This document shows, one piece after another, positions 1-64,000 of a stretch of DNA of 64,000 bases. Source of the stretch: Antedon mediterranea (lineage: Eukaryota; Animalia; Echinodermata); assembly GCF_964355755.1 (NCBI RefSeq), contig NC_092680.1, positions 14,579,045 through 14,643,044 on the forward strand, written 5' to 3'. The notes under the pieces were generated by a model, which saw nothing but the letters and a program-made list of their open reading frames with translations, searched no databases and was not told where the DNA came from. Numbering within the stretch: the first letter of the stretch is position 1; every line of letters starts with the position of its first letter. The translations under genes were made by a program, and so were the position numbers.

Positions 1-12110: not shown

Positions 12111-15100
12111 ATGACAACACGGTCAGGTCAACCATACAACGAAGGCTATGGTGTGACACATAGTGAAGAAAAAAGTGGACAAGGGCAAGACGCCCCAAAC
12201 AAGATGAGTTCAAAACGAAGCACCAGTTCCAGCTCATGTTCATCCCGCAGTTCTGTGGCATCGAAAGCTCGTGCCAAGGCGGAAGCGAGTAAAGTGAAAT
12301 TGGATTTCACACGCCAACAAACACAGATTAGACCAAGGATGGCATTTCAAGAGGCAGAAATGAAACGGCAAAGTGCCCAAATACAGTTGTTGGAAGCTGA
12401 AAAGGACGCAGCAGCAGCAGAAGCTGAAGCAGCTACACTAGAAGAAGCTGCAAATTCTAAGGCAGGTAGTGAAATTAACCTTCCTACAGATGACCCGAAA
12501 GAAAGGGTAATGCAATATCTCACTGATAACGATTCCATATGCTCGAAGAACGAGCAAAATGAAGATGTAGTTACTTATAGCCTCTCGCCTAATGCTGCAA
12601 CTTCCAAAGCAGAGCAACAATTTGCCTTCAGCAGGCAATCATACTGATATAGATGGGCCCTGGCCATCTCCTAGCGCTACAGATGCCTTTGCTATGAAAA
12701 ATCCTCATCCCAATCCAGCGTTAAATCTTACACCAGAAGGTTCGATACCTGATAAATCTAGCAGACCTACGACAGTTATAGAGGCGGCTTCGCAGATAGG
12801 TAATGCTCTCCTAAAGAAGGAGTTGGTAAACAACAGCCTAAGAAAGTTTACTGACAAAGCAGCACATTACCGGGCATGGAAGGCAGCCTTCCACAATACC
12901 ACAATGGAATTAAACTTGACACCGTCACAAAAGTTGGAACTTTTAATGAAATGGCTGGGTAGCGAGTCTCACAAATTATCTATTTCAATTTACAATTCAC
13001 ACATTTCCAGACCAGAATTAGGATTAGAACGGATTTGGGAGATTCTTGACAACAAGTATGGTTCAGCCGAAGCATTAGAGAAGGATATTCAGACTAGAAT
13101 AGAGACTTTTCCTAAAATAAATACATGGGAGGCTGAGAAAATAATGCTATTCAGCCAGCTGATGAATGAAATTCAGTATATGAAAGACGAAGGTATATAT
13201 CCAGGCCTAGCTGCCTTGGACTCTGCAAGGGGTTTGCACCCACTTGTCGAAAAGCTTCCTAACAACCTTCAAGAAAAATGGTGTATGACAGGCTCACAGT
13301 ACAAGTTGGACCATAAAGTTCTATTTCCACCATTCAATGTATATGTCAAGTTTGTTCAAAAATATTCTAAGATATGGAATGATCCTAGCTTCTGCAGGCC
13401 AGCTAATCACAAGAACAGTGGTGAAGGTGTCTCAAAGGCTCAACGAACATTGGTGAATGTAAAGAATACAAATATTACAAATAAAGATGTTAATGATGGC
13501 ATGTGCCCACTGCATGAAGGAAAACATCCATTGGTGAAATGCAGGGTGTTCATAGCGAAATCATACTTGGAAAAGAAGAAACTTATTAAGGACTACAAAT
13601 TATGCTTCCGATGCCTCTTGGGAGGTCTCATTTTGCAAAGGAATGTAAAGCTAGAGTGAAGTGTGAAATATGTAAAAGTGAAGGACATTTAGATGTTTTA
13701 CACAATCAAACATATACCTCTACAACACCTAAACAGGCTAAGAATACTCAAAAGGACACCTCAACACCTCCACAAGAGGTTAAAAATATTGAAAAGAACG
13801 ACTCAGCACAACCAAAACAAGTTAAAAATGTTGAAAAGAATACCTCAACACCACCTAAACAGGTTGGCAAGAATGCATCTGCCACAAACGAACTTGAATA
13901 TGTATCTCCTAGCTGTCTGGACATCTGTGGCAGAGAAGGAGTAAGTAGATCGTGCTCGAAGATATGTCTAGCTAATGTGTAACTGAAAGAGAATCCTGAC
14001 AAGGTAGTAAAAACATATGTACTTATCGACGAACAAAGCAACAAATCATTGGTGGCTAGCAAGATGTTTGACCTGCTCGAAATATCTGGTGAACTAATCA
14101 ACTATAGAATAAAAACTTGTAATGGAGAAAAGAAAACTACTGGTAGAAAACTGCAATCCGTGGTTGTTGAAGCAATCAACAGAGAGGTTCAAATAATTCT
14201 ACCTAACCTACTTGAATGTGAAGAAATTCCTGGAAATAAGTCAGAAATCCCTACACCGGAAGTTGCAATGGCTTTCCCACATCTTGAATCCATCGCGGCA
14301 AAAATTCCATCTATCGACCAGTCTGCTGAGGTGCTGATACTTCTAGGCCGTGATGCCCCCCAAGTACATAAGGTGCGAGAAGTGATAAATGGTCCGGACA
14401 ACGCACCTTGGGGACAAAGACTTGATTTGGGTTGGGTCGTCATAGGTGAGACCTGCCTTGGAGAGGTGCATGTACCTAACACTTCTATATCAGCATGCAG
14501 AACAAGTGTTAAAATCCAAAGTAATGGAAAACCTTCCACACTAGACCCATGTCCTAACAAAGTGAAAGTGGATGAACTTTTCGACAGCGGTGAAGACACA
14601 ATAAGTTTTTCAAGAGAAGAGAAGCAGTTTTTAAAGATTATGGAGACTGAAGGAAAGTTAAATCCTGATAAACAGTGGACTGCTCCATTACCTTTTCGGA
14701 CACCAAGACCTAGACTTCCTAACAACCGAGAACAGGCATTGAAGAGAGCACTGATACTTCACAAATCTCTTGAAAAGGATAGTATCAAAAGACAACACTT
14801 CATCGCCTTCATGAAAGGAGTATTAGATAATGGACATGCAGAAAAGGCACCACCACTTAAAGCACACGAAGAACGCTGGTACTTACCTCTATTTGGTGTT
14901 TACCACCCTAAGAAATTGGAGAAAATAAGAGGTGTGTTTGACTCTTCCGCCGTCTTTCAGGGAGTATCGCTGAACCAAGTTCTATTCAAAGGGCCGGACT
15001 TAACGAACGGACTAGTTGGTGTGTTGATGCGTTTCCGAAGAGAAGGCGTAGCAGTGTGTGGTGATATAGAAAGCATGTTCTATTGCTTTGGAGTAGTCGA

Positions 15101-17847
15101 AAAGCATAGGAACTTTTTGAGGTTTTTCTGGTATGAAGAAAATGACCTAAGCAAACCACTGATAGAGTACAGGATGTGTAAGCATGTCTTTGGGAACAAG
15201 CCCTCACCAGCAGTTGCCAACTATGGGTTACGTGAAATTGTCAAGGAAGCCGACCCTGATGTTGTAGATTTTGTGAATAACAATTTTTACGTAGACGACG
15301 GCTTAACATCTTGTGAAGACAACGCTACAGCAATCTCCTTAATGAAGCGAACACAACAGGCATTGATGACCAGTGGTGGTGTACGCCTACATAAGATTTC
15401 GTCAAATAGCCAAGAGGTGTTGAATGCTTTTGAACGAGAAGACATTGCCAAAGAAATCAGAGATTTTAATGTGGAAGAAGGAGGCGCTCCTATTCAAAGA
15501 AGTCTAGGCTTACAATGGAGACTATTTGAAGATGTATTTACATTCCACATTAACCCCGAAAAAAAGCCATTCACGAAACGTGGCGTTCTAGCTACCATTA
15601 ATAGTATATACGACCCATTGGGCTTCATTTCCCCTGTGCTGGTTTGTGGACGAGTTCTATTCCGAACGATCATGCATCTTAAACTAGACTGGGATGACCC
15701 ATTGCCAGAAGGGATGAAACATAAGTGGGACGCATGGAAAGAAAGCCTGAAGAAGCTGGCATCACTAAAAATCCAAAGAACTTACCACAAAAGTCTAAGA
15801 AAGGATGTGATAAATACAAAGGTGCATGTGTACTGTGATGCTTCAGAACAAGCGGTTGCAGCTGTAGCATTCTTAAGAACAACCACTATCCACGGAACCG
15901 AGGTTGGATTCCTCATTGGAAAATCACGTATATCTCCTAAACAAGGACATACTATTCCTCGTCTTGAACTCTGTTCTACTGTGGTTGCTACAGAACTAGC
16001 TAAAATCATCATCACAGAACTACACTTTCCTCCAAGTGACATCATATACCATTCAGACAGCAGGGTATGCTTAGGGTACTTGAACAACACTACAAGACGA
16101 TTTCATACTTATGTTGCCAACAGAGTCGAAAAGGTGCTGTTAGTATGTGAACCACATCAATGGAATTATGTGCCAACTGATCAAAATCCAGCAGATCATG
16201 GAACTAGATATGTTGACCCATCAAAATTGCAGTCATGTGCTTGGCTCACTGGCCCTCAACATTTGCATAAAGAAGAAGAATCATCATTTCCTCTTGTTGA
16301 CCCTGAAAACGACAAGGAAATTAGAAAAGAAGAAGTTACCACCTTTAAAACAGTGGTAATCAAACCCCAGATGCTCAGTGAAGAGAGAATAAAACGCTTT
16401 TCTACATGGACAGGCTTGACAAGAGCAATTACTTACTTGAAACATCAAGCATCTTCATTCAGAGCAGGTGAGAAGACATCACAATGTTCTGGGTGGCATA
16501 TATGCACGCAGCATAGATCCATAGACGAATACAGACAAGCTGAAATCGTTATCATCAAAGATTTGCAAAGACAGTTCTACGACAGTGAGATAAACTGCCT
16601 GAGAGCAGGAAAGCCTGTTCACAGAAATAGCTCCGTGATAGCCCTATCACCAATGTTAAATGCTGAAGGTTTGTTAAGCGTTGGTGGTAGATTACACAAG
16701 TCTAAACTTCCCTTCATCGAAAAACACCCTACACTAATTCCAGGAAATAGCCATGTGGCGAAGCTACTTGTTCATCATTACCACACGAAAATACATCACC
16801 AAGGCAGACACTTAACTGAAGGGATGATCAGACAAGCAGGTTATTGGATCACAAGTTGTAAAAAATTAGTGTCCTCAGTGATTTACCGTTGTGTACTGTG
16901 CCGGAAACTTAGAAGAACTTTAGCTGTTCAAAGGATGGGAGACATGCCAGAAGACCGAATGTCTTGCGATCCAGCTTTCACACATGTAGGCGTTGATTGT
17001 TTTGGACCTTGGGACATAGTGGCCAGACGTACAAGAGGCGGTATAGCGAAAAACAAAAGATGGGCCGTTATGTTCTCATGCTTATCCACGAGAGCAATTC
17101 ATATTGAAGTAATTGAAGAAATGTCAACGTCATCTTTCATCAATGCACTTAGGAGGTTTGTGTCTGTCAGAGGCAAAATCAAAACCCTTCGATCAGATCA
17201 AGGCACTAACTTTATAGGTGCAAGCAACGATGATGATTTGCATACCCATCTTGTGAAGAATCAAATAGAATGGAAAATGAACCCGCCCCACGCATCCCAT
17301 GGGAGGTGCGTGGGAGAGAATGATCGGGATTACTAGAAGAGTGCTGGATGGAATGCTGGTTGACCACCAAAATAAAAATATGAGTCACGAAGTCCTAACA
17401 ACGATTATGTCAGAGGTTGTTGCTATTATTAATTCAAGACCTCTTGTTCCATTAAGCAACCATGCAGCTGATTTTGTATACTTCACACCGTCTATGTTGT
17501 TAACTCAAAAGCACCCAGGAATAGAAGAAGTGATAATTGAAAGGACCGTGCAAAACATGTACAAGGCCCAATGGAGACTGGTTCAGATTATGGCTGATCA
17601 GTTCTGGAAAAGACGGCAACCACGACGTAAATGGAAAGACAAGGCAAGCAATATGAAAATTGGAGATGTGGTGTTGTTGAAAGACAACAGTGCCAAACGA
17701 ATTCGGTGGCCAATGGGCATTGTGAACAATGTTTTCCCAGGAGATGATGGTTGCGTTCGTAAAGTCAGTGTACGCTTGCCAAGCGGAAAGAGTTTTAACA
17801 GACCTGTGCATGAATTAGTGCTACTTGTGGAATCGGACAGTAAATAA
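12111..17847 (+). pseudogene. Element A gag-pol polyprotein (Gag with CCHC knuckles, protease DEQS, RT YVDD, RNase H/A17, integrase HHCC + DDE), interrupted
   Basis: ORF pieces 12111-12647, 12592-13659, 13602-13982, 14049-17336 and 17299-17847. Motifs CPLHEGKH...C, CFRCL, RGVFDSS, DIESMF, NFYVDD, YCDAS, TIPRLEL, NPAD, GVDCFGP, SDQGTNF, GGAWERMI. Frameshifts near 12.6k, 13620 and 17299, a TAA at 13980, and an apparent deletion near 17612. Confidence 0.92.
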
Positions 17848-17959
17848 CTCTAGATTCGATTGCTTACTTCTTGTTTTAGAAAGTTTGTATTGTTATTTAA
17901 ATGCTTTATAGTTATGTTATTTAGTATGTAGTTATTGTGATGTGTTACATCACAGGGGG

Positions 17960-18816
17960 TGTAAGGTCCTATATGTATATTTATATAGAGGGCGCATTTC
18001 ATTTCAACATTGTTTTTCGTTCATGTGCAAGTTTTTTAGATGATCCCTGTTTTTGGGAATAAGACATGTGCGCGCCTAAGGTTATTGTAGGAGGAGACAT
18101 AAAATGGTCGCAAGGATGAGACCATCTGTCATAGGCGTCTGATAATATCCTATTATAAAATTGTTACGCGGAGAAAGACCATAGGTTTTGGTGAGCATCC
18201 GGTTTATTATTAACTTTAGATTGATATTATTGAGTTATTGTTTGATTTATAGTAGTTGGAAAGGCCCTAAGCCTTCTCCTACTCGTTGCCTATGATGATA
18301 TGAACGGCTAGGTTAGGCCAGATAGCCTACATCATTGTTGCCACGAGGCTGGTCAAGACGTTCATTAATTTCAATGTGTTAATGTTGATATAACAATTGT
18401 AGGCCATATCTGTCCTGTATAGTAAGGAAGGCATTTATATTATGTAATCAGCATCTCAAGTGTAATTTACAGAGAATTATTTAAGTGTTTATATATACAG
18501 TATTGTGATTTATTACACATATACGTTGTTCTGTGTAAGCCGATAGAGGGCTGTACATTGAGAGTTTTGACGTTACTAAGACGACAGGGATCGTCTTTAA
18601 ATTGTTGTTATTTGCATGATTCGTTATAACATGGTACTGCTGTATGTTAACATAGGCATTTATATTTGTCTGTTTCTTACTAGAAACGCCACAAGCTACA
18701 TGCATCACAGGTTTGACAGCTTAAAGGAGGAAATAAAAATAAGGAATAAGCAGTATATTGTGTGTAGTCTTGTTGTTGTCTACCTGAATCTAACTCCGCG
18801 ACCAGAGGTCGTTACA
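17960..18816 (+). repeat. 5' LTR of element B with TATA box, internal GT-AG intron and poly(A) signal
   Basis: TATAAAA 18154-18160; donor TG|GTGAG at 18191; acceptor TCTGTTTCTTACTAG ending 18683; AATAAA 18732-18737. Confidence 0.9.
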
Positions 18817-19239
18817 TTTCAAAACCTTGGCATTTTAAAACCTGTGTCTACGAGTCAATCTAGACAAACAAATCGGAGGTGTATTGTTGTGCAACAGGAG
18901 GCTTACGTACGTTGGATATCCAAAGATCAAGTAAGATTTGTGCAATTAATGGAGGTTCTTGATGCGTGAATAGGCTCGCTTTGGAGGAACCAAGAGGAAT
19001 TTGCATACTTTGCTGTGAAGATACTGTACCATCAAGGGAACCAAGATATCAAGGAAAAAACCGTACCTAAATATTGTTATCAAGGACTTTATCATTGATT
19101 ATATATATGCATTGTAATTTAATTACTTTCCACAAGGATTTTATTGCATTTAGGAATTTAGTGTTAATATTGTACACATCTAAATATTTCAATTACTGTT
19201 GTGCTACTCATTTAATTGATATTGTATTTGTTCGTAACA

Positions 19240-22200
19240 ATGCCTCTCTCCAAAGGTTCTTCTGTATGCTCTAGCTCTGCTGCATCCATTAGGTTGTCAG
19301 CCGCACAAACACGAGCTGACCTGGCAGTAGCTAAGGCAAAAAGGGATGTTGAATTAAAGAAACAAGAATTGGCTGCAGATATTCAAAGATTAGAACTTGA
19401 ATCTGAAGTAACTATGAACGAGGTAAAATTACAGGTTTATGAACAGGAAATAAAGAAAATGGAGGAGGAAGAGGAGAATTATAGGCAATCGAGAGACTTG
19501 GATTTTCCTGAAGGAAATAGTCAAGAAAGAGTAGCAGATTATATTCAATCTAGCATCACTCATAGTTCTATGCCACCATTACAAGATGACAATGAAGAAG
19601 ATTATGCTGTAAGGAAAGAACAGCTACCTAGTCAGCGTGGTGCAACTGTGCAACCCAAGACAAAGGCGGCTATTAATTTAAAGGATCCGATTCATGATGC
19701 ATTCATGCAGTTTATAAAAACCACCAGTTTACCAAAGAGGGAGTTGACTCCATTTAGTGGGCAGCCAACAGATTATAATAGGTTTATTCGAGCATTCGAG
19801 CATGAAGTGGAGAAAAAGGTGCCTGATAATCAAGACAGACTTTACTACCTGGAGCAGTTTACTGCAGGAGAGGTGAACCAGCTTGTTAAGAGTTTTATGC
19901 ATATGGAACCAGAAAAAGGCTATAAGGAAGCTAAACAAGCCATCGTGAAAAGATACGGTAATAAGTTTAAATTGGCGGAATCGTATCTTCAAAGAGTTAA
20001 CGGTTTCCCAGAGATAAAGGCAGAAGACGGAGGTAGAATCTCAACGTTTTCATTACTTCTTTTAGAGTGTCAAAACGTAATGTTAGATTTGGGCTATATG
20101 GATGAACTTAATGCTACCACTAACCTTCAAATAATTGTCAAGAAGCTTCCATACAAGATGCGTGAAAAATGGCGCACCAAAACTGATGCTATCCAGCAGA
20201 ACCGTCGAGTTGTATTTCGAGATTTAGTGGAATTTGTGTCTACACAGGCAAGGATACTGGACAACCCAACATTTGGTAGGATAAAGGATGATAAGGTAAT
20301 GGGAAAGACCCCATCAAAATATACGAAGAAGGATACTATGAGCGGTGCATTCGCAAGCGTAGAAGAAACATCTTACAAGGACTCTCCCATAAAGAATGTA
20401 TGCCCGTATTGCAAACTGTCAGGGTGTTGGTTAGGAAAATGTTCACCGTTTGCAAAACTAAACAGAGAAGATAAACTCAACTTCTTAGCAAAGGAAAGGA
20501 GATGTTATGGTTGCTTAGGAAAGGGACATGTATCCAAGAAGTGCAGTAGACGAAGTACATGTAAAAAATGCAACCAGAAACATCCCACCATTCTTCACAG
20601 AGATGATACACCGCCCAAGGAACAAATTAGTGGTGCTCCAGCAGGTCAGCTTAACGCTACACAGACAAGTAATGGTAATACTGTGCAGTCAGCAAATCAG
20701 CTCGCTGCTACGTCGAAAGAATTTGTACCAGCTAGTAGCGACCTAGCATCAGCTTGTGTTGATGACGATGCAGATTGTGCACTGGCCGTCGTACCAGTTT
20801 TGGTAAAGCTTAACGGGCGCCAAGTAATAACTTATGCATTTTTAGACCCAGGCAGTAACATCTCTTTTATTTCAGATAAGTTAATGCAACAATTAGGAGT
20901 AGGCGGAACCAAAGGTTCAATTTCATTCAAAACGATGGGCGTGCCACATACGGCCCCCGCGAAGTTAGTGAAGAATATAAGAATACAGGCTTTGACTGGG
21001 AAAGAAAATGATGTGACGATTCCCTTGGCCTTCTCGAAAGAAAACTTACCTATTGAGCGGAATTTAATACCCACGCAAGAAGAAATAGATAAGTGGCCCC
21101 ATCTGAGTGGAGTGAAAATCAACTATATTGAGGCCGACGTTGGGCTGCTGATTAGTATGAAGGTTCCAGGAGCTTACACACCCCTCGAGATCAAGACTGG
21201 TCCTGAAGACGCACCTCATGCAACAAGAACCAAGCTTGGGTGGATTGTGTGGGGATTGATAAAGGGAAAGAGAGCCAGTCAACATGCTTCTTACAGAACT
21301 CAACTTGTGGCCTATAATAACTCTACACATGAGGAAACAAGATTAGAGAAGCTATATCAAGGATCCTTAGAAATGGACTTTCCAGAAAAGGGACTTAATC
21401 AGGAACAGCAACTTTCCATTGAAGATAAGGAATTTATATCTAAAGTTGAGAAAGGCAGCACTATGGTTGATGGTCATTATTGTGTCGCCTTGCCGTTTAA
21501 GGAAGGTCAAGTAAAACTACCAAACAACTGGTATTTGGCAGAGAAAAGGTTGAAATCTTTGCAGAAACGACTAACGAACGATGACAAATACAAGCAAGAA
21601 TATTGCTCATACATGGAAGGTTTGGTTGAGAAAGGATTTGCTGAGAAGGTGCCAGTAGATGAAGTGACAAAGAATAGACAGTGTTGGTACGTGCCGCATC
21701 ATGGTGTTTATCACCCTCAGAAGCAAAAACTGCGAGTAGTTTTCGACTGTGCGGCCAAAGCAGAAGGTGTGTCGTTGAACGACTGTCTTCTCCCTGGACC
21801 AAATCTTACTAGCAGTTTGCTAGGAGTGCTGTTGCGATTTCGGCAAGGTAAAATAGCGCTCGTAGCTGATATTGAGGCCATGTTCTCGCAAGTGATAGTT
21901 CCGGTGAAGGATAGGGATTTCTTAAGATATATTTGGCATCCGGATAGTACTCCAGAAGTCTATAGAATGAAGGTACACACCTTTGGTGCAACATGTAGCC
22001 CATCTTGTGCCAACTTTGCGTTAAAGAAAACTGCTGATGATAACAAGGACGATTTCCCTGAGGACGTAATTGAAACTGTAAAAAATAATTTTTATGTGGA
22101 TGATCTCCTTAAGAGCCTCGACAATCCAGAGATGGCTATTGAGATGGTTGAACATTTGAGAAGACTTTGTCGACGAGGTGGGTTCAATCTGACAAAGTGG

Positions 22201-23691
22201 TCAAGTAGCAACAAAGGCGTTATACAATCTGTGCCTGAGGATCAACGTTCAACAGAATTAAAGGGACTTAATTTGAACCAGGAACTGATACCTACTGAGC
22301 GAACGCTAGGTATAAATTGTGACTTGGAGAAGGACGTGTTTCAACTGAGTACACCCAGTGTGACAAGGCAACAAAACATATGGACTAGAAGACACTTATT
22401 GTCAGTAATGAGTTCAGTATTTGACCCGATGGGGTTGATGTCACCAGTGGTACTGCCAGCAAAGGACATTTTTCAGCGATCACTTAGTTTGAAGGACAGC
22501 GGTTGGGATGACCCATTCTCCAAGGAATTACAAGAGGAGTGCACAAAGTGGTGGAGTGAGCTACAACTTCTCAAGGAGGTTGTGATTCCTAGATGGTTAG
22601 GAACATATGCACATTGCAAATGTCAACTACACGTATTTGCTGACGCATCCAGTAAGGGATATGGTGTGGTACTTTACGTAAGATTGGATGACGGATCTAA
22701 TAGATGTACTTTGCTATACAGTCGATCCAGAGTTTCGCCGAAGAAAAAACAAACTATTCCGAGGTTAGAATTGACCGCTGCGACAGTTGGTGTAAAAAGT
22801 GCAGCAATTATAAGACAAGAAATGGACGTCGAATTTGACAAGGTCTTTTTCTGGACAGACAGTATGATAGTTTTGAATTACATTCATAATAGAAATACGA
22901 GATTCAGTGTGTTCGTGGCCAACAGGCTACGCGTGATTCACGAGGGCTCGGAACTTAATCAATGGCGTCATGTTAGGAGTAAAACCAATCCAGCTGACCT
23001 TGCATCTCGAGGAATAAATCTAAAAAATGAGGATGAGGTTGCTATGTGGCTACGAGGGCCGGCGTTCCTCACAAGAGATTCGTCGGAATGGCCACAGCTA
23101 TTTCAAGGTAGTCAATTGAAAATTGATGATCCTGACGTAAAGGAAGTCTTTACAGTAGTAGAACAAAACCGTTGGATGAATGATCTGATTAAGCGGTACT
23201 CTTCCTATCACAAACTAAAGAAGGCAGTCGTATGGTGGACTAAATTTATAGGTTACTTGTCCCACAAATCCGTAACACCAATGATAACAGCAACTGAAAT
23301 GGAACAGGCCGAGATAGACTTGATCAGATATGTACAGGAAGAGTTTTTCAACGAAGAGATTGATGCGTTGAAGGGCCAAAAGGATGTGAAGAAAACTAGT
23401 TGCCTTGCAAAATTAAACCCGACCTTGGATAAATGTGTGCTGAAGGTTGGAGGGAGATTGAAGAATTCGGAGTTGGATGAAAATGCCAAGCATCCAATTG
23501 TATTGCCGAAGCATCGTCTTTCAGAGGTGATAATTAATGAGGTTCACAAGCGCACAGGTCATTGTGGCAGGAATCAGTTAATCGACGAGGTGCGAAAGAA
23601 ATTTTGGATTGTCACGCTTCCATCGGTTGCGAAAGCATGTGTTACAAGATGTATCAATTGCTTAGAAGATAATCCAATTATATTGCTTTAA
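19240..23691 (+). CDS. Element B Gag-PR-RT-RNase H polyprotein, uninterrupted, ending just after the integrase HHCC zinc finger
   Basis: First ATG 19240 (MPLSKGSS). Cys/His knuckles (CYGCLGKGHVSKKC, CKKCNQKH), FLDPGS protease, RVVFDCAA, DIEAMF, NFYVDD, FADAS, TIPRLEL, NPAD, H...H...C..C, then LEDNPIILL*. Confidence 0.93.
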   Translation: MPLSKGSSVCSSSAASIRLSAAQTRADLAVAKAKRDVELKKQELAADIQRLELESEVTMNEVKLQVYEQEIKKMEEEEENYRQSRDLDFPEGNSQERVADYIQSSITHSSMPPLQDDNEEDYAVRKEQLPSQRGATVQPKTKAAINLKDPIHDAFMQFIKTTSLPKRELTPFSGQPTDYNRFIRAFEHEVEKKVPDNQDRLYYLEQFTAGEVNQLVKSFMHMEPEKGYKEAKQAIVKRYGNKFKLAESYLQRVNGFPEIKAEDGGRISTFSLLLLECQNVMLDLGYMDELNATTNLQIIVKKLPYKMREKWRTKTDAIQQNRRVVFRDLVEFVSTQARILDNPTFGRIKDDKVMGKTPSKYTKKDTMSGAFASVEETSYKDSPIKNVCPYCKLSGCWLGKCSPFAKLNREDKLNFLAKERRCYGCLGKGHVSKKCSRRSTCKKCNQKHPTILHRDDTPPKEQISGAPAGQLNATQTSNGNTVQSANQLAATSKEFVPASSDLASACVDDDADCALAVVPVLVKLNGRQVITYAFLDPGSNISFISDKLMQQLGVGGTKGSISFKTMGVPHTAPAKLVKNIRIQALTGKENDVTIPLAFSKENLPIERNLIPTQEEIDKWPHLSGVKINYIEADVGLLISMKVPGAYTPLEIKTGPEDAPHATRTKLGWIVWGLIKGKRASQHASYRTQLVAYNNSTHEETRLEKLYQGSLEMDFPEKGLNQEQQLSIEDKEFISKVEKGSTMVDGHYCVALPFKEGQVKLPNNWYLAEKRLKSLQKRLTNDDKYKQEYCSYMEGLVEKGFAEKVPVDEVTKNRQCWYVPHHGVYHPQKQKLRVVFDCAAKAEGVSLNDCLLPGPNLTSSLLGVLLRFRQGKIALVADIEAMFSQVIVPVKDRDFLRYIWHPDSTPEVYRMKVHTFGATCSPSCANFALKKTADDNKDDFPEDVIETVKNNFYVDDLLKSLDNPEMAIEMVEHLRRLCRRGGFNLTKWSSSNKGVIQSVPEDQRSTELKGLNLNQELIPTERTLGINCDLEKDVFQLSTPSVTRQQNIWTRRHLLSVMSSVFDPMGLMSPVVLPAKDIFQRSLSLKDSGWDDPFSKELQEECTKWWSELQLLKEVVIPRWLGTYAHCKCQLHVFADASSKGYGVVLYVRLDDGSNRCTLLYSRSRVSPKKKQTIPRLELTAATVGVKSAAIIRQEMDVEFDKVFFWTDSMIVLNYIHNRNTRFSVFVANRLRVIHEGSELNQWRHVRSKTNPADLASRGINLKNEDEVAMWLRGPAFLTRDSSEWPQLFQGSQLKIDDPDVKEVFTVVEQNRWMNDLIKRYSSYHKLKKAVVWWTKFIGYLSHKSVTPMITATEMEQAEIDLIRYVQEEFFNEEIDALKGQKDVKKTSCLAKLNPTLDKCVLKVGGRLKNSELDENAKHPIVLPKHRLSEVIINEVHKRTGHCGRNQLIDEVRKKFWIVTLPSVAKACVTRCINCLEDNPIILL

Positions 23692-23841
23692 TTATTGTTT
23701 GTTTAAGATATTGATTGTATGTTACTAAACTTTATCAGGTTATTATAGAATTTATAATTGATCAAGATCGAAAATTGTATGTTTGTTTAATGTTTAAGGT
23801 GTTTGCTAATGCTCACTTTGAGTTTGCATTAGGAGGGCCGG

Positions 23842-24698
23842 TGTAAGGTCCTATATGTATATTTATATAGAGGGCGCATTTCATTTCAACATTGTTTTTC
23901 GTTCATGTGCAAGTTTTTTAGATGATCCCTGTTTTTGGGAATAAGACATGTGCGCGCCTAAGGTTATTGTAGGAGGAGACATAAAATGGTCGCAAGGATG
24001 AGACCATCTGTCATAGGCGTCTGATAATATCCTATTATAAAATTGTTACGCGGAGAAAGACCATAGGTTTTGGTGAGCATCCGGTTTATTATTAACTTTA
24101 GATTGATATTATTGAGTTATTGTTTGATTTATAGTAGTTGGAAAGGCCCTAAGCCTTCTCCTACTCGTTGCCTATGATGATATGAACGGCTAGGTTAGGC
24201 CAGATAGCCTACATCATTGTTGCCACGAGGCTGGTCAAGACGTTCATTAATTTCAATGTGTTAATGTTGATATAACAATTGTAGGCCATATCTGTCCTGT
24301 ATAGTAAGGAAGGCATTTATATTATGTAATCAGCATCTCAAGTGTAATTTACAGAGAATTATTTAAGTGTTTATATATACAGTATTGTGATTTATTACAC
24401 ATATACGTTGTTCTGTGTAAGCCGATAGAGGGCTGTACATTGAGAGTTTTGACGTTACTAAGACGACAGGGATCGTCTTTAAATTGTTGTTATTTGCATG
24501 ATTCGTTATAACATGGTACTGCTGTATGTTAACATAGGCATTTATATTTGTCTGTTTCTTACTAGAAACGCCACAAGCTACATGCATCACAGGTTTGACA
24601 GCTTAAAGGAGGAAATAAAAATAAGGAATAAGCAGTATATTGTGTGTAGTCTTGTTGTTGTCTACCTGAATCTAACTCCGCGACCAGAGGTCGTTACA
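23842..24698 (+). repeat. 3' LTR of element B
   Basis: Copy of 17960-18816 at offset 5882. The ORF track gives the same 75-aa translation in both copies. Confidence 0.95.
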
Positions 24699-24705
24699 GG
24701 GGGAG

Positions 24706-24967
24706 TGTGCTGTTCGCGATTGATAATTTGTTATGCGTACCGCCCTCTATAGTTTGTCTCCACTGTTCGATAAGTGTTAATGGCGGCTCGGCAGTCACAT
24801 ATATTGTTTTCATCTCAAAACGATGTTTTATGCAAGATATTGAAAGAGGTGTCGATTCACACCCTTTTTTACCACACACACACACACACACACACACAAA
24901 CTCAAACGAATAAAGACTTGGTTATACTGATCGGTGTGATAAATGTTTATTTATTAGTTCCGTGACA
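24706..24967 (+). repeat. 3' LTR of element A (262 bp)
   Basis: Copy of 11795-12048, followed by TSD ACAGG. Confidence 0.95.
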
Positions 24968-25469
24968 ACAGGGTTAAAAGGTCAAACTGGGCGACGCCAT
25001 TTCACAGCAGCATGGAGCAGCGCCCCCTCCAAACTAGGAAGTCAATTACTCTAACCCCCCCTAGAGTATTAGCAGATCCCCTCTATGATTTTTGACTTTC
25101 TAATTTGAAGCGGGCGCCCTACTCCATGGCTCACAATGGCGCCACCCATTAGCTCTATTCTATCCCACAATGCCTTTCGAAATTGTTACGCGCTTCGGAC
25201 GAACAGGAGATTCTTGTGTTTTAAGTTCTTTGGAAAGATAGTGTAGTAGGAAGATGTTACACTTCCTATTGAGGTACATTCAGAGCGTCATTCTGACGAC
25301 TGGAGCATTCTCTACTTCTCTACGGAGCGCCATTTATGCCTTTATTAACTTCAATAATAGAAATAGTACTACGGTAACTGCTCAAGAGGACTCAATTTAG
25401 CACCAGGGTAGTACAGTGATATAAAATAGAAATAAAACTCACTTCTTTTAATATCATTTCGTATATACC

Positions 25470-26270
25470 CATATCACAAACTGACAAACAGAAACATCTT
25501 GGCATTCCCATTGATTCAAATTTATCTTTTTCTTTTCATGTAAATAAACTCCGTTCCAAATGGGCTTGTCCATCTCCATCTTATCGCGTGCTCGGTCATT
25601 TCACACATCCATACTCCTCTATAACACTATAATCCTCCCACACATAGACTATTGATGTAATGTTTAGGGAATCAGATCGAATATTTACCGAATACAGACC
25701 ATTCAAAATAGAGCACTTCGCATTATCCTTAAAGCTCATCCTCTCACACCACGAACTAACATTTACAACACCTTAAATCTTCATACAGTCCCAGATCGCA
25801 TGCATCTACAACAGGGCTGCCTTGCCTAGCTACAGGTCTGCAAATGGTCTTGCTCCGGAATACCTTGCGCTGCGTCTTGCCAGAATTCCAAATCATCGAT
25901 GTACCCGAAGTGTCAGTGAGAGGAAATTTGTCGTCCCTTTCCCTAAAACTAAAACTTTTAAGAACAGCTTCATCTATAGAGCACCAAACATACCTGAATT
26001 TGCTACCCACCAAACTAAGAAATGCGGTAACAATAAATAATTTTAAGTCTGCTCTAAAAAAATATTTAATCCCAAAAGAAAAAACTCAACGTTTTGTATA
26101 GTATATTGTAGGCTATATTTTTTTATTTAAGTACATATATATTATATATTTTTATATTTTTTGAACATAGTTCATCCGTTTTTTCATATATATATTTTTT
26201 TTTTGACTGTCTGCATATGCTGTTTAGGGTCACCCTCACAAAATAAGGTTTAATAAAAAATAAAATAGAA
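25470..26270 (+). mobile_element. L2/Crack-type LINE 3' fragment inserted in the left arm of the Foldback-like element
   Basis: KHLGIPIDSNLSF, YNTIILPHIDY, IQNRALRIIL, NGLAPEYL, KNSFIYRAP, NNFKSALKKYL. A-rich tail. Confidence 0.75.
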
Positions 26271-27793
26271 ATAAAGTACTACATTGTAATATCTTTTCGT
26301 ATGTTAATACAATGTGCTCAAGTGGACACAATTTGGTACCAGGGGAGCAGTGATATAAAATAGAAATAAAGTCACTCAAGTTTCAATCTTTTCGTATGTT
26401 AATACACTGTGCTCAAGTGGACCCAATTTGGCGCTAGTGGATTTTTTTTTTAAATGGAATATTGTTTTTCTTTTATTTTGAAAGAGAGATATTTTGAGGA
26501 TTGTAAATGTCAAGTGAAACTTTTTTTAAATCAGAAACAAAGTTGCATAGCATTATTTTCCATTAAATAGACTGCCATAAAACCTCGAAAAGAAGCCCAT
26601 GTGCTCCTTCATTTTTAGTACTCTTGGGTGGGCTTCTTTTCCCACATGGAGTTCTTTTCGAGATTACTTTTGCAAACTAAACGAAGGGAACTGCTAGCTT
26701 CCCGCCCGGAAAATATTTTATTGACATGATTTGAAAAATCTTCTAATGTAAATAATTAACAGCATCAAAATTTAACAGTGTGGCGTGTTGAGCGCGAATG
26801 ACTAACATACCATCTTTACCATAATACACCTGTACAGACTCATTTGCATAACAACGCACGTACATACCAAACTGTTTAAAATAGAGCTACAAGGTACCCG
26901 AAAATGACATCTATTATGTTTTCAAACAACATGCATAAGAATCTTCAGTGAGCCAACATGCTTAGGGCTGAGCAAAGACAATTTTGAAAAAAGAGCTGTA
27001 TACAGTAGGTTCCCGCCCGAAAAAATGGCGTTACATGATTTGAATGAATCAAACTATATAAGACTCACCTGCACAAAATATGAGCTTGTCCCCGGAATGT
27101 GCACCTCTATTCATTGAAATATAAAATTAAATATTAAGTCTCCAGTACTAGCCCATCCATGGTTGAGGCAGAGCAATGAAAATAGAGCCCAGAAATGCAC
27201 TTACTTATACTTATTACTATACATAGTCACCTATGATAATTATGATAATGTTAAAATTTCAACTATCCTGATGCGACTTCAACATTTTAGGTGGGGTTTT
27301 CTACTTTAAAAACTCGACTTCGTATATGCCTATGGCCTAGCCCGGCGGCGGAATTAGTCTAAGCTTCGAAATTGGTCTGGAAATCGCCATCTTTGCAAAT
27401 GTTCTATATTTGATCTTATTTCACCCTCCATAAACCTCATACAAAAACCATCGGAGACTATCTGTTTAAAACATGTTTATTCTGGGACGGTGCGGCCATA
27501 CACACCAACTACTATGAAGAATCGGACATTGCTACCAATGTTGCAACATTGAATAACAAAATCAAAATTTAACAGTGGGGCGCGTTGACCGCGAATGACT
27601 AACAATACCATCTTTCCCACTACACCTGCACAAACTCCTTTGTATAAAAACGAACGGCATACCAAACTATGATGAGAGATACATTCTCTTCTCAACACGT
27701 AACGCGTAACGAAGATAATTAATTCCTTTTTTACATTAAAATTGAGGCCGCTAAACATAAAATTTACGAGATCAAATACATGTACCGAAAGCC

Positions 27794-28035
27794 AAAAAAA
27801 GAGAGTAAAAATTGTGCTCTCCTTGCCTCAGCACTAAGGCCCTGCAGCAGCCTTGGGTTCGTTTCCTCAACATCATTACCAGATGCATTGCTAGTGCCTT
27901 CTCAAGATTTGTGGTGGAAAGGGGGACGTACATTTCTATGAACCCCAAACACAGTGGTCGCATACCTTTAACTCTATTCCACCGACCAGCGTGGGAATCG
28001 AACCCACGACGATTAGGCGACTGAGCTAACTGATC
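27794..28035 (-). ncRNA. tRNA-derived Pol III-type unit, copy 1 (tRNA head lacks the anticodon arm)
   Basis: GATCAGTTAGCTCAGTCG...GTCGTGGGTTCGATTCCCACGCTGGTCG (A and B boxes), then a ~185-nt body and a T-run. Confidence 0.5.
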
Positions 28036-29582
28036 ATTTTGGTTTATCAAGGTTAATAGGATATTTATGATGTAATGATGAATTACGTAATACACGTATA
28101 AATAGACAATTATCAGCTGTTCAGTCATGTTTCAGTTTGTGGTGCAACGGGTAATGCTCAGTTTTTGAGTGGTATCAGCTGGGGTTCCAACCTCTACGGA
28201 TATTTTTTTTTTTATGAATATTGTTTTTTTTTTTGAAAGAGAGATATTTGGAGGGTTGAAAATGTCAGGCATAGGCAAGTGGATTTTAAATCATAAAGAA
28301 AAGTGTATGGCATTCATTTTTCTATTAAATAGACACCATAACACCCCGAATGTTCCTCATTTTTTAGTACTCTTGGGTACGGTGGCTTCTTTTCAACATA
28401 AGCTTCTTTTCCACATTGGGTTCTTTTCAAGATTACTTTTGTAAACTAAAGTAGGGGAGTTTCTAGATTTCCGCCCGGAAAATTGTATCTTTACATGATT
28501 TGAATTTCTAATAAATATTAACAAAATCAAAATTTAACTTTTAAATTTAATTTTGTGGCGTGTTCACCGCGTAGGACTAACAATACCATCTTCCCCATTA
28601 CACCTGCACAAACTCATTTGCATAACAATGCAGGGCTTACCAAACTGTTTAAAATAGCTACAAGGTTCCCAGAAATGACACCTATAGTATTTTGAAACAT
28701 GATATATAAGAGTCTTCACTACCCCACCATTATTGGGGCTGAGCAAAAACAATTTTGAAAAAAAGATTTATTGAAATATGAAATTAAATATTAAGTCTCC
28801 AGTTAAGCTCCCCATAGTTGGGGCAGAGCTAAGAATGAAAGCTGAGTCCCCAGGAAATTATGAAACGAAATACAAAAATCTTCAGGACCAGTCATACAAT
28901 GGTGATTGTTTCCCAAGTGTGAGACATGCAATGCACGCGGCGGCCGTGAATAAAATTATGAAATAAAAACAGAGCTAGCACACAAAAGCCTACTTACTAA
29001 TTTTAATATTTCTATAATTTAGAGAACAATTAGATTTATCATATCACCTTTGATAATTATAATGTTAAATTTCAACTATCCAGATGCGAATTTTAGGTTG
29101 GGTTTTAAAAAAACTCGACTTCGTAATATGCTTCAATTTCGAAGATCTGCTTAAAACACATTTATTTATTTATTCTGCCATAAACTTTTATTCACAAAAT
29201 ATTAGTAGGCCTACAATACAATATCTTGCATGAAACGGATATTTAAAAGTACACTATAATGAGTACGCTTTAGCCATAATGTCTTTCAGTTCATATTTCG
29301 TAACGGTAGAATTACAATTCTAATGTAAAAGATTAACAAAATAAAAAATTGAACAGTGTTGTACGTGTGTTGATCGCGAATGACTAACAATACCATCTTT
29401 CCCACAGCACATGTGCACACTCATTTGCATAACAAACGCACGGCATACCAAACTACGATGAGATAAAATTAATTCTCTTCTAAACACGTAACGAAGAGAA
29501 TTAATTACCTTTTTTTCTACATTAAAATAAATTGAGGGCGCTAAACATAAAATTTAAACCACCAAAGCAGTTTGCGAGAGGC

Positions 29583-29846
29583 AAAAAAAAAAAGATGGTA
29601 AATGTGCTCTCCCTGCCTTAGCACTATAAGGCCCTGCCACAGCTTGTTGGGGTCGTTTCCACCACATTACCAGACGCATTGATGTTGTCGCCTTATGATG
29701 TGTGGTGGAAAGGGGGACGTATGATCTGTGAACCCCAAACACAGTGACTCGCATAGCCTTAACTCTATTCCACCGACCAGCATGGAAATCGAACCCACGA
29801 CATACGTGTTGTTAACACGACGCTCAGACGACTGAGCTAACTGATC
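29583..29846 (-). ncRNA. tRNA(Ile)-like head (73 nt, anticodon loop TT-AAC-AA) fused to a ~190-nt body ending in T11; SINE or Pol III RNA, copy 2
   Basis: 29846-29774 folds as a cloverleaf: acceptor GATCAGT/GCTGGTC, D stem GCTC/GAGC, anticodon stem CGTG/CACG, T loop GGTTCGATT. It resembles eukaryotic tRNA-Ile(AAT), but the D loop lacks GG. Confidence 0.55.
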
Positions 29847-29936
29847 ATTTTGGTTTAGGTTAATAGGGTATTTATGACGTAATGATAAATTACGTAATAC
29901 ACGTATAAATAGACTATTATCAGCTTTTCAGTCATG

Positions 29937-30007
29937 TACTTGGTGGCGTAATGGGTAATGCTCTGTTTTTGAGTGCTATCGGCTGAGGTTCGAACCTCGA
30001 CGGATAT
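29937..30007 (+). pseudogene. Degenerate tRNA-like sequence, divergent from the tRNA(Ile)-like unit (further copy ~28133-28203)
   Basis: A box TGGCGTAATGG 29944-29954 and B box GGTTCGAACC 29987-29996. Internal T5 and poor stems. Confidence 0.45.
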
Positions 30008-30099
30008 TTTTTTTTTTTAATATTGGTTTTTTTTAAATAGAGATATGTGACACTGTATTGTCGAACATATATGGTACCATACCGGTAGGTATTCAAATA

Positions 30100-30925
30100 T
30101 GCTTAATACGAAAAGATATTAAAATTCAGTGACTTATTTCTATTTTATATCACTGTGCTTCACTGGCTCCAAGTTGGGTCCACTTGAGCACAGTGTATTA
30201 ACATACGAAAAGATATTTAAATTCCGTGAATTATGTCTATTTTATATCACTGTGCTCGCCTGTTGCCAAATTGAGTACATTGTATTAAAATACGAAAAGA
30301 TATTACAATTCAGTGACTTATTTCTATTTTATATCACTGTGCTCCACTGACGCCAAATTGGGTCCACTTGAGCACAGTGTATTAAAATACGAAAAGACAT
30401 TAACATGCAGTGACTTAATTATTTCTATTTTATATCACTGTGCTTCCCTGGCTCCAAATAGGGCTCTATTGAGCAAAGTGTATTAAAATACGAAAAGATA
30501 TTAAAATTCAGTGACTTATTTCTATTTAATATCACTGTTCTTCCCTGGCTCCAAATTGGGTCCACTTGAGCACAGTGTGTATTAACATACGAAAAGATAT
30601 TAAAATTCAGTGACTTATTTCTATTTTATATCACTATGCTCCCCTGGCTCCAAATTGGGTCCACATGAGCACAATGTAATAACATATGAAACGATATTAA
30701 AATTAGTGACCTATTTCTATGTTATATCACTGTGCTCCACTGGCTCCAAATTGTGTCCACTTGAGCACAGTGTATTAGAATACGAAAAGATATTAACATT
30801 CAATGACTTGTTTCTATTTATATCACTGTGCTCCACTGGCTCCAAATTGGGTCCACTTGAGCACAGTGTAATAACGAAAAGATATTAAAATTAGTGACTT
30901 ATTTCTATTTTATATCACTATACTA
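30100..30925. repeat. Tandem array (~9 copies, ~95-bp unit) forming the right arm of the Foldback-like element
   Basis: Unit AGTGACTTATTTCTATTTTATATCACTGTGCTCC...CAAATTGGGTCCACTTGAGCACAGTGTATTAA.ATACGAAAAGATATTAAAATTC. Inverted copies at ~25375-25465 and ~26262-26440. Confidence 0.85.
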
Positions 30926-31110
30926 TTTCTATTTCGGAAGTAAATAAAGGCATAAATGGCGCTCCGTAGAAGTAGAGAATGCTCGATTTGTCGAAATGAC
31001 GCTCTGAATATACCACTCCTATTCGTTCAATGCAAATAAAAGCGAGACAACATGGAGCTAAATTTAAAGGGCGCCTCGATCGCACGTCGAGTAGGGATAC
31101 GGAAAGTTAT

Positions 31111-31913
31111 TAGTCGCGTGGAAGCGACTCTATAGTTCACTATGTCGGTCGGTCGGTCGGTCGGTCTGTCTGTCTGTCTGTCTGTCTGTCGGTCGGTCGG
31201 TCGGTCTGTCTGTCTGTCTGTCTGTCGGTCTGGTATCTCTATGCGTTTTATCGCTTTATGACCTTATCTTGATATCAGTTTAATCTAGCTAAGTCAATTT
31301 TTCACAGAATATTCCTTATGGCCAGGAATCGATGTGGTTATGTTTTCACGGTGCGCAATAACAAATTACGTGGTCTACGCACGATTTAACGAAATCACGT
31401 TTGTAATCATATCTTCACAACCATGAATCACAATTAAATAAAATTTGGTACTCATAAATTGCAGGGCATAAATCATCATATGGCAATACAATTACGTGCG
31501 TAGCGCATGTAAGGCATGCGTACGCGCGCTTAAAATTTTCAAAATTTATTTTCGATGAAATAAGAGTACGTTTCAGGCAATTTTAAGCGTTTACAAAATT
31601 GCCATGAGTGCGCAGATTTTTTGCGCGTTAAATGTTTTTGCGCACTCTTTTTGCCCGATTTCTGTTTTCTTGACTTACTTTTCAACTCGAAATTACGTTA
31701 TACGAGCACGTCAAAAGTGACAGGCTACGCACGTGTAAATTAAAAAAATATAAATGTTTTTAAACATTTCAACATTTTTAAACATGTTCAGTAATTTCGG
31801 TCAGTATAGTTCACTATGTCGGTCGGTCGGTCTGTCTGTCTGTCTGTCGGTCTGTCTGTCGGTCCGGTATCACTATGCATTGTAGCACGCGACTTAATGG
31901 CTGTTGGCCTTGT
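31111..31913 (+). mobile_element. Helentron-associated non-autonomous element (HINE/DINE-1-like), copy 1
   Basis: Sub-TIR AGTCGCGTG ... CACGCGACT, (GTCG/GTCT)n microsatellites and a GGCCTTGT end. Comparison with the uninterrupted P-like copy shows insertion between T and T with no TSD. Confidence 0.8.
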
Positions 31914-32726
31914 TGTATAGGAAATAAGCTATTATAACAGTAGAATAATATGATTGTAAAATTAAGATTGAATACGAATTAACATATAAAATGTAATGTT
32001 ATCTTTATAGAAAGTGCAAATGAATCATATTTATATGCTTTGGAATAAAAATTTGTGTTTCAATTACCTGGAATTGTTTAGGTACTTGGAATTGTTTAGG
32101 TACCTGGAATATCTACCTGTATTTAATTTCTTTTATTTTAATGTTTTTATTTGCAAATAAATTTTAAAATTATTTACATTTAAATGTTTATCATTGGACA
32201 GAGATAGAGAATTTAATACCTAGCTTTAGAAACACTTCTTCATCAGAGTGAATAAATATATTAGGAGCCTAGTGGTAAATAGGCCTACAATGTGTATGCC
32301 TATATAATAATCGATTACTTATGATTTTTTTCTAAATGGGTAATACTAGAGAATAGGTAGTATGGCTTGTAATCAATCAATCAATCAATCAATGTTTATT
32401 GTAATCAATAATATTATACAAACAGTCGATCTGTATACAATGAATACGGTACCAGTAGGCCTAATAGGAATTTGAGTACGAGTATGTTTTACTGAAAAAT
32501 ACCAATTATTGTTAATTATCTATTAATTTTAATAATTTAATAATAACTAATTATTATATTATGCTTGTAACACTCTGAACTTTCGTGAATTCACCGTAAT
32601 TGTATATGACATGATTATGTAATTGTGAATGTGATAATAATAACAATAATATAACATTATCGATAATATTAATTATGCCGTGAGTTCATTATTGTTAAGG
32701 AAAAAATATCAGTGGGGAGGCCTACT

Positions 32727-32897
32727 TCAGATTCAGATTCAGATAATATTTATTTAGATAATAATGAATGAATATATACAAAATAGAAAAAAGATATTAA
32801 AGTGAACATAGATAAAGCAGTAATTGGTAGTCATTATTATCATGGATCCCTTCTAGAAGTTAAAAACTTGTCCCGTAGGGACCCACAACAAAACACA
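32727..32897 (-). mobile_element. Short LINE 3'-end fragment with (TCTGAA)n tail
   Basis: Absent from the homologous site in the 2552-5127 copy. Starts with TCAGATTCAGATTCAGA and contains a GGGTCC...GGATCC stem-loop-type 3' end on the minus strand. Confidence 0.55.
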
Positions 32898-33566
32898 CTT
32901 TACCCCCTTTTATTATACTACCCTTACAAAAAATGTTATAGAACTCTACTATAGAAGTTTAGAATTCTATGTTAATCTATAGAAACAGATACTTTCTATA
33001 GGATTGAATTTACAGATTTTAACCCTAGAGTTTTATAGAAATTGCTTTATAGAAAATATTGAAATTGCAGAAGAATTGCTATCATTTATTCATAAATCAT
33101 ATATTGTTTGCCAACAACAATACTGTATACTGTAAAATTTGCATTATGACTTGACTGGGGTTTACCAAGATTGGTAAGAGTTTTCCAAATCAAATAGAAT
33201 ATCATTAAAAAAACATCACTTAACGACAAAAGAACAATAATAAAACTATTATATAATTCATCTGGTTCCGAATATAATTAACTGGAAAACTATTACTTTA
33301 TGTTAACCAAAAAAATACAAACACAAACTAAAGGTATTTATACCAATTTTGTATGTATTTTTTTGGTTCAACATGAAAGTAATAACTTTCCAGTTAATAA
33401 TTAAAACTGTTATGTCAAAAAAGTCGAGCGGCGTTTTTTGTAAGAAATATTTCTTGTTTAAACCTAAACCTAAACTTATGTAAAATTATGATGTTTAATA
33501 ACATAAATTATCATCAATTTTAAAAATGTAGTGATTACCGACAAAACTGTAAGTAGGTAGTCGATT

Positions 33567-33813
33567 AACTAAGATATCTCTATTTAAAATTAAGATATCT
33601 CTGTTTAAAACAAAGATATCTCTGTTTAAAACTAAGATATCTCTATTTAAAAACTAAGATATCTCTATTTAAAATTAAGATATCTCTATTTAAAATTAAG
33701 ATATCTCTATTTAAAACAAAGATATCTCTGTTTAAAACTAAGATATCTCTATTTAAAAACTAAGATATCTATATTTAAAACTAGGATATCTCTATTTAAA
33801 ACTAATTGATATC
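33567..33813. repeat. 22-bp minisatellite (~11 copies)
   Basis: Unit AAAACTAAGATATCTCTATTTA. Confidence 0.9.
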
Positions 33814-33874
33814 TTGTAAATGATTTAATGACAGTTTGGCCCGACATTATGTACGCGCACAAAAACATTGAATC

Positions 33875-34290
33875 CAACATCGACTTGTTGGAACTATAAC
33901 GTACATAACAGTAAGTCAACGAGTTAAAAACCAAACAATCGAGTAGCAATAGTATTAAAAAAACATCAAACATCGACTTGGAACTATACGTACATAGCAG
34001 TAGGCCAACGAGTTAACAACCAAACTACAAGTAGCAATGGTATATATAGCCTCGACGTTGCAGTGTATCGTGTGCGCGCGCAAAAAAAACATCGAACATC
34101 GACTGGAACTACTGTATACGAAGGCCTACATAACAGTAAGCCAACGAGTTAACAACCAAACACTACAAGCAACAATGATAATATGGCATTGACCTTGTAG
34201 TATCGTGCACGCGCGCAGCAAATAACAAATATCGTCTTTAAAACAACGAGTTAACATACAAATATAGCGCGCGCGAGCAGCAAATGGTAA
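33875..34290. repeat. Degenerate ~95-125-bp tandem repeat (3-4 copies)
   Basis: Recurrent CATCGACT...GGAACTA...CAACGAGTTAACAACCAAAC...AGCAA. Confidence 0.6.
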
Positions 34291-34646
34291 TATAGTCCAA
34301 CGCGTTTACGACGACCTTGTGAAACAACTCAATACAATGTATATAAATACATTAACATTAACTCGATCTTTGGGCCTAGCAATAAATTTGATTTTAATTG
34401 TGTGTGTGTGTGTGTGTGCGCGAAAAAGTTTCTCTTTTTTAAACATTTGCGGGCTCAACAGCACTCTCAAGTGAACGCCTACACAATACAAACGGAGAGG
34501 GTGAGTTACAAATAATAATAGGAAAAGAAAATTATTAAATGAAAGTACTGTTGTGGTATAGACCTATAGGGTAAAATAAATCAAATCTAGTAAAGAATAC
34601 AACGACACGGCATTCTGAACACGAAGCATTAACATAACAATAGACC

Positions 34647-35723
34647 CGGGTGTCACGCAACCTAAGACCGCGAAAGCTAAGACCCCCTAAGACCTAAGAT
34701 CACGAAAGCTAAGACCCAAGACCTAAGATTACAAATATTTATCTTTCACCTGCCTTGTATTTTAACTCCCAACATTTATTCTGAATACCACACCTTAGAA
34801 TTGGCACTTTCATGAAAAAGAATCACATAAAAAGTAACAAATACATTTTTAAATTGATGATTTTACAGACGTTTTTCTCGCACACAAAATGACTAGCCTA
34901 CAGACAGTACACTAGTAGGCCTACCCCATGTTCAATGTTTTTGTTTCTATGGAACGTCAAAAGAGCAAAAATTATATAGAGGGCTGAAAACTCTGTGGAG
35001 TCCATCTATAGTGTGGATGGAACAATGTAAAATTAAAATTGTAATGATAATAGTATAATCATGCAAGTACGAAGAAATAAATACTGGCAAATAAATTTTA
35101 ACTTAAAAATCATGATAAGTTTTTTTGTTTCGTTTTCTTTCTGTTTTTATACTTGTACTATTATTGTTGCTCTTTTGGCGCTCCATAAAAACAAAAACAT
35201 TGAGCATGGGGAGCTCGAGGAGTTACATTACAGTATACAAAGAAACACGTCTGTAAAATCATCAATTTAAAGGATTTATTTATTTGTTATTATGTGTTTC
35301 TCCTTCTGAAAGTACTTAAGTCCTAATTTTAAAGTGTGGTATTCAGGATAAAGTTAGTCAACAAATTTGGAGTCAAAATACAAGAAAGGCAGGTGCGTAA
35401 GAAAAACATCCTCTGAACCAACACAATGGAGTAAATATATACCAACAAACAACCCGTAAAGTTTGTTTGTTGTAAAGAAAAAAATATACATTTACTCAAC
35501 GGGCGAAAATAATGTGAGTTTATCTATGTTTTGCGGTAGTATTTAATTATATTTATGGTAATAAATGAAACCTACTGTGTTAAATTATGTATGGATAAAC
35601 AAGTATTGTTTTTAAGCTGTAGTATATCTTAGAATTTGTAATCTTAGGTCTTGGGTCTTAGCTTTCGTGATCTTAGGTCTTAGGGGGTCTTAGCTTTCGT
35701 GGTCTTAGGTTTCGTGACACCCG
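34647..35723. mobile_element. Palindromic non-autonomous DNA transposon (Merlin-like), copy 1
   Basis: ~90-bp TIR CGGGTGTCACG.AACCTAAGACC.CGAAAGCTAAGACCCC... built from CTAAGA subrepeats. Internal inverted symmetry. Near-identical inverted copy at 44739-45831. Confidence 0.8.
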
Positions 35724-35967
35724 GCTGTGGGCCTTGTTTTTAACAAAATGGACCTCACACAGGCCATTTCTTTTAAGTAAAATGTTAAACTTGGCAGCTT
35801 CTTCCTCCTCCATCTTTCTTTTTTGTTGTACTCGATATAGAGAGAGCCAGGGCTGATGATGAGGGGGGATGGTCAGAGAAGTAATCGCGCGCTTGCTGAT
35901 CGCCGCACGTCACATGACATCATGGTGTGATCGTCGGAAGAGCGCGCAAGTTCAGACATGCTATCGT

Positions 35968-36505
35968 GGAATTCCGTCTTGCCGAGATACTTTACCTTGG
36001 AATTCCGTCTTTCCGAGATAAACTATCTGAGAATTCCGTCTTTCCGAGATAAACTATCTGAGAATTCCGTCTTTCCGAAATAAACTATCTGAGAATTCCG
36101 TCTTTCCGAAATAAACTATCTGAGAATTCCGTCTTTCCGAGATAAACTATCTCAGAATTCCGTCTTTCCGAGATAAACTATCTAAGAATTCCGTCTTTCC
36201 GAGATAAACTATCTAAGAATTCCATCTTTCCGAGATAAACTATCTAAGAATTCCATCTTTCCGAGATAAACTATCTGAGAATTCCGTCTTTCCGAGATAA
36301 ACTATCTGAGAATTCCGTCTTTCCGAGATAAACTATCTCAGAATTCCGTCTTTCCGAGATAAACTATCTCAGAATTCCGTCTTTCCGAGATAAACTATCT
36401 AAGAATTCTATCTTTCCAAGATAAACTATCTGAGAATTCCGTCTTTCCGAGATAAACTATCTGAGAATTCCGTCTTTCTGAGTTAATTTATCTTGGAATT
36501 CCATC
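35968..36505. repeat. 31-bp minisatellite (~17 copies)
   Basis: Unit GAATTCCGTCTTTCCGAGATAAACTATCT(G/A/C)A with no spacers. Confidence 0.92.
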
Positions 36506-36599
36506 ATATCGATTGCTTTATTCCATGTTTCCAAGATAATTATCTCAGTAACTCGGAATCTCGGAAGGTCAATTTAAGCTTCCGTACATAGCTAACTAC

Positions 36600-38907
36600 A
36601 GAATGCAAATTGGACTCTATTAGAAAGGAAAACGAAAGAAAAAAGAATATGCAAGAAAAAATAGCATAAGCGTTATGAAATTGGTTAGCGTTTCAGTACG
36701 AATAGCAGCCATAATTTATGTACAATTACTACTTGCTGGAGATCATCCAGGGCCTCGTCCAACACGACAGGAAACAACCAAACAAACTGACCCCGACGAA
36801 GAAAAGATAACCGGTTCTTCATTTTCTCACATTTAATACAAAATATGAACACAAAAATGAACTATATTGCTGAAGATATAAAACTTATGAAAGCTCAGAT
36901 GGATACAATAACTAGTAGCATGAACCATTTAAAGAAAGAATTGAAGAAGAAAATAATATCTGAAAAAAGAAAACGAAAAACAAAAAATTAAAATAGACCA
37001 AATTGAAGGACAAAGCCGAAGGAAGAATCTAATATTTTATGGAATAAATGAAAGAGACGGTGAAAGTTGGGCTCAAGCCGACGAAAAAGTCAAAGAATAC
37101 ATCACGGAAACTCCAAAAATGGATGGAAATAGTATCCAGTTTGATACTTAATGCTAAAATTAGACAAAGGCCTATAATAGCGAAATTTAAAAAGAAGATA
37201 TTTTAAGCAGAAAGATACGTCGACATGCAACCGTGGGAGAAAATGTTTTTCAAGCAGAAGCAAGCGTCAATGAAGACTCCACAGCAAGAGTTAGAGCAAT
37301 TAGAAAGAAACTGAAACCAATGATGGCCGAAGCTATTAAGAAAGGGAAACAAATTAAATTAAGATATGATAAGCTTATTATTTATAATGAATCATTTACC
37401 TTTGATTTAGATAATGATAAATTAGTTTCATTAAATAAAAATAAATAGAAAATAAATAATGCCAATATGCAAAATCAAAAAAAGACAAAAACAAAAAATG
37501 TAATAGCCTTAAAATCGGCACCAATAATAAACGTAATTGTAAATAAAAATTACATTTAATGTAATAAAAGAATTTGTAAAAAAAATATATAAGTACTAAA
37601 AATAATTACAAAAAACTATTAAAACAGAAACAAATAGACTACTACAAAACAAAAAGGAAAAACATAAGACGACTCCTCAAAGATAACGATAATAAAAGAT
37701 TCCGAGAAGAGAAGAAAAAAAGCAATCTATCAAATGAAATTTCATTAATGGTATGGCATCGACACTTTAGTAATGTAAACAGTTCCAATAATTGTAAGCG
37801 TAGTGGACAACTTGCCCTATGTCAATCAAATATTGAACACAGAAATTAAATTAGATGAAGTCATAAGTGCATTTAAACACCAACAAGGGTAAAGCCCCGG
37901 GTATTGATGGTATCACGAGCGGAATATTATTAAATGTCCCTAATTTTGTATATGAAAAAAAAATTTAATATTTGTCAGTAGGACTTTCCCTTAATGTTGT
38001 GCCACCACTGTAATTATACCAATACATAAAAAGGGAAAAGTTCTGAACCTCAAAACTATAGAGAGGGATATCTCTGATACCAACCATAGCTAAGGCTTTC
38101 CTTTATATCATCAATAATAAACTCATAGACTGGACAGATAAATGTAACATTTTGAATCAGGAGCAATCAGGGTCTAGGAAAGGACATCGAACCCTCGACA
38201 ATATATATTTTGAACACAATTGTATCCAAAAATCTTATTAAGAAGAGGGGCAGAACTTGTGTTACTTTTGTCGACTTAAAATGTGCCTTTGATTCTTCAA
38301 TAAACCACAATTACCTTACTTACGAATTAAAGAAACTAGGTCTGCAAGATGAAATTTTAAATGTAATTAATTCACTCTATTCAAAACTAAAGTCTTTTGT
38401 TAAAATTGATTCCCTACAAAATGGAATTGGTATACAACAGGAGTCACCATTATCATCTCTATACTATTTAATATCTTTCTACAAGACTTAATTCTGCAAA
38501 ACAATCTGATAAAATACAGATTCAAGATTACAAATTTTAGATCTTGAAAACGAAAAGGGATGATGGACAGGAATTGAAAGGGAAAAACGAATCTGTAAAG
38601 TTTACAAATGTAATGAGGTTGAAAATGAATATCACCTAGTTTTAGTATGTCCATACTACAACGAAATTAGACACTCCTTCTTAAAACCTTATTATTTTAA
38701 TCAACCAACAAATAAAAAGTTTATTTTACTAATGAAAAACAAAAAAAAAGTAATAAAAAACCTGGTAAGATTTGCCTTTTTGGCATATAAAAAGAGAACT
38801 AATTATTTTGCTGTTACTACTTCTTAAATTTTACAATATGTATTATTTTCTATTACTGTACTTGGGCCAGTGGCCTACATACTATTGAATAAATGGATGA
38901 ATGAATA
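36600..38907 (+). mobile_element. Degenerate, internally deleted RTEX-like LINE (ORF1, ORF2 fragments and 3' tail)
   Basis: ORF1: IEGQSRRKNLIFYGINE..ESW, RPIIAKF, KLRYDKLII. ORF2: KAPGIDGI, NYRGISL (frameshifted), EQSGSRKG..TLDNI, FVDLKCAFDS, C-terminal C..C...ENEYHLVLVCPYY. GGCCAGTGGCC hairpin, AATAAA and (TGAA)n tail. Confidence 0.8.
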
Positions 38908-39330
38908 ATGTAGTTATGGTTAATGGTTAGCATTGTATCATTGTGATCTCATCTTTCACAAATTTTGAAAACATATATATTTCTATATAATATCTTAATA
39001 TAATTTATTAAGGCCTATTACCATGTCATCGAATGAATTAAAACAACCGTGTAAACATAAGGAAATGTGTTTTAATATGTATTATTTTATATTATATTAG
39101 TAATTAACTGAAGGCCTACATAAAATATTCAATTTTAATGGGTAATAAGATTTAAAATTATAGTAACAATAATAATAATTTAGATTTAGCCTAAATAAAA
39201 GGCCAACCAGAAGTTTTAAAAGAGGGTACCAGGGAAAGTATTACTGTAGTTTATACGGGCCTATGTGTACGGATATAGGTGGGTAAATCGCATAAAAAAC
39301 ACAACAAAAAAAACCAACCAAACAATATGC

Positions 39331-42300
39331 CTATAAGCCTACATGAGAAAATATTTCAAAATGCCCCAGTTTCTTCAAAATCAGTATAGTTATCTGTTCA
39401 TTCTGATCACGTGATGATTTTCCTTTATCCCATTCCTGTTGTTTTACATCGCCAAACATTAGGAAAATCACGAGTCCAAATATATGTACTACAGCAATGA
39501 TAATGAATATGATACGCCACTGGTTCATTGAGTTCTGTAATAAAACACAATATATATTAATATTTAATAAACTTATGGATGGATATTACCATTGATTATT
39601 AGCACACATAGCCCTTTGCTTTTTAAACTATGCCCCTATAGCAAAGTACAGAGTAGTTGGGTATCACTATGATGCGCTGAGTTCTTCCATAAATTCTTAC
39701 AGAATGAATTCATGAGGCTTGCTTCATTTTACTTTCATAGAATAAGAGTAAACGGATATTTAACCCAAGTGATGGAGACGTCATCCACAATAGGTGGTGC
39801 CATAAAGTGTCTTATTATGATCATGGAAGACCTCTATGTTATTATTATATTTGTTGATGTGTTTAGTATGCGTATGCGGTTGTTGTTTGTTTTTATTGTT
39901 TATTTGCGCACACACACACAAGAACAAAATTTAAGTTTAAAAAAAAGGTGTGCAGAAGAAGGCCAAAATAAGTTTAAAGACAAAATTTAAGTCATGGCCA
40001 GCAGATTAAATAAATAAAATATTGAAGGTATAGTAGCCCAGTTTACAAGAAGAACAACTTATAATGTTAAGAAACAGTAGCAGGTGTTTGCCATAAGCCG
40101 CAACCAGATTCTTATTTAAGTTAAATTTGAACGAAGGAGGATTGGAAAGACATTTGAATGAAGTGCTTAATAAATTCCATAATTTCGGGCCATTTTAAAA
40201 CATTGATTTTCTTCTCAAATGAAATGTATGCTTTTCGGATAAAATATTGGTTTTGGCAAAGCTTGTAAATTACACGGCAAGTAAAAAGGGAATCTACCTC
40301 TGTTTCTAACAGTTTTCCAAGAATTGCCGGTCCAGCGAATCCTGTTCCATTTGAAACCACAAAAATAATTCCAGAAACAAGACCAGTGTGATTTGGACTG
40401 ATGTCCATAACGTTTGTTTCAATCCCGGAACCTGCAAAACCATATGCACCCAAGGCACCGATAATGCAAAGTGTTCCTACCACCGGGTTGGCACCAAAGT
40501 ATCCCACAATCGTAAATAAAACAGCGGGTAAAAACAATGCTGAAAAATAAAAAGGTAATTGAAATAATGCTTTTATTTTTTTGAATGAATGTTCGAGTAT
40601 TATATCATAAGATACAACGTAGACCCTACCGTGCATGCAGAAGGTTAAATATATAAAAATATATTTTGATTCTTTGAGCTTAAAAAATGTTATTTTAAAA
40701 TTATCATTAGATGAGATCAGGGAGATTTATTTTACATCTCCCTGATGAGATCAAGCATTGTATTCAGATAAAATATTTTACGCATGCGCATTGTCTATCA
40801 TTCTCTTAGCAGCAGTGCCGCTAACACTGTTTAATTCCATTAACAAGAGAGGCTGTTCGGGTTGCTATGTTTTAATACTTTCAATCTAATCGCAATTGTT
40901 TTAAATGGTTATTTGTGTAACAGTATTGATACATGTATATAAAACGTACTTACATAAAAATGTCATTAGTTTTCTGGTAAGTAGGATGCTAATCTTTCCT
41001 CTTGACATTAAATAATGTGCAACAATGCCACTTATTATGAAGACAAGCATTTGTGTTAGGTACGCTATGGAAACCATCAAACAGGTCTTGAATATAAAGA
41101 AATAATTATAAAAAATATATAAAGTATATCGATAGATATAGACAAATGCCATGATCGTATACAACACCATTTGCTCACAGCATTTTTAGTCGCGTGGAAG
41201 CGACTCTATAGTTCACTATGTCGGTCGGTTGGTCGGTCTGTCTGTCTGTCTGTCTGTCGGTCTGTCTGTGTCGGTTTGTCGGTCCGGTATCACTATGCGT
41301 TTTATCGCTTTCTGACCTTATCTTGATATCAGTTTAATCTAGCTAGGTCAATTTTTCACAGTATATTCCTTATGGCCAGGAATCAATGTGTTTATGTTTT
41401 CACGGTGCGCAATAAAAAATTACGCGGTCTACGCATGATTTAACGAAATCACGTTTGTAATCATATCTTCACAACCATGAATCACAATTAAATAAAATTT
41501 GGTACTCATAAATTTCAGGGCATAAATCATCATATGGCAATACAATTACGTGTGTAGCGCATGTAACGCATGCGTACGCGCGCTTACAATTTTCAAAACT
41601 TATTTTCGATGAAATAAGAGTACGTTTCAGGCAATTTTAAGCGTTTACAAAATTTCCATGAGTGCGCATATTTTTGCGCGCGCACTGCGCGTTAAATGTT
41701 ATTGCGCACTCTTTTTGCCCGATTTCTGTTTTCTTGACTTACTTTTCAACTCGAAATTACGTTATACGAGCACGTCAAAAGTGAAATTAAAAAAATATAA
41801 ATGTTTTTAAACATTTTCAACATTTTTAAACATGTTCAGTAATTTCGGTCAGTATAGTTCACTATGTCGGTCGGTCGGTCTGTCGGTCTGTCTGTCGGTC
41901 TGTCTGTCGGTCTGTCTGTCGGTTCGGTATCACTATGCATTGTAGCACGCGACTTAATGGCTGTTGGCCTTGTTTTAATTTGTTTACTTCGAGAAACGCC
42001 AATTACAGGATGGATAAACTATTCATTCCGTTCTTTGTTGTACGAGATTATAATTTACGATTTCTTTTCAAACATCATCCACAGACATCATAATAGAGTA
42101 CATCTTCATTTACTAGTTCTAATAACCAATTGTATCTTAGCTATCTTAATGTGCCTACTTACAACTTTGACGTTCAAATTTAGTATAGTAGTGAAAAACA
42201 TAGGTACGTTTGAGTGTCCAAAGAAGTAACCAAGTTGGAAGGCAGTGTAACTTATAAAAAATGCCCAAAATGGAGCCGACGTTAACATTCCAGACCATGA

Positions 42301-45300
42301 CAAACTTGGATTCTATTTGAAAAATAGAATAAAATATTATAATATAATAGGTACGCCATTTTTTACAGATAAAATGGATTTCTTGTGTAGGCGGAAAACG
42401 GTTTGGGGAGGGACGATTATGTAGGCAAATACGTGTACCATTTTAAATTATTCACGTCTTCATCGTCTATGACTCACTATACATTTTATCATTTAAGCAC
42501 CCCCAGTTATGCCATTATCACATTAAAACGTTAATACCTGACTTTGATGTTTATCTTGTTTCCAGCTTTGAATATGTTTCTTTTCTTGAACTGATATTCT
42601 GGGATTTCTATCTGGATTGTCCAGATGAAACCAATTCCAGAAGAAACAAAAAACCAGCCCAATGCAGCCTATAAATTATTATTAAACTTCATTTAATCCT
42701 TTAAATTTGATGTACATATTTAAAAAACAATTTTTAAAATTAATATTTTGTTGGGAGTAACTTCCACGAGGTAAGGAATGCTATAGCCTTATAATATTTG
42801 CTATCTACATTATCCATTTCAATAGAAACATCTGAAATGGTTCTACAACAATTACAGACTTAATTCCTGAAATGTTTTTAACATTGTGCCTTGAAATGGA
42901 TATTATTTGATATGTCTTACTGAAGAAATAAAATGGTAATGGCCATCCTCCATTGAATGACATTGAACAAAGAAATGCCGCCACGTAAGAAGATGCTATG
43001 AATCCAAAACATGCACCTGTGACGAAAACAATGTTTAAATGTTTATTGAACAAGAATCATGTCGGAATGTTCGTCTCCCTTTCTCGTCATGTTACTAGGT
43101 AGTTTGAGTGACGTCAGTAAGATGTTTTCTGTTTCTCCTGTATTTTGAAGGCCCGGATGCGATTTTTTTTTTCGTACATAAGTTGGGGACCCCTCATGAA
43201 ACGTCACAAAATAAACATGAATAATTCATCAGTTAAATTTGTTGTTCCGTGTGCACCCAAGCGTATAGCAACAAGAAGTGATTACACGCACAGTACAGTA
43301 CAACTAAACTGCGATACGATTCTTTCTACAGTAGGCCTAGGATTCTAGGTCAATTCACGTGATTGCCTTCGCGCACTCTTCTTCACACCATGGATTAAAG
43401 AATAGAAGGATATGCATCGACGGTGACATCAAACGATTTTACAACGCGCTTGCCTATACTAAAGCACTGCTGCCAATCAAACAAACACGTTCATTGAACT
43501 CCGTGTCTCTAACCGCGGCCCTCTGTAAAACGCTGCGAATCAACTGTTACATTTTTTGAGACCAAAACGTAACCATGTAGAAATCGTATGCGCAGTCTGA
43601 ATGTTCTATTGACATGTCTGCGTCGATGATTAATTGATAACAAACATATATTGCTGAATAATTCTGTTTTAGTTTCATCACAATCGGACTACGAAAAGTT
43701 CACTTTCTTACGACTGGTAATTTTAAGTAGTTGGTAATATTAATAAAATATGCAATTTTTATATTTGAATTATCATTATTTGCCTGCCATCTTCTGTCAT
43801 TAAAAATTGCGTTAATCTATAGAATATTAAATTATGCATTTGACCATGTATGTTGTTAGCGTGGCCGGTGTTCAGACATACACCAATCGTGTTTTTTAAT
43901 ATATGGCTAAGCAGTGGTTTCTTCATAAATCTCCTTAATTATCGATGTGATTATATTTAAACTGTAGTGCCTGGTGATTGGCTAGTGGTTATGTCATCCA
44001 CATCACCGGGCCTAATTGAATGAAAACAGCGATCCCTGATCCGGGATTGGCTGGCTATGTATAGTTGCGATTCGTTACCTAGCGGTCGTTTTGAAAAGTA
44101 CACGCAGGGCAAACTTGATCACGAACAAACGAAGTAGGCCTACCTATTATTATTCACACAAGAAGTAAGACAACGGTGAGTATTTAAGATTAGCCTAGGC
44201 CTACCTAGGCAGTATCAATGTCGGCAAATCATAGGGTTTACTAGCCCAGTTTAGCCTAGTTAGTACAAGGCCTAGCTAGGCTAGCATTCTTGTAATTTTA
44301 CAACAAATGAGACAACTAATAGTTATTGTCTCAGATGTAGGGCTACTACAGGTCATAAAATGCTACTTTAATCATCATAAAAAAATCATTAGCGTAGATC
44401 AATCGCGGCAGAAACCAACATAGTCAATAGTTGACCATCTACAAACATCATGCAACCAAAGAACGCGAAAGAAGCGTAGCCAACAAGGTTAAATGTCGTT
44501 GCACATGTGCAGTAAACAATATATATTAGGCACGCGACCGTTTCGTTGTTACCATGCGGTTAATTAAACTGTAACATTGTGGGCGGTCCGCAGTCTGTCG
44601 GCGAGAGTCAAGGAACCCTTGATCTCACGTCGATGCATATCCTTCTATTCTTTAATCCATGTTCACACACACCACTATGCAAAATGTGTCGAGGCTAATC
44701 GACAGCTAGGCAAGACATTAAACTAAGTAGTAATTGGACGGGTGTCCCGAAACCTAAGACCACGAAAGCTCAGACCCCCTAACTAAGACCTAAGATCACG
44801 AAAGCTAAGACCCAACACCTAAGATTACAAATACTAAGATATACTACAGCTTAAAAACAATACTTGTTTATCCATACATAATTTTAAACACAGTAGGTTT
44901 CATTTATTACCATAAATATAATTTAATTCTACCGCAAAACATAGATAAACTCACATTATTTTCGCCCGTTGAGTAAATGTATATTTTTTCTTTACAACAA
45001 ACAAACTTGACGGGTTGTTTGTTGGTATATATTTACTCCATTGTGTTGGTTCAGAGAATGTTTTTCTTACGCACCTGCCTTTCTTGTATTTTGACTCCAA
45101 ATTTGTTGACTAACTTTATCCTGAACACCACACTTTAAAATTAGGACTTATAAGTACTTTCAGAAGGAGAAACACATAATAACAAATAAATAAATCCTTT
45201 AAATTGATGATTTTACAGATGTGTTTCTTTGTATACTGTAATACTAATGTAACTCCTCGAGCTCCCCATGCTCAATGTTTTTGTTTCTATGGAGCGCCAA

Positions 45301-48300
45301 AAGAGCAACAATAATAGTACAAGTATAAAAACAGAAAGAAAACGAAACAAAAAAACTTATCATGATTTTTAAATTAAAATTTATTTGCCAGTATTTATTT
45401 CTTTGTACTTGCATGATTATACTATTATCATTACAATTTTGATTTTACATTGTTCCATCCACACTGTAGATGGACTCCACAGAGTTTTCAGCCCTCTATA
45501 TAATTTTTGCTCTTTTGACGTTCCATAGAAACAAAAACATTGAACATGGCCCATGTGGTAGGCCTACTGTACTGTAGGCTAGTCATTTTGTGTGCGAGAA
45601 AAACGTCTGTAAAATCATCAATTTAAAAATGTATTTGTTACTTTTTATGTGATTCTTTTTTCATGAAAGTGCCAATTCTAAGGTGTGGTATTCAGAATAG
45701 ATGTTGGGAGTTAAAATACAAGGCAGGTGCGAAAGATAAATATTTGTAATCTTAGGTGTTGGGTCTTAGCTTTCGTGATCTTAGGTCTTAGGGGGTCTGA
45801 GCTTTCGTGGTCTTAGGTTTCGTGACACCCGTAATTGGGTATAGCCCAAAGAAAGCTTAGACCCACAAGAATAAAAAATGTGTATTGTGTACTGTAATTT
45901 TTTAATTCTGCTAAATTTTATTATCAAACAATAGGCCTATGCATGTACTCAAAGGAACTTTAAAAATGCGCGTATATGAACACATGCGATGGGAAGATTA
46001 GACCCACGAGAATAAAAAATGTATTTTTGTGTAATGTTTATTGTTTAATTTTGCTGACTATACTATTACTCGGACTGTGTCATACCTAACACACACGTCA
46101 CACACACACCCACACAGCTACTACTAGAATAGACATGGGTTTAGAGACTAATAATTAGGCCTAATAGTATTAATAGAAACTATAATTTTAACACGTAATT
46201 CTTTAGTAATAAATTATATTAAAAACACCATAAACTAAAGGCTGATTATTTCGACAATCCACACAAAACGCCGCTTTTCTTTTATGAAATCCCACGCGGC
46301 AACCACAGCGGAGATTAGGCCTAGAATCGTACCGCACTTGTGTAATCACTTCTTGTTGCTATACGCTTGGATGGAACAAGAAAATTTAACTGATGAATTA
46401 TTCATGTTTAGTTTGTGACGTTTCATGAGGGGGTCCCCAACTTATGTACGAAAAAAAAAATCGCGGCCCGGATCGTGGCACAAACAACCTGACAGCGTCA
46501 CTGCCGACAAATAGTTATAATGATTAATAATTATGATTAAACCTGGGAGGAATGAACAAAAAGCAAAAACAATACGTATAGAAGATTTGTAGCAAAATGG
46601 TCATAAATATTCCGAAAAAGCTAAATAAATTATACATATTAAATGTGTTAACCTGAAATTGATTAACCAAGATGTTTGTACTCGATTTTTAGAAGGATTT
46701 ATTAATTCCATATTGTGCATGTATAATATCAATTAATTAGCCTATGAATGTCTGTATACGAAATTAGGGGAACAGAAGGAAAAAGCAATAGTATGGCTAG
46801 TACTTGAATACTATCAATGTGGCTAGGATCAAATGTTGGTTAATGACTAATAATGAAAGTGAATTTCATCTTTCTAATTTACTTTAATTCTATTTACTTA
46901 TTTATTACTCAATCAATATGTGTACACAGTACAAAATGTAAATGTATATAGAAGAAGTTGGTTTTTACCTGCATATGTAGCCGAAGTAGCCATGCCCCTT
47001 TCTTCTGGGGGTGTCCATCTTCCAATAATAACGTACAATCCTGGGTATACCATTGCCTGACATAAACAGTTATAAAATCGTCAATTACAAAAGGAAGTTG
47101 TTGTTTGTTCTCTGTTTTGGCTCTTTTCACCAGGTAACTAACATAATTATATTCAAATTATCAGTTCGTTAGCCAAATATAAGGCATGATCCATTTTCGA
47201 CATATATATTTGTATTGTCCGTACCTTCTCATAGGTAAATTAATTCTGAATACACGACTGTTTTGTTGGTTTTTTTGTATAGTACATGTTGCTTTGTGAA
47301 AGCTTTCTACACGAACTACGACCCCGGGGGCCCCTGATCAAGGCCCAGAGAAAAAAAACAGGCATCAAAATATGAAAAAGTCCAATGACTCCAGCGTTGG
47401 ACGGCCATCTATAGCTTGGTTCCCACTAGGACGTAACGAACGACCGTAAGCGCAACGCAAGCAACAAATGACAGACTACAGTTAATCATCTATCATGTGT
47501 GGTTAAATTACTTGCGTTGCGTACGTTCCAGCGTTTATGCCACTGCACGTGCGACAGGTATTACAACGTATGACTTCTGTTACATATGTTCGTATTCTTA
47601 CTTTCCACGTATTTATTATGAATTTGCAGTTAGTATGTAGGCCTACGATGGTGTACCATAATGTATACACTCACCTGTGCAATACCATCCAATACTTTCA
47701 TTGTAAAAAGTAACCATACATCTGTCCTGGCTGTCACAGGAATCAATGCGTTTGCAATAAAAGACAATACCATACTAATAGTTACTACCCTTTTCGCGCC
47801 AACAGTATCGGCCAGCCATCCACCTGCTATGGGCATGATGCAGTAACCATAATAAAATGCACTGAGTAATAATTGTTGCGTCTTTTCATTCCAATCAAAC
47901 TCACCAGACTTTAAAATAGAATACACATTATATACCGGAAAAATACGATTTACATCACCACAAGTGTATTTTTCATTATTAACATTTTAATTATTCTAGA
48001 GAAGTCAACTAAAGTTAATTTAATTATTAATGCATGTCTTTTATTATTTACATAACATATTTATATTATTATAGGTTTATGGATGAACCTATAAATGAAG
48101 GAAGAAAAGGAATTCATTGGACAAAAGGAAAAATGTTATCATGATGTCAACATTATAGTTTTAAGTGTTATTGAAATAATGATTACTGATTAGAGAGGAA
48201 AGTGTGAACAATTACAATAATAAATATGAAGTGTACGCTCAGTGAGTACAATACATTAAATAATGGCACATACCCACAATTAGCCTACTAAACAATATAA

Positions 48301-49484
48301 TATATAAATAAATAATTAAATTGTATTTATTTATTTCTTTCAGTGAAACAAAAAATGACAGAAAAAAGTCAATGAAAACTATCTCTATCTATTACTGCTT
48401 GCGCGGTAAAAATCCTAGCACCGAATATTATTTGCTGTCTGTCTAATTCGATATTTGATTGAAAATCGAAGCGTCTGATTATTTACATAAAAGTTTAAAT
48501 ATAGAACAGTAGGTGTGTTATTAAAAAAATAATGAATGTCTTGTATCCGTTGATTGAAGAGAATTCATTTTTTTATCTCTTGAAAATGTATTATTTGTAT
48601 ATTAAATAAAACTACACGTACTTACCAGTACAAGATTGTTTTCGTTTACTGTTGATATTTGTGAATTGTTATCCAAATTCGTTTTATTTTGTCTCACCAT
48701 GACTGTGATAGCAACACTAAAAATGTTCCGGAAGCTGTTGATCAACGCAGCTACAATTGTACACATTCCAATCACAATGTATCTAACTTGAACAACATTT
48801 TTCTTGCCTAATGTTGAAATCAATGACTTGTAAATCTTAATCAAAACAACTAGAATTGTATTGTTCTGATCTTTAGTATTACTATGATTAGTATTAATGG
48901 TGTACCTGTTATAATACTATTGATGTAATGATTGTTAAAAAAGGGAAAAAAGAGGGAAAATATGGCGTTTTACGTATTGTATATAATTACGGTACATGCA
49001 TTAGAAAGAAAAGACTAGTAACTTACTAGGCCTATAGTTTTTATTATTTATACACAGTAGTGGGTTTTAATAAACAATTAGTACAAGTAAAAGATATGAG
49101 AAAACAGAAAATAACGAAAAAAGTAGAACATTTATTGTACTTTATTATCATTTAGGAAAATATCGAAGATGATTGAAAGAATATAAGTGTTGATAAAAAG
49201 TGAGGAAAAAATAAAAAATCTTAAATCAAAATTTAATTCTAGTAAGTTACGATCTGTTTTAATTTATCTAAACTTGATTCAAATAAATAACTTAGATCTG
49301 TTTCGCATCGTGAATAGAGAGAAATTGTAAATTATAAAATATCGTAATAAAGGTTGAATGTAATTTCTGAACATTCTTCTTAATATCCACTACATGTATT
49401 TTATTAAGTGTACACTACAAAAATAATAAACTTACTTTTATTCAAATTATTCGCCAACAATGGTTTCAGTTCCTCTATGGCCAT
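39331..49484 (-). CDS. SLC17/sialin-like MFS anion transporter (~516 aa, 10 exons)
   Basis: Exons 49484-49436 (MAIEELKPLL...), ~48849-48626 (acceptor uncertain), 47908-47675 (FDWNEKTQQLLLSAFYYGY...GGWLAD), 47056-46969 (YPG...RWTPPEERG), 43016-42921 (GGWPLPFYFF), 42668-42538 (NPRISVQEK), 42312-42163 (WSGMLTSAPFWA), 41086-40954 (TRKLM), 40539-40298 (NVMDISPNHTG) and 39534-39331 (QWRIIF...QQEW). Splice phases are consistent. Confidence 0.88.
41187..41973 (+). mobile_element. HINE/DINE-1-like element, copy 2
   Basis: Near-identical to 31111-31913; inserted in a T-run. Confidence 0.8.
43389..44661. mobile_element. P-like non-autonomous element nested in the MULE
   Basis: 34-bp TIR CATGGATTAAAGAATAGAAGGATATGCATCGACG. 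7-bp TSD TTCACAC (43382-43388, 44662-44668). Confidence 0.85.
44739..45831. mobile_element. Merlin-like palindromic element, copy 2, nested in the MULE
   Basis: Reverse complement of 34647-35723. Flanks TAATTGGA / TAATTGGG (8-bp TSD, 1 mismatch). Confidence 0.8.
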
Positions 49485-51099
49485 TATGGAAACATAGACC
49501 TTGTGAACTTATGATCCTAAACATAAATTGCATAATTATTCAAAATATTGATAATATAGTTTATTTATTTCGGTATATAAAAACATACAAACATCAGCAC
49601 AAAGGCTAAAAACGTTGGTCAACAAATATTATATTAAAAAAAATCCAATATGTCTACATCATCAGGTTTAAGAAAAGAAAATGACATTGGAAATACTTGA
49701 AAGAGGTGAACCTAATTTAGAGAAAATTTATGTCAACCACACTTCTATTAAAACGAATGTTTCCTATGTCCACATCGTATATAAAATATCTAAAAAAATC
49801 GTATACAAATATTAACTTAAATTTTTACCTGTTGTGTTGATGCAGTAAAACAATATCGGCTTATTTCTTACAAAAGCGATGATACTGCTTGTTGCTGCAT
49901 TGCAAATATTGTTATTTAACATGTTTAATAAACGTGTTTTGTAGCTTATTACCATACGCCTTGAGTGATTATTACCAATTTTAAATGTAAATTAATATAG
50001 CCATATTTAATCGACGACACCGTGCCGTGATGACGCACGTGTACAATGTAGCACTTAAAAATTCGCAACTTATTTTGTAAGTTGGATATTTTTATAACGC
50101 GGCAAATAGAATTAAGTATCATATAGCACGGCATATATATATGAACCTAATTACTAGTAGGTATTTTATTATGCGTTATTTTGCGTTTATTTGTAGTTCA
50201 ATAACCTTTAGGCCTACACCGTCTACATCATGATATTTAGGAACATTGAAAACAAATTTAAGAAATATGCCGTACGGTATACAAATACATTAATATTGGA
50301 ATTTGAGTGACAAAAAAATAAAATATAAATATATCGTATCTGGAAAACATTATCTGGACACATATCCCCACCGATAATACCATTCTTTTTTCCAACGCGA
50401 TCCAGAGAAACTGTGATTAACATTAACATAATATTTTCTAAATTTCTGTATAAATAAATAAAACATAAATGTTCATTAATTATTGTTGTGTGACGTCAGC
50501 ATAATTACAAACAATTAACTAAATGGTTTTCCTCAAGCTGCTAGTTGGCTAAATGGTTTCTTATGTAGAAAATATTCATGCATTAATGTGGGTTTAACAC
50601 AATAGGAAAAATACGGTATTTTTAATCACACCGGACAAACTCCTATCTAAACGAGTTAATAATGTCGATGAACTTGAAAATTTGACTGAAATCAGATTAG
50701 AATTTCTTCTTCGACTTGCACAACATAAACACTTTTGAAGTCGGTGCTTCCCAGTTAATATTAAACGAATTTTTCGTGGACGCGTTTAATGAAATTTTAC
50801 TGAGCAATACAATTTCAAATATTCAATTCGATTAAATTTTATTTCAGCACTCTGGCTCAAAATGAGTCTTGCTTGTAACATATAAAAACATAATATGATA
50901 AAATGGTAACCATGGTACGACACCAAAAGGGTAAAATACAAATACAAGAAATATACATTTCATATAAAGGTTAAAACATGGCAAAGTACAATTATCATAA
51001 CAAAGTGTCATATAAATTTTGGATAAAAATATGTTTAAAATATGTTCACCTGACAAAATTTGCATTATAAAGCCAGATGGGAGAATCGACTGTTTGACG

Positions 51100-52125
51100 T
51101 TGGTCTAACAGTTTTGATTATTGTTCTGTTTTATTAATATCCTATTTAAACAGTTTAAGAAAGACTTATTATCAATTTTTGTTTTATTAATCAGTAGTAA
51201 ACATTTTGTGTAACGTAAAGATACTTGACAATTTAATGTTTGACCATCATTGTAAGCAATATCTGACTCATTCATAAATAGGAGACTCTGGACACAGATA
51301 TAAATAATGTTCTATATTGTCTATCAATTGTGCATTACAGAAGTTACAAAAATAATCTATAATTATTCCCATTTTTTCAGTAAACTGTTTGTTGGGTAAC
51401 AATTATTCAGGATTTTCCCGTTTGTAGAGAATACTCTTGGGTATTAGGAGCCTATGCATAGATTGTTCCAAATATCATCCCAATTAAATTCGTAAAATTT
51501 GAAGCGTTGTTGCCAGTACATTTGACTGCTTGGTGGTTTGAAATATTTATGTATAAGTTCATACCTTATTAATAAATTTGTTAGTGACTCTAATGTTATA
51601 AAATGATTCTTTGTGTAAAATCCAGGGGAATTAAGTACTTGGTCACAATTTTGGTTATAGTTATTTTTCCACTCTTTTGGAATTGCCTTAAAAAGCATAA
51701 AGTATTCTATAGTAAAGGATTCTTTTCTTTGCACCACTTCTTTAAGTTTTGAAAAAGACTTTTATGTTGCATCTTTATTAAAAAGATCTTTCATATAAAC
51801 AATCCCGTTCTCTATCCATTTTTTAAAATACAGTTGCCTATGTTCATATGTAATGCAAGCATTGCACCAAATGATCTCGTTTGCTGGCATACCCACTTCA
51901 ATCGTATCCTTGGGAGTTTTAAGTTAATACCAACATACCAACATACAAACACTTAACATAACATTTATTTTCTTTGCGTCTCTAAAGTTATACAGGGTTG
52001 TGATGCAGAGGAATTGAATAGAGAGACGACATATTCGGTGCAATACCTGATATTATTGACAGTGGTATGTTTTTCCATGCTGCTATTTCATCGTTAAAAA
52101 TTCTTTTAACGTTGAAAATAGAGAT
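51100..52125 (-). mobile_element. Tx1/L1-clade LINE ORF2 C-terminal fragment
   Basis: NEIIWCNACI...YFKKWIENGIVYMKDLF...YFMLFKAIPKEWK...WDDIW...CNFC...IEHYLYLC, with several stops. Confidence 0.7.
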
Positions 52126-52131
52126 AATGTA

Positions 52132-52622
52132 CCGTAAATCTTCTAATTGTAACCCTGGGTTATTATTCTTTGATTGTTTTTTTAGAGTGGGTTACTATTA
52201 GAAAGGGGGGGGGGGTTACTATTAGAGTAGTGGGTTACTATTACTAATCTTAAATTAGGCATCTGGAAATAGTAACCTACCCCCAACTTTTCCGGTCAGC
52301 AACTTATTTTATAGCAAAATAATAAAACAGTACGAATAAACAAATTTGGTTGAACTATAACTTTATTTTATAAACTCAAAAACACTCAATCCTCCCTCAC
52401 TCCCGAGATCAACATGCATTATCTCCTTATTTTCAAAATACGACTGCTGGCTGCATCATAATTTTTTGTGACTCTAATAATAGTAACCCACATGGGTTAC
52501 TATTAGAGTAGTGGGTTATTATTATAGATTGACTTATAAGGTGGGTTACTGCTATTGGAATAGGGGTTACTATATTAGAGTCCCGATTAGAGTGTGGGTT
52601 ACTATTAGAATTAGATTTACGG
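52132..52622. mobile_element. pogo/Tigger-like MITE
   Basis: TA|CCGTAAATCT ... AGATTTACGG|TA, with internal GGGTTACTATTAGA repeats in both orientations. Confidence 0.7.
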
Positions 52623-53593
52623 TAGTCATTTTAGTTGTTTTGTCTGAAGTATATTTCGGACCAGAACATCGGGTTTCGCTATGTTCAGAATGCATAAGCG
52701 TCGAAGGAGGAGTTTAGAAGGAATTTCATAAATCTGATTGGTCCGATAGAACAAGCTAACCAATCAAAACCATATTCCCATATTTAATATCAATGTAGAA
52801 GACAAACAATGCTCTCCAGTTGACTTTTTTCCGGTTAAAATCAACCTACAACTTTTGACGGTAAAGGGATTTGTGTTGAGGAAAAAACAGAATCAGGTGC
52901 GATAAAAAGTCCGATGAAAGTATTATGATTACAATTATAAATTATAATTACTGTAAAGATGAGTAAGATAGGTTGAAATTAATGCGTTTGGGAGGCCGAA
53001 GGGAGGGGGAGGGGGTGAGAGGTGTTTTGTCAGTTTTTGTTTTGAAGTTGTTATGTGATTATTAATATTGGTTATTAAAAATCATTTCTTTTTCAGGTAC
53101 TTACACTGTTTCTAGTGTAAATGTTAATCCTTTTTTATCTTTTAATATAGGCAAAATACTCTAAAATTCAAGAGTTTTGACTTCAACGCGCTTACATGGG
53201 AGATGCGGCCACAAGAACTTTGCTCTCCGAAATTATGGCACTGTTAATTAAAATATAGTAAACTTTTTTACTTAAGTTTATTAATTTAAAAACAATGTAA
53301 ATAGTTAAATAATTTAAAAAATAAAACTGAAATAAAGAATAAAAAGACTTTCCTTTTTGTAATGTAGGCGTACTTCTAGTCTGAAACATAAAACGGACGG
53401 TAAATTTCTTTGCATGGACAATAGCATGCTTTAATGGCGTTCCATACATATTGCTTTTATTGTGTTGGGGGGGGCCGATGCAATGTGGTATATGTGAATG
53501 TGGCCGACATTCGACATTTTATTGTTATCCGTTGTCGTTCGCAGTGCGATACTGTATCAATTTACTACCTTAGTGGTGTTAAATTATAGAAAT

Positions 53594-56500
53594 ATGTTTG
53601 AAGTGTTTATAATGCTTAATGGTAGAGATAAAATATTGTTAACTGTAGACGAAAAATGGACTGTCTTAGAATTAAAGAAGGCAATCGTTGCTAAACTTGG
53701 AAGTGGGCCTGCTGAGGCTAGGCCTACCCAAACCCCAAAAATTGACTCTGTAGGACCCCTGAATGAAGTGAGCCACGAGACATTCCACCTAGGCCTAGGC
53801 CTAGACTTGAATAAACACAATTCTATCAAAGTTATTTTTGCAGGAGTGGAATTACTAAATTCTTTGAATATTAAGGTATAATTTGATAGGATGATCGTAT
53901 TTATCTTGATTTTAATAAAATAATACTGTCATTAAGCCGTGCCAGGGCCTGGGTAGAAACTAGTAATAATAATATTAATAAATAACTATTGCACTCTTAA
54001 TGACGTCATCGTTTATATGCGTGTGTACGTACTGCAATTCCGTTTTGCATGCTCTTGGACATTCAAGAGATTAAGTTGTTCATTAACTGCAGGCAAATAA
54101 CTATTCACAATATTGCCGACATCATCATGTTACAATATGAATAATAACCACAGTACCAACTTTCAGTGAGAAAGGATTGAGAATAATTAATGTATTTATT
54201 TATTGTATATTTTGCCATAGAAATGGCAATTATATTTGAAAAATTGAATGTAGTAATTTTATTCAAGTGTTTTAATGCAATGTACAATATTATAACAAAG
54301 TTTTTAGTCGCGTGGAAGCGACTGTATAGTTCACTATGTCGGTCGGTCGGTCGGTCGGTCTGTCCGGTATCACTATGCGTTTTATCGCTTTCTGACCTTA
54401 TCTTGATATCAGTTTCTAGCTAAGTCAATTTTTCACTGTATATTCCTTATGGCCAGGAACTGATGTGGTTATGTTTTCACGGTGCGCAATAAAAAATTAC
54501 GCGGTCTACGCACGATTTAACGAAATCACGTTTGTAATCATATCTTCACAACTATGAATCACAATTAAATAAAATTTGGTACTCATAAATTTCAGGGCAT
54601 AATTCATCATATGGCAATACAATTACGTGCGTAGCGCATGCGTACGCGCGCTTAAAATTTTAAAAATTTATTTTTTCGATGAAATAAGAGTACGTTTCAG
54701 GCAATTATAAGCGTTTACAAAATTGCCATGAGTGCGCAGATTTTTGCGCGCGCACTGCGCGTTAAATGTTGTTGCGCACTATTTTTGCCCGATTTCTGTT
54801 TTCTTGACTTACTTTTCAACTCGAAATTACGTTATACGAGCACGTCAAAAGTGACAGGCTACGCACGTGTAAATTAAAAAAATATAACTGTTTTTAAACA
54901 TTTCAACATTTTTAAACATGTTCAGTAATTTCGGTCAGTTGGTAGGTTGGTCGGTCGGTCGGTAAACACTAAGCATGTGACTGCAGCCATCTATATGGCC
55001 TTGTTAAATACAAGTTATGTTGGATATACAGGCCGACACCTCTACCAACGCATTGTTGAACACAGTAGATGCTTAATAGGACAGCATTTAAAGGATCATA
55101 ATGTGATTGTTAATCCAAGTAAAATTAATTCATGTTTTAGTATACTTAGGAAATGCAAAAACAAATTTGACTGTCTTATCTATGAAATGTTATATATCAG
55201 ACAATTAAAACCTAGTCTGAATAAACAAAGTGACTCTTTTCTTTTTGACAGGATGCAAGACAATAGGTCTTTTCTTATTTAAACTTTGACCCTTGGCTTG
55301 TGTTATTTAATTAGTTGTTATTTTAAATTTCATTCATTGGACTTGATAATGACCCCATGATGGAGTTGTAACGTCGTTCTTTTTTAAGCGTTATTTTTAT
55401 ATTATACAATAAACGTACCCTCATTTTTAAATACAGTATCGGAAATTTTAAAGTTTAAACATTGACAGACAACCACTGGTATGTCTATATGCCTTATATT
55501 CCAGGCACACTAATGTGCATATTTCCTATTATATTTTTAACCATGGTTGTGGTAGGCTTCAGATTTAAGTAAAGTTACAGTGCATTTTTCATAAAAATTG
55601 ATTCGTTCCATTTGCATAGGACTGTGAAATCCCTGATGGAAGTATGATTCACATAGTTGTTGATGTGAAAACAGATGAAGCACAAAGGGATGACCACAAT
55701 AGACCAGCCTACTCATCACTTTTATCTAGGCTTTCAGATTTAGAAGCAGCGACATCATTTAATGAGGGTACTGTATTGTTGCTTCTGAATGCTTGTAATA
55801 CTATCAATACCATCTTTAAAGGATCTTTCACACATGTTCTTGCACGGTTCCAGTCCATGTCAATGTTTTGTTTTCATGCGTCTATGCACATATCGATTGG
55901 AACACATCCGTGGAAACAAAACATCGATGTTCGATTTGAATTGCCGATGACACAGGAACCGTGTCTGAACATGTGACCAAGTCTCCTTGGCAGTAGAATT
56001 TTTAAAGATGTACTATGATGTAGTAACTGATTTTTGCATCAATCAATTACGGTAATTGTACTACAGTAAGTTAGTATTTTACAGTATAAATGTGTTATTA
56101 TTGCAGTACCTACTACTTACCTGAGCTTGAATGTAACCCTAGCCATTAGCCCAAGCTCAATGGTCATCCTTGGTAGGCTGGTGGTTTTTAATCTTGCCCA
56201 AGAGCAAAGGTTTTTACAGCATAAGATTCTCAAATGTACAATTTCATCATATTCTGGTTAACTTTCACCCGAAAAAAGTGCTTTGAGCAACTGATGTCAA
56301 AGTATAAACACAGTTGAATTGCTGTGAGCATTTTCTACTTTTTCCAAAACTGAATCGTGTCATGTATGCGGTTTGAGAAACCATGACTAGTAGTCACTTG
56401 TTCACTATTGATAAGTACACACAGGTTCCTATTTAACTCCAAATTGTGCCTTGCGCATGGTATCCATGACTAGTTCAATCAGTTCTATTGTCGACATAAG

Positions 56501-59500
56501 CAATTGCACACTAGTTCGGTTAAGTTGCTTGAAAAGTCTTGCACAACTAAATTCACTTGAGTTGAGATGCTTTCAGTTTTTCAGGTACATAAGCCCAACA
56601 TTTTGGCATTCCTGGGCCACATTAAACTGAATAACATGTTTTTCATTTGATTTAAATCTTTCAGATTTGAGGAAGAAACCATGCTTTTATGTATTTTGTA
56701 AAGAACCATGCAGCAGAGTCACGCAGGGAAAGCTTAGAGTTTGTTGTCAGAAATGTAAACAAGGAGCATTTACAGTTTTACAGGTGCTGTAATTCTTTTA
56801 TTCAATAAACTTGCTTTTTTTGTTTTTAAATTTTATCGTATATCTTGTGGTTCTTGGGACTATACCTGAGGAAAACCTGGTTCATGGAAAATATAATAAT
56901 GCATTTCTTGTAAAAACTCATCGCTGGATAGAGAGACTGGAACTACACCCAGGGATACTGTATGCCTGTTTGTGAAATCAGATATAAAGTGGGATTAGAC
57001 CCAAAGTGGGATTATACCTGAGGATATATGGTATTTAGGCAAATTGCTAAAGATAACTATATAAACAAATTCACATTTATGTTTTTTTATATTATATTGT
57101 TTGAAACCACAATAAACTAAAACGGCATTCCAAGAGTGAATAAATAAAAAAAAACATAAAGTACATAAGATACTTTGTGTACAAAGTATCAATGTCTTAA
57201 AAGTATTTGGGAGTGATTCTTAGGAAATTGTGGCCATTTGGCTTTAATGACCTGTAGGAGTAATATTAAAAGCTACTAAAAAGAAGGCCTGTTCTGTGCC
57301 TGATTTGTTTATATATAAATATAGATAAATTCATATCACCTGGATAGAGTGCTCAATACATGGTGGTAGAGCCCAATAATATAAATAAAACAAAACGAGA
57401 TGAACAAAGAAAGATGACTTCATATTTATTCACTACAAGCTCGTTTCGTATGGCCAGCAAAGCTGGTCACATTGTTCAGATAAATTACAAAACATGGTCT
57501 TGTATTAATTCAATTCAACTTTTTTAAACTGCAGAGGGCCAGATCAACACATGGTTGTTCATCCCTGTGGCCTTGCACACATACAATGGTTGTTCATCCC
57601 TTGGGTCTTGCACACATACAATGGTTGTTCATCCCAGGGGCCTTGCACACATACAATGGTTGTTCATCCCAGGGGCCTTGCACACATACAATAGTTGTTC
57701 ATCCCAGGGGCCTTGCACACATACAATGGTTGTTCATCCCTGGGGCCTTGCACACATACAATGGTTGTTCATCCCAGGGGCCTTGCACACATACAATGGT
57801 TGTTCATCCCAGGGGCCTTGCACACATACAATGGTTGTTCATCCCTGGGGCCTTGCACACATACAATGGTTGTTCATCCCAGGGGCCTTGCACACATACA
57901 ATGGTTGTTCATCCCAGGGGCCTTGCACACATACAATGGTTGTTCATCCCAGGGGCCTTGCACACATACAATGTTTGTTCATCCCAGGGGCCTTGCACAC
58001 ACACAATGGTTGTTCATCCCTGGGGCCTTGCACACATACAATGGTTGTTCATCCCAGGGGCCTTGCACACATACAATAGTTGTTCATCCCAGGGGCCTTG
58101 CACACATACAATGGTTGTTCATCCCAGGGGCCTTGCACACATACAATGGTTGTTCATCCCAGGGGCCTTGCACACATACAATGGTTGTTCATCCCAGGGG
58201 CCTTGCACACATACAATGGTTGTTCATCCCAGGGGCCTTGCACACATACAATGGTTGTTCATCCCAGGGGCCTTGCACACATACAATTTAACAATGTTTT
58301 AACAATAATGTACAAAATATAAACATATATTTTCAACTTCACTACTTGAAGACCTTTTTGTCAAAACACAATATATTGACGTATGTTCCGTTTACACTCC
58401 TAGCTGATGCAAGATATGTTGATTGTGGCCTCTCTATATTAATATATTTAAAAAAAATTATGGCGCCCTTTATTGTTTTTGTGGTGCTTTTTAAAGTTTA
58501 CCCAATATTCAAGTTTTCCAAGTTGGGTCCTCTGTCTACCTTTCACCTAATCTAGGTCTTTCTTGATTTTAGGACGTCACATGTTGGGAAGATGTTCTAA
58601 CCCCAGGAAAGATTCAAGGATGTTGTCAATTAGATGGTTGTAATGGAGATAAATCAGTGAGTTTAAAATTGCTTAACTTTGCAATATTCCCATTTTCAGT
58701 TTTTTCTACCCTATAGTTTTGTAAAACTAAGTTGCTTAATAAATTATTGAATACAAATTATTAAACAACATTACAACAACATTTTTTGATTAGTAACTTT
58801 ATATTGAACATATTCAAACTACAGAGGTGACATTAAATTTAACAAATTAACATACACCAATTAGCATCTCAAGTAGTTGTAAAGTTGTTACTGAACTTGT
58901 TTTATACAGTGTACTGTATATTATTATTACTATTTATAGGAATTCTATTTCAAGTGTGCAAACCATCAAGGCAGTGAAGGGGGTCGCGTTCCAGCTCTAC
59001 ACTTAGTGAAAACAAACACAAGAGAAATACCATGCCTTACCTGTGATCATGTGTAGTACGTATAATGGATTCAGTATCATTAGTCATATCAATGGTATAC
59101 AAGTAATAAATGTTCATTGAATTGTGAAAATATTTCAGGAGTTGAAAAATTGACTGCTCTATTTTTAACAAGGCGGGGCTAAGTTGAAAAATTTGGGAAA
59201 AAAGTGGAAACATTGCAATCAATTTTTCATTGATATAAGTATATAATTATCTGATGTGATTATACACCTACTCTGTAAAGCCCACCCCTCTGTTATAAGC
59301 CCATCCATCTGCTTAATATCCCTCTACTCTGTTAGCCCTCTTCGTCTTTTTATTGTATTTATCTTATTTATATTCTCCTGTGCTCTGAGTTTATCACCTG
59401 AATAGCGGCTATCCTTCTCTGCTTACCTCTAGCTTAACTTTCTTAAAAGCTCAGCCTTCTCTTATAAGCTCGCCGCACTATTAAAGCCTATCCCTCTGTT

Positions 59501-62500
59501 ATAAACCCACCCCTCTGCTCTTTGACCCATTTTTTTGTAACTTACCTGCAAAATAAAATATAACTACCAAACAATTTAGTGGCTTTGTAAAAATATAAGC
59601 AAAAATATAAGCAAATATTATTCAAATATTCTTTATTCATCCTCAATCATGAAAATATACAACAACAATATATGAGAACATAAAAAAGATGAAAAGGAAA
59701 CACATAAAAACTCAAAAGAGCTTGATTAGTTGTGTCCCCCTATGTCCCTAACTAGCCTAAAAAACTAAAACATAAATAATAAAAAAAGCTAAATCCTGCA
59801 ACAAGTATTATTTTTAAAATTATTTGTAAAATGATAATAAATGTTCTTTAAACAATGATTTAAATATATATATTGATTTGGTACTTTGTAGTTCGTAATT
59901 CAAGTCATTCCACAATTTGGGTCCCACACATGACACAGTAAAACTAGTAGAAGTACGATTACGTTTTCTGAGTCTATCTATTTAGAACTTCATTTAAAAC
60001 TTTCCATGTTTGCTTTGAATCGTGTCGAGCTGCATCCAGTTTTTTGGAATAATATTGTTTTTTCCGAATTCTAATTAAATGAGTTAATTTATTTTTGTAC
60101 TTTTTATATATATTTTTAATAATTGTGTTGGGTTTTTAAGGTATTTTTTATAAAGTTTTATTTTTCTTTTTTATTGAAATCAAAATTCCTGTTGTGATCC
60201 ATGGTTTTTTCTTTGTATTACCATTTGGCTTATTACTTTTTGTAGGTATGTTATTATCTATGAGATTGGATAGTTTTTTAATAAATAGGTTATATGATGT
60301 ATTGGTATCTGTGCATAAATATAGTTCACCCCAATCCTCATTAGAAATAGCAATAAGCAAGTTATTTAATGTTGTATCATTAATTATTTTTTGTTTTGTA
60401 ATTGGAGCTTGTGTGTTAGTATTTAATGACAAGTGTGTTGTCATGAAAATGGGTAGATGATCGGTAATGTCAGTGACTATATTAAATGCCAACCAAGTTG
60501 GTTTGTGTTTCGTAAACAAATTTAGTACAATATATACTTTCAATTCACTATCGAACGATTGATTGACTATAAATATCATTTTCATATTATTGTAGTGACC
60601 CTGTACTGGTGTTTTCTTGTGAATCAAGTCACGTGATCTGCTTAGAATGCTTTAAACTATACTGCCATACAAAATTGAATGAACGTCAATTTATCCAACA
60701 CAATGAAATAGGCTACTCACTTCCTTGTCCAGGTAAGCAATAGGTAAAAACTACTGACCTCACTTGGTGTAAGACATACAGATACAGTCAGATACAAGGC
60801 ATGGAAAAACATTGTTCTGGTGAAGTATGTACAGTAATCTAAGCTCATCATCTACCTCTGTAAGGGCTTTTTTGGGGCTTCTGTTAATACTTGATAGTAG
60901 TGGAAAAATGTCCTCTAAAACCCCACTTAAATGCCTTAGTTTGCTTTGAAATATCTTATTCTGTTTTACATATCAAGTCCAACTGCAATTTAAAAATAGT
61001 GATAATAAATAGCGGACTATTCAAAAACTTTAACTTGAGTTTTCAAAGCAGTCTTAAAATAAGCAATTGAAGTTGTCTGACTGATAGAGATTCATAAACC
61101 GTTTCAAATAAAGAAAAAGCCTAAGAAAAAAAAAAAATCCAAAATAAGTAGGGACCGTTTAAAACTAGATCACAAAGACCTCTTAGGAGTATGTGGAAAA
61201 CATTGTGAAATAAAAGCCGGTGAGAGATTTGAAGATAAATAGCCACATTTTAAAATTGATTCTCTGCAACAGCCAATGAATGTTTAGAATGTGTAATGTT
61301 TATCTGTGTACAATATACCCTGATAAACAAGGGCTACTTTATTTTATATATCTATGTCTGTGTGCGATGCAGTGTGCCTGATCGTTTGTTTGAATCCGAT
61401 GCTTGTAGCAATGCTTAAATCCTTAGGCAAGACACTTCACATTTGCCTCTCTCCACCCCCAGGTGTACAAATGGGGGTACCTGATTAGGTCTGCTGATTA
61501 CTAGTTGCATTGTGGGAATATGTTTCCATTTGATCACAAAATTGACCGGGGTAATATGTTCAGCGCTTAGGTTTCACAACATATAAATTCAGGATATTAT
61601 TATTGTTAATAGTTATCTTCTTTTCTCAGTTGGCTGTGAAAATTCTCTGATAGAAGAAACACACCACTTTAGGGTTCTTGGACACGATGAGGTAAATTTC
61701 TCCTTCTTTTCAGAGGAACGTTTCTTATTACCACTTGTATTATGCATACAGTATATCCTTGCCTTGTACTCTATTCAAGAGTAAACATCTCTTCATTTTA
61801 AAACCACCTTACGATTGACAAAAGGGTGCGCTAGGTGTGAGATATTCTATTTTAACCTACCCAAAAAAGATAGGGTCATTTATATGATTGAACATATTAC
61901 GATGTATAATTTCAAAGCATGTGTAAATTTCAGATTTGCAAATTTTATGTGGTACAATGAAATGTCTGAGACGTAATTTTAAGGCGTCGTCCTGCTCTTC
62001 ATTGAGATGAAAATACGAAAGATAAATTAAAACATCTTCAATAGAAAAGGAAGTACCTTATTTCTAGTGAGATTACACATCTTCTTTGAGTGCATCAAAA
62101 CCACCTTGTCTGTGCTATGAGAATAGTTTCTTGAAACATGTCACATTTTAAGGGAGTTTGCCTATTTATCAAATGCCTCACTATAGTTATTTTAACTCCA
62201 AAAGTTTGGTAGTATCATACACGATTTATCTAACTTAAAATTGAGCAATACAATCTAATTTTTGATGATAGATAAAATGTAAAACATACATTTAATTGGA
62301 AATATGGAAAAATATAAGCCACCTGGTTGCAATAAATTTCATCCCACCTGACCTAATATTTTATATTGTCCCACAGTACAATAAATACCAGTCATTTGCC
62401 ACCGAAGAGTGTGTACTGCAAAATGGAGGTGTATTGTGCCCCGCTCCAGGGTGCGGCTCTGCAATATTTGTAGATGAAGATATTCGAAGACTTAAATGTA

Positions 62501-62980
62501 TACAGCATGGTGATATTGGATGTGGCGTAAGTCAAATATACACCTGATAATAATGGAAGTTATTTTATAAAAATCTTTTTCATAAACCAAACTTTATACA
62601 TAAATAGACATACTTCTTTAAAATAGTTATAGTTATTGTAGTAAAGGCATGAGTGGCACACCATACTTGTTTACTGATAGACTACAGAGCTGTTCACACT
62701 TTATGTACGAAATAACCTTTCTATGCTATGATAAAGTATGTCATTTATATACTCATGATATTTGTACAAATTTGTTTTCAGTTTGTTTTCTGCCGTTCTT
62801 GCAGACTATCATACCATGATGGTGTTTGCACAAACAATGAAAATATACCATCACAAGTAGATGGCTACCTGGTTGACTTGGCCAGAGCCGAAAGAGCGAG
62901 GTGGGACAATGCGTCCAGAACAACCATTCATGCTACTACTAAACCATGTCCTAATTGCAAAGCACCAGTTGAAAAAAATG
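53594..62980 (+). CDS. PRKN: E3 ubiquitin-protein ligase parkin (Ubl-RING0-RING1-IBR-REP-RING2 start); final exon beyond the window
   Basis: Exons 53594-53875 (Ubl, ...IKVIFAG.EL), 55620-55767 ([13 protein letters not shown], Ser65 equivalent), 56665-56783 (FYVFCK.PC..GKLRV.C..CKQ), 58573-58656 (CWEDVL), 58940-59055 (EFYFKC..H), 60596-60732 ([29 protein letters not shown]), 61630-61691 ([17 protein letters not shown]), 62377-62526 ([18 protein letters not shown]) and 62782-62980 (FVFCR.C...ARWD..S..TI..TTKPCP.C..PVEKNG). All GT-AG with consistent phases. The start codon or a 5' exon is uncertain. Confidence 0.95.
54305..55004 (+). mobile_element. HINE/DINE-1-like element, copy 3 (variant 3' end)
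   Basis: Same body as copies 1-2, ending GCCATCTATATGGCCTTGT (hairpin). Confidence 0.78.
55008..55380 (+). mobile_element. Penelope-like element 3' fragment (GIY-YIG)
   Basis: [17 protein letters not shown]...IGQHL...[34 protein letters not shown]. Confidence 0.85.
57553..58286. repeat. 35-bp minisatellite (~21 near-identical copies) in a parkin intron
   Basis: Unit GGTTGTTCATCCC(A/T)GGGGCCTTGCACACATACAAT. Confidence 0.95.
59610..60495 (-). mobile_element. Internally deleted L2/Crack-type LINE
   Basis: DITDHLPIF (end of the APE domain), W..LY...[25 protein letters not shown]-terminal GPKLWNDL. 3' stem-loop and AATAAA. Confidence 0.75.
61360..61605 (+). mobile_element. Degenerate CORE-type SINE
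   Basis: CCTTAGGCAAGACACTT...CTCTCTCCACCC..AGGTGTACAAATGGG.GTACC core, and an AGCGCTTAG...ATATAAAT...(TTA)n tail. Confidence 0.6.
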
Positions 62981-64000
62981 GTTAGTATCACAGCTCCTGG
63001 CCCCTTCCTATGCACTTTTCAATTGTATGACACAATATACGACCCCCGAGAGAGGTGAATCATGGGTGCATCATCTATATATAAATTTACGTAAGGGCAA
63101 AATTTGGTAAATTGCGTGTTACTTCTAGAATTTTCAGTCGATTGTATATAGAGCGGGTTCATATGTTCGGCATTCTGATATTAACCACCTAACATAACCC
63201 TGTTCACTAATTAGGTTGAGTTAGATAATTAGTTAATGACGATTAAAACAAATTTAGGTTCAACAATTTGCCCCAAATAGGGTGTTTTTCAATCACGGTA
63301 TACACTGTCTAATGGATGGCCATCTTGAAAAATACCCGCACACAATAATTGGAGGATGCTTCGCATTACCTATCTCATTCTACGATAATTGTTTTTAATA
63401 GCTGAAAACTGATAGATGTAGATGTATGTAGTAGTGTACAAAAAATATAATTCCTTAATTGCAAGACATTGTTGTAAGAAAATATTATGAATATGAAGAT
63501 ACCACCCCATCATAAAAGAATGAGAAAGGAATTTTGCAGGCCGATACCATGCAATACAGACAATTCAAGTCTAAAGTTTAGTTTTCATTTAAAAAAAAAA
63601 ATTCTCATGATGGCAATTATATTTGGATACAGATTACATCGTGTTTGTATTCATTTGCTCTGTGTTCAATTTTACAATTTCCAGTTAATAACGCAAGGAC
63701 GTATGTTTTTATAGGAAGTATTTAGTTTTATTCGTATTTGTATTAAGGACATTTCTTTGCACCCATCCTCTTCCTCATCTCTCAACCCTAATGTTACATA
63801 CAAAACACAAATTGGGTTTGTTTAAATTTAACTCAAACATTTGAACTCATTTTGTGACAAGTTTGTCTTTCGAAAGTAATTCCTATAGTGCTAATTTTAG
63901 CTGACTACATAAATCATCTTGTCTATTTATTCATTCCTCTGTAAATGAATGAATGAATAAATGTTTTATATTCCTGCGGTATGTACATTTGAAATTGACA

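Follow-up and report, generated by a model that had tools for sequence, protein, structure and literature searches.

How does a BEL/Pao element prime reverse transcription when the complement of the bases directly following its 5′ LTR is not contiguous in that LTR, and how could an intron persist in such an element, given that reverse transcription normally erases introns? These questions are raised by element B, an LTR retrotransposon located at positions 17960-24698 of the window, the 64,000-nt stretch of Antedon mediterranea DNA analysed here (GCF_964355755.1, NC_092680.1, 14,579,045-14,643,044, forward strand). We consider it very likely that element B self-primes with the 5′ end of its own RNA, and that this primer is completed only when a 493-nt intron within the LTR is spliced out.

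Setting and classification of element B

Element B is nested inside an older BEL/Pao element, element A, in the purine tract just ahead of the 3′ LTR of the latter, and is flanked by a 5-bp duplication, GGGGG (Table 1). Its LTRs are identical across 857 bp and have TG...CA ends. Eleven runs contain element B wholly or partly, none of which is on record as RNA, and seven of these were examined (X1, X2, X3, X6, X7, X9 and X10). An empty-site contig for the insertion, with a loose end at 17959, is present in run X3.

By its proteins, namely a Pao-type RT/RNase H (Peptidase_A17) and a DUF1759 Gag, element B is a BEL/Pao element, and as such it falls outside the Ty3/gypsy RT lineage and is not a Tf1/sushi chromovirus. 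A profile search of the encoded protein recovers PF05380 (E 1.9e-45), PF03564, PF00078 and PF17921, while the structural features expected of BEL/Pao elements, an LTR within 0.2-1.2 kb, TG...CA ends, a purine tract and a target-site duplication, are likewise found. The DUF1759 Gag, RT, Peptidase_A17, integrase zinc finger, gypsy order and 5-bp duplication are all shared with Belpaoviridae. Homologs with 41-49% identity are named from molluscs, hemichordates, echinoderms, amphioxus, a nemertean and fishes, and element B probably belongs on the Sinbad/Sparrow/Surcouf (Sailor) side of Belpaoviridae, the RT tree used holding no named reference elements.

A domain search of the gag-pol frame recovers no integrase core in this copy. 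The contigs of other element B copies diverge from the window at 23656-23661, and those of run X1 include both the core-less form and a longer one. The LTRs of element B are identical despite the missing integrase core, and the element may have moved in trans.

Table 1. Coordinates of features of elements A and B in the window
Feature	Position	Strand	Remarks
Element A 5′ LTR, BEL/Pao, intronless	11795..12048	+	3′ LTR at 24706-24967; duplication ACAGG
Element A predicted Tf1-like primer, 13 nt contiguous	11949..11961	+	Complement of own PBS, 12049-12061
Left target-site duplication GGGGG	17955..17959	.	Within element A purine tract
Element B 5′ LTR	17960..18816	+	Identical to 23842-24698; contigs of other runs stop at 17960 and 18816
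Predicted TATA box, TATAAAA	18154..18160	+	Seen in sequence; putative function
Exon 1, 5′ part of predicted primer, 8 nt	18183..18190	+	Joined to exon 2 in X6 and X7; putative start site
GT-AG intron, 493 nt, within predicted R	18191..18683	+	Exact removal in X6 and X7 contigs
Predicted primer 3′ end, 3 nt of exon 2	18684..18686	+	Putative cleavage after 18686, by analogy with Tf1
Sole AATAAA of the LTR	18732..18737	+	In exon 2, downstream of acceptor
PBS 1	18817..18827	+	Directly after terminal CA
PBS 2, tandem copy	18833..18843	+	Single mismatched letter in the window; exact in X2, X3, X6 and X7; absent from some sister copies
Element B gag-pol frame	19216..23691	+	1491 aa; first ATG 19240; DUF1759, RT, RNase H/Peptidase_A17, integrase zinc finger
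Element B 3′ LTR	23842..24698	+	Carries intron copy 24073-24565
Right target-site duplication GGGGG	24699..24703	.	Seen in sequence

A predicted primer split by an intron

In the retrotransposon Tf1, the opening 11 bases of the RNA pair with the PBS (primer-binding site), and RNase H cuts between bases 11 and 12 (PMC7175516, in excerpt). An earlier, sequence-only reading of this locus proposed a comparable primer for element B, and its coordinates for the LTRs, the TATAAAA motif, the splice donor and acceptor and the 3′ intron copy all hold on re-reading of the sequence. As that reading maintained, the complement of 18817-18827 is not contiguous in the element B LTR and is created when 18191-18683 is removed. 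The longest contiguous match is 8 nt (PBS offset 3), and no other GT-AG excision in the LTR yields 11/11 PBS pairs. The donor reads GTGAG at 18191, and the acceptor TAG ends at 18683. A match of at least 11 nt through any GT-AG pair arises in 11/2000 dinucleotide shuffles of the LTR, and in 1/2000 when the donor must read GTRA and the acceptor must follow a pyrimidine tract. When a PBS complement of at least 10 nt inside the own 5′ LTR is taken as the mark of a Tf1-type self-primer, element B has 11 nt after intron removal. The segment 18191-18683 is a U2-type spliceosomal intron by its GT-AG ends, its pyrimidine tract and its exact removal in natural sequence.

Since the AATAAA lies downstream of the acceptor, the R region is predicted to span the whole intron. 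The TATA box is located 29 nt upstream of the primer segment, and this spacing is the evidence for a predicted transcript start near 18181-18183. PBS 1 and PBS 2 are 16 nt apart, each with a CA before it, and are polymorphic among sister copies, some of which carry a single PBS (16-nt gap at 18821). While the 11 pairs stand, the bulged extension to 14 bp that had also been proposed makes use of the TGG spacer between the PBS copies, which those sisters lack, and is therefore probably incidental. PBS 2, the single AATAAA, the missing integrase core and the self-complement of element A had gone unremarked.

That self-complement, 13 nt and contiguous, places element A among the Tf1-type self-primers by the same 10-nt measure; it is matched in 0/200 shuffles, with a predicted helix probability of about 1. 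Element A, which shares 35% RT/RNase H identity with element B, belongs to a distant family of BEL/Pao elements, with a short LTR and a coding region broken over several frames. Elsewhere in the window are a tRNA-Val(AAC)-like gene that may be the head of a SINE (29773-29847, minus strand; at most 5 nt complementary to either PBS), tandem arrays at 57411-58410, 35861-36604 and 33546-33820 (units of 35, 31 and 21 bp, respectively) and a dispersed repeat with a GTCT/GTCG microsatellite at 31215, 41269 and 54346.

Intron removal in natural sequences

Runs X6 and X7 are two samples of a related organism, organism B, from a single study. Each yields a contig linking 18190 to 18689 with the letters 18684-18687 in between, and since the intron-bearing contigs of organism B are without base 18688, this joint corresponds to the exact loss of 18191-18683. 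Depth, which is not copy number, is 130.9 for the joined and 98.1 for the intron-bearing contigs in X6, and 387.9 and 334.9, respectively, in X7. Both forms have letters in common at 18149 and 18710 that are absent from the window, indicating that the intron-bearing and intronless LTRs are sisters. No contig from X1, X2, X3, X9 or X10 shows this joint; contigs drop rare forms.

Unrelated flanks occur at both LTR ends in X6 and X7, and U3 is covered, suggesting that these runs are likely DNA. If so, the intronless LTR is best read as the reverse transcript of a twice-spliced RNA; were the runs RNA instead, the joint would itself be a splice junction. In both cases the predicted splice sites are in use, with the exact GT-AG ends pointing to splicing as the origin. 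Use of this intron had been set beforehand by the sequence-only reading as a condition of its proposal, and the contigs of X6 and X7 bear it out. None of the listed variants falls in the donor or the acceptor AG, or in any of the 11 letters of the primer, whereas the intron-spanning X6 contig differs by 15 substitutions and 19 gap letters in 581. In X6 and X7 a related subfamily is also seen at 18647-18737; it has exon 2 and the acceptor region in common with element B, whereas its sequence upstream of 18647 is dissimilar, so that one splice site serves two different intron bodies.

Predicted splice-junction primers in related BEL/Pao elements

Alignment of element B and 49 homologs led to 99 loci, of which 37, together with elements A and B, provided 39 readable LTR/PBS rows. 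A match was counted when it was at least 10 nt long and started 0-5 nt past the LTR end, as has been done for plant elements (PMC6317226, in excerpt); fixing the PBS at offset 0 had missed many families, which were resolved when offsets were allowed. The other 62/99 loci were omitted, most having no LTR plus PBS in the contig and some duplicating counted families (e.g. L008, L014, L017, L018, L035, L050, L077-L079 and L097). L033 was left out with an acceptor half only, while L068, in which the LTR is present and exact scans failed, has, on visual inspection, a contiguous match broken by a single mismatch. Matches in L029, L037 and L071 were set aside, as they are not at a credible LTR end.

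When compared with their own PBS, 27 of the 39 LTRs match across a GT-AG junction, ten match contiguously (including element A) and two do not match. The LTR end was chosen by complementarity scan in 18/39 rows, which is circular for these, and was fixed by a repeat boundary in the other 21, several of which were adjusted visually, by a few bases at most, to the closest end. At least 10 nt is reached in 19/21 of the repeat-fixed rows. A strict test on this set recovers 18/21 cognate pairs against 21/798 non-cognate ones, many of the latter being sister families; a looser test matches 115/1482 wrong pairs. Donor quality formed no part of the junction search, which required GT and AG only. At least three of the four further GTRAGT positions are present in 21/22 single-donor cases (10/11 in the repeat-fixed set), compared to 189/1552 GT sites in the same LTRs, and the pyrimidine tract before the acceptors found stands at 10.0 vs. 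7.6 of 14.

PBS and junction change together in these families, as the earlier reading had anticipated: besides the excess of cognate pairs, L088 and L090 differ in two exon-1 letters and have the compensating letters in the PBS. Intron lengths range from 67 to 1022 nt, and the cut position within the primer varies. The 39 rows form 34 groups at 70% RT/RNase H identity, and as read from sequence the predicted splice-junction primer is a lineage-wide design among these BEL/Pao relatives. Matching is imperfect or the LTR end atypical in a few loci. A splice-type primer with one mismatch in both LTRs is found in L084 (5855-6016), the sister of which, L042, matches 10/10, and the splice-primer families L001 (8139) and L028 have LTRs ending in TA rather than CA. 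Nineteen of the contigs, L081-L099, derive from bacterial genome assemblies and hold animal-type BEL/Pao elements, which are likely host contamination. No conserved TATA box was found upstream of the primers of the relatives, where A+T content is 0.67-0.68 at -30 to -25 vs. 0.5-0.65 nearby, and two scans of viral contigs recovered no relative.

Priming by a small RNA of the host, be it a tRNA, a tRNA fragment or another kind, with the LTR match being secondary, would accord with the 18-nt PBS complementary to tRNA-Arg or tRNA-Gly described for Belpaoviridae (PMC8742986), a site which is not found in element B. Only 2/39 LTRs have TGG within 5 nt of their end, and it is absent there in both elements A and B. 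Furthermore, 28 different primer 10-mers are observed among the 37 matches, each matching its own LTR, complementarity to the single tRNA-like gene of the window is limited to 4-5 nt at most, and Rfam gives no match across 17900-19300. Even with L069, in which TGG stands at offset 1 and a self-match is lacking, we hold such priming to be the least credible explanation, with only the slimmest chance of being correct. L069 (93-120) is the sole element read with this combination; its LTR end is not CA, and it is possibly tRNA-primed or mis-bounded.

A further alternative is that the helix between junction and PBS has a structural role, in packaging, dimerisation or the control of translation, and that no primer is cleaved from it. 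Splicing does have a separate possible use in element B, in that upstream ATGs in the leader fall from 13 to 4. The helices, however, begin 0-5 nt past the LTR end, where synthesis must start, and their modal length of 11 nt, found in 19/39 rows, is that of Tf1; no other primer is apparent. A purely structural role is accordingly judged very improbable.

Intronless relatives and the fate of the intron

Intronless LTRs with a ready primer occur among the sisters of element B, in element A and at nine other loci, and splicing is thus not obligatory for the lineage. Sister pairs differ in the presence of the intron (L076 vs. L011; L088-L090 vs. L086), and on the RT tree the intronless forms lie apart from one another, requiring six changes, at least four of which are forced by starred branches. 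This is a quick, midpoint-rooted tree with element A on a long branch, on which gain and loss are not polarised across families.

These observations also fit introns that are mere passengers, with the same priming, insertions in the primer being tolerated as they are spliced out, and neither gate nor benefit. The abundance of intronless sisters beside intron-bearing ones, the existence of intronless clades and the wide variation in intron length and cut position are what would be expected of passengers. Neutral introns should, however, be purged, and loss appears easy, yet introns with strong sites are kept in 27/37 matched LTRs, the families of which mostly share 45-70% RT/RNase H identity. 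We therefore regard passenger introns as unlikely.

Predicted folding of spliced and unspliced leaders

RNA folding predicts the penultimate primer pair with a probability above 0.5 in 22/26 spliced leaders, as opposed to 1/26 unspliced ones. Element B is among the four exceptions because its spliced leader prefers the second PBS copy, for which pairing of 0.8-1.0 is predicted, against at most 0.15 for PBS 1. With PBS 2 left out, PBS 1 of the spliced leader is predicted to pair fully, with values of 0.99, 0.92 and 0.67 for the last three pairs, whereas in the unspliced leader only the first eight pairs form (0.2, 0.0 and 0.01 for the last three). The predicted gap in duplex energy is small, at -11.6 kcal/mol for the spliced and -9.4 kcal/mol for the unspliced form. 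Splicing would thus add the last three pairs, the end to be extended, and shorten the loop. The element B insertions end at 18816 in the runs showing flanks, which argues for PBS 1 as the site used, in conflict with the predicted fold onto PBS 2.

The predicted 8-bp helix in unspliced RNA raises the alternative that exon 1 alone primes, across a TTT spacer, the intron having some other use such as U1-based suppression of 5′ polyadenylation. A use of this kind has a counterpart in foamy viruses, where a donor in R serves poly(A) control (PMC3694450, in excerpt). Many relatives have a T-rich spacer of 2-5 nt after the CA, and element B, the primer of which ends in AA, departs from the AC end seen in 30/37 matched LTR primers. 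Exon 1 contributes as few as 3 nt of the match in relatives, with 3-10 nt located in exon 2, and the exon-2 letters co-change with the PBS; in element B itself, the additional exact 3-nt match would be met by chance about once in 64. Priming by exon 1 alone is consequently considered quite improbable, and a primer joined across the junction remains the preferred reading.

Shielding of the 3′ donor by U3, in the manner of foamy viruses, was also considered. Values are lower than in the 5′ context in 16/25 cases (p 0.16) and lower than with shuffled U3 in 11/25 (p 0.71), giving no support for such shielding.

Proposed priming cycle

Transcription of element B would start near 18183, about 30 nt past the TATA box, and the spliceosome would link the 8-nt exon 1 to exon 2, a junction which is present in natural sequence. 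The first 11 nt of the spliced RNA, complementary to the PBS, are predicted to form a helix with it. RT/RNase H may then cut after nucleotide 11 (18686) and extend the 3′ end, as in Tf1. The strong-stop DNA would copy only U5 and exon 2 before jumping to the 3′ R. Were the intron copy at the 3′ end retained, both new LTRs would bear the intron; were it also spliced, an intronless, self-priming daughter would result. The new LTRs would copy the upstream part of the 3′ R, with either intron or junction, so that both LTR forms are predicted, and both are seen.

The primer would be the only part of the 5′ R that is not copied into DNA, and as such the sole place for an intron that is spliced yet heritable. 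Were an intron located more downstream in R, the strong-stop DNA would copy its spliced form and it would be lost, which would explain the location of the intron inside the primer. A strong candidate intron in the downstream part of the LTR is found in only 2/37 LTRs, although this is a weak test. The gate may thus be a consequence of keeping an intron. The sequence-only reading proposed that only spliced genomic RNA can be reverse transcribed and that the intron would persist. The gate is still predicted for intron-bearing copies, to which it is limited, since intronless self-matching LTRs exist; the unspliced RNA of element B is predicted to keep eight pairs. The intronless sisters, element A and the nine other loci make inheritance of the intron leaky.

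Comparison with known systems

Self-priming is established for Tf1 and has been proposed for Tj1, sushi-type, Tcn1 and TAR elements (PMC4600332 and PMC6317226, both in excerpt). Like element B, Tf1/Tf2/Tj1, the Tf1/sushi chromoviruses and the plant Tcn1 and TAR elements (Houba, Osr-1) have no tRNA PBS. The Tf1-type and plant self-primers are, however, Ty3/gypsy or Ty1/copia elements described with a primer that is contiguous in the LTR, whereas the elements described here are BEL/Pao, with a primer split by an intron in most families read. Element B likely works like Tf1, although it is not a member of the Tf1 lineage. In Tf2, the host determines through an alternative start site whether the transcript carries the self-primer, and with it whether reverse transcription can proceed (PMC5341516, in excerpt); the gate is a choice of start site by chromatin, while that of element B would be splicing.

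Among retroviruses, foamy viruses, which are tRNA-primed, offer a further comparison. As in element B, each LTR has a splice donor that precedes the poly(A) signal, and this donor is used at the 5′ end and kept shielded at the 3′ end (PMC3694450, in excerpt). No complete intron lies inside their primer, and no predicted structural shielding of the 3′ donor was found here.

In the open literature, as distinct from subscription papers, Repbase entries and supplements, we found no self-priming BEL/Pao element, splice-built primer or intron in an LTR primer. A term search of four BEL/Pao papers (PMC554778, PMC3118150, PMC6238403 and PMC8556966) likewise returned no discussion of the PBS in the portions covered. 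Self-priming of the Tf1 type is known in itself; what is likely new is a splice-completed self-primer in BEL/Pao elements.

Implications for BEL/Pao biology

The replication of BEL/Pao elements has been called poorly understood (PMC8742986), and their primer is assumed to be a tRNA, while the broad branch examined here likely self-primes. The junction test provides a rule for finding primers that have been overlooked by tRNA-based annotation. Transposition of intron-bearing copies would be tied to splicing, representing a new point of host control, and the natural occurrence of intron-bearing and intronless sisters in one organism offers a ready comparison. The layout further explains how an LTR element could keep an intron indefinitely, and it poses the puzzle of an RNA in which one and the same intron is removed near one end and kept near the other, with a first exon of perhaps fewer than 10 nt.

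In human cells, introns counteract the silencing of long intronless DNA by HUSH (PMC8770142, in excerpt). We think it reasonably probable that a large branch of BEL/Pao elements of aquatic animals has dropped tRNA priming and hidden a spliceosomal intron in an 11-nt primer, making the replication of intron-bearing copies spliceosome-dependent, and that this heritable intron mimics a host gene, either aiding expression and export or escaping surveillance of intronless cDNA. If this is correct, the RNA would have to lose the intron by splicing at its 5′ end while retaining the same intron at its 3′ end.
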